A DNA stretch of 5,683 nt, from IMG/VR virus record IMGVR_UViG_3300045988_020466, positions 1 through 5,683 of that record; one strand, 5' to 3'. Both the position numbers and the translations under genes were made by a program. The notes beneath the pieces were generated by a model. The model did no database searches and was not told the DNA's origin. It worked only from the letters and a program-made list of their open reading frames with translations. How positions within the stretch are numbered: position 1 is the first letter of the stretch; the number at the start of each line of letters is the position of its first letter. Below are positions 1 to 5,683 of this stretch, in pieces. The stretch comes from a virus.

Positions 1-55
1 GCGACTTCTACTTCTTCTTCATCCCGTCGCGTCTGCTCTGGGAACACTTCGAAAA
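1..55. repeat. Terminal redundancy: 1..55 is identical to 5629..5683, so the window is a circular genome of 5628 nt opened inside the VP1 gene
   Basis: Exact 55-nt match (gcgacttctacttcttcttcatcccgtcgcgtctgctctgggaacacttcgaaaa) at both window ends. The reading frame is continuous across the junction, since 5628 is a multiple of 3. Confidence 0.9.
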
Positions 56-1370
56 CCTGATGGGACAAAACGACTCCACCTTCTGGGCAGAGAACGTGGA
101 ATACACAACGCCGAAAACAACTGCGCCGGAAGGCGGCTGGAAAGTGGGAACGCTGGCAGACTACTTCGGCATTCCGACCGGGGTAGCAAACCTTCAGGTA
201 AACTCACTGCCGTTCAGAGCATATGCAAAAGTCTGGAACGAATGGTTCAGAGACGAAAACCTGCAGCAGCCTGTCACGATGAGCAAGACAGACGCAACGA
301 CCGCAGGAAGCAATACCGGCACGAACCTCACGGACGCAGAAGCGGGCGGTCTGCCGCTGAAAGTGTGCAAGTACAAAGACTACTTCACAAGCTGCCTGCC
401 GAGTCCGCAGAAGGGCGAGGCTGTAAAGCTGCCCATGAGCGGTAACGCACCGGTTCTGGGGTACAAAACAGCACAAAGAGAAACGCCCAATGATGGCAAA
501 TACCCTCAAGGCCCAATTAGCAGCCTTGAAAGCTATCCCGCACTAATGGGCGTGGCGGGCTCGACACCGACGGGAACCGTATACCTTGGTGCAAGACTCG
601 ACCAATTAACCGCAGCAACGATCAACGAGTTACGCCAGGCGATCGCAGTGCAACACATCCTGGAACGCGATGCCAGAACCGGCACCAGGTACAAAGAGTA
701 CCTCAAAGGGGCGTGGGGTGTGACGAGTCCTGATGCACGTCTTGACCGGTCGGAGTACATCGGCGGCTACAGACTGCCCATCAACATCAACCAGGTCATC
801 CAGACATCGGCGACCGACACGACCAGTCCGCAGGGCAACACGGCAGCGTTCTCCATGACAACCATGAGCCGGAACATGGCTACCTACTCGGCGACCGAAC
901 ACGGCTTTATCCTGGGCCTGGCAGCGGTGCGAGTAGATCACAGCTATCAGCAGGGCTTGTCTCGTATGTGGACGCGCAGCACTCGCTTCAGCTACTATGA
1001 CCCGATGCTCGCAAACCTCGGCGAGCAGGCAGTGCTTAATCAGGAGATCTATGCACAGGGTACGGCGGTGGACGAAGAGGTCTTCGGCTATCAGGAAGCA
1101 TGGGCGGATTATCGCTACCGCACCAACATGATCACCGGCGAAATGCGCAGCACCTACAAGCAGACTCTGGACGCATGGCACTATGCAGACAAGTACGACA
1201 AGCTGCCTACTCTCTCCAGTGACTGGATCAAAGAGGGTACGGAGAACATCGATCGCACGATTGCAGTGCAGTCGGACAACAGCCGTCAGTTTATCTGCAA
1301 CTTCTACTTCGACCAGACATGGACGCGGGCGATGCCGATCTACAGCCTGCCGGGCCTCGATACGATCTAA
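1..1370 (+). CDS. VP1: Major capsid protein VP1 (gokushovirus F-like), C-terminal 456 codons; the N-terminal part is at 5409..5628 across the circular junction, giving about 529 aa in total
   Basis: Long ORF ending at TAA 1368-1370. It is in frame with the ORF starting at ATG 5409. The joined N-terminus MNRNAEQHYSQVPHANVPRARFKRDYSLLTTMNEGDLVPIYCDEVLPADT...DNCYCDFYFFFIPSRLLWEHFENL matches the conserved gokushovirus VP1 N-terminal region from memory. Size is typical for VP1. Confidence 0.88.
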   Translation, partial: DFYFFFIPSRLLWEHFENLMGQNDSTFWAENVEYTTPKTTAPEGGWKVGTLADYFGIPTGVANLQVNSLPFRAYAKVWNEWFRDENLQQPVTMSKTDATTAGSNTGTNLTDAEAGGLPLKVCKYKDYFTSCLPSPQKGEAVKLPMSGNAPVLGYKTAQRETPNDGKYPQGPISSLESYPALMGVAGSTPTGTVYLGARLDQLTAATINELRQAIAVQHILERDARTGTRYKEYLKGAWGVTSPDARLDRSEYIGGYRLPININQVIQTSATDTTSPQGNTAAFSMTTMSRNMATYSATEHGFILGLAAVRVDHSYQQGLSRMWTRSTRFSYYDPMLANLGEQAVLNQEIYAQGTAVDEEVFGYQEAWADYRYRTNMITGEMRSTYKQTLDAWHYADKYDKLPTLSSDWIKEGTENIDRTIAVQSDNSRQFICNFYFDQTWTRAMPIYSLPGLDTI

Positions 1371-1382
1371 GGAGGTGCAGCA

Positions 1383-2309
1383 ATGGCACTATCCTTGATG
1401 GGCCTGATCAAGGGCGGTCTGACTCTGGCAAGCACGCTGTCGAGCATCTACAGCAGCATCAAAGGGAGCACCTCGAGCGCAAGACAGCAAGGCACGATGC
1501 AAAACACTGTCCAAAGCGGCACGACCACGGGAACAACCGCACAGGACACCACGAGCACAGGCGGGAGCACTCAGACCGGCAACACCGGAGCGCTGGGAAA
1601 CCTGCTGTCAACGGCTCTGGGAACGCCTACAGGCAACAACGCCGGAGCAGCAGCAGAGTTTAATGCAGGTCAGACACAGACAGCCAACAATCTGCAAAAC
1701 GGTATGTGGAGCCTGGGCAACGTCATCAACCTGGGAAGTATGCTGGCATCCAACGCGATGAGTGCAGCAAGCCAAAGCAGCGCTATGCGGTACAACTCCA
1801 AAGAGGCCAAAGCTCAAAGAGACTGGCAGGAGCGTATGAGCAGCACAAGCTATCAAAGAGGCGTGGCAGACCTCAAAGCAGCAGGGCTCAACCCTGTACT
1901 GGCAGCATATAACGGCTTTGGAGAACAGACGCCGTCGGGCGGCTACGGAAGTCTGGGCGGGGGTCAGACCTTCGGCCATACTCAGGCTATGGCAATACCA
2001 ACGGCAAAAAATGCGACCATGCAAGCCATGTACGACTATGGCAACAACACAGCCCAGATCGTCGAGAACTATCAAAATGCCATCAACAGTGCAAAGCAGT
2101 CCTCGGACTACTGGACAGCCGAACACCTCGAACAGATGCAGCAGCAGACCGTGAGCAGCAGCGCTCAGACCGTGGGTCAGCTGGCCGAAGCCGAAAGGAG
2201 CAGCAGCGCTCAGACCTCGAACACCAGAGAGACCACCGACAGCAAACAGACCAACGTAGCCGGTGAGCTGTCCGGTGAATGGACAAACAAAAAACAGGGC
2301 AGAAGATAG
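1383..2309 (+). CDS. VP2: Minor capsid / DNA pilot protein VP2 (308 aa)
   Basis: Strong RBS AAGGAGG at 1369-1375 lies 7 nt before ATG 1383. The product is Gly/Ser/Thr/Gln-rich and low-complexity, with the conserved core AQRDWQERMSSTSYQRGVADLKAAGLNPVLA typical of gokushovirus VP2. It sits immediately downstream of VP1, as in gokushoviruses. Confidence 0.8.
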   Translation: MALSLMGLIKGGLTLASTLSSIYSSIKGSTSSARQQGTMQNTVQSGTTTGTTAQDTTSTGGSTQTGNTGALGNLLSTALGTPTGNNAGAAAEFNAGQTQTANNLQNGMWSLGNVINLGSMLASNAMSAASQSSAMRYNSKEAKAQRDWQERMSSTSYQRGVADLKAAGLNPVLAAYNGFGEQTPSGGYGSLGGGQTFGHTQAMAIPTAKNATMQAMYDYGNNTAQIVENYQNAINSAKQSSDYWTAEHLEQMQQQTVSSSAQTVGQLAEAERSSSAQTSNTRETTDSKQTNVAGELSGEWTNKKQGRR

Positions 2310-2338
2310 TTGACAAACACAGAAAAGGGGTGTATATT
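2310..2338 (+). promoter_or_regulatory. Sigma70-type promoter P1: TTGACA (2310-2315), 17-nt spacer, TATATT (2333-2338) preceded by TG
   Basis: Consensus -35 hexamer, 17-bp spacer, and a 5/6 -10 hexamer. It lies directly after the VP2 stop and about 40 nt upstream of the RBS and ATG of the 70-aa ORF. Confidence 0.6.
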
Positions 2339-2378
2339 ATGAGTGTACCAATCACACACTTAGGTTAGGAGGATAACC

Positions 2379-2591
2379 ATGAGGAGTCAGATCACAAAGA
2401 GATTTAACATCAACCTGACAGATAAAGAACAGGCAGCACTAAAAAACCTGACGGAAGAGTATGCAAACCGAAACTGGAAAGCAAACACTTCAGACATCAT
2501 CAGGGACGCTATCGTATACTACAGCGAAAAGATGACAGACTATAAAATTGCAGCAGAAGCAATCAGCGAAGAGGAAGACTTGCCCTTCTAA
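2379..2591 (+). CDS. 70-aa ribbon-helix-helix (Arc/MetJ/CopG-like) putative DNA-binding transcriptional regulator
   Basis: RBS AGGAGG at 2367-2372 lies 6 nt before ATG 2379. The N-terminus KRFNINLTD has an alternating polar/hydrophobic beta-strand pattern with basic residues. It is followed by helix A (KEQAALKNLTEEYA), a short turn, and helix B starting with an N-cap (NTSDIIRDAIVYY). This is the classic RHH topology. The fold assignment is by eye only. Confidence 0.5.
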   Translation: MRSQITKRFNINLTDKEQAALKNLTEEYANRNWKANTSDIIRDAIVYYSEKMTDYKIAAEAISEEEDLPF

Positions 2592-2602
2592 GAGACGATT
2601 TT

Positions 2603-2618
2603 GCCGGGCAGACCCGGC
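2603..2618 (+). other. Short GC-rich hairpin (GCCGGG-caga-CCCGGC) downstream of the RHH ORF; a U-run (2645-2650) follows at a distance
   Basis: 6-bp perfect GC stem with a 4-nt loop. The T-tract is about 25 nt downstream, so this is not a canonical intrinsic terminator. Confidence 0.25.
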
Positions 2619-2671
2619 CAAATCTGCAACATTTATCCATAGGTTTTTTTAAGAAAGTGCTAAATTTTGTG

Positions 2672-2716
2672 TCAGTGGGCCCCTATAACATCAAGAGGGT
2701 TATAGGGGCCCACTGA
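2672..2716. repeat. Perfect 18-bp inverted repeat with a 9-nt loop (tcagtgggcccctataac-atcaagagg-gttataggggcccactga), immediately upstream of the VP4 gene
   Basis: The left arm 2672-2689 is the exact reverse complement of the right arm 2699-2716. It is the largest perfect palindrome in the genome. No T-tract follows it, so it is not a standard terminator. Confidence 0.85.
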
Positions 2717-2737
2717 GGAAAGGCGCAGCGAAACTAT

Positions 2738-3847
2738 ATGTCATGTACAAGACCGCTCGTCAGAATACCGACAAAAGATGGTGATTACCGCGTAGTAAGC
2801 CTAAAAGGATACTTGAGTCACAGCGGTAAAAACCTCGAAATAGTCGCAGATAAAGAGCGTCAGAACCTGAACGAGAAAAAAATCAAAGAGCTGATAAGGG
2901 ACCAGGAAGCGCAGCTGCTACCGTGCGGACAATGTCCGGGATGCAAAATGGCAGCAGCATCCAGCTGGGCGAACAGAATGGAGCTAGAGCTTCCGTATCA
3001 TCAGAATGCGTGGTTTATCACGTTTACATACGATGACGAGAACGTGCCATACCGAATGACATGGGACGAAGGAACAGGCGAAATGCTGGTAGAAAATTAC
3101 AGTCTCCGCTACGAAGACATGCAGAAATTCTGGAAACGCCTCAGAAGGTACATGGAGTATCACAAGATAAACAACGGAAAACTGATGTACTTCCAGTGTG
3201 GTGAATATGGTGGAAAAACACACAGACCACATTATCATGCGATCGTGTACGACATACCATTCACCAAAGAAGACCTAAAGGTCTACAAAAAGAAAAACGG
3301 CGCTGTATATTACAACGTCGATTGGTTTACCGAACTATGGGGCATGGGCCATGTGGTCATCGCAGCAGCAGAGTGGAAAGCGATGGCATACACAGCAAGA
3401 TACACCACGAAAAAGGTCTATGGAAAGGAAGGAAAAGAATTTTACAAAGAGCTGGGAATTTTACCTGAGAAGTGCAGCATGAGCAAAAGACCAGCGATTG
3501 GAGCAAAATACTTCGAAGAACATAGCGAAGAAATCTATGCAAAAGACAAAATCCAGCTGAAGAACGGAAAAGTTTGCAAACCGCCAAGGTATTTTGATAA
3601 GCTATACGATGCACAGTGTCTGAGAAAACCACTCACAGACAAAGAGGTAGAAGACATTGAGCTGACAATAGAAAAAGCCGAGTCCGATGAGCTCAAAGCG
3701 ATAAAGAGAAAACGTCGCAAGTTAGCAAACGACGCACTCTTCGCCAAGCTCAAGCAGAACAACGGCTTAACCATGCAAGAGTATTATAACAAAGAGGAAC
3801 AGAAAATACAAGACAGGTTCAGAAAACTCATCCGGGAAGAAATCTAA
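2738..3847 (+). CDS. VP4: Replication initiator protein VP4 (HUH rolling-circle endonuclease, phiX174 gpA-like), 369 aa
   Basis: Motif I FITFTYDD, motif II HRPHYHAIVYDIPF (HUH), and motif III AYTARYTTKKVYG (two catalytic Tyr spaced as in phiX174 gpA YVAKYVNKK) are present. There is an N-terminal MSCTRPL and a CGQCPGC zinc-ribbon-like motif. All of this is typical of gokushovirus VP4. Confidence 0.88.
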   Translation: MSCTRPLVRIPTKDGDYRVVSLKGYLSHSGKNLEIVADKERQNLNEKKIKELIRDQEAQLLPCGQCPGCKMAAASSWANRMELELPYHQNAWFITFTYDDENVPYRMTWDEGTGEMLVENYSLRYEDMQKFWKRLRRYMEYHKINNGKLMYFQCGEYGGKTHRPHYHAIVYDIPFTKEDLKVYKKKNGAVYYNVDWFTELWGMGHVVIAAAEWKAMAYTARYTTKKVYGKEGKEFYKELGILPEKCSMSKRPAIGAKYFEEHSEEIYAKDKIQLKNGKVCKPPRYFDKLYDAQCLRKPLTDKEVEDIELTIEKAESDELKAIKRKRRKLANDALFAKLKQNNGLTMQEYYNKEEQKIQDRFRKLIREEI

Positions 3848-3871
3848 GGAACGGCTAAATAAGGGAATGCA

Positions 3872-3910
3872 GACGGCGTGGCCTCGAAAGGCTGCGCCGT
3901 CCTTTTCATT
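3872..3910 (+). terminator. Rho-independent terminator after VP4
   Basis: A 12-bp GC-rich stem (gacggcgtggcc / ggctgcgccgtc, with two G-U pairs in RNA) and a 6-nt loop, followed by CUUUUCAUU. Confidence 0.6.
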
Positions 3911-3953
3911 CGGCGCACCGCGCCGACCGGACGGCCTTAAACTCAAAAAGTGC

Positions 3954-3982
3954 TTGACAAGTGTATAATTTAGGTGTATAAT
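3954..3982 (+). promoter_or_regulatory. Perfect-consensus sigma70 promoter P2: TTGACA (3954-3959), 17-nt spacer, TATAAT (3977-3982)
   Basis: Both hexamers match consensus exactly with optimal 17-bp spacing. It lies 28 nt upstream of ATG 4010. It contains tandem GTGTATAAT repeats. Confidence 0.7.
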
Positions 3983-4009
3983 AAAGGTGTAGAAAGGACG
4001 GTGCTTAAA

Positions 4010-4192
4010 ATGACCGAAATCGAAAAAATCAAAAAGAGCATCCAGAACCAGATAGATCAACAGGAAAGAAACTACTACAAAGACCTTAAGAGCAAAGCAA
4101 AGCACACAGATGGTACAGAGATGTACAAAGTAGACAGCCACAAAATCGAAGCGCTGGAAGTAGCACTGAGAATAATCGAAATGTATGAATAA
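4010..4192 (+). CDS. Hypothetical 60-aa highly charged, helical protein (MTEIEKIKKSIQNQIDQQERNYYKDLKSKAKHTDGTEMYKVDSHKIEALEVALRIIEMYE)
   Basis: ATG 4010 lies downstream of the predicted P2 start site, with AAAGGA 11 nt upstream. The GTG at 3974 given in the ORF track lies inside the -10 element and is unlikely to be the start. The ORF is flanked by its own promoter and terminator. I do not recognise a family. Confidence 0.55.
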   Translation: MTEIEKIKKSIQNQIDQQERNYYKDLKSKAKHTDGTEMYKVDSHKIEALEVALRIIEMYE

Positions 4193-4195
4193 ACC

Positions 4196-4242
4196 AAAAA
4201 ACGTGAGGTTGACGAAAATCAGCCTTGCGTTTTTTTTTTTTT
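4196..4242 (+). terminator. Rho-independent terminator, a hairpin flanked by an A-tract and a 13-T tract, which could also act bidirectionally
   Basis: The structure is aaaaaacg-tga-GGTTGA-cgaaaa-TCAGCC-ttg-cgtttttttttttttt. The stem is interrupted, with 13 consecutive T at 4230-4242. It lies immediately after the stop of the 60-aa ORF. Confidence 0.6.
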
Positions 4243-4250
4243 GGTAAAAT
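4242..4250 (+). promoter_or_regulatory. Candidate extended -10 promoter (TGgTAAAAT) for the late gene cluster
   Basis: It matches the TGnTAnAAT pattern. No good -35 is present: TTGCGT lies 14 nt upstream, which is suboptimal. It sits upstream of the VP8-like / VP5 / VP3 / VP1 cluster. Confidence 0.3.
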
Positions 4251-4353
4251 TGACATAGAAAACCAGCACCACAAAACGAAAGGAGAAAGCTGCCTCCAGT
4301 GCTGGTGATCTGTGCTTCATTTATACAAATATGGAAAGAAGGGAGGTGTTGCC

Positions 4354-4458
4354 ATGATCACTTTAAAAGACGTGAAGGGTATCTTCAACCAGCTGCGCAA
4401 GATTTTGGCCATGCTGGATAAGATTTACCACGCACTCAACCTGGATAAGGAGGAATAA
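4354..4458 (+). CDS. Hypothetical 34-aa amphipathic helical peptide (MITLKDVKGIFNQLRKILAMLDKIYHALNLDKEE)
   Basis: Strong RBS GAAGGGAGG lies 7 nt upstream of ATG 4354. The stop is 1 nt before the next gene's ATG. It is a small ORF of uncertain reality. Confidence 0.4.
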   Translation: MITLKDVKGIFNQLRKILAMLDKIYHALNLDKEE

Positions 4459-4459
4459 T

Positions 4460-4579
4460 ATGGCACATCGTATGCCGGTCAACCCGAAAAAGGACAAGCG
4501 GGTGTTTACCAACACCGCGAAGAAAACCAAGAAGATCAACGTCAACCCGAAGCCGTCGAGAGGAGGCATCAGGCTGTGA
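4460..4579 (+). CDS. VP8: Small basic DNA-binding protein (gokushovirus ORF8/VP8-like, phiX174 J analogue), 39 aa
   Basis: RBS AAGGAGG at 4448-4454 lies 5 nt before ATG 4460. The product MAHRMPVNPKKDKRVFTNTAKKTKKINVNPKPSRGGIRL is very K/R-rich and ends in RGGIRL. This resembles the C-terminal RGGIRF of the chlamydiaphage ORF8 protein, as I recall it. Confidence 0.6.
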   Translation: MAHRMPVNPKKDKRVFTNTAKKTKKINVNPKPSRGGIRL

Positions 4580-4668
4580 ACGAAGTACAGCTTATCATCA
4601 AGGTAATAACGCTCAGTCTGCTCATCGCAGATCTGTACATGATCGTCAAAATGATTCGGAGGAAATAA
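4576..4668 (+). CDS. 30-aa single-pass transmembrane peptide (MNEVQLIIKVITLSLLIADLYMIVKMIRRK), a candidate lysis or membrane peptide
   Basis: The GTG start overlaps the TGA stop of the upstream gene (ctGTGA). The RBS GAGAGGAGG (4558-4566) lies 9 nt upstream. The product has a roughly 22-residue hydrophobic core and a basic C-terminal tail (RRK). Its stop is 2 nt before the VP5 ATG. Confidence 0.4.
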   Translation: MNEVQLIIKVITLSLLIADLYMIVKMIRRK

Positions 4669-4670
4669 AG

Positions 4671-4934
4671 ATGGAATTCCAGATATACGCAATCAAGGAC
4701 GAACTTGCCGGGACCTTCGGCAATCTGATGGTGGTCAACGAAAAGGTGGCCGATCGAACAATGAAGTGGATGGCCCAGGAGATGGAGAAGGCCGACTGCG
4801 AAGATAAGCGGGTCTATCTGATGGGCAGCTACGACAACGAGACCGGCCTGATCAGGCCGGAGCAGATGCCGCGTCTGAGCTACAATCTCGAGTTGATGAA
4901 AAAGGAGCAGACGAATGGGAGTCAGAATCTTTAA
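4671..4934 (+). CDS. VP5: VP5-like protein (gokushovirus ORF5; ssDNA synthesis / phiX174 C analogue), 87 aa
   Basis: RBS GGAGG lies 7 nt before ATG 4671. The N-terminal pattern MEFQIYAIKDELAGTFGNLMVVNEKVADRTMKW...EDKRVYLMGSYDNETGLI follows the conserved VP5 signature (IY..KD..a..F..p......A.R.f ... ED..ly.lG.fD.eTG.i). It lies just upstream of VP3, as expected. Confidence 0.6.
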   Translation: MEFQIYAIKDELAGTFGNLMVVNEKVADRTMKWMAQEMEKADCEDKRVYLMGSYDNETGLIRPEQMPRLSYNLELMKKEQTNGSQNL

Positions 4935-5412
4935 GCCCTACGAGGACGAAAAACCGGTGGCACTGCCGAACGAACCGGGAAACCGGTTTGAGCCGGAGTA
5001 CAAGGAGCGGTATGATGACCGCGGACAGCCGTACCTTGAAAAGGTGGGCGAGGTGGACACCTACGAGAAAATCCAGAGCTACAAGGACGAGTGTGACGTT
5101 ATGGCTATCCTGAGCCGATACGCTGCCGGAGACGAGAGCGTCCTGGCAAAACCGGGGTGGTACATCGACACCAGCAAGCTGCCGAAGACCTATACCGAAT
5201 ACATGAACCTGATGAACGAGAAGCGGGAAGAGTTTAACCAACTGCCGCTCAGTATTCGCCAGGCATTCGGCATGAACTTCGAAAACTGGATGGCAACAGC
5301 CGGTGAACAGGAGTGGCTGGACAAAATGGGCATCAAAATTCAGCAGAATGCACAAGAAAAGGTCGATGCTGCCATCGAAGATGTTGTGCAGAAAGGAGAA
5401 AATAAAGAATGA
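4915..5412 (+). CDS. VP3: Internal scaffolding protein VP3 (165 aa)
   Basis: RBS AAAGGAG lies 7 nt before ATG 4915. It overlaps the VP5 3' end by 20 nt in another frame. Its stop overlaps the VP1 start (ATGA at 5409-5412). The product is acidic, with EKIQSYKDECDVMAILSRYAAGD and LPLSIRQAF regions like gokushovirus VP3. It sits directly before VP1. Confidence 0.65.
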   Translation: MGVRIFKPYEDEKPVALPNEPGNRFEPEYKERYDDRGQPYLEKVGEVDTYEKIQSYKDECDVMAILSRYAAGDESVLAKPGWYIDTSKLPKTYTEYMNLMNEKREEFNQLPLSIRQAFGMNFENWMATAGEQEWLDKMGIKIQQNAQEKVDAAIEDVVQKGENKE

Positions 5413-5683
5413 ACCGCAATGCTGAACAGCACTACTCTCAAGTTCCTCATGCAAACGTACCGCGAGCGAGATTCAAGCGAGACTACTCGCTGTTGACGAC
5501 CATGAACGAAGGAGACCTCGTCCCGATCTACTGTGATGAGGTGTTGCCGGCCGACACGGCAAAGATCAACCTGAACGCTCTGATGCGCATGAGCACACCG
5601 CTGTATCCGGTTATGGATAACTGTTACTGCGACTTCTACTTCTTCTTCATCCCGTCGCGTCTGCTCTGGGAACACTTCGAAAA
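5409..5683 (+). CDS. VP1: Major capsid protein VP1, N-terminal part, continuing at window position 1 through the circular junction (5629..5683 duplicates 1..55)
   Basis: ATG 5409 is preceded by an in-frame TAA at 5403-5405 and by RBS AAAGGAG 10 nt upstream. The translation MNRNAEQHYSQVPHANVPRARFKRDYSLL... is the canonical gokushovirus VP1 N-terminus, and the frame is continuous with 3..1370. Confidence 0.85.
   Translation, partial: MNRNAEQHYSQVPHANVPRARFKRDYSLLTTMNEGDLVPIYCDEVLPADTAKINLNALMRMSTPLYPVMDNCYCDFYFFFIPSRLLWEHFE

Follow-up and report, generated by a model that had tools for sequence, protein, structure and literature searches.

Gene content and layout

The window, by which we mean the whole stretch of 5,683 nucleotides analyzed here, encodes VP1, VP2, VP4, VP5, VP3 and a 39-aa VP8/J-like protein. 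All six are supported by profile matches and all lie on the plus strand (Table 1), in agreement with the gene set listed in a first-pass annotation made from the sequence alone. The VP8-like protein is 33% identical to the 'putative DNA binding protein' of phiMH2K, and the Dulem viruses annotate theirs as DNA binding protein. Values of pN/pS for VP5 and VP8 are 0.14-0.15, and VP1 possesses a hypervariable surface-loop region at window positions ~430-640.

Table 1. Features of the window, in order of position.
Feature	Position	Strand	Remarks
Assembly overlap	1..55 (= 5629-5683)	.	marks circular contig, 5628 nt
VP1, remainder	1..1370	+	529-aa protein in total; Phage_F E 4e-161; phrog_514 E 3e-213
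VP2 DNA pilot protein	1383..2309	+	308 aa; phrog_18604 E 3e-106; many further 'pilot protein' PHROGs
Promoter P1	2310..2338	+	TTGACA, 17 nt, TATATT; 11/12 consensus positions
GTGTA-N8-GTGTA direct repeat, candidate operator	2330..2347	+	over -10 box and transcription start of P1
RHH-like protein	2379..2591	+	70 aa; AGGAGG 7 nt 5' of ATG
Small conserved hairpin H1	2597..2624	+	3' of RHH stop codon; no T tract after it
Hairpin H2	2672..2716	+	18-bp perfect stem, conserved loop ATCAAGAGG; ends 21 nt before VP4 start codon
VP4 rolling-circle replication initiator	2738..3847	+	369 aa; REP_ORF2-G2P E 1e-14; phrog_942 E 1e-97
Terminator T1	3872..3911	+	13-bp GC-rich stem, then CTTTTCATTC; conserved in relatives
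Second short hairpin after T1	3910..3926	+	relatives have a different, also hairpin-forming, sequence here
Promoter P2	3954..3982	+	TTGACA, 17 nt, TATAAT; 12/12 consensus; conserved across clade
Three GTGTA boxes, candidate operator	3961..3991	+	13-nt spacing; span P2 spacer, -10 box and start site
Cassette ORF type A (ORF60)	4010..4192	+	60 aa; predicted helical hairpin; orphan family
Terminator T2	4196..4242	+	stem ACGTGAGG...CCTTGCGT, then 13 T; conserved in relatives
Structured leader H5	4254..4314	+	directly 3' of conserved TTGACA at 4247
ORF34	4354..4458	+	conserved 34 aa (MITLKDVKGIFNQLRKILAMLDKIYH...); strong Shine-Dalgarno sequence
VP8/J-like basic DNA-binding protein	4460..4579	+	39 aa; phrog_10695 E 2e-9
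ORF30, single-transmembrane peptide	4576..4668	+	30 aa; GTG start overlaps VP8 stop codon
VP5	4671..4934	+	87 aa; Phage_ORF5 E 4.5e-8; phrog_1670
VP3 internal scaffolding protein	4915..5412	+	165 aa; Chlamy_scaf E 1.4e-33
VP1 major capsid protein, N-terminal part	5409..5683	+	in frame on into base 56 of the window

Non-core DNA flanks VP4 in two blocks of 428 nt (2310-2737) and 612 nt (3848-4459), or 1040 nt; a further 91 nt lies between VP8 and VP5. The earlier estimate of about 1.7 kb of accessory DNA must be lowered to 1040 nt, as VP4 lies inside the stretch that was called accessory. The RHH-like regulator, the promoter-to-terminator cassette and the tiny ORFs are annotated in none of the public records. 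The first-pass annotation recognized all three (the tiny ORFs being ORF34 and ORF30) and took them as genes not normally described for Gokushovirinae. The elements hold up, and they are not peculiar to this genome. Such accessory genes are the usual layout throughout a clade comprising at least 36 genomes and 73 clusters of RHH proteins.

ORF34 has a pN/pS of 0.16, comparable to that of core genes, and found no family match in profile searches. ORF30 is located at a second variable site. Each small ORF possesses a Shine-Dalgarno sequence. Judged by these sequences, by pN/pS and by the conservation of one cassette ORF family (family B, below), the small ORFs are real genes. In H5, the outer helix is 98.7% paired, with compensatory changes in 4 of its 8 pairs and G-U wobbles on the plus strand.

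Circularity and identity

Bases 1-55 are identical to bases 5629-5683. This exact direct repeat of 55 nt, at a spacing of 5628, cannot be due to chance and gives a circle of 5628 nt. Assembly overlaps in related contigs measure 55, 75 or 119 nt; because its length matches these, the repeat is an assembler k-mer overlap on a circular path and not a biological terminal repeat. That the overlap is assembler-generated also lends something to a reading in which it is artefactual, the contig being linear or chimeric and the window not a whole genome. We tested and rejected this reading, which we consider next to impossible. Four independent circular records of 5562-5631 nt (KX513873, MG945797, MG945186 and MG945569), separately assembled and cut elsewhere, are colinear with the window, and the 600 nt spanning its junction align to them without a break. 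Furthermore, an intact VP1 exists on the circle only, its frame starting at 5409, crossing the junction and ending at 1370. The earlier claim of one whole circular replicon thus stands.

The nearest record, KX513873.1 (Human gut gokushovirus isolate SH-CHD10, Gokushovirinae, circular, 5631 nt), is 97.4% identical in nucleotides across 100% of the window's length; alignment to reference genomes had been set beforehand as a check. Gene order is the same, the RHH gene and the type A cassette ORF are 98.6% and 96.7% identical in amino acids, and the differences are at strain level only. In full, the window represents the circular genome of a mammal-gut gokushovirus that is a strain of 'Human gut gokushovirus' as deposited under KX513873. 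As its species is already in GenBank, the genome cannot be called new; the annotation of KX513873 there comprises VP1 to VP4 only and leaves the RHH gene, the cassette, ORF34, VP8, ORF30 and VP5 unannotated. Over its full length, VP1 is 41-42% identical to those of Chp2, phiMH2K and SpV4, and no window protein matched phiX174; together with the nearest record, this bears out the gokushovirus-like assignment made at first pass. By contrast, 5.6 kb is not at the large end, as had been supposed, and is ordinary for mammal-gut gokushoviruses. The relatives measure 5.2-5.8 kb, and microviruses overall have a median of 5078 nt and a maximum of 8.3 kb (PMC9239249). 'Gokushovirinae B' has been characterized as a mammal-associated group whose genomes are comparatively large (PMC9239249).

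The P1 operon and its RHH-like regulator

By consensus matches, P1 and P2 are the only strong sigma-70-type promoters in the genome, and T1 and T2 rank highest among the predicted terminators. Downstream of P1, which 32 of 33 related genomes keep, come the RHH-like gene, H2, VP4 and T1 in that order. The RHH gene has a pN/pS of 0.20. Its family shows an invariant K-R-x-N-x-N-L-T strand motif and an S-D-I-I-R-D helix cap, and R8, N10 and N12, which putatively face the DNA, stay conserved or invariant even in variants that share only 43-48% identity. The AF2 model has an extended N-terminus and two helices, the monomer being without a beta strand. Its low-rmsd PDB matches are RHH proteins (Reg576, ParD2, NikR, ParB of pCXC100 and AtaR), with a best Foldseek E-value of 1.0. 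Sub-threshold matches to RHH_1, CcdA and DUF6290 were obtained for 9, 3 and 2 of 23 family members, respectively, none of the RHH matches reaching the curated threshold; one homologue bears the JGI label Arc/MetJ-type RHH regulator.

Between this gene and VP4, H2 folds as DNA at -21 kcal/mol (z -6.2). Compensatory changes occur in 5 of its 18 pairs, 98% of cells are paired, and it was found in 31 relatives and in Dulem virus 206. H2 would be a Rep-linked element, most likely a rolling-circle origin or a VP4 control element.

GTGTA repeats at both promoters

GTGTA-N8-GTGTA occurs three times in the window, against an expectation of 0.01, and only at P1 and P2. The repeats lie at equal places on the gene strand in 36 of 64 loci and are absent from the other 28. 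Those 36 loci are the microvirus genomes in which an RHH gene precedes VP4, barring a few partial contigs in which RHH could not be scored. This co-occurrence is confounded by shared ancestry. Part of the conservation may be mere promoter conservation, because two boxes overlap -10 hexamers. RHH operators usually repeat every 7-11 bp, and a 13-nt spacing is unusual. Position and distribution nevertheless suggest that the repeats are likely the operator of the RHH-like regulator. The protein would bind the repeats, which at both P1 and P2 overlap the start site and the -10 box, and would thereby repress its own operon, Rep included, as well as the cassette.

An exchangeable ORF in the P2-T2 cassette

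The cassette (3954-4242) runs from P2 through a short leader, which bears a Shine-Dalgarno sequence, and a single small ORF to T2. What the first-pass annotation missed, and the point of most interest to us, is that the ORF inside it is exchanged between close relatives. P2, leader and T2 are nearly invariant, whereas the enclosed ORFs are unalignable (alignment A2), and replacement is exact from the start codon to the foot of T2. Across 33 genomes the ORFs fall into at least six families mutually unrelated by BLASTP (A, B with B1-B3, C, D, E and F), and in one genome (L016) promoter and terminator are just 63 nt apart, an empty cassette. Compared with MG945186 and MG945797, the window is 54-61% identical in the cassette and ~84-96% in most of the genome. 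The family C ORF is identical in L003 and L012, two genomes that share 92% and 47% VP4 protein identity with the window, and family B, with its YDGGW motif, is conserved over backbones ~75% identical in VP1. Cassette GC is 39-40%, below the genome average of 50.5%.

The conserved flanks may act as homology arms, through which co-infecting relatives would swap the ORF by homologous recombination. The encoded proteins are small and soluble, many of them very acidic. They gave no Pfam, PHROG or fold match, and their homologues were all on microvirus-sized contigs, none being detected outside the clade. Most likely they would target the host or competing phages (anti-defence, takeover or exclusion) and not take part in virion assembly.

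No own promoter is recognizable for the late genes, nor is there another consensus promoter upstream of them, so they are probably transcribed from P2 by read-through of T2. In L005/L010-type genomes VP8 starts ~30 nt past the T tract of T2, which leaves no room for another promoter. With read-through, the cassette ORF would be expressed first and most abundantly as soon as the double-stranded replicative form is present. With its 13 T, T2 looks strong and fits badly with efficient read-through.

As a whole, we consider it probable that this KX513873-type gut gokushovirus combines RHH/GTGTA control, an exchangeable cassette ORF, read-through of T2 and a Rep-linked H2.

Alternative explanations

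P2 and T2 might instead be the essential main late promoter and a leaky attenuator, with the ORF a tolerated, fast-turnover passenger or leader of little or no function. This agrees with the lack of a further consensus promoter 5' of the late genes, with VP8 lying almost directly after T2 in L005/L010-type genomes, with the retention of promoter and terminator around nothing in L016, and with the orphan status of all cassette ORFs. We nonetheless think it rather unlikely. The ORFs all keep an intact frame and possess a Shine-Dalgarno sequence, type A has a pN/pS of 0.31, and family B persists with its motif on backbones differing by 25% in VP1. Moreover, unrelated ORFs of 40-84 aa fill exactly the same start-to-terminator interval, which indicates selection for carrying a gene there. 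On P2 and T2 this alternative is compatible with our main explanation, and it differs solely on whether the ORF matters.

Two further alternatives concern the regulator. One posits a temperate or persistent virus, with the RHH protein as its lysogeny or maintenance repressor and the cassette as a classical moron benefiting the host cell, for example by superinfection exclusion. The moron-like arrangement of promoter, gene and terminator and the candidate regulator sites on both promoters would suit it, other gokushovirus lineages are known to lysogenize through XerCD (PMC7062461), and a 48-kb metagenomic contig links a relative to plasmid-like bacterial genes. That contig, however, is probably chimeric, because it has an Illumina adapter at its end and lacks 92 nt around the poly-T terminator. 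The genome is without an integrase, a consensus search allowing up to 3 mismatches returned no dif-like site, and 185,579 species genomes contained no relative above 62% VP1 identity; a temperate life is thus distinctly improbable. The other holds that the protein is antitoxin-like or partition-type (ParD, CcdA, ParG or omega class), or no RHH protein at all, and not a transcription factor of phage promoters. Its weak sequence and fold matches, all sub-threshold, do include the antitoxins ParD, CcdA and AtaR and the centromere-binding ParB of pCXC100. But the 5.6-kb genome has no toxin or partition ATPase gene, its other ORFs being accounted for, and the RHH gene sits directly between a repeat-bearing promoter and the rep gene. 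Autorepression with this same fold is, besides, a property of antitoxins and ParG/omega proteins themselves. We therefore hold this reading to be very unlikely and retain that of a regulator acting at P1 and P2.

Comparison with known systems

Among rolling-circle plasmids of the pMV158 family, the copG-repB operon has a small RHH gene 5' of the gene for an HUH initiator. The window likewise has a small RHH gene immediately 5' of an HUH rolling-circle initiator gene on the same strand, under a single promoter with candidate repressor sites, and no terminator is predicted between the two genes. It differs in that promoter/terminator prediction found no antisense-RNA promoter or terminator between RHH gene and VP4, in a protein of 70 aa instead of 45, and in direct repeats of 13-nt spacing, also present on a second promoter, instead of a 13-bp pseudo-palindrome. 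Loci for acr combine a very strong promoter and small, hypervariable, often acidic orphan proteins with a conserved small repressor (Aca) that has sites on the promoter. A strong promoter, small hypervariable orphan proteins and a DNA-binding repressor with candidate promoter sites resemble these by analogy only. The window's regulator is in a separate operon, and no homology to known Acr or Aca is shown.

Swapping of the ORF through its flanks can be likened to the morons of lambdoid phages and to the PeSL (promoter-early stem-loop) cassettes of T4-type phages. Like a moron, the cassette has a single small gene behind a promoter and ahead of an intrinsic terminator, the whole placed between conserved genes; the gene is present, different or absent among close relatives, and its GC is below the genome average. 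Unlike morons, the cassette resides in an ssDNA microvirus of 5.6 kb that gives no sign of lysogeny, its promoter and terminator are fixed in the backbone and do not arrive with the gene, and P2 may double as late promoter. PeSLs are regulatory cassettes at which related phages apparently recombine and so shuffle modules (Arbiol et al. 2010, PMC2839356), a role that we propose here as well. They number dozens, whereas the window has a single slot, with perhaps another at VP8-VP5; T1 is no copy of T2, mini-circles are not known, and there is no sequence homology to PeSLs. In temperate microviruses, the VP2 pilot protein carries a hypervariable region (Kirchberger et al. 2021 PNAS, as cited in PMC9239249 and PMC10002423). 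As described there, it too is an exchangeable hypervariable part of a very small microvirus genome, presumably driven by phage competition; in those lysogenic lineages it belongs to the VP2 coding sequence itself, whereas the cassette is a free-standing slot with its own transcription signals.

Genome identity and gene content

The window carries an exact 55-nt direct repeat at its two ends (1-55 = 5629-5683, spacing 5628 nt), and an ORF that starts at 5409 crosses the junction in frame to 1370, giving a 529-aa protein on the 5628-nt circle. A stretch of 600 nt across this junction forms an unbroken alignment in four circular GenBank records that were assembled separately and cut differently. 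Together, the end repeat, the in-frame VP1 and the four independent records establish that the window is one whole circular replicon, as the first-pass annotation had claimed; the identity and circularity of the genome are virtually certain. Because the end overlaps of related assemblies are 55, 75 or 119 nt long, the repeat represents an assembler k-mer overlap and not a biological terminal repeat.

In a whole-genome search, KX513873.1 (Human gut gokushovirus SH-CHD10, 5631 nt, circular) was 97.4% identical to the window over 100% of its length, followed by three pig-faeces genomes with 80-86% identity. The relatives found in this search range from 5.2 to 5.8 kb. For published microvirus genomes the median size is 5078 nt and the largest reach 8.3 kb; those of one mammal-associated gokushovirus clade are comparatively large (PMC9239249). 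The sizes of the relatives and the published range thus make 5.6 kb ordinary among gut gokushoviruses, contrary to the initial placing at the large end for the subfamily, though the genome does exceed those of cultured type species. As the species is already deposited in GenBank, there is nothing new in the genome itself: it is a known species of normal size, and the original finding is correct as an observation.

All supported genes of this small circle lie on the plus strand, and its 5628 nt fall within the ~4.4-6.5 kb of Microviridae/Gokushovirinae. Profile matches were obtained for each member of the proposed one-strand set of VP8-like, VP5, VP3, VP1, VP2 and VP4 genes (see table). The gokushovirus-specific VP3, VP5, VP2 and VP4 are present, and phiX-type D, G or H proteins are not; no window protein matched phiX174 by tblastn at E <= 0.01. 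VP1 is 41.9%, 40.6% and 41.3% identical over its full length to that of Chp2, phiMH2K and SpV4, respectively, and VP4 is 27-32% identical. By similarity only, VP1 (41-42%) and VP4 (27-32%) therefore group with recognised gokushoviruses as had been expected, and the record closest to the window is classified in that subfamily. VP8 shows 33% identity to the phiMH2K J-like protein, and its counterpart in the Dulem viruses is annotated as a 'DNA binding protein'. The gokushovirus assignment, based on these protein comparisons, stands. The accessory stretch had been put at 1.7 kb, a figure that is wrong since VP4 falls within it; the non-core DNA consists of 428 nt (2310-2737), 612 nt (3848-4459) and the 91-nt spacer between VP8 and VP5.

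Features of the window, with the evidence for each
Feature	Position	Strand	Description
VP1	5409 through junction to 1370	+	F-type capsid protein; Phage_F PF02305, E 4e-161, whole profile
VP2	1383-2309	+	Pilot protein; phrog_18604, E 3e-106; pilot-protein PHROGs
P1	2310 onward	+	Predicted promoter; TTGACA-17-TATATT, 11/12 sigma-70 consensus; consensus match only
RHH-like ORF	2379-2591	+	70 aa, upstream of VP4
H2	2672-2716	+	18-bp perfect hairpin, loop ATCAAGAGG; ends 21 nt before VP4 start
VP4	2738-3847	+	Rep; REP_ORF2-G2P, phrog_942
T1	3872-3901	+	Predicted terminator 3' of VP4
P2	3954-3982	+	Predicted promoter; TTGACA-17-TATAAT, 12/12 sigma-70 consensus; consensus match only
ORF60	4010-4192		Cassette ORF, type A
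T2	4196-4242	+	Predicted terminator, 4196-4235 then 13 T, 3' of ORF60
H5	4254-4314		3' of T2; two-level hairpin, outer helix 98.7% paired, 4/8 pairs compensatory
ORF34	4354-4458		34 aa; strong Shine-Dalgarno
VP8	4460-4579	+	39-aa basic protein; phrog_10695
VP5	4671-4934	+	Phage_ORF5, E 4.5e-8
VP3	4915-5412	+	Internal scaffold protein; Chlamy_scaf, E 1.4e-33

Two predicted transcription units

P1 and P2 are the sole sites in the window near the sigma-70 consensus, and T1 and T2 are the two top terminator-like sites on the gene strand. They delimit two units. The first runs from P1 through the ribbon-helix-helix-like (RHH) ORF, a 146-nt spacer and VP4 to T1; the second comprises P2, a ~20-nt leader with a Shine-Dalgarno sequence, ORF60 and T2, and by consensus it bears out the promoter-to-terminator cassette of the first-pass annotation. 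No terminator was predicted between the RHH gene and VP4 (2592-2737), and we infer that both genes are co-transcribed from P1. Of 33 genomes, 32 keep the P1 core, also at VP4 identities as low as 47-63%. In a number of relatives, ~30 nt separate T2 from the start of VP8, with no further promoter visible, indicating that the late genes are probably reached by read-through of T2. An Rfam search of the whole window (E <= 1) gave no match.

The cassette as a probable exchange slot

We aligned the VP4-to-VP8 interval of the window with those of four GenBank relatives. P2, the leader and T2 were almost invariant, and no alignment was possible for the stretch bounded by the start codon and the foot of T2. 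The sample was then widened to 33 genomes with IMG/VR contigs, a metagenome scan and one ENA contig, revealing six mutually unrelated ORF families, plus one empty site. Type A (60 aa) occurs in the window and five other genomes. Family B (51-84 aa, 17 genomes) has three subgroups, linked by an MKSYYEE motif or, in B2 and B3, by YDGGW. Types C (2 genomes), D (1), the cysteine-rich E (3) and F (1) are, like A, related neither to B nor among themselves. The empty site belongs to L016 (IMGVR_UViG_3300045988_013344), where T2 follows P2 after 63 nt with no ORF between them, indicating that the cassette ORF is dispensable. P2 of this genome is degenerate (7 mismatches to a 44-nt consensus), and the promoter appears to decay where the cassette has no ORF.

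Between the window and its close relatives, identity is 54-61% in the cassette versus about 84-96% over most of the genome; for the GenBank relative MG945186, the cassette value is 58% against the same background of about 84-96%. An identical type C protein is found in two loci, L003 and L012, whose VP4s are 92% and 47% identical to that of the window. By sequence comparison, the type of cassette ORF does not track the backbone, and we consider it very probable that the cassette is an exchangeable slot.

The cassette ORFs look like real genes, as a Shine-Dalgarno sequence precedes every one of them, the pN/pS of type A is 0.31 (a value from few differences), and family B is conserved over divergent backbones. 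Nine representatives gave no match in Pfam or PHROGs. Among 5.8 billion proteins, all homologues of types A and B2 are on contigs of <= 5.8 kb, and an all-library HMMER search with type A returned 7 matches, corresponding to a small family, two long proteins being coiled-coil noise. AF2 models ORF60 as a generic helical hairpin, for which the PDB holds no informative neighbour. Every product is hydrophilic; pI is strongly acidic (4.0-4.8) for B2, B3 and E and near-neutral or basic for A, B1, C, D and F. An action against the host or competitor phages is a possible role that we regard as doubtful.

The putative RHH-like regulator and its candidate operator

The proposed RHH regulator had 73 homologous clusters, all on microvirus-sized contigs save L023, an ENA contig discussed below. 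Its pN/pS of 0.20 is near those of VP5 and VP8 (0.14-0.15). The alignment contains an invariant K-R-x-N-x-N-L-T stretch and an S-D-I-I-R-D helix start, with N10, N12, T14, S38, I40, I41 and R42 invariant and K7 and R8 nearly so. In the AF2 model (pLDDT 71), residues 1-14 are extended and helices span 15-30 and 37-52, so that a strand with alternating polar residues, two helices and a helix-B N-cap follow the pattern of the RHH superfamily. Profile and fold searches gave no statistically significant database match. RHH_1 (CopG family) matched 9 of 23 members below the cut-off (best E 0.006), matches to CcdA, DUF6290 and RHH_3 were likewise sub-threshold, and a PDB profile search gave ParD at E 0.56. 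With Foldseek the best E was 1.0, and the low-rmsd matches were RHH proteins, among them Reg576, ParD2, NikR, pCXC100 ParB and AtaR. One homologue is named an Arc/MetJ-type RHH regulator by JGI. These sub-threshold matches converge on a ribbon-helix-helix fold, and on the motif, the model and this agreement we accept the 70-aa protein as RHH-like.

The window contains three copies of GTGTA-N8-GTGTA (at 2330, 3961 and 3974; 0.01 expected from shuffles), all confined to the -10 box/start region of P1 and P2. The motif was found at the same positions on the gene strand in 36 of the 64 loci compared, which are the microvirus genomes carrying RHH 5' of VP4, barring a few partial contigs in which RHH was unscored. 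The 28 loci lacking it include phiX174, SpV4, phiMH2K, Chp2, Dulem viruses 202 and 206 and a chicken microvirus. The expected DNA-facing residues R8, N10 and N12 are conserved between RHH variants that are just 43-48% identical. Several caveats apply to the candidate operator: two GTGTA boxes overlap the -10 hexamers, the co-occurrence of RHH and GTGTA is confounded by common descent, and a 13-nt repeat phasing is unusual among RHH operators. That RHH represses P1 and P2 via this candidate operator is a proposal we hold to be evenly balanced.

In the relative L063 (MG945373.1, 3694-4133), a P1-type promoter with GTGTA repeats precedes a 61-aa acidic ORF, RHH and VP4, indicating that the P1 operon can also hold an additional small ORF. 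The more distant Dulem viruses 202 and 206 (L061/L062) have neither RHH between VP2 and VP4 nor GTGTA repeats; two or three small ORFs lie between their VP4 and VP8, some of them with an RHH-like pattern, e.g. KIQRTVYVSEKMEKI...SYQDTIIDIIEEGL. Gut gokushoviruses may thus commonly have small regulators, placed differently from genome to genome.

Proposed mechanism and comparison with known systems

In the mechanism we propose, host RNA polymerase would fire P1 and P2 once the incoming strand has been converted to the double-stranded form. P1 would yield the RHH protein, plus Rep from behind a poor ribosome-binding site, and P2 would yield large amounts of the cassette ORF protein. The late genes would be transcribed through T2, and RHH protein, as it builds up, would dampen both promoters. 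The invariant cassette flanks would permit exchange of the ORF between co-infecting relatives.

Parts of this scheme have known counterparts. Read-through of T2 would be like that of phiX174, which reads past its weak terminators. The cassette resembles a moron in being a single gene between its own promoter (P2) and intrinsic terminator (T2), as judged by consensus, and in being present, absent or different among close relatives. The PeSL cassettes of T4-type phages (PMC2839356) are similar in working, but the present cassette is not a member: PeSLs are many near-identical promoter-plus-stem-loop units per genome, whereas P1 and P2 share just a ~20-nt core and T1 and T2 differ. It also differs from the hypervariable region of temperate microviruses, which lies inside VP2 according to work cited in PMC9239249 and PMC10002423. 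The RHH gene lies directly upstream of rep in a single predicted unit, P1-RHH-VP4-T1, as in a CopG-Rep module, a pairing that resembles copG-repB of pMV158 plasmids. In contrast to that module, no counter-transcribed antisense RNA is predicted between repressor gene and rep: neither a minus-strand promoter nor a terminator was found in 2592-2800.

Our overall picture is of a clade of 5.6-kb ssDNA gut phages that keeps a fixed 'expression vector' of consensus promoter, leader and terminator, swaps unrelated small anti-defence or competition effectors in it by recombination, controls it by RHH/GTGTA together with rep, and uses H2 as origin. We put this composite forward tentatively, as more probably wrong in some part than right. 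If true, no regulated slot for accessory genes would have been described in Microviridae before, and H2 would supply the rolling-circle origin that gokushoviruses have long lacked in descriptions. Were the cassette ORFs anti-defence or competition factors, the system would offer a tiny, tractable model of the acquisition, exchange and regulation of accessory genes under extreme size limits, and new small effector proteins could be drawn from abundant human-gut phages.

It is the regulator-plus-cassette module, rather than the genome, that is worth a second look. Microviruses have been described as possessing hardly any accessory genes, methyltransferases and lysis peptidases only (PMC9239249), and as devoid of transcriptional regulators. 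Here, nearly one fifth of a 5.6-kb genome is given to a regulator, conserved structured DNA/RNA elements and a slot with gene turnover, whose content changes between near-identical genomes of the clade. Searchable literature yielded nothing on RHH proteins, regulators or morons in gokushoviruses; the clade-wide module of regulator and exchangeable cassette is unannotated, and we found no description of it there. To our knowledge, neither a gokushovirus transcription map nor a replication origin has been defined, and the conserved promoters, terminators and hairpins are concrete candidates for both.

Lifestyle, host and rejected readings

We found no sign of lysogeny: the window has no integrase, the phage genome has 0 matches to the dif consensus (<= 3 mismatches), and there is no close prophage. 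Against 185,579 species genomes, VP1 had no match above 62% identity, and the 62% match was a 2.6-kb binned contig. P1 contains TGTATATTATG, which we take to resemble the E. coli dif core over 11 nt; since the consensus search gave no site, a dif/XerCD reading of P1 was rejected. An integrated copy was suggested by L023 (ENA ERZ27281030 k141_41694, 48,421 nt), which joins a relative's genome to plasmid-like genes for a ParM-like ATPase, DUF5720, HTH proteins and an FtsX/MacB transporter. This contig terminates in an Illumina adapter, AGATCGGAAGAGCACACGT, and its phage copy is without 92 nt around the poly-T terminator. On these two features it is probably a chimeric assembly and was discounted as a prophage, real integration being the less likely reading. 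Large contigs of Phascolarctobacterium faecium DSM 14760 and Intestinirhabdus alba contain distant VP1 relatives (44-45% identity), which likely belong to prophages of other gokushovirus lineages.

Readings as a toxin-antitoxin, integron or partition system were discarded because partner genes are missing; the RHH gene is flanked by VP2 upstream and VP4 downstream, with no unassigned toxin-sized ORF and so no adjacent toxin. A terminator 19-mer also occurs in three large viral contigs (L008, L009 and L013), by chance, as nothing beyond the 19-mer is shared. The strong Shine-Dalgarno sequences fit a Bacillota host, as do the consensus sigma-70 promoters and the long T tracts; this host is no more than a guess.

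Conserved hairpins and small ORFs

H2 was found in 31 relatives and folds as DNA at -21 kcal/mol (z -6.2). Compensatory double changes affect 5 of its 18 pairs and 98% of cells are paired, and shuffled and slid controls fell far short of this. Dulem virus 206 has no RHH gene here yet keeps the H2 loop and a covaried upper stem before VP4, indicating that H2 is linked to Rep and not to the regulator. On this covariation and position, we favour H2 as a candidate rolling-circle origin or VP4 control element. No phiX174-type origin was found; CTTGAT occurs only by chance, at H2 on the wrong strand. Four of the five unpaired cells of H2 are A-C on the plus strand (G-T wobbles on the complement), and the fifth is G-G. 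There are no plus-strand G-T wobbles in H2 and the opposite is seen in H5, the numbers being too small to tell the folding strand. H5 tolerates G-U wobbles on the plus strand and would thus act in the plus strand or mRNA. A conserved TTGACA with no fitting -10 box lies 5 nt past the T tract of T2 (window 4247), followed by H5. This combination (4247-4314) could be a promoter-mimicking complementary-strand origin in single-stranded DNA, or an mRNA leader.

Where present, ORF34 is 82-100% conserved among relatives; the L005/L010-type group does without it. Its pN/pS of 0.16 is like those of core genes, yet it matches no family and is annotated nowhere. Small ORFs with a similar ILxxLDxIYH motif occur in Dulem viruses 202 and 206 (after VP8) and in a chicken microvirus. 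The VP8-VP5 spacer (window 4576-4668) forms a second variable site. Many relatives have a spacer of 12 nt. In others, the window among them, its 91-97 nt encode a 24-30-aa single-transmembrane peptide with a basic C-terminus, of which three different sequences share the same character. A lysis or exclusion factor is conceivable for this peptide. In a third group, the 189-215-nt spacer encodes a second RHH-like protein of 55 aa (phrog_5118, E 7e-8; weak RHH_3 match).

Variation within the core genome

At window ~430-640, inside VP1, identity falls to 42-52% between genomes that are otherwise ~90% identical. A hypervariable surface loop of VP1 builds the gokushovirus capsid protrusion (PMC9239249), and the position of the variable segment fits this loop. 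From sequence relationships, the replication and structural modules have separate histories. GC content is 39-49% over RHH, VP4 and the cassette (window 2250-4350) versus 52-60% over VP3, VP1 and VP2. Relatives are also mosaic by module; for instance, L012 and L020 show 84% identity to the window in VP1 and 89-92% in VP3 versus 47% in VP4, and their RHH proteins are 44% and 73% identical to that of the window, respectively.

Follow-up and report, generated by a model that had tools for sequence, protein, structure and literature searches.

Ribbon-helix-helix (RHH) proteins of the Arc and Mnt type act in the immunity region of phage P22, and microviruses are the textbook minimal phages, without dedicated regulators. 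In pMV158, a streptococcal rolling-circle plasmid, transcription of copG together with repB starts at the promoter Pcr, which is repressed by the small RHH protein CopG (PMC2724298, PMC4485353, PMC5717011). In a survey of microviral diversity, the accessory functions listed are confined to methyltransferases and lysis genes (PMC9239249). Here we describe a gene, rhh, that is found in a gut gokushovirus clade directly 5′ of the gene for the HUH rolling-circle replication initiator, VP4, a position that points to control of Rep dosage rather than to lysogeny. The reading we favour, with a probability of roughly 55%, is that its product would be a CopG-like autorepressor of an rhh-VP4 operon, which in some lineages carries a tail resembling the tip of SSB.

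The DNA analysed (the window, 5,683 nucleotides) is a complete gokushovirus genome with 97% identity to KX513873. Its genes other than those listed here are Phage_F, Chlamy_scaf and Phage_ORF5, and Rfam returned no family for any part of it.

1383-2309: VP2, PHROG pilot/minor protein, the upstream flank of rhh
2367-2372, + strand: Shine-Dalgarno AGGAGG, 6 nt before the ATG, read from the sequence
2379-2591, + strand: rhh gene, 70 aa plus stop codon
2738-3847, + strand: VP4, HUH rolling-circle replication initiator (PF23343, 1.4e-14; phrog_942, 1e-97)

The rhh ORF (translation, 70 aa: MRSQITKRFNINLTDKEQAALKNLTEEYANRNWKANTSDIIRDAIVYYSEKMTDYKIAAEAISEEEDLPF) is without annotation in KX513873, as it is in all three GenBank records that carry the gene. 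Homologues of the protein formed 73 clusters at 90% identity; among 1.84 billion representatives, the family made up 39 clusters at the 50% identity level. Relatives likewise had an AGGAGG or GGAGG-like site. The median dN/dS of 0.14 (variable sites by codon position, 16/9/32), the ribosome-binding site and the 73 homologue clusters together establish that rhh is a real gene under purifying selection. An earlier note on this DNA had picked out the 70-aa ORF between VP2 and VP4 and proposed a search of microviruses for homologues at that junction. Both points held: homologues were found there in more than 50 microvirus genomes, and the order VP2-rhh-VP4 was kept in every relative (40 + 11 + 1 genomes, 52/52 examined), with the small RHH gene in all 52 directly 5′ of the HUH initiator gene and co-oriented with it. 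Gene context ruled out reading the product as a structural protein or as a partition protein. It was likewise rejected as the antitoxin of a type II toxin-antitoxin pair, as its neighbours are always VP2 upstream and VP4 downstream and no toxin gene is adjacent; the similarity of the family to CcdA, RelB and DUF6290 consisted of weak fold-level matches only.

2397-2537, + strand: RHH domain, residues 7-53, with strand K7-RFNINLT-14, helix A at 15-30 and helix B at 37-53
Start of helix B: RHH N-cap N36-T-S-D39, nearly invariant across the family

The product has the strand-helix-helix topology of about 45-50 residues, and its N-terminal strand (K7-R-F-N-I-N-L-T14) shows the alternation of polar and hydrophobic residues that the RHH superfamily requires. 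R8, N10 and N12 occupy the DNA-reading positions of Arc; the first two are invariant and N12 nearly so. The AF2 model (pLDDT 80.9 once divergent members were added to the alignment, against 59.5 with 35 close relatives) consists of an extended N-terminus, a helix at 15-30, a cap, a helix at 37-53 and a low-confidence acidic tail. DSSP assigned no strand in this monomer; the strand pairing that defines the fold needs a dimer. The layout proposed in the earlier note (strand, helix A, N-cap, helix B) was reproduced in the model of the monomer, with the strand as an extended N-terminus. None of the curated RHH models (Pfam RHH_1 and related, NCBIfam) reached its cut-off, Foldseek on the model gave no significant match, and PDB sequence searches yielded chance matches only, whether the query was the protein or the family profile. 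Pfam RHH_1 (copG family) was the commonest weak match, found for 21/49 members with a best E of 1e-4; weak NCBIfam matches of the family were to ORF56 copy-control (1e-4) and aCcr1 (5e-4), and the window's own protein matched weakly only Ta1207 and DUF6290. When aligned to Arc with hhalign the register agreed, but at a probability of 3% and an E of 0.014. With all family-model scores below their cut-offs, the protein represents a distinct family within the RHH fold.

2310-2338, + strand: sigma70-type promoter P_rhh, TTGACA at 2310-2315, a 17-nt spacer and TATATT at 2333-2338
2329-2359, no strand assigned: conserved block GGTGTATATTATGAGTGTACCAATCACACAC, candidate operator (44 distinct sequences)
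2330-2334 and 2343-2347: GTGTA boxes, the first overlapping the -10 and the second at the expected transcription start
2350-2353: AATC
2356-2359: inverted ACAC arm

The TTGACA-17-TATATT promoter claimed earlier was upheld, matching the consensus at 11/12 positions, and its -35, spacing and -10 were kept in all relatives (44 distinct upstream sequences, 10-12/12). The window contained two promoter sites with at least 11/12 matches, against a mean of 0.044 expected from dinucleotide shuffles, and only 1/1000 shuffles had two or more such sites. The VP2 stop codon (2307-2309) directly adjoins the -35 box, and no terminator separates the two; P_rhh is therefore the promoter of rhh, yet not insulated against read-through from upstream. 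Downstream of it, a leader element of the form GTGTA-NN-AATC-NN-ACAC was nearly invariant at the expected transcription start: agreement among the 44 sequences was at least 90% at GGTGTATA, TATG, GTGTA, AATC and ACAC, whereas the inner -10 positions varied and were less well conserved than the leader. A map of exact 10-mer conservation was uninformative because of the TATATT/TATAAT variants. Two other candidates in this region were discarded. An upstream leader peptide (ATG 2339, MSVPITHLG) has no ribosome-binding site, and its codon positions 1 and 2 vary while position 3 is fixed. The other was a dif-like site, TGTATATTATG, which we take to resemble part of E. coli dif; in an informal comparison neither arm of the 28-bp dif was present, and other genomes vary there.

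The leader element was essentially specific to RHH genes. A search of IMG/VR with TATGRGTGTA-NN-AATC-NN-ACAC gave 48 matches, 47/48 of them on microvirus-sized contigs; wherever checked, an RHH ORF lay 40-45 nt 3′ of the element, and seven RHH genomes were found through this DNA motif alone. The block was kept even in the L121 lineage, whose RHH protein is only 35% identical. Its upstream half behaved differently. GTGTA-N8-GTGTA was present in all RHH genomes, and it did not occur exactly in 28 gokushovirus loci that were retrieved via VP1 and in which no RHH was detected; but the idea that these boxes are the RHH operator was abandoned when scans of the whole collection found GGTGTATAAT...GTGTA at promoters of phage loci whose retrieved DNA contained no RHH. 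These loci, with GGTGTATAAT(N3-4)GTGTA, were L088, L092, L118, the L108 and L109 groups and L115, and the search around them covered 5-14 kb per motif. As the same sequence occurs in such loci, the GGTGTATAAT...GTGTA half is probably generic promoter sequence and not operator, and in the sequences compared the RHH-linked part of the block is the downstream AATC..ACAC only. Repression by RHH of the phage's own promoter, which the earlier note had raised, is plausible, given a near-invariant element with inverted GTGT/ACAC arms that spans the expected transcription start. Against an operator, the boxes are spaced by 12-13 bp, which does not correspond to a helical repeat. Furthermore, because the element is always in cis with rhh, their co-occurrence could also reflect inheritance as one unit or an RNA function of the 5′ UTR.

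2597-2624, + strand: first intergenic hairpin, GATTTTGCCGGG-cAGA-CCCGGCCAAATC (inverted repeat I4)
2672-2716, + strand: perfect 18-bp hairpin with loop ATCAAGAGG (inverted repeat I1), 21 nt before the VP4 start
3954-3991, + strand: P2 promoter, 12/12 consensus, TTGACA at 3954-3959 and TATAAT at 3977-3982

Two stable hairpins separate rhh from VP4. The first appeared in the DNA fold of the spacer (z -6.65) and has no T-run, so that it is not a canonical terminator. The second, which has no Rfam match, was found in 51/51 genomes checked, in 29 stem/loop variants: the stems were perfect over 9-19 bp with double-sided changes, the loop TCAAGA(A/G) was always kept, and the stem type tracked the VP4 lineage. 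It is a candidate origin or VP4 recognition element. In the L121 lineage, which retains the leader element, the spacer is different and lacks the ATCAAGAGG hairpin. Within 2592-2737 there was neither a promoter-like site nor a canonical terminator, and the nearest terminator-like site on the + strand lies after VP4, at 3872-3901. VP4 is probably co-transcribed with rhh, as judged from these signals, although the spacer hairpins could uncouple the two genes. Further downstream, P2 has three GTGTA boxes 13 nt apart (3961, 3974 and 3987), and GTGTA-N8-GTGTA occurred in the window only at P2 and P_rhh, against 0.32 expected. P2 was present in about 25/40 relatives, ahead of variable small ORFs. 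It is a possible second RHH target, but the assignment is weak because its 19-mer was also found in phage loci without a detected RHH.

Taken together, the arrangement suggests the following scheme. RHH would be a small DNA-binding protein, presumably a dimer, encoded by the first gene of an operon comprising P_rhh, rhh, the hairpin and VP4. On infection the near-consensus P_rhh would fire, so that RHH and the rolling-circle initiator VP4 are both made; as RHH accumulated it would bind the GTGTA / AATC / ACAC element overlapping the -10 and the transcription start, and would thereby limit the production of RHH as well as of VP4. Such logic would be that of CopG-RepB in pMV158 and of ORF56 in pRN1. 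In the lineage of the window and in about seven others, RHH additionally bears a flexible linker with an acidic run and LPF-COOH at its end, which among bacterial SSB tips comes nearest to the Gram-positive form.

2562-2588, + strand: SSB-Ct-like tail, residues I62-SEEEDLPF-70, a short linear motif at the extreme C-terminus

The protein of the window ends ...AISEEEDLPF, followed by the stop codon (tail peptide KIAAEAISEEEDLPF). The acidic tail described in the earlier note is indeed present, but that description overlooked that it contains the motif of the SSB C-terminal tip. In Gram-positive SSB the last residues are DISDDDLPF (PMC5531588). Compared with this and with the E. coli DDDIPF, the RHH tail has the same extreme C-terminal place and the same succession of an acidic run and [L/I]-P-F-COOH, in both cases preceded by a flexible, poorly conserved linker, and ISEEEDLPF shares with the Gram-positive form the I-S before the acidic run. 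It differs in that Glu largely replaces Asp and in that it is borne by what would be a duplex-DNA-binding RHH domain and not by an OB fold. The protein does not belong to the SSB family, having RHH in place of an OB fold and no SSB Pfam match; the tail alone is copied. Codons 63-70 showed a dN of 0 against a dS of 0.13, and AF2 modelled the last 10 residues with a pLDDT of 53. An acidic run followed by [LI]PF and a stop codon was found on unrelated linkers in about eight of the 50%-identity clusters, and among 10,641 ORF segments the motif occurred in 14, all of them of the RHH family. Such repeated gain or retention of the tail implies strong selection. However, it is missing from over half of the 50%-identity clusters, and these have nonetheless retained the RHH core, the residues in DNA-reading positions and the leader element; with so many tail-less members, the tail is not needed for the core function. 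An SSB-Ct-like tail on an RHH protein is new here. The tail would most likely dock DNA-bound RHH onto host SSB-binding proteins, or compete for them. The fuller picture, an RHH fused to an SSB tip such that a protein bound to its site on the replicative form displays an SSB docking peptide, is somewhat less likely than not.

These data bear on several other possible functions. RHH might be a replication accessory, binding phage duplex DNA and aiding VP4 at the origin, or recruiting host replication or primosome proteins through its tail. TraY, TraM, NikA and MbeC provide the precedent, being RHH relaxosome proteins that assist HUH relaxases; moreover, rhh adjoins an HUH gene with a conserved hairpin of invariant loop between them, and the tail copies a hub motif that SSB uses for recruiting replication and repair proteins. 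However, the conserved element overlaps the promoter, some 315 nt from the hairpin, and L121 retains it in the absence of the ATCAAGAGG hairpin. In addition, the RHH tails differ between genomes whose VP4 proteins are 93% identical, and the stem of the hairpin tracks VP4 whereas the leader element does not. The differing tails and this discordance of stem and leader indicate that RHH and VP4 do not co-evolve, and we consider the accessory function unlikely. It would be compatible with autoregulation. Alternatively, the RHH part might serve mainly for dimerisation, and the SSB-Ct mimic might be a decoy that titrates nucleases, helicases and Ung away from phage ssDNA. The occurrence of the tail on unrelated linkers with a dN of 0, its restriction to the RHH family among the ORF segments and its failure to track VP4 would all fit such a decoy. 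Most of the 50%-identity clusters are nevertheless tail-less while retaining the core and the leader element, which places the conserved function in the RHH core and makes the tail an add-on, so that a decoy seems improbable as the main role. The same three terminal residues permit yet another explanation, in which LPF-COOH is a tag for degradation by ClpXP and RHH is a short-lived regulator, with no docking to partners of SSB. According to PMC5143411, the last three residues of Streptococcus mutans SsbA, LPF, suffice for degradation by ClpXP, but recognition is strain-dependent and other bacteria do not recognise the motif; only the three-residue LPF was reported as a degron, whereas here the acidic run before it, a feature of SSB-Ct, is conserved as well. 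Of the alternatives considered, this is the one to which we attach the least weight.

The earlier note also suggested temperate-like behaviour, against a premise of strictly lytic gokushoviruses. The premise is out of date (PMC7062461, PMC3091885), and the suggestion itself was not borne out. RHH might silence the phage promoters to permit a temperate or pseudolysogenic state, or provide superinfection immunity; the Arc/Mnt-type proteins of the P22 immunity region offer a precedent, temperate and pseudolysogenic gokushoviruses exist (PMC7062461), and gokushovirus prophages occur in Firmicutes genomes. However, a search of 185,579 species genomes returned no member of this RHH family, the gene was absent from the Firmicutes prophages of related gokushoviruses even at an HMM E of at most 10, and there was no leftover ORF that could be an integrase. 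The temperate enterogokushoviruses integrate passively, via dif and XerCD, and a repressor is never mentioned (PMC7062461). The contigs carrying the gene were virus-sized, about 5.6 kb, with a single exception of 48 kb. This contig, L003, was considered as a prophage and rejected: it contains 5,664/5,756 nt of phage, then the Illumina adapter AGATCGGAAGAGCACACGT at its end, for which reason it was treated as a chimeric assembly and not as integration. A role in lysogeny or immunity thus appears very improbable, and autorepression of the rhh-VP4 operon is the reading we retain.

If this is correct, rhh marks a gut gokushovirus clade that carries a plasmid-like Rep-dosage module composed of a promoter, an RHH gene, a hairpin and an HUH initiator gene. 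The module would give a concrete handle on the control of gokushovirus replication and points to a hairpin as candidate origin. Should the mimic of the SSB tip be functional, it would amount to a new and compact means of hijacking the host: display of the tip could recruit, or compete for, SSB clients of the PriA, RecQ, RecJ and DnaE type, and would offer a 5.7-kb phage without replication machinery of its own a new route into the host SSB hub. The tail is also a hint that these phages, which have no known host, infect Gram-positive bacteria, as the match to a Gram-positive-like SSB-Ct would point to Firmicutes as the hosts of an abundant gut gokushovirus clade. The materials that a test would require are small, namely a 70-aa protein, a 30-bp DNA fragment and a 10-residue peptide.

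Comparison with described systems places the locus closest to the copy-control module of pMV158. The accessory proteins of HUH relaxases (TraM, TraY, NikA, MbeC) showed a sequence identity of 6%, and the conserved site next to rhh is a promoter and not the putative nick hairpin. Arc and Mnt of P22 are, like RHH, phage-encoded RHH proteins (53-83 aa) with an operator, here a candidate one, overlapping a promoter, and in Arc QFNLRW aligns with RFNINL and NSEIYQRV with TSDIIRDA; they belong, however, to the immunity region of a tailed phage that is temperate, whereas the present phage gave no sign of lysogeny and has a replication initiator downstream of rhh. ORF56 of the Sulfolobus plasmid pRN1 is an archaeal plasmid copy-control protein; matches to it were below the cut-off, and it has no acidic LPF tail. 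From CopG (RepA) the phage protein is set apart in sequence by scores below the RHH_1 cut-off and by a tblastn search of 72,556 plasmids that gave no match, and furthermore by its residence in a virus genome and by its SSB-Ct-like tail, which CopG lacks. In addition, the candidate operator lies across -10 and +1 instead of the -35 box, and no antisense RNA promoter was found in the rhh-VP4 spacer, unlike in pMV158. Nevertheless, both proteins are small RHH proteins (CopG 45 aa, the core here about 53 aa), both genes lie immediately 5′ of an HUH initiator gene in the same orientation, and each is preceded by a single promoter of the sigma70/sigmaA type that is overlapped by a symmetric element (PMC2724298, PMC4485353).

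At 5,683 nt, the window comprises an entire circular gokushovirus genome with every gene on the + strand; its features are:

spanning the window ends, +: VP1 (Phage_F)
+: VP2
2310-2338, +: promoter P_rhh, TTGACA-17-TATATT, 11 of 12 consensus positions
2379-2591, +: rhh ORF, 70 aa, AGGAGG 6 nt upstream of its ATG
2672-2716: perfect 18-bp hairpin with loop ATCAAGAGG, between rhh and VP4, 21 nt before VP4
+: VP4 (PF23343, rolling-circle initiator)
3954-3991, +: promoter P2, 12 of 12 consensus positions, after VP4, with GTGTA(TAAT) repeated three times at 13-nt spacing
+: ORF8-like protein, 39 aa
+: VP5 (Phage_ORF5)
+: VP3 (Chlamy_scaf)

The nearest record, KX513873 (Human gut gokushovirus SH-CHD10), is 97.4% identical over the full length, and three pig-faeces Microviridae records are 86-88% identical. 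Neither KX513873 nor MG945186 carries an annotation for the rhh ORF, which was matched by tblastn in only 3 of 50,697 GenBank phage records, with no feature under the match in any. The earlier note had placed a 70-aa ORF between VP2 and VP4, and both the ORF and its placement were borne out. Over nine genomes with the 70-aa ORF the median dN/dS was 0.14 (core 0.12, linker 0.35; dN = 0 versus dS = 0.13 in the last eight codons), and the variable sites at codon positions 1, 2 and 3 numbered 16, 9 and 32. A search of 5.8 billion proteins returned 73 homologue clusters, nearly all from contigs of 5.4-5.8 kb; the family is small, with only 39 clusters coming out of an exhaustive profile search against 1.84 billion 50%-identity representatives. 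A protein pattern picked out 38 loci in IMG/VR, VP4 led to nine more and a DNA motif by itself to another seven; all were microvirus-sized and the order VP2-rhh-VP4 was constant throughout, the same position being held by P0107 (contig L121), which is just 35% identical to the window protein. No relative was found in 72,556 plasmids.

GC content is sharply split between the structural genes (52-60%; 1-2300 and 4800-5683) and rhh, VP4 and the small ORFs (39-49%; 2250-4500), and relatives whose VP4 is 93% identical have VP1 at 81-85% identity and differ in RHH subtype, which together suggests modular recombination between replication and structural modules. One oversized microvirus genome of 6,963 nt (L040/L097, IMGVR_UViG_3300006298_000061) carries VP4 twice downstream of a single RHH gene, as paralogues that share 47% and 73% identity with the window VP4.

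The ribbon-helix-helix (RHH) layout proposed for the product is well supported by sequence comparison and modelling. Curated family models gave only sub-threshold matches, yet these converged on one fold: Pfam RHH_1 matched 21 of 49 diverse members (best E 1e-4), with further matches to DUF6290, CcdA, RHH_3 and 56B_RHH, and among NCBIfam models aCcr1 matched 22 of the 49 and ORF56 copy-control four (1e-4), with NikR and RelB also appearing. AF2 modelling improved from a poor pLDDT of 59.5, based on 35 close homologues, to pLDDT 80.9 (pTM 0.62) once the 49 diverse members were used, and then showed an extended N-terminus and helices at 15-30 and 37-53. Foldseek gave no significant match for this very small domain. 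When the family was aligned by hhalign with Arc, Mnt, CopG and ORF56 (sequences verified against PDB), the expected register was obtained at E 0.014 and a probability of only 3%. No variation was seen at R8 or N10 and almost none at N12, the counterparts of the DNA-reading Q9, N11 and R13 of Arc, and the N-T-S-D cap ahead of helix B is nearly invariant. The protein thus probably represents a new sequence family with the RHH fold.

The TTGACA-17-TATATT promoter was likewise confirmed: the window holds two sites with at least 11 of 12 matches, against a mean of 0.044 in 1000 dinucleotide-preserving shuffles, just one of which had two or more. The VP2 stop codon adjoins the -35 box of P_rhh, so that read-through into rhh from upstream could still occur. 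Conservation in the 80 nt upstream of rhh is far above that of adjacent coding DNA, with the consensus TTGACA..(14)..GGTGTATAnTATGnGTGTAc.AATCacACAC among 44 distinct sequences; the inner -10 positions vary, and conservation in the blocks on either side is 90% or more. Within the window, GTGTA-N8-GTGTA is confined to P_rhh (2330) and P2 (0.32 occurrences expected); it lies 47-53 nt before the ATG in all RHH genomes and had no exact match in 28 gokushovirus loci fetched via VP1, the ten largest of which lacked RHH by hmmsearch. This motif was dropped as operator evidence after the entire viral collection had been scanned twice and the promoter form had turned up at further sites. The upstream half, GGTGTATAAT then GTGTA at about +1, is probably a generic strong-promoter form, because it recurs, often behind TTGACA-N14, at promoter-like sites of several unrelated contigs (L088, L092, L118, the L108 and L109 groups, and L115) where the surrounding 5-14 kb that was fetched contained neither RHH nor microvirus genes. 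The form is not general in the Firmicutes genome loci fetched, in which GTG preceded TATAAT at just 2 of 234 sites.

The downstream half, TATGRGTGTA-NN-AATC-NN-ACAC, had 48 IMG/VR matches, 47 of them on microvirus-sized contigs and the other on a 55.8-kb contig with no promoter context. Wherever checked, an RHH ORF lay 40-45 nt 3' of it, including in seven genomes whose divergent RHH proteins had been overlooked by peptide search and were recovered through this motif; L121 keeps the element despite its protein divergence. A leader peptide was ruled out, as codon positions 1 and 2 vary while the third is fixed. The element is always in cis with rhh, so the co-occurrence fits an operator, a 5' UTR element or simple co-inheritance alike; we regard it as a candidate RHH operator.

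P2 was found in about 25 of 40 relatives, with differing cargo ORFs. Its cassette (3954-4235) resembles a moron, in that its own promoter drives a small variable ORF followed by a terminator-like hairpin. The long hairpin block (4196-4260), with a 13-T run and then GGTAAAATTGACATAG, is near-unchanged in four distant relatives (L006, L011, L037 and L004). The form GGTGTATAAT-N3/4-GTGTA also occurs in unrelated large phage contigs (L088 at 6126 and 7883; L092 at 9273, 9683 and 10241; L118 at 8946) and as a triple 13-nt repeat in the 4.6-kb L115 (1113-1139), and may represent one class of promoter among the phages living in this habitat.

The acidic tail that had been described is present and ends A-I-S-E-E-E-D-L-P-F-COOH, like the Gram-positive SSB tip D-I-S-D-D-D-L-P-F (D-D-D-I-P-F in E. 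coli), the docking site of SSB partner proteins (PMC5531588, PMC5872125). Other members end in PDDLPF, INEDLPF, EEDELPF, GDEDKLPF, DTDDNLPF, DDDDDLPF (twice) or DDDDLPY, on quite different cores and after linkers that are unrelated and range from 6 to about 60 residues; mapped onto a core tree built by neighbour joining, the trait changed state at least 10 times. Among 10,641 ORF segments from all fetched loci, 14 end in [DE][DE]x0-1[LIVM]P[FYW], all of the rhh family. Close relatives 74-81% identical to the window protein stop at ...TGKKVR and lack the tail, and two genomes (L015, L020) combine a 93%-identical VP4 with a tail-less RHH; the tail thus does not co-evolve with VP4, and the host is its likelier target. 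A tail-less subgroup (P0064-P0074; L015, L017, L019, L021-L027) conserves TG(Y/A)(T/V)FANEW after helix B, which may be another short interaction motif. That this SSB-like tip engages SSB partners is a tentative reading, at somewhat under even odds; no publication connecting the SSB C-terminal tip to RHH proteins or to Microviridae came to light. Alternatively the tail could be a degron, LPF being recognised by ClpXP on SsbA of S. mutans according to PMC5143411, whose section headings describe such recognition as strain-dependent and absent in other bacteria.

Temperate-like behaviour, also proposed earlier, is unsupported, because the family had no match in 185,579 species (one genome each), the sole long rhh contig ends in adapter and related prophages lack RHH. 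That contig (L003; 48 kb, public metagenome, ena:ERZ27281030:k141_41694) joins plasmid-like or bacterial genes (FtsX, ParM-like, HTH) to a near-full-length microvirus, terminating in Illumina adapter sequence, AGATCGGAAGAGCACACGT (11838-11856); it is probably a chimeric assembly that risks being mistaken for a prophage. Relatives of VP1 with about 50% identity sit integrated within large contigs from Oscillibacter sp. PC13 (L049), Muriventricola aceti H5_61 (L068), Phascolarctobacterium faecium DSM 14760 (L056) and several Clostridia MAGs (L048, L052, L053, L061), and RHH is absent from all. Complete gokushovirus gene sets lie within 76-797 kb Firmicutes contigs, cultured isolates included, with varying gene order at the junctions; a microvirus survey reported just two Gram-positive cases (PMC9239249). 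Temperate gokushoviruses are already known, from a paper that mentions no repressor (PMC7062461). A Firmicutes host is tentatively suggested by the combination of the Firmicutes relatives, the sigmaA-type promoter, the strong ribosome-binding site and an SSB tip of Gram-positive type.

The rhh-VP4 interval contains no promoter-like site, and the first terminator-like sites downstream on the + strand come at 3872-3901, behind VP4, and at 4196-4235, behind the P2-driven small ORF. Its hairpin was present in 51 of 51 genomes checked (homologous position in L001-L044 and L073-L081), where it takes 29 stem/loop forms, the stems changing in a compensatory way and the loop TCAAGA(A/G) staying invariant; the stem type tracks VP4 lineage, the spacer fold has z = -6.65, and in the divergent L121 lineage the spacer differs. 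It looks like a candidate rolling-circle or complementary-strand origin. The module runs from one strong promoter with a conserved core element through a small RHH gene to an HUH rolling-circle initiator, and rhh function is best explained, with a probability of roughly 0.55, by CopG-like autoregulation of an rhh-VP4 operon. The arrangement is that of copG-repB in pMV158, where CopG represses Pcr and thereby limits RepB, and where unrepressed expression on entering a new cell aids establishment (PMC2724298, PMC4485353, PMC5717011). By this likeness VP4 dosage would be controlled by an initial burst that is then throttled; ORF56 of pRN1, which came up in the fold searches as well as in those by sequence, provides a second example of such an arrangement.

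Follow-up and report, generated by a model that had tools for sequence, protein, structure and literature searches.

In the plasmid pMV158, the gene of a tiny ribbon-helix-helix (RHH) repressor, CopG, stands first in an operon with the rolling-circle initiator RepB, and its operator overlaps its own promoter, where four CopG dimers, recognizing 4-bp boxes, occupy about 50 bp, the -35 and -10 elements among them (PMC2724298). The omega protein of pSM19035, an RHH ParB, accepts its non-palindromic boxes in direct or inverted orientation, and omega arrays lie over promoters that belong to several distinct transcription units (PMC9499535). Among phages, the RHH protein Arc of P22 (immI) has an operator of 4-bp boxes that overlaps the promoter (PMC2724298).

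The DNA analyzed here (IMGVR_UViG_3300045988_020466; the window, 5,683 nt) is the complete circular genome of a gokushovirus, a phage of the small gut single-stranded-DNA type. Microviruses are usually pictured as minimal phages running on constitutive host-type promoters, and to our knowledge they are generally held to lack temporal or copy-number control; in the literature, we found no RHH protein or virus-encoded transcription regulator reported for gokushoviruses or microviruses. Two promoters of this genome, P1 and P2, carry phased GTGT/ACAC boxes, and from their sequence we lean towards the view that they form an operator array for an RHH protein of the virus itself. The features concerned are the following.

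2310..2315, + strand: P1 -35 hexamer TTGACA, overlapping the VP2 stop codon
2317..2320, + strand: P1 box 1, ACAC (inverted GTGT), at about -28, 13 bp before box 2; the weakest site
2330..2334, + strand: P1 box 2, GTGTA, at about -15, fused to the -10 hexamer TATATT (2333-2338)
2343..2347, + strand: P1 box 3, GTGTA, at about -2 to +3, covering the predicted start site
2350..2359, + strand: conserved AATC (2350-2353) and P1 box 4, ACAC (2356-2359), box 4 at about +12
2379..2591, + strand: 70-aa RHH-like protein, the proposed repressor (weak Pfam RHH matches, JGI name, model)
2738..3847, + strand: VP4 replication initiator (PF23343, phrog_942)
3954..3959, + strand: P2 -35 hexamer TTGACA, part of a 12/12 promoter match and kept in relatives
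3961..3965, + strand: P2 box 1, GTGTA, at about -28, within the promoter spacer
3974..3982, + strand: P2 box 2, GTGTA, at about -15, fused to the -10 hexamer TATAAT (3977-3982)
3987..3991, + strand: P2 box 3, GTGTA, at about -2 to +3, covering the predicted start site
4001..4004, + strand: P2 box 4, GTGC, degenerate in this genome, 14 bp after box 3
4010..4192, + strand: 60-aa accessory ORF, driven by P2 and followed by a terminator at 4196-4235

According to a promoter scan, P1 (TTGACA-17-TATATT, 2310-2338, 11/12) and P2 (TTGACA-17-TATAAT, 3954-3982, 12/12) are the top two sigma-70 matches of the window. A previous sequence-only reading had noticed in them a motif repeated at 13-bp spacing, namely GGTGTATATT at 2329-2338 with GTGTA at 2343-2347 in P1, and GTGTATAAT at 3961-3969 and 3974-3982 with GTGTAGAAA at 3987-3995 in P2, and all of these coordinates are right. 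The repetition is not a matter of chance: GTGTAKAWW has 4 matches against 0.24 expected, a number which none of 200 shuffles reached, and Tandem Repeats Finder returns a 13-bp repeat of 2.4 copies at 3961-3991. The frequency of the motif elsewhere in the genome, which that reading had named as a check, is low, with five of the six occurrences of GTGTA on the + strand falling within P1 and P2. While the 13-bp phase stands, the repeat unit had to be redefined as a box of 4 to 5 bp, which stands at four phased positions and may face either way, so that the array of boxes is larger than it had seemed. GTGT or ACAC lies in exact 13-bp phase at 2317, 2330, 2343, and 2356 in P1 and at 3961, 3974, and 3987 in P2, and the array reaches from about -28 to about +16 of each promoter, with four 4-bp boxes over about 43 bp. 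The window holds 6 pairs, 3 triples, and 1 quadruple of 13-bp-phased boxes, against means of 0.43, 0.006, and 0 in 2,000 dinucleotide shuffles, the counting of ACAC alongside GTGT being a post hoc choice. Periods of 6 to 24 bp other than 13 give no triples in the window.

Relatives were picked by homology to the RHH protein or VP4, without use of the motif, which gave 58 loci with 52 distinct P1 sequences, and identity among them falls to about 30 to 45% for the RHH protein and about 59% for VP4. The -35 hexamer of P1 is invariant in at least 97% of the 52 distinct relatives. That the repeats are kept in relatives, another check proposed at the outset, is borne out by P1 box 2 and box 3, both of which read GTGT in 52/52, and by box 4, which is ACAC in 50/52 and ACGC in the other 2. 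The box at -28 is kept in about 55 to 60% of the relatives (ACAC in 28/52), and its variants at unchanged phase include GTGG in 3 relatives and GTGT in 1. Bases between the boxes vary: the dinucleotides at 2348-49 and 2354-55 are free to change, and the DNA 5' of the -35 is variable too. Box 3 is the 5' arm, and box 4 the 3' arm, of a dyad RGTGT-N9-ACACY, the flanking pair of which (2342/2360) is A-T in 26 relatives, G-C in 16, G-T in 10, and A-C in none. Both box 1 and box 4 turn up in either orientation among the relatives with the 13-bp phase retained.

P2, which about 40% of the clade lacks, shows the same pattern. Its box 1 reads GTGTAT across all P2 copies, rarely ATGTAT or GTGCAT, while the 5 to 6 bases 3' of it are variable (AATTTA, GTTTTA, AAAAGA, GCAAAA), and its box 3 is GTGTA in most relatives and ATGTA or GTGGA in a few. 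Box 4 of P2 is present in relatives as GTGTA at +13/+14 (L014, L019) or as inverted ACAC at exactly +13 (L011, L013, L048). The slot behind P2 is occupied in relatives by at least five unrelated small ORFs, and family searches with the 60-aa ORF of this genome gave no significant match. Tandem -10 elements, which had been offered as one explanation of the repeats, do not agree with the variation at P2, where relatives have GTGTATGTT, GTGTATATT, or GTGTATAAA as copy 1 and GTGTAGAAA or GTGTAAGAA as copy 3; in the part that would be the -10 hexamer, copy 1 reads TATGTT or TATAAA and copy 3 TAGAAA or TAAGAA, so the GTGTA part is kept and the TATAAT part, or a TAnnnT hexamer, is not. Moreover, copy 1 of P2 is unable to serve as a -10 element since it lies just 4 bp from the -35.

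An RHH ORF follows P1 directly in 58/58 loci. The assignment of the 70-aa product to the RHH fold is weakly suggested by Pfam matches that all fall below curated cutoffs (Ta1207, 8.9e-4; DUF6290, 0.05; RHH_3 also matched), by RHH_1 matches in 4 of 16 family members (best E value 0.006, below the curated cutoff), by the label of Arc/MetJ-type RHH regulator that JGI gives to one cluster of the viral protein, and by an AF2 monomer model (pLDDT 63) in which an extended N terminus and helices 15-30 and 37-52 have the right topology. Foldseek with this low-confidence model returned nothing from the PDB at an E value of ≤0.001, and sequence searches of the PDB returned nothing significant, the best being TTHA0139 with E=0.19 over a full-length alignment. 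The N-terminal strand KRxNINLT and the segment SDIIRDAI change little or not at all in a protein that otherwise diverges, and K7, R8, N10, L13, T14, and SD-IR are (nearly) invariant across several otherwise unrelated C-terminal halves. Downstream, no terminator-like site was found between 2591 and 2738, the first terminator being at 3872-3901, and the lone promoter-like site between P1 and VP4 is a weak 9/12 match within the RHH gene (2491-2520), which suggests that P1 probably drives VP4 too, in cotranscription with the RHH gene. The unit behind P1 would thus not be merely accessory, as had been supposed.

Triples in 13-bp phase occur in 21/21 RHH-carrying genomes, exclusively at P1 or P2, and in 0/7 gokushovirus relatives that have no RHH gene. 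The closest of the RHH-negative relatives, Dulem viruses 202, 205, and 206, have VP4 proteins 48 to 50% identical, no P1, and their accessory genes under a different promoter. The co-occurrence of P1 and RHH is partly trivial, since gene and promoter are always inherited together within the clade. Only one relative, L132, was found with an altered RHH strand (KRVNVFLT), and it is uninformative on covariation of strand and boxes because its boxes are unchanged.

The operator would consist of four boxes, GTGT(A) or its complement (T)ACAC, set 13 bp start to start and covering the core promoter from just 3' of the -35 to about +16, with the 5' border of the -10 and the start site included. Its reader would most likely be the 70-aa RHH protein encoded behind P1, dimers of which would put their N-terminal beta-ribbon into successive major-groove sites, with R8, N10, N12, and T14 of KRFNINLT as the proposed DNA-facing residues. 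Cooperative dimer binding would then block RNA polymerase, placing the RHH-VP4 (replication initiator) operon under negative feedback, and the RHH protein would corepress P2 and hence the variable accessory cassette, while the late, structural genes would stay unregulated. What argues for an operator is that boxes are kept while spacers vary and the RHH gene always comes after P1; that the presumed DNA-reading strand of the RHH protein is invariant and RHH-negative relatives have no arrays; that P2 box 1 is kept although it lies in the spacer, a stretch in which RNA polymerase requires no particular sequence; that the 13-bp phase is statistically marked and held by boxes 1 and 4 in either orientation; that the layout is like that of CopG-RepB; and that, as an independent parallel, GTGTA boxes are also found in promoters of HicB-type RHH proteins and, four of them at exact 13-bp spacing, in an operon of RHH_9 and PemK. 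Counting against it, the RHH fold is weakly supported, a 13-bp spacing does not correspond to a helical repeat, there is some overlap between the two central boxes and what promoters in general prefer, the -28 box of P1 is incompletely kept, and three perfect GGTGTATAATAAA units occur in L126, a small inovirus without a visible RHH gene.

As in other RHH operators, short repeated boxes, here the four 4-bp boxes on P1, lie over the promoter of the proposed repressor itself. The likeness to CopG-RepB consists in the order P1, RHH gene, VP4, and in four 4-bp boxes within about 43 bp. However, CopG sites occupy one face of the DNA at intervals of a helical turn and are centered on a 13-bp pseudosymmetric element with TGCA boxes 5 bp apart, whereas the viral boxes are GTGT/ACAC, 13 bp start to start with 9-bp gaps, a spacing by which successive sites are rotated by about 85 degrees. 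The CopG-type 4-N5-4 inverted element is absent from the viral arrays, CopG is plasmid-borne, and similarity in sequence to it is marginal; by analogy, the system may work like CopG, yet not through a CopG operator. With omega, the viral boxes have in common the use of either orientation and of one shared code at more than one promoter, but omega heptads are contiguous, with a 7-bp period and 7 to 10 copies, and double as a centromere, while here four boxes have a 13-bp period and a partition function is not evident. An omega-type code (contiguous WATCACW, at least two) was rejected because of the 13-bp distance between viral boxes; AATCACA occurs once, at 2350-2356, and is not kept in relatives, which read AATCGTA or AATCGCA there. 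Arc, too, is an RHH protein encoded by a phage, and its gene stands first in an operon that it shuts off after an early burst of expression, but it acts as a tetramer on one operator of 21 bp, in which two TAGA boxes are separated by 5 bp, and P22 is a double-stranded-DNA temperate phage. Seven clostridial hicAB promoters bear GTGTA boxes, once fused to the -10 as GTGTATAAT, once in the spacer, and sometimes at the start site, and the C-terminal RHH strand of HicB, VRRNV[SA]LP, has R-x-N in common with the viral KRxNINLT. The core boxes of hicAB, however, are 11 bp apart rather than 13, HicB has an extra N-terminal domain, and profile comparison of the viral and HicB RHH sequences with hhalign gave no significant homology. 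We know of no mapped operators for these seven HicB proteins.

The boxes could instead be intrinsic to a very strong host promoter, with GTG upstream of TATAAT and TGTA at the start site and no regulator involved, an account that we deem unlikely. On this account P2 would be a duplicate of P1, and common descent together with purifying selection for promoter strength would explain the shared pattern; the paralogy of P1 and P2 is clear, and some P2 variants have the AAAAGAGGTGTATA spacer of P1. Further, the generic start-site consensus is T-1, R+1, T+2, A+3, TGTA is enriched there in unrelated promoters, and the 18-nt composite of -10 and start site is found in phage promoters without an RHH gene and in clostridial chromosomal ones (e.g., that of a thioredoxin gene). 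Against two unbiased IMG/VR promoter samples and the other promoters of matching contigs, however, RTGTA at the start-site offset appears in merely about 2% of generic (unrelated phage) promoters and is uncoupled there from GTG before the -10 (2/121 versus 3/139), and GTG at -15 to -13 is present in 0/17 other promoters of the clostridial loci. Generic promoter features thus explain part of the start-site box and not the array, since the P2 spacer box, the +12 box, the phase across orientation flips, and the covarying dyad flank are not accounted for. That flank, with G-T allowed and A-C absent, would rather fit signals acting in RNA or single-stranded DNA, where an RGUGU-N9-ACACY hairpin near the 5' end, a Shine-Dalgarno-like GGUG, and a leader ORF of 9 to 13 codons (2339-2368) on read-through VP2 transcripts would tune RHH translation. 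The stem is present in the minimum-free-energy fold, but the fold z-score is just -1.0. A perfect AAAGGAGGTG stands 8 nt 5' of the ATG in relatives, GGAGGTGTATAATATGGGTGTA is elsewhere a real ribosome-binding site plus start codon, and the mini-ORF is open in all variants, ends at or overlaps the RHH ribosome-binding site, and uses five Leu and two Phe codons among variants at codon 8. Its codons 4 and 6, by contrast, vary at positions 1 and 2 with the third base fixed, the opposite of coding constraint, and GTA, ATC, and CAC show no synonymous change. Since the predicted P1 start (about 2345) falls inside the 5' arm, P1 transcripts would miss both stem and ATG; P2 bears the boxes without ATG or leader ORF, and the -28 and -15 boxes find no explanation, all of which makes this mechanism quite improbable in our estimation.

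Binding by another protein, be it the Rep protein VP4 at origin iterons, VP5, the VP8-like protein, or a host factor such as DnaA, appears very unlikely to us. The DnaA-box consensus is the 9-mer TTATNCACA, with TGTGNATAA as its complement, which GGTGTATAA fits at 8/9 positions. Nevertheless, a cluster of DnaA boxes was rejected because no match exceeds 8/9 and no copy or relative has the consensus base at the final position of the box, which is the first of the complement; among more than 80 box copies, none has T at this DnaA-critical first position. For VP4 as the reader speaks the Rep of L126, which belongs to the Pfam family of VP4 and has its three 13-mers directly 3' of the rep gene, and comparable triple 13-mers are present in unrelated contigs. 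An origin would, however, be expected to be unique and universal, whereas the array lies at two loci, of which P2 is lacking in part of the clade as noted above, and RHH-negative relatives have no arrays in spite of their similar VP4. A better origin candidate is the hairpin at 2673-2715, which is conserved beyond the clade and whose loop contains, in reverse complement, a nick-like CTTGAT motif; with the boxes away from it and not at one universal locus beside a nick site, replication iterons, the other half of the original proposal, are unlikely. Neither the VP5 gene nor the VP8-like gene, whose product had also been suggested as a binder, shows any link to the boxes.

Should the RHH protein bind the boxes, as we favor, the clade would have a plasmid-like feedback of CopG-RepB style on its replication initiator, and P2 would be a second promoter of P1 type, with a slot into which variable small genes plug. 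It is conceivable, if on the whole doubtful, that the gut gokushoviruses of a whole clade, which probably infect Clostridia, have a self-contained early-gene regulon, in which a 55- to 70-aa RHH repressor reads a 13-bp-phased GTGT/ACAC code and throttles the replication initiator along with an accessory cassette that is hypervariable and swappable. A 5.6-kb single-stranded-DNA phage would thereby gain temporal or copy-number control, perhaps a carrier state, which would change views on gene timing and copy number in gut single-stranded-DNA phages. The genes of the P2 cassette would then be regulated early functions, e.g., in host takeover or antidefense, and the repressor and operator would make a compact, portable pair of unusual 13-bp geometry.

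When GTDB genomes were searched for the P1 pattern in pursuit of prophages or hosts, 47 matches without microvirus genes were obtained, which are ordinary, mainly clostridial, promoters in a number near chance expectation. A host link through the 48-kb contig L014 was set aside, the end of this contig being an Illumina adapter. A pattern scan of metagenomes yielded chiefly GT microsatellites, the useful matches being eight clade members and a few promoters. No member of the viral RHH family was found among the genes downstream of non-microvirus matches.

The window holds one complete circular gokushovirus genome of 5,628 nt, with a terminal overlap of 55 nt (1-55 equal to 5629-5683). The genome shares 97% identity with Human gut gokushovirus SH-CHD10 (KX513873) and about 87% with three microviruses from pig faeces. 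All of its genes lie on the + strand. P1, between VP2 and the gene for a ribbon-helix-helix (RHH)-like protein, and P2, between VP4 and a 60-aa ORF, are the genome's two best sigma-70-type promoters.

Genes, promoters, boxes and hairpin of the window
5410 across the origin to 1370, + strand: VP1
1383-2309, + strand: VP2
TTGACA(2310)-17-TATATT(2338), + strand: P1 core, promoter scan
ACAC 2317, GTGT 2330, GTGT 2343, ACAC 2356, + strand: P1 boxes
2379-2591, + strand: RHH-like ORF, 70 aa
2673-2715, just upstream of VP4: perfect 17-bp hairpin, stem CAGTGGGCCCCTATAAC, loop ATCAAGAGG, stem GTTATAGGGGCCCACTG
2738-3847, + strand: VP4 (replication initiator, Rep)
TTGACA(3954)-17-TATAAT(3982), + strand: P2 core, promoter scan
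GTGT 3961, 3974 and 3987, degenerate GTGC 4001, + strand: P2 boxes
4010-4192, + strand: 60-aa ORF
4460-4579, + strand: small ORFs including a VP8-like 39-mer
4671-4934, + strand: VP5
4915-5412, + strand: VP3

The sequence-only reading had placed GTGTA-type repeats at 13-bp spacing in both promoters, and all of its coordinates are correct. The repeat is not genome-wide background, since a motif search of the genome found GTGTAKAWW four times against 0.24 expected; of the six GTGTA that the genome contains, five fall within the P1 and P2 sites, and Tandem Repeats Finder calls a repeat of 13 bp at 3961-3991. The pattern extends beyond what was first described once GTGT and ACAC are counted as one box, a post hoc pooling prompted by the comparative data from relatives. 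The GTGT/ACAC boxes are spaced by exactly 13 bp, and each array starts just behind the -35 element, passes over the upstream edge of the -10 element and the predicted start site, and ends at about +16. Six pairs, three triples and one quadruple in 13-bp phase were observed, against 0.43, 0.006 and 0 expected from 2,000 dinucleotide shuffles, and no other period from 6 to 24 bp gave a triple.

Relatives were picked without the motif, by RHH homology, VP4 homology and whole-genome BLAST, which yielded 58 loci, whose 112-nt regions ahead of the RHH gene comprise 52 distinct sequences. The repeats are conserved among them: in P1 the -15 and -2 boxes are GTGT in 52/52, the +12 box is ACAC in 50/52, and the -28 box is ACAC in 28/52, with GTGT or GTGG in the same phase in four more. 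The P1 -35 element is invariant across the 52 regions, and at least 85% of the sequences retain each of GGTGTATA-T, ATG, GTGTA, AATC and ACAC, with most of these positions retained in at least 97%. The dinucleotides 2348-2349 and 2354-2355, the first part of the spacer and all DNA upstream of the -35 element are variable, and identity among these genomes falls to about 59% in VP4 and about 30 to 45% in the RHH protein. P1 of MG945373 reads GTGT, GTGT, GTGT, ACAC in perfect phase. At P2, box 1 (GTGTAT), within the promoter spacer, is conserved and the five to six bases after it vary (AATTTA, GTTTTA, ATTTTA, AAAAGA, GAAAGA, GCAAAA); box 3 is GTGTA, rarely ATGTA or GTGGA, and for box 4 some genomes have GTGTA at +13 or +14, others the inverted ACAC at exactly +13. 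Conserved boxes set between variable bases are, as judged from these alignments, the signature of a repeated functional box. Tandem -10 elements, which the sequence-only reading had also offered, were rejected because the relatives keep GTGTA and not the TATAAT part.

An RHH-like ORF lies directly behind P1 in all 58 loci. This co-occurrence is partly trivial because the gene travels with its promoter; it is not trivial that only RHH-positive genomes have P2-type arrays. Triples in 13-bp phase, always at P1 or P2, are present in 21 of the 21 RHH-positive genomes examined and in none of seven RHH-negative gokushovirus relatives, and among GenBank phages only the four RHH-positive relatives carry a P2-like sequence. 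In the closest RHH-negative relatives, Dulem viruses 202, 205 and 206 (VP4 48 to 50% identical), P1 is absent, the VP2-VP4 gap of 100 to 150 nt contains the conserved hairpin alone, and the post-VP4 accessory genes stand under a different promoter, TTTACA-17-TAAAAT. Within the RHH protein little or nothing changes in the N-terminal strand (K/E)RxN(I/V)NLT and at the start of helix B (SDIIRDAI), while the middle and C-terminal parts come in several types that can barely be aligned; strand and helix B start make the DNA contacts of RHH proteins in general (summarised in PMC2724298). One related contig (IMGVR_UViG_3300045988_022642) carries a tandem pair of different RHH-like genes behind P1, and in another locus the RHH gene has a 180-nt internal duplication, probably an assembly artefact.

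The best supported reading of these sequence comparisons, and one that we cautiously favour, is that the boxes form an operator for the viral RHH protein. The sequence-only proposal of an autoregulated RHH operator serving two transcription units would stand in this form, while its tandem -10 and iteron readings are disfavoured. Cooperative binding of RHH dimers to the four boxes would occlude RNA polymerase at P1, giving negative feedback on the RHH gene; the repression would probably extend to VP4, since no terminator intervenes, and P2 would be repressed likewise. With 13-bp spacing, successive sites would spiral round the helix and not line up on one face. The genetic layout of P1, RHH gene and VP4 is that of copG-repB in pMV158, where four CopG dimers span about 50 bp of the promoter transcribing copG and repB (PMC2724298), and non-palindromic boxes in either orientation at several promoters are shared with omega of pSM19035 (PMC9499535); however, the 13-bp spacing is unlike that of either. 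On this reading, a microvirus would have an RHH repressor with its operator, a circuit of CopG-RepB or omega type whose 13-bp geometry is unusual. Full-text literature searches returned no paper linking gokushoviruses or microviruses to ribbon-helix-helix proteins or virus-encoded transcription regulators, and the only accessory genes named in a survey of microvirus diversity are methyltransferase and lysis-related genes (PMC9239249).

That the boxes are promoter-intrinsic features only seems unlikely. The 18-nt composite GTGTATAWTANRGRTGTA does match numerous phage contigs that are unrelated, in many cases with TTGACA exactly 17 bp upstream, and its P1 version matches clostridial chromosomal promoters, e.g., of a thioredoxin gene, with this RHH family encoded at none of the matching loci. 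Generic consensus promoters show T-1, R+1, T+2 and A+3 at the start site in two unbiased samples; the start-site box is in part to be expected of any good promoter and therefore carries lower weight as evidence. However, RTGTA occurs at the exact start-site offset in only 2/121 and 3/139 promoters of these samples, uncoupled to GTG before the -10 element, GTG at -15 to -13 is found in 0/17 other promoters of the clostridial loci, and generic features leave the spacer box, the +12 box, the kept phase and the orientation flips unexplained. Action at the RNA or single-stranded DNA level, which may coexist with the operator, is a less probable account still. P1 boxes 3 and 4 form a dyad RGTGT-N9-ACACY whose flanking pair covaries (A-T 26, G-C 16, G-T 10, A-C 0), but the predicted P1 start lies inside its 5' arm and the fold z-score is -1.0. 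Likewise, the ATG at 2339 starts an ORF of 9 to 13 codons, with a perfect AAAGGAGGTG ahead of it in relatives, but its variable sites are codon positions 1 and 2, with the third base fixed, and P2 lacks a comparable ORF. We consider it very improbable that the boxes are sites of another binding protein or origin iterons; replication iterons are disfavoured by the duplication of the array at P1 and P2, by the optional nature of P2 and by a better origin candidate, the hairpin at 2673-2715.

This hairpin shows compensatory stem changes and a conserved loop, and even the RHH-negative Dulem viruses have it. In the more distant gokushoviruses MG945592, KT264760 and Dulem virus 130, the coding-strand loop is the reverse complement, CTCTTGATG, in which CTTGAT resembles the rolling-circle nick motif of phiX174/pC194. 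The hairpin is a candidate replication origin with flipped loop orientation in this clade. The mini-ORF of P1 (2339-2368, MSVPITHLG and stop) has an invariant ATG right behind the -10 element and a Shine-Dalgarno-like purine tract within the spacer. It is open in 52/52 variants, and it ends at, or runs into, the ribosome-binding site or the start codon of the RHH gene. In codons 4 and 6, positions 1 and 2 vary and the third base is a fixed A; at codon 8, five Leu codons and two Phe codons occur. Only transcripts reading through from VP2 could serve for its translation.

Outside the clade, promoter-located pattern matches head three operons encoding RHH autoregulators: two hicA-hicB operons (L423, L518), whose HicB has a C-terminal RHH-like domain, and an RHH_9-PemK toxin-antitoxin operon (L484) with four upstream GTGTA at exact 13-bp spacing, the fourth not required by the search pattern. 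Sampling five more HicB homologues (63 to 78% identity) gave seven distinct clostridial hicAB promoters (L423, L518, L582-L591), in all of which a spacer GTGTA box (GCGTA in one) lies 11 bp from GTGTATAAT at -10; in three, GTGTA or GTGTC recurs at the start site, and L591 has two spacer/-10 box pairs. When the HicB strand VRRNV[SA]LP is aligned with the viral KRFNINLT, the outward-facing R and N coincide. GTGTA boxes read by R-x-N RHH strands would be a concrete, testable idea, although the HicB parallel is only circumstantial, being post hoc, with operators that to our knowledge are unmapped and a viral RHH-HicB hhalign comparison that was not significant. Arrays of 13-mers in a few other contigs caution against an RHH-only reading. 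A small inovirus-like genome (L126, IMGVR_UViG_3300022212_000150, 4,598 nt; Rep of PF23343, Zot), in which no RHH ORF was seen, has TTGCAA and then three perfect tandem GGTGTATAATAAA 13-mers on the reverse strand at about 1100-1165, after rep and before a gene-V-like ORF; similar triple or quadruple 13-mers occur in L451, L476, L482 (a TetR-gene promoter), L517, L533 and L578. A 48-kb contig (L014, ENA ERZ27281030 k141_41694) has a near-complete related virus joined to genes of bacterial or plasmid-like type (FtsX ABC transporter, HTH_3, DUF5720, ALP_N). Its viral end closes in the Illumina adapter AGATCGGAAGAGCACACGT with about 100 nt of virus genome missing; it is probably a chimeric assembly, not usable as host or integration evidence.

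The gene slot behind P2 (4010-4192; the same slot in L002-L020 and L026-L137) is a swappable cassette with at least five unrelated small ORF families:

MTEIEK..
MKSYYEE..EKLKEYE
MENLYKNLDTETLNW.., with CxxC pairs
MKQWKFLAY..
MKYVIDQNG..

P2 and the cassette are missing in about 40% of the clade; elsewhere a terminator lies directly behind P2 (L063), the slot ORF is mostly deleted (L042), or the cassette stands behind P1, ahead of the RHH gene (MG945373). In the window, a terminator (stem 4196-4235 and T-run) follows the P2 ORF and leads directly into TGGTAAAAT (4242-4250), an extended -10-like element kept in relatives, with no GTGT box nearby, which is a possible late promoter of the structural operon. 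Overlapping the 3' end of the VP8-like gene, a strongly hydrophobic 30-aa ORF (MNEVQLIIKVITLSLLIADLYMIVKMIRRK, 4576-4668), for which no family match was found, is a possible membrane or lysis peptide.

Follow-up and report, generated by a model that had tools for sequence, protein, structure and literature searches.

The genome described here carries a perfect palindrome between a short open reading frame and the gene of its replication initiator, which raises the question of what this structure does and on which of the two strands it is read. The stretch of DNA that was analysed (hereafter the window; 5,683 nucleotides, IMG/VR record IMGVR_UViG_3300045988_020466) represents the whole circular genome of a gokushovirus, made up of 5628 unique bases and a 55-nt terminal repeat. 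Its nearest genome is Human gut gokushovirus KX513873 (97% identity to the window), and three Microviridae from pig faeces are about 88% identical to it.

The palindrome and its genomic setting

All recognisable genes of the window lie on the plus strand (Table 1), and the gene calls of the preliminary description stand: VP4 is a replication initiator by both of its family matches, and VP1, VP2, VP3 and VP5 share its strand. The RHH-like ORF upstream of the hairpin displays weak matches only (phrog_4085 at 5e-5; PF19020 below its cut-off). By tblastn it is confined to the window clade, with identities from 98% down to 37%. It is fast-evolving context, and the hairpin is explained without it. 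The promoter-like sequence in front of the RHH-VP4 pair is kept in L001-L004.

Apart from the long palindrome, a second and smaller hairpin directly follows the stop codon of the RHH-like ORF. It folds at -10.8 / -11.7 kcal/mol and is kept in L001-L004 with changes in the loop only, including L004 with its divergent RHH gene. This hairpin is a candidate complementary-strand initiation site or, alternatively, a candidate transcript end.

Table 1. Features of the window; for the palindrome and its loop motif the informative strand is given.
Feature	Position	Strand	Remarks
VP1	wraps window ends	+	
VP2	1383-2309	+	
Sigma-70-like promoter match TTGACA-17-TATATT	2310-2338	+	precedes RHH-VP4 pair; consensus match only
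RHH-like ORF, 70 aa	2379-2591	+	upstream of hairpin; weak matches
Second, smaller hairpin GATTT-t-GCCGGG-caga-CCCGGC-c-AAATC	2597-2624		directly after RHH stop codon
Origin-type hairpin, 18-bp perfect stem and 9-nt loop	2672-2716	-	exact inverted repeat
CTTGAT motif, 3' end of loop	2690-2695	-	follows subfamily loop rule
VP4, rolling-circle replication initiator (HUH, two tyrosines)	2738-3847	+	PF23343, phrog_942
VP5	4671-4934	+	phrog_1670, VP5 family annotated DNA binding
VP3	4915-5412	+	

The arms of the palindrome, at 2672-2689 (TCAGTGGGCCCCTATAAC) and 2699-2716 (GTTATAGGGGCCCACTGA), are complementary at all 18 positions, as the preliminary description had claimed, and enclose the plus-strand loop ATCAAGAGG. 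Read on the minus strand the hairpin is 5'-TCAGTGGGCCCCTATAAC CCTCTTGAT GTTATAGGGGCCCACTGA-3', and the minus-strand sequence carrying the loop is 5'-CTATAACCCTCTTGATGTTATAG-3'. The window holds no longer inverted repeat. The non-coding gap reported earlier between the RHH gene and VP4 is likewise correct: it measures 146 nt from the stop of the RHH ORF (2591) to the ATG of VP4 (2738), and the hairpin ends 21 nt before this ATG. Folded as single-stranded DNA, the hairpin reaches -21.0 kcal/mol on the plus strand and -20.6 kcal/mol on the minus strand, corresponding to z = -7.8 (plus) and z = -9.6 (minus) against dinucleotide shuffles. About 1.5e-6 perfect hairpins of at least 18 bp are expected by chance in 5.6 kb of random sequence.

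An intrinsic terminator was considered and rejected, in agreement with the initial reading of the element. The stem is followed by GGAAAGG on the plus strand and by CACAAAA on the minus strand, a run of T is absent after the hairpin on both strands, and the hairpin does not appear in the terminator scan.

Conservation was assessed in four GenBank genomes and 33 IMG/VR contigs whose VP4 is 61-95% identical to that of the window. The hairpin is found in all 31 relatives with upstream sequence, 21-26 nt before the ATG of VP4. Its stem displays compensatory changes, namely G-C to A-T at two positions, T-A to A-T at one and C-G to G-C at the closing pair, and in one relative both arms are lengthened by one added base pair. 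Among 19 distinct sequences, 96% of the alignment cells are paired and four of the 19 pairs carry double changes; the covariation score was reached by none of 500 shuffles, and slid registers fall to 26-49% paired. In the loop, the 5' seven bases on the plus strand (ATCAAGA) are invariant, and only the last two or three vary. Across two clades with VP4 proteins 34% identical to each other, ATCAAGA is the same in all 24 distinct sequences. Hence, with a covarying stem and fixed loop bases, selection acts on the pairing of the stem as well as on the sequence of the loop. The preliminary description had named absence from close relatives as a reason to abandon the origin idea; conservation of both loop and stem, the latter with covariation, instead speaks strongly for an origin.

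A common hairpin and loop motif in Gokushovirinae

The survey was extended to about 230 further gokushovirus contigs, obtained in three profile-guided scans, and to the genomes of Chp2, SpV4 and phiMH2K. Hairpins with perfect stems of at least 9 bp were sought by scanning whole loci, many elements lying downstream of VP4 and beyond a window of 400 nt upstream of it. Among the 108 loci having any such hairpin, 99 carry CTTG[AT][TC] in a hairpin loop, and in 87 this hairpin is the longest of the locus. The loop mostly ends in [A/T]CTTGAT, less often in CTTGTT or CTTGTC, and this end abuts the 3' arm or stands a few bases before it. From 69 distinct hairpins the consensus yy[A/T]CTTGAT is obtained, located toward the 3' side of the loop.

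The stems are unrelated in sequence between clades, yet perfect, as illustrated by AGCCCAGTACCT-TACTTGAT-AGGTACTGGGCT and TAGCACAGTTAC-CTTACTTGAT-GTAACTGTGCTA from differing clades; an outer stem of GTGGG..CCCAC recurs in several of them. Outside the window clade the hairpin closely precedes or closely follows VP4, though in some clades it is about 700 nt off. Chp2 carries CTAGCGTATAACAG-TCTACTTGAT-CTGTTATACGCTAG, the loop of SpV4 contains ..ACTTGTTATA and that of phiMH2K contains ..CTACTTGTTGTAA. In the window the motif occupies the 3' end of the minus-strand loop, and four other copies of CTTGAT in the window correspond to chance frequency and lie outside hairpins. The palindrome of the window is thus the local version of a hairpin common to nearly all gokushoviruses, and is not specific to its clade.

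The same loop motif is shared by phages of Chlamydia, of Spiroplasma and of a spore-forming Firmicute (prophage L204), and it recurs in metagenomes from gut and aquatic samples. Its constancy across such hosts argues for a reader encoded by the virus and not for a priming protein of the host.

The strand of the motif differs between lineages. When the direction of VP4 is taken as reference, Chp2, SpV4, phiMH2K, several gut clades and most aquatic contigs have a coding-strand motif. Throughout the window clade and in four gut clades neighbouring it the motif is antisense, and in these neighbours the hairpin lies 7 nt upstream or just downstream of VP4. In the window itself, plus-strand ATCAAGAGG corresponds to minus-strand CCTCTTGAT, so that the motif is antisense to every gene. 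On a neighbour-joining tree of VP4, the antisense-motif clades form one large group. Two further antisense cases are isolated: L073 stands among coding-strand relatives, with L116 (46% identity) as its nearest VP4, and a search for relatives of L073 in IMG/VR returned L073 alone; L256 has a VP1 that is 65-69% identical to those of coding-strand relatives. Antisense calls for L070, L103 and L183 from a mismatch-tolerant scan were false, and inspection displayed coding-strand hairpins in L070 (cut by the locus end) and in L103.

The nick-site match, a possible mechanism and alternative readings

The gene A protein of phiX174 cleaves its origin between the G and the A of CTTG^AT. In the RefSeq record of phiX174 the viral-strand origin (rep_origin) is placed at 4306, in CCCCCAACTTG|ATATTAATAAC; the site reads CAACTTG^ATA (CAACTTG|ATATTAATAAC), and the core CTTGAT is common to the gokushovirus loops. 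Set against the phiX174 recognition sequence CAACTTGATA, the window loop CCTCTTGAT matches at six of ten bases, these being the CTTGAT core. The window has TCTTGAT where phiX174 has ACTTGAT, and many gokushoviruses have TACTTGAT. Identity with the phiX174/pC194 nick core is expected by chance at roughly 5e-4 per loop.

VP4 is presumed to be the enzyme acting on the hairpin. Its residues H165/H167 and Y218/Y222/K225/K226 are shared without exception by 15 distant homologues; EYGGKTHRPHYHA of VP4 parallels EYGTANGRLHFHA of the phiX A protein, and AYTARYTTKK parallels FYVAKYVNKK. Since VP4 possesses the HUH and YxxxY motifs of phiX A and the loop carries the nick core, a viral-strand origin appears to be the best reading. 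The locus combines a stable, selected stem-loop, a loop that equals a known initiator cleavage site and an adjacent gene for an HUH initiator, as in rolling-circle origins of the hairpin type. We therefore consider, at a probability of roughly two in three, that the palindrome is the viral-strand (double-strand) rolling-circle origin of this gokushovirus, with nicking by VP4 in the loop. The earlier suggestion of a plus-strand origin beside rep is favoured to this extent by the conserved, covarying stem and the conserved loop; that CTTGAT is antisense to VP4 and to all other genes had gone unnoticed, and this changes the meaning of "plus strand" here.

The data may suggest the following mechanism. 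The 18-bp arms would form the hairpin in the supercoiled replicative form or in single-stranded DNA, exposing the loop 5'-CCTCTTGAT-3' in single-stranded form. VP4, as an HUH/two-tyrosine homologue of phiX174 protein A, would cut CTTG^AT and become linked to the 5' end, while the 3'-OH would prime displacement synthesis. The bond predicted to be cut is the one joining the complements of window positions 2692 and 2691. When a round is complete, the restored site would be cut and rejoined, and a circular single strand would be freed for packaging. The stem, in its outer part GTGGG..CCCAC, probably sets the binding specificity of VP4.

Several known systems resemble this arrangement in part. The phiX174 origin shares the CTTGAT core (ACTTGAT in many gokushoviruses), a homologous initiator and a place in or beside the rep gene. 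However, it lies inside gene A, on the coding (viral) strand and without a hairpin, whereas the element of the window is intergenic, sits in a hairpin loop and is antisense. The phiX174 origin also needs a region of 30 bp with an AT-rich spacer. With its origin inside gene A and without a hairpin, the analogy is limited to the core of 6-7 nt and the enzyme family. In CRESS-DNA viruses (circo-, gemini- and nanoviruses) and pT181/pMV158 plasmids, a covarying stem next to rep holds the conserved nick sequence in its loop, but the loop motifs (NANTATTAC and others) differ and have no sequence relation to the hairpin of the window. The Rep of CRESS-DNA viruses has one catalytic tyrosine and an SF3 helicase, and in several of these virus families coding that is antisense or ambisense to the packaged strand is normal.

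The origins of pC194/pUB110 share with the window the nick core (CTTGATA), an HUH initiator and rolling-circle replication. Their consensus is ...TCTTATCTTGATA / ...TTCTTATCTTGATA (PMC5031790), origin constructs are described in PMC7072734, and CTTGATA is flanked by the short inverted repeat CTTAT/ATAAG (PMC7072734, PMC5031790). On the other hand, these are plasmids with a much shorter stem, without encapsidation and with a Rep of another family (VP4 belonging to PF23343). Intergenic hairpins near Rep with conserved loops and compensatory stem changes have been described in reekeekee- and roodoodoo-microviruses, where the authors leaned to negative-strand priming (PMC9865509); these are other clades of Microviridae, and the likeness to the window noted here is one of architecture. 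In nick core and enzyme family the element of the window is thus of the phiX174/pC194 kind and in architecture of the CRESS-DNA/pT181/pMV158 kind; taken strictly, it is not an origin of the phiX174 type.

Other functions would also account for a conserved hairpin at this place. Single-stranded DNA replicons need an origin for the complementary strand as well, and such sites are intergenic hairpins; on virion DNA coated with SSB, the palindrome might prime the second strand through host primase, the PriA primosome or RNA polymerase, as the phiX174 n' site, G4 oric and plasmid sso elements do. The n' (PriA) site and the G4 complementary-strand origin are, like the palindrome, stable intergenic microvirus hairpins acting on a single strand, and the stem of the window is very stable as DNA. 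However, these sites are read by host proteins, vary between phages of different hosts and follow no CTTGAT loop rule; host priming signals vary among bacteria, whereas the loop motif of gokushoviruses is the same from Chlamydia and Spiroplasma to Firmicutes, gut and aquatic phages, and it equals a Rep nick site. A priming role has been suggested, and left undecided, for covarying hairpins near Rep in other small microviruses (PMC9865509), and the second conserved hairpin of the window would be available for it. We regard such a role of the palindrome as unlikely. A signal for packaging or encapsidation, recognised on the single strand by VP5, by the small basic DNA-binding protein or by the procapsid, would fit an element that occurs once per genome, is strand-specific and is present throughout the subfamily, and the VP5 family is annotated as DNA binding (phrog_1670). 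Identity with the nick core would then have to be a coincidence at the chance rate given above, and the packaging specificity of phiX174 comes from the origin-bound initiator with no separate signal, which makes this idea rather improbable. Both a minus-strand initiation hairpin and a packaging signal had been listed in the preliminary description; they are possible but less likely, the motif being independent of the host and equal to a known Rep nick site. Either one would likewise put the functional single strand on the antisense side, and with a complementary-strand origin, too, the DNA packaged here would be antisense.

Even less credit is given to functions at the level of RNA or as a protein-binding site. 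The promoter-like site probably drives transcription of this region, and an RNA hairpin at this place would be very stable, 21 nt before the AUG of VP4 and beside GAGG, so that a role in attenuation, in RNA processing or stability, or in the control of VP4 translation comes to mind for the RHH-VP4 transcript. However, a U-tract is absent, an Rfam search with both strands of the entire window returned no match at E <= 1, and the motif occurs in either direction with respect to transcription, upstream as well as downstream of VP4, so that the RNA of some clades would read AUCAAG and that of others CUUGAU. An RNA element is therefore considered very unlikely. The idea that the hairpin occludes the ribosome-binding site of VP4 found no support, since the stem overlaps just 2-4 nt of a weak GAGG that is 20 nt from the ATG and the orientation of the motif varies; a side effect of the hairpin on VP4 expression may exist in the window clade. 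A recombination site (dif-like XerCD, attP, dimer resolution) or a symmetric operator for the dimeric RHH protein is suggested by the palindromic, non-coding nature of the element and by the RHH gene just upstream, and some gokushoviruses do integrate via dif-like motifs (PMC7062461). A dif site spans 28 bp with arms and spacer of 11-6-11, most gokushoviruses being without dif motifs (PMC7062461), whereas the window clade has arms of 18 bp and a spacer of 9-10 nt. An extra base pair in both arms, as found in one relative, would not be tolerated by a rigid dimeric protein site. As regards the operator proposed earlier, the RHH gene is confined to the clade and falls to 37-50% identity while the arms are unchanged, and the hairpin occurs throughout the subfamily without RHH, so that this proposal was dropped. 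We consider both a recombination site and an operator highly improbable.

A dif/att site was rejected on the example of the integrated relative L204, a complete genome of 5086 bp in a bacterial contig of 112.8 kb. Its CTTGAT hairpin is undisrupted and located about 170 nt within the prophage; the junction falls on another palindrome. No prophages of the window clade were found in 185,579 species genomes.

Strand of the motif and polarity of the packaged DNA

Microviridae are described as positive-sense, and the strand of the motif bears on this description if the palindrome is the viral-strand origin: as the motif is antisense to every gene here, the strand that is displaced and encapsidated would be the antisense one too. 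The notable result is the strand of the motif together with a mirrored mutational signature.

Phages with single-stranded DNA favour codons ending in T, a preference ascribed to C>T damage of the single strand (PMC3278643, PMC4032129). At four-fold sites of the window the base frequencies are A.27, C.30, G.31 and T.11, and the coding strands of the window clade range over A.27-.45 and T.10-.15. For all antisense-motif contigs, A amounts to 27-54% and T to near 11%, as against T 42-69% and A 6-17% in gut contigs with a coding-strand motif.

Substitutions were inferred by parsimony among close relatives and are given as per-site rates in coding-strand notation. The bias of parsimony under skewed composition opposes an asymmetry of this type and does not favour it. 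For VP1, VP2 and VP4 of the window clade pooled, G>A exceeds C>T (149 vs 42, p 1e-19) and C>A exceeds G>T (73 vs 27, p 2e-4). Six other antisense-motif groups display an excess of G>A over C>T in 13 of 15 gene sets, and of C>A over G>T in all 15. The opposite is seen in three of four coding-strand-motif groups, with C>T vs G>A at 2.6 vs 0.8, 2.5 vs 0.8 and 0.64 vs 0.11 and with G>T equal to or above C>A. The fourth such group, L085, has a nominal excess of C>T (0.67 vs G>A 0.42, p 0.47) and a significant excess of G>T over C>A. Both types of change expected from single-strand damage thus fall on the strand that bears the CTTGAT loop, which is the antisense strand in the window. T>A also exceeds A>T in the window clade; selection for NNA codons would account for this excess no less well than mutation.

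Antisense orientation and strong A-richness coincide in three lineages that are separate by VP4 or VP1, namely the large gut clade, L073 and L256. As the antisense class consists mostly of one large clade, these are few independent events (three), and the underlying trees are simple neighbour-joining trees or lists of best matches. Composition was rejected as proof that the T-rich strand is the packaged one, since some lineages with a coding-strand motif are A-rich: the four-fold AT skew is +0.60 in L160, +0.46 in L219, +0.45 in L254 and +0.31 in phiMH2K, and four coding-strand-motif contigs (L160, L210, L219 and L254) reach at least +0.38. GC skew gives no clean separation of the orientation classes.

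As a corollary of the origin reading, drawn from the strand of the motif and the mirrored mutation signal, there is in our view an even chance that the window clade packages the strand antisense to its mRNAs. Its polarity would then be opposite to that of phiX174, Chp2 and SpV4. Such a switch may have occurred by inversion of the origin loop between the perfectly palindromic arms, which would move the nick site to the other strand; this is easy to imagine, since a perfect 18-bp inverted repeat leaves the stem unchanged. C>T and G>T damage to single-stranded DNA would then accrue on the antisense strand and produce a mirror image of the usual codon bias, with NNA preferred and NNT avoided. Whether the human/pig-gut gokushovirus clade and at least L073 and L256 became negative-sense microviruses via loop inversion is a matter on which we would place equal odds.

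In the open-access literature, we found no description of the origin of Gokushovirinae replication, of the loop rule or of antisense packaging in Microviridae. Gokushovirinae dominate the single-stranded DNA viromes of gut and aquatic habitats, and one rule, a long hairpin with a loop ending in [A/T]CTTGAT, places a candidate origin in almost every gokushovirus genome examined. This rule links the subfamily to the nick site of phiX174 and pC194, so that the question of the origin can be put to a direct test with a single protein and a small set of oligonucleotides.

Should the packaged strand be set by the nick site, a major clade of the gut would be negative-sense. This would affect the interpretation of viromes from strand-retaining libraries of single-stranded DNA, as well as the reading of codon bias and mutation spectra in ssDNA phages, and it would bear on the design of synthetic gokushovirus genomes. 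On the replicative form, replication would meet transcription head-on instead of running co-directionally with it. Inversion of a hairpin loop would, moreover, be a very simple route by which a single-stranded DNA virus may change its polarity.

Stem sequence and orientation of the probable origin hairpin
A near-identical form of the origin hairpin, the stem-loop upstream or downstream of the initiator gene VP4 that is the candidate site of VP4 nicking, is common to many aquatic and environmental gokushoviruses. Carriers of this TAGCACAGTTAC-CTTACTTGAT-GTAACTGTGCTA hairpin include the comparison contigs L152, L158, L162, L164, L172, L173, L175 and others, and their VP4 proteins are only 51–55% identical to VP4 of the reference environmental contig L133. 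The outer stem with its 5′ flank, GTGTCAGTGGGCC (window 2668–2684), is common to the window clade and the clade of L072, L079 and L083, where VP4 is only 34% identical to that of the window clade and the hairpin lies downstream of VP4. GTGGG..CCCAC is also found in the outer stem of several clades carrying the CTTGAT loop motif on the coding strand. The common outer stem may be a determinant of VP4 binding.

The hairpin is antisense in L073 (1133–1170) and L256 (whole contig), two isolated contigs whose surrounding relatives carry a coding-strand motif. Their four-fold sites are extremely A-rich (A.69 and.75, respectively), and the two look like independent polarity switches. L160, L210, L219, L254 and L139 (phiMH2K) are A-rich at four-fold sites despite a coding-strand motif, and some of them are very G-poor (5–7% in L160 and phiMH2K). 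Their A-rich composition is not accounted for by the orientation model, in which the strand carrying the loop motif is packaged and skews four-fold-site composition.

Elements flanking the RHH gene and VP4
The promoter-like element ahead of the small RHH-like ORF is conserved among relatives and is followed, still within window 2310–2378, by short repeats, GTGTA..GTGTAC..CACACAC, which may be the true operator for the RHH protein. The order of promoter, small RHH gene and rep gene resembles that of copG-repB in pMV158. The second hairpin is kept in L001–L004, with the loop as the sole place of change, and is conserved even in L004, whose RHH gene is very divergent. No T-run is present 3′ of this hairpin, which could mark the end of a transcript or serve to initiate the complementary strand.

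Features of the window outside the probable origin hairpin
Feature	Window position	Location
Promoter-like TTGACA-17-TATATT	within 2310–2378	ahead of RHH ORF
Second hairpin, GATTT-t-GCCGGG-caga-CCCGGC-c-AAATC	2597–2624	immediately 3′ of RHH stop codon
Terminator-like hairpin, 13 pairs	3872–3901	3′ of VP4
Perfect sigma-70 consensus TTGACA-17-TATAAT	3954–3982	after 13-pair hairpin
72-aa ORF	3974–4192	after sigma-70 consensus
Long hairpin, A/T-flanked	4196–4235	after 72-aa ORF

The 72-aa ORF downstream of VP4 has no family match, and the A/T-flanked hairpin that follows it resembles a terminator acting in both directions. Within the VP5 coding region there is a short overlapping palindrome, CCGGCCTGATCAGGCCGG (window 4843–4860).

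Genome ends and an integrated gokushovirus
The identity of window 1–55 with window 5629–5683 shows that the window represents a circular genome of 5628 bases; VP1 spans the window ends. A complete gokushovirus of 5086 bp (L204 7957–13042, equal to L205 1–5086) is integrated in a 112.8-kb bacterial contig, just past a radA-like gene. The host is a spore-forming bacterium, and CotJA/CotJB and Cas1/Cas2 are encoded near the prophage. Its left junction falls on an 18-bp palindrome, CCCCAAATTGAACAAAAT-TTTT-ATTTTGTTCAATTTGGGG, a 13-mer of which has copies at both phage ends; this attachment site differs from E. coli dif. The L204/L205 phage is a gokushovirus with a temperate lifestyle and a Firmicute host.

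Follow-up and report, generated by a model that had tools for sequence, protein, structure and literature searches.

Morons of lambdoid and other tailed phages are extra genes that sit between core genes and carry their own promoter and terminator. The loci encoding anti-CRISPR proteins (Acrs) also contain genes that are not inhibitors; many small Acrs are acidic, and AcrIC5, an inhibitor of type I-C systems, acts by blocking target DNA binding. Microviruses, to which the present case belongs, are among the most abundant phages of the human gut. In the described acr loci, exemplified by the acr-aca operons of Mu-like phages of Pseudomonas (PMC7913775, PMC13551039), one position is occupied by unrelated small genes across related phages, and orthologues of AcrIC5 are present in Firmicutes and Actinobacteria (PMC7913775). 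The RHH-type regulator Aca14 binds repeats overlapping the −10 element of its own operon and of the neighboring anti-defence operon (PMC13551039). Gut Microviridae are targeted by CRISPR (PMC8530359) and accessory methyltransferases of microviruses are thought to counter host restriction (PMC9239249), while according to the main genomic survey microviruses have very limited accessory repertoires and little genetic contact with the gene pool of other microbes (PMC9239249). Our literature search found no report of anti-CRISPRs in Microviridae.

Here, we analyzed a stretch of 5,683 nt (the window), which is the complete genome of a gokushovirus, a 5.6-kb gut single-stranded DNA phage, 97% identical to KX513873. 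The genome is circular, and the 55-nt terminal redundancy at the window ends implies a true length of 5628 nt. Directly 3′ of the replication gene VP4 it bears a cassette of promoter, short ORF and terminator, which the original prediction had described as moron-like; the other genes of the window match Phage_F, Chlamy_scaf, Phage_ORF5, REP_ORF2-G2P and phrog_10695 (Pfam, PHROGs). Our comparisons suggest that, on balance, this cassette is an anti-defence locus of a gut gokushovirus clade, the 60-aa product of which would bind and inactivate a component of host immunity. The locus resembles acr loci in offering one position to unrelated small genes of related phages, in its strong promoter and occasional stacking, in the presence of a validated Acr family (AcrIC5) at this position and in a candidate repressor with putative sites overlapping the −10 element. 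Unlike acr loci, it is situated in a 5.6-kb ssDNA microvirus, is usually monocistronic and is closed by its own strong terminator; no aca-type regulator gene is found within the slot operon, the candidate RHH-like regulator being transcribed separately, 1.6 kb away, and the putative operator is composed of direct GTGTA repeats with 13-nt spacing. With the known accessory genes and hypervariable regions of microviruses the locus shares variable non-core content, but it differs in having a slot set aside for the exchange of small genes, which tailed phages and other elements possess too.

Architecture of the Cassette

The slot promoter P_slot (3954–3982, plus strand, as are all features below apart from one antisense frame) is made of TTGACA at 3954–3959 and TATAAT at 3977–3982 with a 17-nt spacer, thus coinciding with the consensus in 12 of 12 positions. 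It is the only copy of exact TTGACA-N16-18-TATAAT in the window, none of 200 dinucleotide shuffles yielded one, and both hexamers hardly vary among about 30 related contigs with VP1 51–99% identical. The leader (3991–4009), delineated from sequence, contains an extended Shine-Dalgarno element AGAAAGGAcGGTG at 3991–4003, which ends 6 nt 5′ of the ATG. Some 20 nt past the −10 element the identity to relatives breaks down, and the left boundary of cargo exchange lies within the leader or just 3′ of it. The cargo ORF (4010–4192), candidate for an anti-defence or anti-CRISPR gene and referred to as family a, starts with ATG at 4010, encodes 60 aa and stops with TAA at 4190–4192. Folding and alignment define behind it an intrinsic terminator (4196–4242), which is a 17-bp hairpin with three G-U pairs followed by a run of exactly 13 T (4230–4242); the RNA hairpin 4196–4235 has a free energy of −20.4 kcal/mol (z = −4.8), and 0 of 200 shuffles were equally stable. 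Perfect promoter, short frame and hairpin with a 13-T tract had all been proposed from the sequence and hold as described.

Among 13 distinct variants of the terminator hairpin 96.6% of cells are paired. Its covariation signal is weak (one compensatory pair, 22/500 in the shuffle test) because the hairpin is too highly conserved. One subclade (L030, L044, L056 and L095) has at this position another hairpin with a T-run, unrelated in sequence, and the terminator is kept even in genomes devoid of promoter and cargo. The upstream boundary of the slot region is a hairpin after VP4 (3872–3910, stem 3872–3901) found by scan and folding, with −24.8 kcal/mol, z = −5.0 and compensatory changes in relatives (C12/G19 to T/A in the alignment with MG945797). 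Of the terminators expected on both sides, the downstream one stands as described; the upstream hairpin is stable, but its poor T tract CTTTTCATTC makes it the weaker terminator candidate; likely, it is either a VP4 terminator or a structure of ssDNA. Directly 3′ of the T-run, the right boundary of the unit is formed by an extended −10-like element TGGTAAAAT (4242–4250). Elements of this type (TGnTAAAAT, TAGAAT or TATAAT) come after the terminator in all relatives inspected, and TGGTAAAAT may be regarded as a candidate promoter for downstream genes. P_slot was also considered as the main late-gene promoter, which is at odds with promoter-less relatives keeping both the terminator and the downstream −10-like element.

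Coding Status and Properties of the Cargo Protein

Two other frames were discarded: a longer GTG-started frame from 3974 crosses the −10 box, so that the start there is unlikely, and a 124-aa antisense ORF (3767–4141) reflects the A-richness of the coding strand and, since it spans the exchanged segment, cannot be conserved. An open frame of 60 codons arises in 2.8% of shuffles of such A-rich sequence, and coding status is founded more firmly on dN/dS than on frame length. In comparison with L168 the window ORF has dN of 0.19 with saturated synonymous sites (22.4 of 29.8), while for the adjacent VP4 the same pair gives dS of 0.285 and dN of 0.012; in comparison with L167 omega is about 0.14. 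As judged from these rates, the window ORF is under purifying selection, and we take it for a real gene that has been imported. A search of 1.84 billion representatives brought up just 4 real relatives, a scan of 185,579 species genomes returned no relative of family a, and a 51%-identical homologue adjoins a tyrosine recombinase on a non-microvirus contig.

K, E, D and Q make up 42% of the protein, somewhat less than the share of about 45% given originally, with a net charge of −1 and pI of 6.1; as anticipated, no hydrophobic segment that could span a membrane was found. The AlphaFold2 model (pLDDT 80) is a hairpin of two helices (residues 3–31 and 43–58) connected by a loop, which agrees with the helical nature proposed for the product, but a coiled coil is not demonstrable. 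KHxDG and ALRIIExYE are motifs conserved within family a. Nothing above threshold came from Pfam, PHROGs and NCBIfam, the hits there (DUF2483, YscE co-chaperone) being noise; a sequence search of PDB gave no match, and Foldseek of the model against PDB retrieved generic helical hairpins only (best E = 4), 7YHR not being among them. Thus the product, for which remote homology and structure had been suggested as checks, is linked by profiles and Foldseek to no known family or fold, in keeping with the lack of recognizable motif noted before. Having no Pfam or PHROG family and being absent from canonical gokushovirus sets, the ORF indeed lies outside the canonical microvirus genes.

Exchange, Stacking, and Loss of the Cargo

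Across a set of about 60 related contigs, promoter, leader and terminator are approximately 95–100% identical, but the ORFs between them cannot be aligned even where the genomes as a whole are 80–97% identical. In L002, L003, L039 and L180 identity to the window falls to 30–50% precisely in the stretch from about +20 to +180 relative to the −10 element, and unrelated ORFs replace the window ORF in genomes with VP4 92–93% identical. At least eight cargo families were found in the slot: a, b (with the diverged branch b2 and the related h), c, d, e, f, g and i. Profile comparison of all pairs from a to h (family i was compared by BLASTP only) revealed b and h as the sole related pair. Remote homology of family a to other slot families was rejected at hhalign probabilities of ≤1.6%, and the C-terminal resemblance “..EMYE/..EEYE” of families a and b likewise found no backing in profile comparison.

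Besides simple replacement, the slot may be stacked (d followed by a window-type ORF in L168, i followed by c in L183), empty (L095, L159 and L185) or occupied by 5′-truncated remnants of cargo (L009, L187 and L195), whereas in L188–L190, L192, L194 and L200 promoter and cargo are both deleted; P0006 and P0007 carry in-frame deletion alleles of the window ORF. In the unbiased VP4-based sample about 11 of the 28 related contigs that could be read have a cargo that is missing or decayed, which is the patchy presence that the original prediction had named as a test. GC content of the cassette (0.39–0.40) is close to that of neighboring segments (0.43–0.49). According to these alignments, the terminator is resident, as is the promoter of most genomes, and the ORF alone is exchanged, sometimes together with its own RBS. 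Resident signals combined with an exchanged ORF correspond to a slot with cargo rather than to a classical moron travelling with its own signals.

AcrIC5 Occupies the Same Slot in Sister Genomes

Family f is AcrIC5, as follows from the match to Pfam PF22147 (E = 2.7e-26, 91.9 bits with a cut-off of 27) and to the solved AcrIC5 7YHR (E = 1.1e-11). It is present in the slot of L052, L208/L209 and L180, the last of which has the same gene lengths as the window and an overall identity to it of about 90% (mostly 87–99% per 100 nt), and its AcrIC5-family ORF is a positional allele of the window ORF. At least five AcrIC5 clusters are located on microvirus-sized contigs, and in GenBank entries MG945373 and KT264799 the AcrIC5-like ORF is unannotated. 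The window protein shares with AcrIC5 the slot (in L180 and L052) and a similar size (about 60 aa), but not sequence, profile or fold: there is no PF22147 match, and comparison of the a and f profiles gives a probability of 0.1%. It also differs in charge, the AcrIC5 homologue of L052 being strongly acidic (net −10 versus −1), and this near-neutrality makes it probable that the window protein, unlike AcrIC5, is no DNA mimic.

Family b provides a second connection. Many of its 661 homologues are situated on 30–48 kb siphophage contigs, and on one of these (L174) an AcrIC5-family gene (E = 7.7e-11) precedes family b at a distance of 27 nt. Scanning of species genomes with family b gave no match, the patterns probably being too tuned to microvirus versions; megablast of a b-carrying siphophage gave no match either, and the only match of a distant search was a weak one, 66% identity across 14% of the query, with Butyrivibrio virus Ceridwen.

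Because a sister phage has a known anti-CRISPR gene in the same slot, the 60-residue protein is probably a new immunity inhibitor, and among the functions listed in the original prediction (host takeover, anti-defence, superinfection exclusion) it is specifically anti-defence that the AcrIC5-family genes of sister genomes now favor. Argued purely from slot position, the most likely reading of the window ORF is probably a new anti-CRISPR or another anti-defence protein.

Putative Operator and RHH-Like Protein

Three GTGTA boxes (3961, 3974 and 3987; 3961–3991 in total) with 13-nt spacing overlap the spacer, the −10 element and the predicted transcription start of P_slot and may serve as an operator. 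The arrangement GTGTA-N8-GTGTA occurs three times in the window against 0.01 expected, exclusively at two consensus promoters, and the boxes are conserved at both of them in all genomes of the clade. The second promoter (TTGACA-17-TATATT, 2310–2338), with boxes at 2330 and 2343 that again overlap the −10 element and the transcription start, precedes a 70-aa RHH-like ORF (2379–2591), the whole unit extending over 2310–2591. Its matches to RHH families are all sub-threshold (RHH_1 0.07, DUF6290 0.03, RelB 0.06, ParD 1.1) and its AlphaFold2 model is of low confidence (pLDDT 57), while a strand-helix-helix arrangement is compatible with the conserved N-terminal KRxNxNLT and SDIIRDAI. By analogy with Aca proteins we infer that this protein could be a common regulator of both promoters. 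Likened to Aca14 by its description (PMC13551039), it is also a small protein, here RHH-like, with sites predicted to overlap the −10 element of its own promoter and that of the slot promoter; it differs in having direct instead of inverted repeats, in the weak support for its RHH fold and in a gene that is not adjacent to cargo. A toxin-antitoxin pair of RHH-like protein and cargo was rejected, as the genes are not adjacent, the cargo varies whereas the RHH gene is conserved, and one of the cargos is AcrIC5.

Discussion

From the anatomy of the cassette, conservation of its frame, exchange, stacking and loss of cargo, purifying selection and the occurrence of AcrIC5 in the same slot, we infer how it might be transcribed and regulated, and what its product might target and inhibit. 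Incoming ssDNA would be converted to the double-stranded replicative form, after which host RNA polymerase would fire at 3954–3982 (sigma-70/sigma-A promoter), producing a monocistronic mRNA that is predicted to start near 3989–3991 and, about 250 nt later, to end at the 13-U terminator (4242). The very strong ribosome-binding site would then ensure fast and abundant synthesis of a 60-residue helical-hairpin protein, which may bind and inactivate a host immune component, most likely a CRISPR-Cas effector. Related phages would express other small inhibitors from the same frame of promoter, leader and terminator, with cargos exchanged by recombination within conserved flanks and deleted when unneeded. 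The RHH-like protein probably binds GTGTA boxes at its own and at the slot promoter and may damp expression in an Aca-like manner.

An alternative that we consider unlikely, if worth keeping in mind, is that the cargo, as an accessory factor, helps the phage to compete with other phages or to take over the host (for instance by superinfection exclusion or by inhibiting a host housekeeping protein) and is not an immunity inhibitor. A cargo that is patchily distributed, turns over fast and is expressed early and strongly would fit it equally well, and the lack of similarity between the window protein and known Acrs is compatible with it; moreover, Kirchberger et al. reportedly tied hypervariable regions of microviruses to superinfection exclusion (PNAS, 2021). 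The published exclusion determinant, however, is said to be part of the pilot protein and not a separate small gene, the only slot cargo with known function is an anti-CRISPR, and a second cargo family (b) adjoins AcrIC5 in a tailed phage. Less probable still is a role in the phage's own cycle, such as modulation of replication, transcription or timing of lysis, in which case variability would reflect relaxed constraint on a non-essential helper. Proximity to the replication gene, the small helical protein resembling many regulators and the fact that no lysis gene was identified in this phage by Pfam and PHROGs speak for such a helper, but it is difficult to reconcile with unrelated folds including AcrIC5 substituting for each other in near-identical genomes, many of the relatives being cargo-free, with a homologue located in a non-microvirus element and, for lysis in particular, with the missing membrane segment.

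Even lower we rank a classical moron, i.e., a foreign gene inserted with its own promoter and terminator and mainly benefiting the host or lysogen. The locus shares with morons an autonomous unit between core genes, complete with promoter, ORF and terminator, and a lytic core independent of the slot gene; it is missing in relatives such as L188–L190 (VP4 80–81% identical), where promoter and ORF are absent. To this extent the moron-like architecture initially proposed, a self-contained and patchily distributed unit, is retained, but not the gene travelling with its own promoter and terminator: breakpoints of exchange fall inside the unit, between leader and stop codon, the same conserved promoter and terminator flank empty slots as well as at least eight cargos, and genomes that have lost promoter and cargo still retain the terminator. 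In addition, the resident RHH-like gene has the same promoter design with GTGTA boxes, the composition does not look clearly foreign, GC of the cassette being only slightly below its surroundings, and the genome has no integrase or lysogeny module according to Pfam and PHROGs. That the ORF yields no functional protein, the region being a spacer or the transcript itself being the product, is scarcely credible, since the appearance of comparable frames in shuffles and the lack of a family match are opposed by dN/dS values far under 1 toward relatives of 72% and 51% identity, in which synonymous change has reached saturation, by the conserved motifs, the strong and correctly spaced RBS and the confident structure prediction, and by an Rfam search of the window that matched no family.

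Returning to the anti-defence reading, a more specific version can be put forward tentatively and at somewhat less than even chance: the slot may be a dedicated gokushovirus exchange site for immune inhibitors, comprising at least seven uncharacterized families in addition to AcrIC5, with the window protein as a non-DNA-mimic anti-CRISPR and the RHH-like protein as an off-switch acting via GTGTA. Families a, b/h, c, d, e, g and i are position-defined candidates for immune inhibitors of 50–85 aa, and, since microvirus genomes can be synthesized whole, each cargo is exchangeable in an otherwise identical phage. The conserved slot swapping genes that are shared with tailed phages alters the picture of microviruses as isolated from other elements, and it would explain by what means a phage of only 5.6 kb can withstand CRISPR attack on its replicative form. 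If the more specific version is true, no anti-CRISPR locus will have been described in Microviridae before this one, and it would mean that minimal phages share with tailed phages a common pool of small counter-defence genes.

Genome Organization and Anatomy of the Cassette

The window represents a complete circular gokushovirus of 5683 bases including terminal redundancy, since its first 55 nt (1-55) recur at 5629-5683, implying a circular genome with a true length of 5628 nt; Human gut gokushovirus SH-CHD10 (KX513873) is 97% identical to it. All genes are carried by the + strand: VP1 (from ~5409 across the junction to 1370), VP2 (1383-2309), an RHH-like ORF of 70 aa (2379-2591), the replication initiator VP4 (2738-3847), the target ORF (4010-4192), a conserved 34-aa ORF (4354-4458), a VP8-like DNA-binding protein of 39 aa (4460-4579), a hydrophobic ORF of 30 aa (4576-4668), VP5 (4671-4934), and VP3 (4915-5412). 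A perfect 19-bp hairpin at 2672-2717 (-36.4 kcal/mol, z = -6.9), located ~20 nt before the VP4 start codon, is a candidate for replication origin, Rep recognition site, or translational control element. The 30-aa ORF at 4576-4668 (MNEVQLIIKVITLSLLIADLYMIVKMIRRK), limited to the window and two related contigs (L001 and L146), marks a second hypervariable spot with identity to contigs L002 and L003 falling to 14-15%, and is possibly a lysis or membrane peptide. Upstream of the 34-aa ORF lies a structured element (4263-4305, CCAGCAC...GTGCTGG, z = -3.9), whose variants in relatives are compensatory (CCAGAG...CTCTGG, and CCGGCGCC...GGCGCCGG in L039).

Each element of the self-contained transcription unit proposed in the original prediction was found in its place. 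The promoter (P_slot, TTGACA-17-TATAAT, 3954-3982) agrees with consensus at 12/12 positions and is the sole exact match within the window, none being obtained in 200 shuffles. The target ORF starts with ATG at 4010, preceded at 6 nt by an extended Shine-Dalgarno sequence AGAAAGGAcGGTG, and ends with TAA at 4190-4192; its 60-aa product (K+E+D+Q 42%, pI 6.1, net charge -1) is modeled by AlphaFold2 as helix 3-31, loop, and helix 43-58 (pLDDT 80). The terminator combines a 17-bp hairpin (4196-4235, -20.4 kcal/mol, z = -4.8) with a run of exactly 13 T (4230-4242), while the hairpin after VP4 (3872-3901) is highly stable (-24.8 kcal/mol, z = -5.0), though its T tract is poor. In this hairpin, the 3′ arm GCCGTCC may alternatively pair with GGACGGC at 3929-3935; this region (3895-3935) encloses a small hairpin (3910-3926), replaced in relatives by a different and longer one, and might represent either an origin structure in ssDNA or an alternative fold of the RNA.

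Fixed Frame and Exchanged Cargo

Alignment of the region downstream of VP4 between the window and four GenBank relatives (80-97% identity overall) revealed nearly invariant P_slot, leader, start codon, and terminator, and an unalignable segment between start codon and terminator, where every genome carries an open frame of its own, 50-65 codons long, with the common start. About 60 further contigs were gathered by motif scans of IMG/VR and metagenomes, homologue look-ups, and an unbiased VP4-based scan. The clade sharing this frame (hereafter slot) spans 51-99% identity to the window for VP1 and 47-98% for VP4; in one subclade, a second hairpin with T-run, unrelated to the first, occupies the terminator position. 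At least eight families of exchangeable ORF (cargo) were distinguished (a, b, c, d, e, f, g, and i, with h related to b), among them the window type (a), the "LYDGGWRS" family (b, including diverged branch b2 and related family h), and a Cys-rich one (e). In profile comparisons covering every pair from a to h, only b and h proved related; family i was checked against the rest by BLASTP alone.

Among genomes with VP4 92-93% identical to that of the window, the cargo is b2, d, e, or what is left of c. In a sliding-window comparison with L002, L003, L039, and L180, identity holds at 85-99%, dropping to 30-50% solely at about +20 to +180 from the -10 element. Tandem cargos occur in two contigs, d followed by a window-type ORF in L168 and i followed by c in L183. 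In L003 and L020, the family d protein is 100% identical and cassette DNA 92-98%, while adjacent VP4 DNA is just ~40-70% identical (VP4 proteins being 92% and 47% identical to that of the window), which indicates modular recombination around the slot. In L150 (an ERZ807384 contig), a Nextera adapter CTGTCTCTTATACACATCT 3′ of the cargo is an assembly artefact, so its terminator region is unreliable.

The slot is empty or decayed in ~11 of 28 readable contigs of the VP4-based sample. The promoter is joined to the terminator through short repeats in L095, L159, and L185; cargo is truncated at the 5′ end in L009, L187, and L195; L192, L194, and L200 retain the terminator with promoter and cargo deleted, and L188-L190 are devoid of promoter and cargo. 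Window ORF alleles likewise include in-frame deletions (P0006 and P0007) and a read-through (P0005).

The proposal that the whole unit is a moron holds as far as its own promoter, terminator, and absence from relatives are concerned, but the exchange boundaries fall inside the unit. All cargos and empty slots are flanked by the same signals, the terminator outlasts promoter loss, and the GC content of the cassette (0.39-0.40) differs little from that of neighboring windows (0.43-0.49). In its working the cassette resembles a moron, but a resident slot for expression that takes mobile cargo describes it better. Directly 3′ of the terminator T-run lies an extended -10-like sequence TGGTAAAAT (4242-4250); a -10 element of the TGnTAAAAT type is found 3′ of the terminator in every relative inspected, even where the slot promoter is missing. 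The VP8-VP5-VP3-VP1-VP2 block is likely transcribed from it, which is probably why downstream genes are independent of P_slot.

Relatives and Selection of the Window ORF

Among 5.8 billion proteins, a word-index search picked up only seven relatives, of which four are near-identical and the other three are shortened or read-through forms. When 1.84 billion representatives were searched exhaustively with HMMER, only four real ones emerged (P0005 and P0007 once more, P0008 with 72% identity, and P0009 with 51%), and no relative was found among 185,579 bacterial and archaeal species (one genome per species). Motifs IKxSIxxQI, KHxDG, and ALRIIExYE are kept in the family. Comparison with the 72% relative in L168 gave dN 0.19 with saturated synonymous sites (22.4 changes per 29.8 sites), and omega is ~0.14 against the 51% relative, arguing for purifying selection on the protein. 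In the neighboring VP4 segment, L168 and the window are separated by dN 0.012 and dS 0.285 only; the cargo has thus diverged much more than its flank, and the allele must be far older. These comparisons indicate that the cargo allele was acquired by recombination and did not diverge in place. P0009 is encoded, with its own ribosome-binding site and terminator, beside a tyrosine recombinase on a GC-richer contig, another kind of mobile element.

Putative Operators and Host

The window contains three copies of the motif GTGTA-N8-GTGTA where 0.01 would be expected, all confined to the two consensus promoters and overlapping the -10 element and predicted transcription start in P_slot (boxes at 3961, 3974, and 3987) and in the promoter of the RHH-like gene (2330 and 2343). 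The latter (TTGACA-17-TATATT, near-consensus) forms with its + strand ORF a unit at 2310-2591. Both promoters with their boxes, as well as the ORF, are present in every clade genome, and the N-terminal KRxNxNLT and SDIIRDAI helix of the protein are invariant though overall identity falls to 41%. Its sequence hints weakly at an RHH fold. Aca14, an RHH-type Aca described in 2026, represses its own and the neighboring anti-defence operon via repeats overlapping -10 (PMC13551039); repeats in the window likewise overlap -10 at two promoters, although they are direct rather than inverted. By this analogy, the RHH-like protein may regulate the slot through the putative GTGTA operators, and it may be the master regulator of the phage.

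Several hints point to a host in Bacillota: consensus sigma-A-type promoters, leaders complementary to AGAAAGGAGGTG, weak similarity of a siphophage carrying family b to a Butyrivibrio phage, and published targeting of gut Microviridae by Firmicutes CRISPR.

Probable Anti-Defence Link

The cargo of L052 covers the whole Pfam profile of AcrIC5 (PF22147; E = 2.7e-26, 91.9 bits at a cut-off of 27) and matches the solved Pseudomonas AcrIC5 7YHR (E = 1.1e-11). At least five AcrIC5-family clusters (73-100% identical) reside on contigs of 4.2-5.8 kb, four being of complete-genome length (5.65-5.8 kb), and unannotated AcrIC5-like ORFs are present in GenBank microviruses MG945373.1 (3769-3951) and KT264799.1 (3711-3878), with 69% and 55% identity to the L052 cargo, respectively. 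The decisive case is L180, a gokushovirus whose genes match those of the window in length and whose overall identity to it is ~90% (87-99% in most 100-nt stretches); there, an AcrIC5-family gene takes the exact position of the window ORF and shares its promoter and terminator. The idea of an accessory unit with possible anti-defence role is thereby strengthened and made more specific. A separate line of evidence comes from family b, whose 661 homologues include many on 30-48 kb siphophage contigs encoding ERF, Gp157, and CHAP endolysins; in one of them, L174, an AcrIC5-family gene (E = 7.7e-11) precedes b at a distance of 27 nt. In siphophage contigs L169-L176, family b, joined by AcrIC5 in L174, belongs to a plus-strand island of variable content beside HTH regulators, made up of small genes of 49-168 aa; the others among these are further anti-defence candidates.

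The slot bears the signature exploited in anti-CRISPR discovery by association: a single position with a strong promoter that hosts numerous unrelated small genes, at times stacked and often lost, with a validated Acr among them. AcrIC5 blocks binding of type I-C Cascade to target DNA and has orthologues in Firmicutes and Actinobacteria (PMC7913775; bioRxiv 10.1101/2025.06.06.658234), and hundreds of Microviridae from the human gut are targeted by CRISPR (PMC8530359). Literature searches turned up no report of anti-CRISPR loci in Microviridae, and the principal survey of gene content in microviruses emphasizes genetic isolation and limited accessory repertoires (PMC9239249). Considering the genomic context, we lean, with moderate confidence, toward inhibition of host immunity by a new protein family as the most likely function of the window protein; less confidently than this, CRISPR-Cas would be its most plausible target.

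What the first reader, a model, noticed from the sequence alone, without database searches (positions are those of the whole stretch)
4558..4668. 30-aa transmembrane peptide translationally coupled to the VP8-like gene: candidate single-gene lysis protein
Gokushoviruses lack a recognisable phiX174 E homologue, and their lysis mechanism is largely unknown. Here a GTG-initiated ORF overlaps the preceding stop (GTGA) and has a strong SD GAGAGGAGG. It encodes MNEVQLIIKVITLSLLIADLYMIVKMIRRK, a hydrophobic helix of about 22 residues with a cationic C-terminus. That is the general shape of protein-antibiotic amurins and small holin-like peptides. Its stop lies 2 nt before VP5, so it is embedded in the late operon.
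Basis: inference. Interest (0 to 1): 0.6.

Follow-up and report, generated by a model that had tools for sequence, protein, structure and literature searches.

The report
Hidden accessory membrane mini-gene in gokushovirus
A real but never-annotated 30-residue membrane-helix gene sits in an insertion hotspot of a gut gokushovirus; many close relatives lack it, so it is an optional extra (possibly a lysis helper) and not the missing universal lysis gene of these viruses.

Summary
A GTG-started 30-codon ORF (4576-4668) overlaps the VP8 stop (GTGA), has an SD (4558-4566) and ends 2 nt before VP5. The evidence says it is a real gene:
- The SD is written into VP8's Arg-Gly-Gly codons by synonymous choice, and only in genomes where an ORF starts at that overlap.
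- The ORF varies about 4 times less than four-fold degenerate sites of its neighbours.
- A related type shows a frame-specific excess of synonymous change.
- Hydrophobicity survives 40% DNA divergence.
- It is the only strongly hydrophobic short ORF on the coding strand.

It is not conserved, however. The VP8|VP5 junction is an insertion hotspot. It holds this peptide (type 1), a second small hydrophobic peptide family (types 2a and 2b, 24-27 aa), ribbon-helix-helix genes, other inserts, or nothing (12 nt). Four of ten sampled genomes with an identical VP8 are empty, and one carrier has lost its start codon. It has no homologues outside this virus group.

Verdict: an accessory single-helix membrane peptide. 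It meets the published criteria for a single-gene-lysis candidate, but it cannot be the essential or general gokushovirus lysis gene. Its function (lysis trigger or timer, or superinfection exclusion) is untested.

The parts
4460..4579 (+). VP8-like (J-like) 39-aa basic protein. Its stop TGA (4577-4579) overlaps the start of the mini-gene.
   Evidence: phrog_10695, E 1.9e-9. Homologues are annotated 'DNA binding protein' in Dulem viruses. 79-100% identical across relatives.
4558..4566 (+). Shine-Dalgarno GAGAGGAGG serving the mini-gene, built from synonymous codons for S-R-G-G of VP8.
   Evidence: Anti-SD duplex is -11 to -12 kcal/mol in type-1 carriers and in 16 of 19 RHH-coupled junctions. 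It is -4.8 to -7.9 in 13 empty and 5 type-2 junctions, although the peptide SRGGIRL is unchanged.
4576..4668 (+). Type-1 mini-gene: 30-aa single-helix membrane peptide MNEVQLIIKVITLSLLIADLYMIVKMIRRK (GTG start, TAA stop).
   Evidence: Eight alleles are listed and a ninth (L109). The reading frame is open in all of them; L109 has lost the stop codon and reads on to 41 aa.
4580..4670 (+). The 91-nt insert, relative to relatives whose VP8 stop and VP5 ATG are 12-15 nt apart.
   Evidence: Alignment A2; slot census.
4658..4663 (+). Shine-Dalgarno GGAGGA of VP5, lying inside the codons for the peptide's R28-R29-K30 tail.
   Evidence: Sequence. The same arrangement is seen in type 2a (TGGAGGAAG) and type 2b (AAAAGGAGA).
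4671..4934 (+). VP5 (Phage_ORF5), starting 2 nt after the mini-gene's stop.
   Evidence: Pfam PF20577, 33 bits against a cutoff of 27; phrog_1670.
4354..4458 (+). Conserved 34-aa helical ORF, the first ORF after the terminator-like hairpin at 4196-4235. No promoter-like site was detected in front of it.
   Evidence: Called as a 34-aa gene in nearly all relatives. No + strand promoter or terminator pattern between 4354 and 5000.

Best explanation
Window 4576-4668 is a genuine, translated, accessory mini-gene encoding a 30-residue peptide that is essentially one membrane-spanning helix.

Shown:
- It occupies a 91-nt insert at the VP8|VP5 junction, which is an insertion hotspot in this group of gut gokushoviruses.
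- It is present in some genomes and absent in near-identical others.
- It is under sequence constraint.
- It has a dedicated SD created by synonymous codon choice inside VP8.

Inferred mechanism:
1. Ribosomes finishing VP8 reinitiate at the GTG of GTGA, so the peptide is made together with the virion proteins.
2. The helix inserts into the cytoplasmic membrane with its 2-3-residue acidic N-terminus outside and its K/RRK tail inside.
3. It acts at the membrane as an optional lysis effector or timer. It would either collapse membrane potential (like small pore-forming peptides and pinholins) or block a membrane step of wall-precursor supply (like protein antibiotics). Either way, release would be advanced relative to relatives that lack it.

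It is not the general or essential lysis gene of gokushoviruses.
For: Real gene:
- SD covariation with an invariant VP8 peptide.
- ORF body varies at 11% of sites against 45% of four-fold sites in VP8+VP5 of the same genomes (p = 2.6e-5). Type 2a shows 8% against 43% (p = 1.2e-5).
- Type 2a has 6 synonymous to 3 non-synonymous changes in frame 0 only (p = 0.003). Combined types give 9:8 (p = 0.009).
- Of the 15 variable sites counted, 1 is at codon position 2. Adding L109's Y21L gives about 2 of 17, which is the input behind P = 0.044.
- Types 2a and 2b are homologous (p < 0.0002) and 40% diverged in DNA, yet still hydrophobic. Neutral simulation reaches the observed value in 0.5% of runs.
- Single helix over residues 2-29, pLDDT 96.
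- It is the only TM-grade short ORF on the coding strand.
- No nucleic-acid structure signal.

Accessory.

Operon context: no promoter or terminator pattern between the 34-aa ORF and VP3.

Lysis reading:
- Meets the sgl-candidate criteria.
- Putative lysis genes in microviruses (M15 peptidases) are also patchy. They are present in L025 and L045 here and patchy in the literature.
- There is no other lysis candidate in the window.
Against: - No functional data exist.
- In the one systematic screen, only about 10% of TMD+SD ORFs from small phages were toxic or lytic, and 178 of 293 candidates showed no effect.
- Relatives without the insert, which also have no other TM ORF, must release progeny anyway.
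- L014 has ATA in place of ATG.
- Type 1 alone shows no synonymous excess (3:5, p = 0.27).
- Low diversity of the insert could partly reflect recent spread by recombination rather than purifying selection; the trees are mosaic.
- The helix is only marginally hydrophobic on a biological scale.
- There is no partner endolysin.
- The host is unknown.
Confidence: 0.4

Rival explanations
1. Superinfection-exclusion or other conflict peptide. The membrane helix would block entry or DNA piloting by competing microviruses, or counter a membrane-bound host defence. It would be kept as a polymorphic, fast-diversifying accessory gene.
For: - Presence/absence polymorphism among near-identical genomes.
- Several unrelated or barely related peptide types in one slot.
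- Mosaic distribution implying exchange by recombination.
- The peptide diverges far faster between types than the flanks do.
- Microviruses are reported to use hypervariable regions for superinfection exclusion. This rests on the title of Kirchberger et al. 2021 as cited in PMC9239249; the details are from memory because the paper is not held.
Against: - The known microviral exclusion determinant lies in the pilot protein VP2, not in a small ORF (from memory).
- No match to any PADLOC defence model.
- No sign of lysogeny in this genome.
- The gene sits in the structural operon.
Confidence: 0.25
2. One reading: it is the virus's single-gene lysis protein, an amurin that inhibits a lipid II pathway enzyme as phiX174 E does, and is required for release.
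For: - TM helix with SD in a small lytic phage that lacks any other lysis candidate.
- The criteria of PMC7693330 are met.
- Sgl genes in ssRNA phages are likewise non-homologous and differently placed among close relatives.
Against: - Empty-slot genomes with identical VP8 and 93-95% identical VP5 exist in numbers and have no substitute TM ORF.
- L014 has lost its start codon.
- Gokushovirus EC6098 lyses E. coli with six core genes.
- No similarity to E, no proline in the helix, and a 5-residue tail instead of a roughly 55-residue domain.
Confidence: 0.12
3. Another accessory membrane role unrelated to lysis or exclusion. One example would be a phiX174 K-like non-essential small hydrophobic protein that adjusts burst size or tethers replication or assembly to the membrane.
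For: - It is dispensable yet constrained.
- It is co-expressed with structural proteins.
- Precedent of protein K in phiX174 (from memory).
Against: - No homology to K or to any other family.
- At 24-30 residues there is almost nothing outside the membrane to interact with.
Confidence: 0.12
4. Not a functional peptide: the 91 nt is junk left by illegitimate recombination at a hotspot, or a cis-acting spacer, and the ORF is incidental.
For: - The hotspot also holds a non-coding insert: L104 carries a copy of the VP3-end/VP1 RBS region.
- Type 1 alone has no synonymous excess.
- No gene caller predicts the 30-aa form.
Against: - SD covariation.
- Strong constraint relative to four-fold sites.
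- Frame-specific synonymous excess in type 2a.
- Maintained hydrophobicity.
- The reading frame is open in every allele; the only lesions are L014's ATG to ATA and L109's stop loss.
- No folding or Rfam signal.
- VP5 has an equally good SD without the insert.
Confidence: 0.08

Closest known systems
Single-gene lysis (Sgl) candidates of ssRNA phages (Chamakura et al. 2020, PMC7693330)
   Same: - Tiny ORF with an SD and one predicted TM helix, in a minimal lytic phage without an endolysin.
- No sequence family.
- Differs or is absent between close relatives.
- Routinely missed by annotation.
   Different: - It lies in its own insert rather than overprinted on a core gene.
- The virus is ssDNA.
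- It is demonstrably dispensable at population level.
- At 24-30 aa it is at or below the 25-codon floor used in that screen.
- No lytic phenotype has been tested.
phiX174 protein E (MraY-inhibiting protein antibiotic)
   Same: - Same virus family (Microviridae).
- An N-terminal TM helix is the active part.
- Basic residues follow the helix.
   Different: - No homology.
- E is 91 aa, overprinted in gene D, needs Pro21, and its helix is strongly hydrophobic (about -3.4 against +1.9 kcal/mol on the same crude scale; E data from memory).
- E is essential for lysis, whereas this gene is optional.
Small depolarising membrane peptides (type I toxins such as TisB; pinholins)
   Same: - About 30 aa, one helix with charged residues inside the hydrophobic span (K9, D19, K25).
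- Marginal insertion energy similar to TisB (+2.0 against +1.9; TisB sequence from memory).
- Plausible threshold-type action.
   Different: - No antisense RNA or antitoxin context.
- Phage structural-operon location.
- Pinholins are about 70 aa with two TMDs and work with a SAR endolysin, and none is present here.
- Types 2a and 2b lack intramembrane charges.
Accessory M15 peptidase genes of microviruses (putative endolysins)
   Same: - Optional, patchily distributed genes in non-Bullavirinae microviruses that are presumed to be lysis-related.
- Two relatives here (L025, L045) carry one (literature).
   Different: - That is an enzyme of about 140 aa with clear Pfam membership, acquired horizontally from bacteria or other phages.
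- The peptide here has no homologues anywhere and no catalytic potential.
Ribbon-helix-helix genes in the same VP8|VP5 slot of sister clades
   Same: - Same position.
- Same GTGA/ATGA coupling to the VP8 stop.
- Same SD written into VP8's RGG codons.
   Different: - These are 60-74-aa soluble DNA-binding-type proteins (RHH_1 hit).
- They have no hydrophobic segment and no detectable relation to the peptide.

Membership tests
Sgl candidate (operational criteria of PMC7693330) | ORF of at least 25 codons with an ATG, GTG or TTG start | tested here: met
   30 codons, GTG start. Types 2a and 2b have 27 and 24 codons.
Sgl candidate (operational criteria of PMC7693330) | Legitimate Shine-Dalgarno | tested here: met
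   GAGAGGAGG lies 9 nt upstream. Anti-SD duplex is -12 kcal/mol and covaries with presence of a coupled ORF.
Sgl candidate (operational criteria of PMC7693330) | Predicted transmembrane domain | tested here: met
   KD19 2.28, and a continuous helix over residues 2-29. Caveats: TMHMM was not available, and a Hessa-type sum is marginal (+1.9).
Sgl / amurin (functional definition) | Expression alone causes host lysis; inhibits a peptidoglycan-precursor step | not testable with these tools
   Needs induction experiments, and the host is unknown.
Sgl / amurin (functional definition) | Required for progeny release, so retained in all viable relatives or replaced by an equivalent | tested here: not met
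   There are 27 empty junctions among 84 examined, and 4 of 10 places among VP8-identical contigs. No other TM ORF exists in those genomes. L014 has lost its start codon.
phiX174 E family | Sequence homology to E | tested here: not met
   No Pfam, PHROG or NCBIfam hit at permissive E-values. An exhaustive phmmer search found only its own allele.
phiX174 E family | Overprinted within the scaffolding gene; conserved proline in the TMD; long basic C-terminal domain | tested here: not met
   It lies in its own 91-nt insert, contains no proline, and has a 5-residue tail. The features of E are from established knowledge.
Holin | One or more TMDs with a charged cytoplasmic C-terminus | tested here: met
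   One helix and a K25/RRK tail. The tail is partly dictated by VP5's SD.
Holin | Works with a phage endolysin encoded in the same genome | tested here: not met
   No peptidase or lysozyme domain in any window ORF. M15 peptidase is present only in L025 and L045, which lack the peptide.
Type I toxin | Small hydrophobic toxic peptide controlled by an antisense or overlapping RNA | tested here: inconclusive
   The peptide shape fits. No promoter-like site was found that would give an antisense RNA over 4576-4668; the only minus-strand site (4482-4455) points away. Toxicity is untested.

The most novel reading that the evidence does not exclude
Gut gokushoviruses carry a gain-and-loss hotspot at the VP8|VP5 junction where RBS-bearing DNA is captured and turned into tiny membrane-helix genes (types 1, 2a and 2b). 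Under this reading these 24-30-residue peptides would be the first lysis effectors identified in Gokushovirinae and the smallest known phage lysis proteins. They would act as optional accelerators of an otherwise core-gene-driven release, kept polymorphic by selection on lysis timing.
Probability: 0.3. Interest if true: 0.75.

Novelty: new member of a known kind. Interest (0 to 1): 0.5.

Why it matters
How gokushoviruses, among the commonest phages of the human gut, release their progeny is unknown, and their small genomes are annotated with only 4-9 genes. This work shows that a constrained, translated mini-gene has been overlooked in every public record of this virus group. It also shows that the gene is an optional cassette at a hotspot that holds other accessory genes too. 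That gives a cheap, well-defined experiment: synthesise three peptides, and make one nonsense mutant. The experiment bears on lysis timing or phage-phage exclusion in microviruses. If the peptides prove lytic, they would be minimal membrane-active antibacterial scaffolds. The result also corrects the tempting inference that this ORF solves the gokushovirus lysis problem, which it does not.

Tried and rejected
1. Structured DNA or RNA element (origin, terminator, riboswitch). Folding z-scores were -0.6 (DNA) and +0.15 (RNA), and Rfam gave no hit. Rejected.
2. Homologues elsewhere. I tried a degenerate motif scan of IMG/VR (0 hits), tblastn against GenBank phages (only KX513873), tblastn against plasmids (none), Pfam, PHROGs, NCBIfam and PADLOC (none), and phmmer against 1.84 billion representatives (only its own stop-loss allele).
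3. Remnant of the RHH gene that fills the slot in sister clades. The junction style (SD plus GTGA) is shared. However, VP8's upstream codons (TCG for Ser33, AAG CCG) are of the empty/type-2 lineage, and no significant similarity was found (read from the junction sequences). Not supported.
4. Origin by duplication of another genome segment. blastn-short of the inserts against all loci found nothing beyond 11-13-mers. Only L104's different insert is such a copy.
5. Homology of type 1 with type 2. Protein shuffles gave p = 0.33 and 0.58. The DNA local alignment gave p = 0.004 against a mononucleotide shuffle but 0.12 against a codon shuffle. This is left unresolved, although the carriers are sister lineages.
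6. Relocated RHH. The 70-aa RHH-like ORF (2379-2591) is present regardless of slot state. Rejected.
7. Host assignment. The VP1 search of GTDB representatives gave at best 62% (partial) and 50% identity, with integrated relatives at about 45% (Phascolarctobacterium, Intestinirhabdus). No usable host.
9. The Kirchberger 2021 PNAS paper on superinfection exclusion is not held.

Full report
**What the window is.** The 5683-nt window is a complete circular gut gokushovirus. Its first 55 nt repeat at the end, so the true circle is 5628 nt. It is 97.4% identical to Human gut gokushovirus SH-CHD10, KX513873, and is the ENA contig ERZ1745280 NODE_2384. All genes are on the + strand:
- VP1 (wraps the ends)
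- VP2, 1383-2309
- an RHH-like 70-aa ORF, 2379-2591
- VP4, 2738-3847
- a 60-aa ORF, 4010-4192
- a 34-aa ORF, 4354-4458
- the VP8-like 39-aa basic protein, 4460-4579
- the ORF in question, 4576-4668
- VP5, 4671-4934
- VP3, 4915-5412

**Observation.** Two refinements apply.
- The hydrophobic span contains K9, D19 and K25. It passes the Kyte-Doolittle criterion (2.28) but is only marginally hydrophobic on a Hessa-type scale (+1.9 kcal/mol). That is comparable to TisB and unlike phiX174 E (scale and comparator sequences from memory). AlphaFold2 predicts one helix over residues 2-29 (pLDDT 96).
- The RRK tail is encoded by VP5's own SD (CGGAGGAAA), so it is not free evidence for topology.

The ORF is far beyond chance. 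Of 1947 coding-strand ORFs of at least 20 aa in 57 related genomes, five reach KD17 >= 1.9, and four of these lie in this slot.

**Comparative picture.** I collected 109 loci from GenBank phages, IMG/VR, metagenomes and exact-protein look-ups, and read the VP8|VP5 junction in 84 of them. The junction is an insertion hotspot with at least six states:

| State | Content | Where seen |
|---|---|---|
| a | Empty, 12-15 nt (TAAAGGAGnAnnAnnATG) | 27 loci |
| b | Type 1, the window's peptide | 21 loci, 9 alleles |
| c | Type 2a, MVDILQSTAIVLIAAYIIMNEIRNWRK, with its own ATG using what is VP5's RBS in empty genomes | 9 loci |
| d | Type 2b, MVDVIQSIAIMLLSIGVIINAKRR | L058 |
| e | RHH genes of 60-74 aa, coupled by the same GTGA/ATGA overlap | 26 loci of more distant clades; RHH_1 hit |
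| f | Others | see below |

The 'other' states are a small helical ORF in Dulem viruses (resembling the window's own 34-aa ORF), a hydrophilic 26-aa ORF (L045), and a non-coding copy of the VP3-end/VP1 RBS region (L104).

Among ten diverse contigs encoding a 100% identical VP8, three are type 1, three are type 2a and four are empty. The loci counts in the table are biased, because some look-ups used the window's own proteins.

No public record or gene caller annotates the 30-aa ORF. The only called form is a stop-loss allele of 41 aa.

**Is it a gene?** Five lines say yes.
1. SD covariation. VP8 ends in the invariant peptide SRGGIRL, but its codons pair strongly with the anti-SD only where an ORF starts at the overlap. 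The values are -11 to -12 kcal/mol in type 1 and in 16 of 19 RHH-coupled junctions. They are -4.8 to -7.9 in 13 empty and 5 type-2 junctions.
2. Constraint. In the same genomes, 45% of four-fold sites of VP8+VP5 vary against 11% of all sites in the type-1 ORF body (p = 2.6e-5). For type 2a the figures are 43% and 8% (p = 1.2e-5).
3. Type 2a shows 6 synonymous to 3 non-synonymous events in the peptide frame only (p = 0.003). The pooled count is 9:8 (p = 0.009). Of the 15 variable sites counted, 1 is at codon position 2; adding L109's Y21L gives about 2 of 17, the input behind P = 0.044.
4. Types 2a and 2b are homologous (p < 0.0002) but differ at 25 of 63 nt and 12 of 21 residues, and both remain TM-grade. 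Random substitution reproduces this in 0.5% of trials.
5. There is no alternative nucleic-acid explanation.

Caveats: type 1 alone has no synonymous excess (3:5), although its replacements are I/V/M/L swaps plus E3K. Low diversity could also partly reflect recent recombinational spread, since flank trees place carriers mosaically. There, type-1 and type-2a carriers are sisters, while L014 and L058 fall elsewhere. I put the probability that this is a real expressed peptide at about 0.85-0.9.

**Is it the lysis gene?** The literature confirms that gokushoviruses lack an E homologue, and that only patchy M15 peptidases have been proposed as lysins. The ORF meets the published criteria for an sgl candidate. 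Against an essential role:
- Empty-slot genomes are numerous, nearly identical elsewhere, and contain no substitute TM ORF.
- L014 has ATG changed to ATA.
- Gokushovirus EC6098 lyses E. coli with six core genes.
- In the systematic ssRNA-phage screen, most TMD ORFs had no phenotype.

Patchiness alone does not exclude a lysis-related role, because the accepted putative lysins of microviruses are equally patchy; here they occur in L025 and L045.

**Mechanism proposed.** Shown: coupled translation architecture, a single helix, accessory status and constraint. Inferred:
1. The peptide is made with the virion proteins. There is no + strand promoter or terminator pattern between 4354 and 5000.
2. 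It inserts with its N-terminus out and its C-terminus in.
3. It acts in the membrane as an optional lysis trigger or timer, by depolarisation or by blocking a membrane step of wall synthesis.

Confidence in this functional reading is 0.4. The rivals are superinfection exclusion or another conflict role (0.25), an essential Sgl (0.12), another membrane role such as a K-like burst modulator (0.12), and a non-functional insert (0.08).

**Comparison with the known.** It works most like Sgl candidates of ssRNA phages or like small depolarising peptides. It is not a member of the E family or of any curated family. It fails the holin criterion of a partner endolysin. Its family is confined to this virus group.

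**Novelty and interest.** It is a new, unannotated member of the known kind 'small phage membrane peptides'. It is notable for its size (24-30 aa), for the SD written into the neighbouring gene, and for the hotspot it sits in. It makes a hypothesis about gokushovirus release or exclusion directly testable, but it does not solve the general lysis question. Interest is 0.5.

Noticed in passing
window 1-55 and 5629-5683: There is a 55-nt terminal direct repeat, the overlap left by assembling a circular genome. The true genome length is 5628 nt, and VP1 (529 aa) reads correctly only after the repeat is removed.
   Followed up: yes
window 3954-4245: A self-contained mini transcription unit. It has a perfect 12/12 sigma-70 consensus promoter (TTGACA-17-TATAAT, 3954-3982), a 60-aa ORF (4010-4192), then a 17-bp hairpin with a long T run (4196-4245). 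tblastn finds this ORF in 5 of 7 complete TM-insert genomes and in 0 of 20 empty-slot genomes. Relatives carry different 52-71-aa ORFs here, so this is a second variable slot. The association is probably linkage.
   Followed up: partly
window 4354-4458; L007 4840-4917, L008 4660-4758: A conserved 34-aa helical ORF (MITLKDVKGIFNQLRKILAMLDKIYHALNLDKEE) lies directly upstream of VP8 in all near relatives. In Dulem viruses 202, 205 and 206 a similar ORF (..LKKILEVLDNIYHLI..) lies between VP8 and VP5 instead. Its function is unknown.
   Followed up: partly
L005/L006, L026/L027, L032-L044, L046-L055 (VP8|VP5 slot): Sister clades fill the same slot with 60-74-aa ribbon-helix-helix genes of several subfamilies, started by GTG or ATG overlapping the VP8 stop. 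The window's own RHH-like 70-aa ORF (2379-2591) is a different gene, and it is also found in 17 of the 24 RHH-slot genomes.
   Followed up: partly
L104 (Logan SRR27700152), slot between VP8 and VP5: This genome has a 64-nt insert without a meaningful ORF. Its 3' 36 nt are 89% identical to window 5367-5402 (end of VP3 and the VP1 ribosome-binding site). An RBS-bearing segment has been copied into the hotspot.
   Followed up: partly
L025 3448-3867; L045 42-461: Two relatives carry a Peptidase_M15_3 gene (87 bits, cutoff 23.2) upstream of VP8. This is the putative endolysin type described for other microviruses. Neither genome has a small TM ORF that could serve as a holin.
   Followed up: partly
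L109 2977-3102 (Logan SRR26257648): A type-1 allele whose stop TAA has become AAA. The ORF runs 32 nt into VP5 and gives a 41-aa product with a hydrophilic tail; it also carries Y21L. It is the only form of the gene that any gene caller has recorded.
   Followed up: yes
L014 (IMGVR_UViG_3300045988_063657) 372-455: This genome has the type-2a insert with its start codon ATG changed to ATA, plus A9T. It is either a decaying copy or a sequencing error, and it argues that the gene is dispensable.
   Followed up: partly
window 4363-4692, minus strand: A 109-aa antisense ORF with hydrophobic stretches spans VP8 and the mini-gene. It is the mirror image of Lys-rich coding sequence, and microviruses are not known to use the complementary strand. 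I did not examine it further.
   Followed up: no
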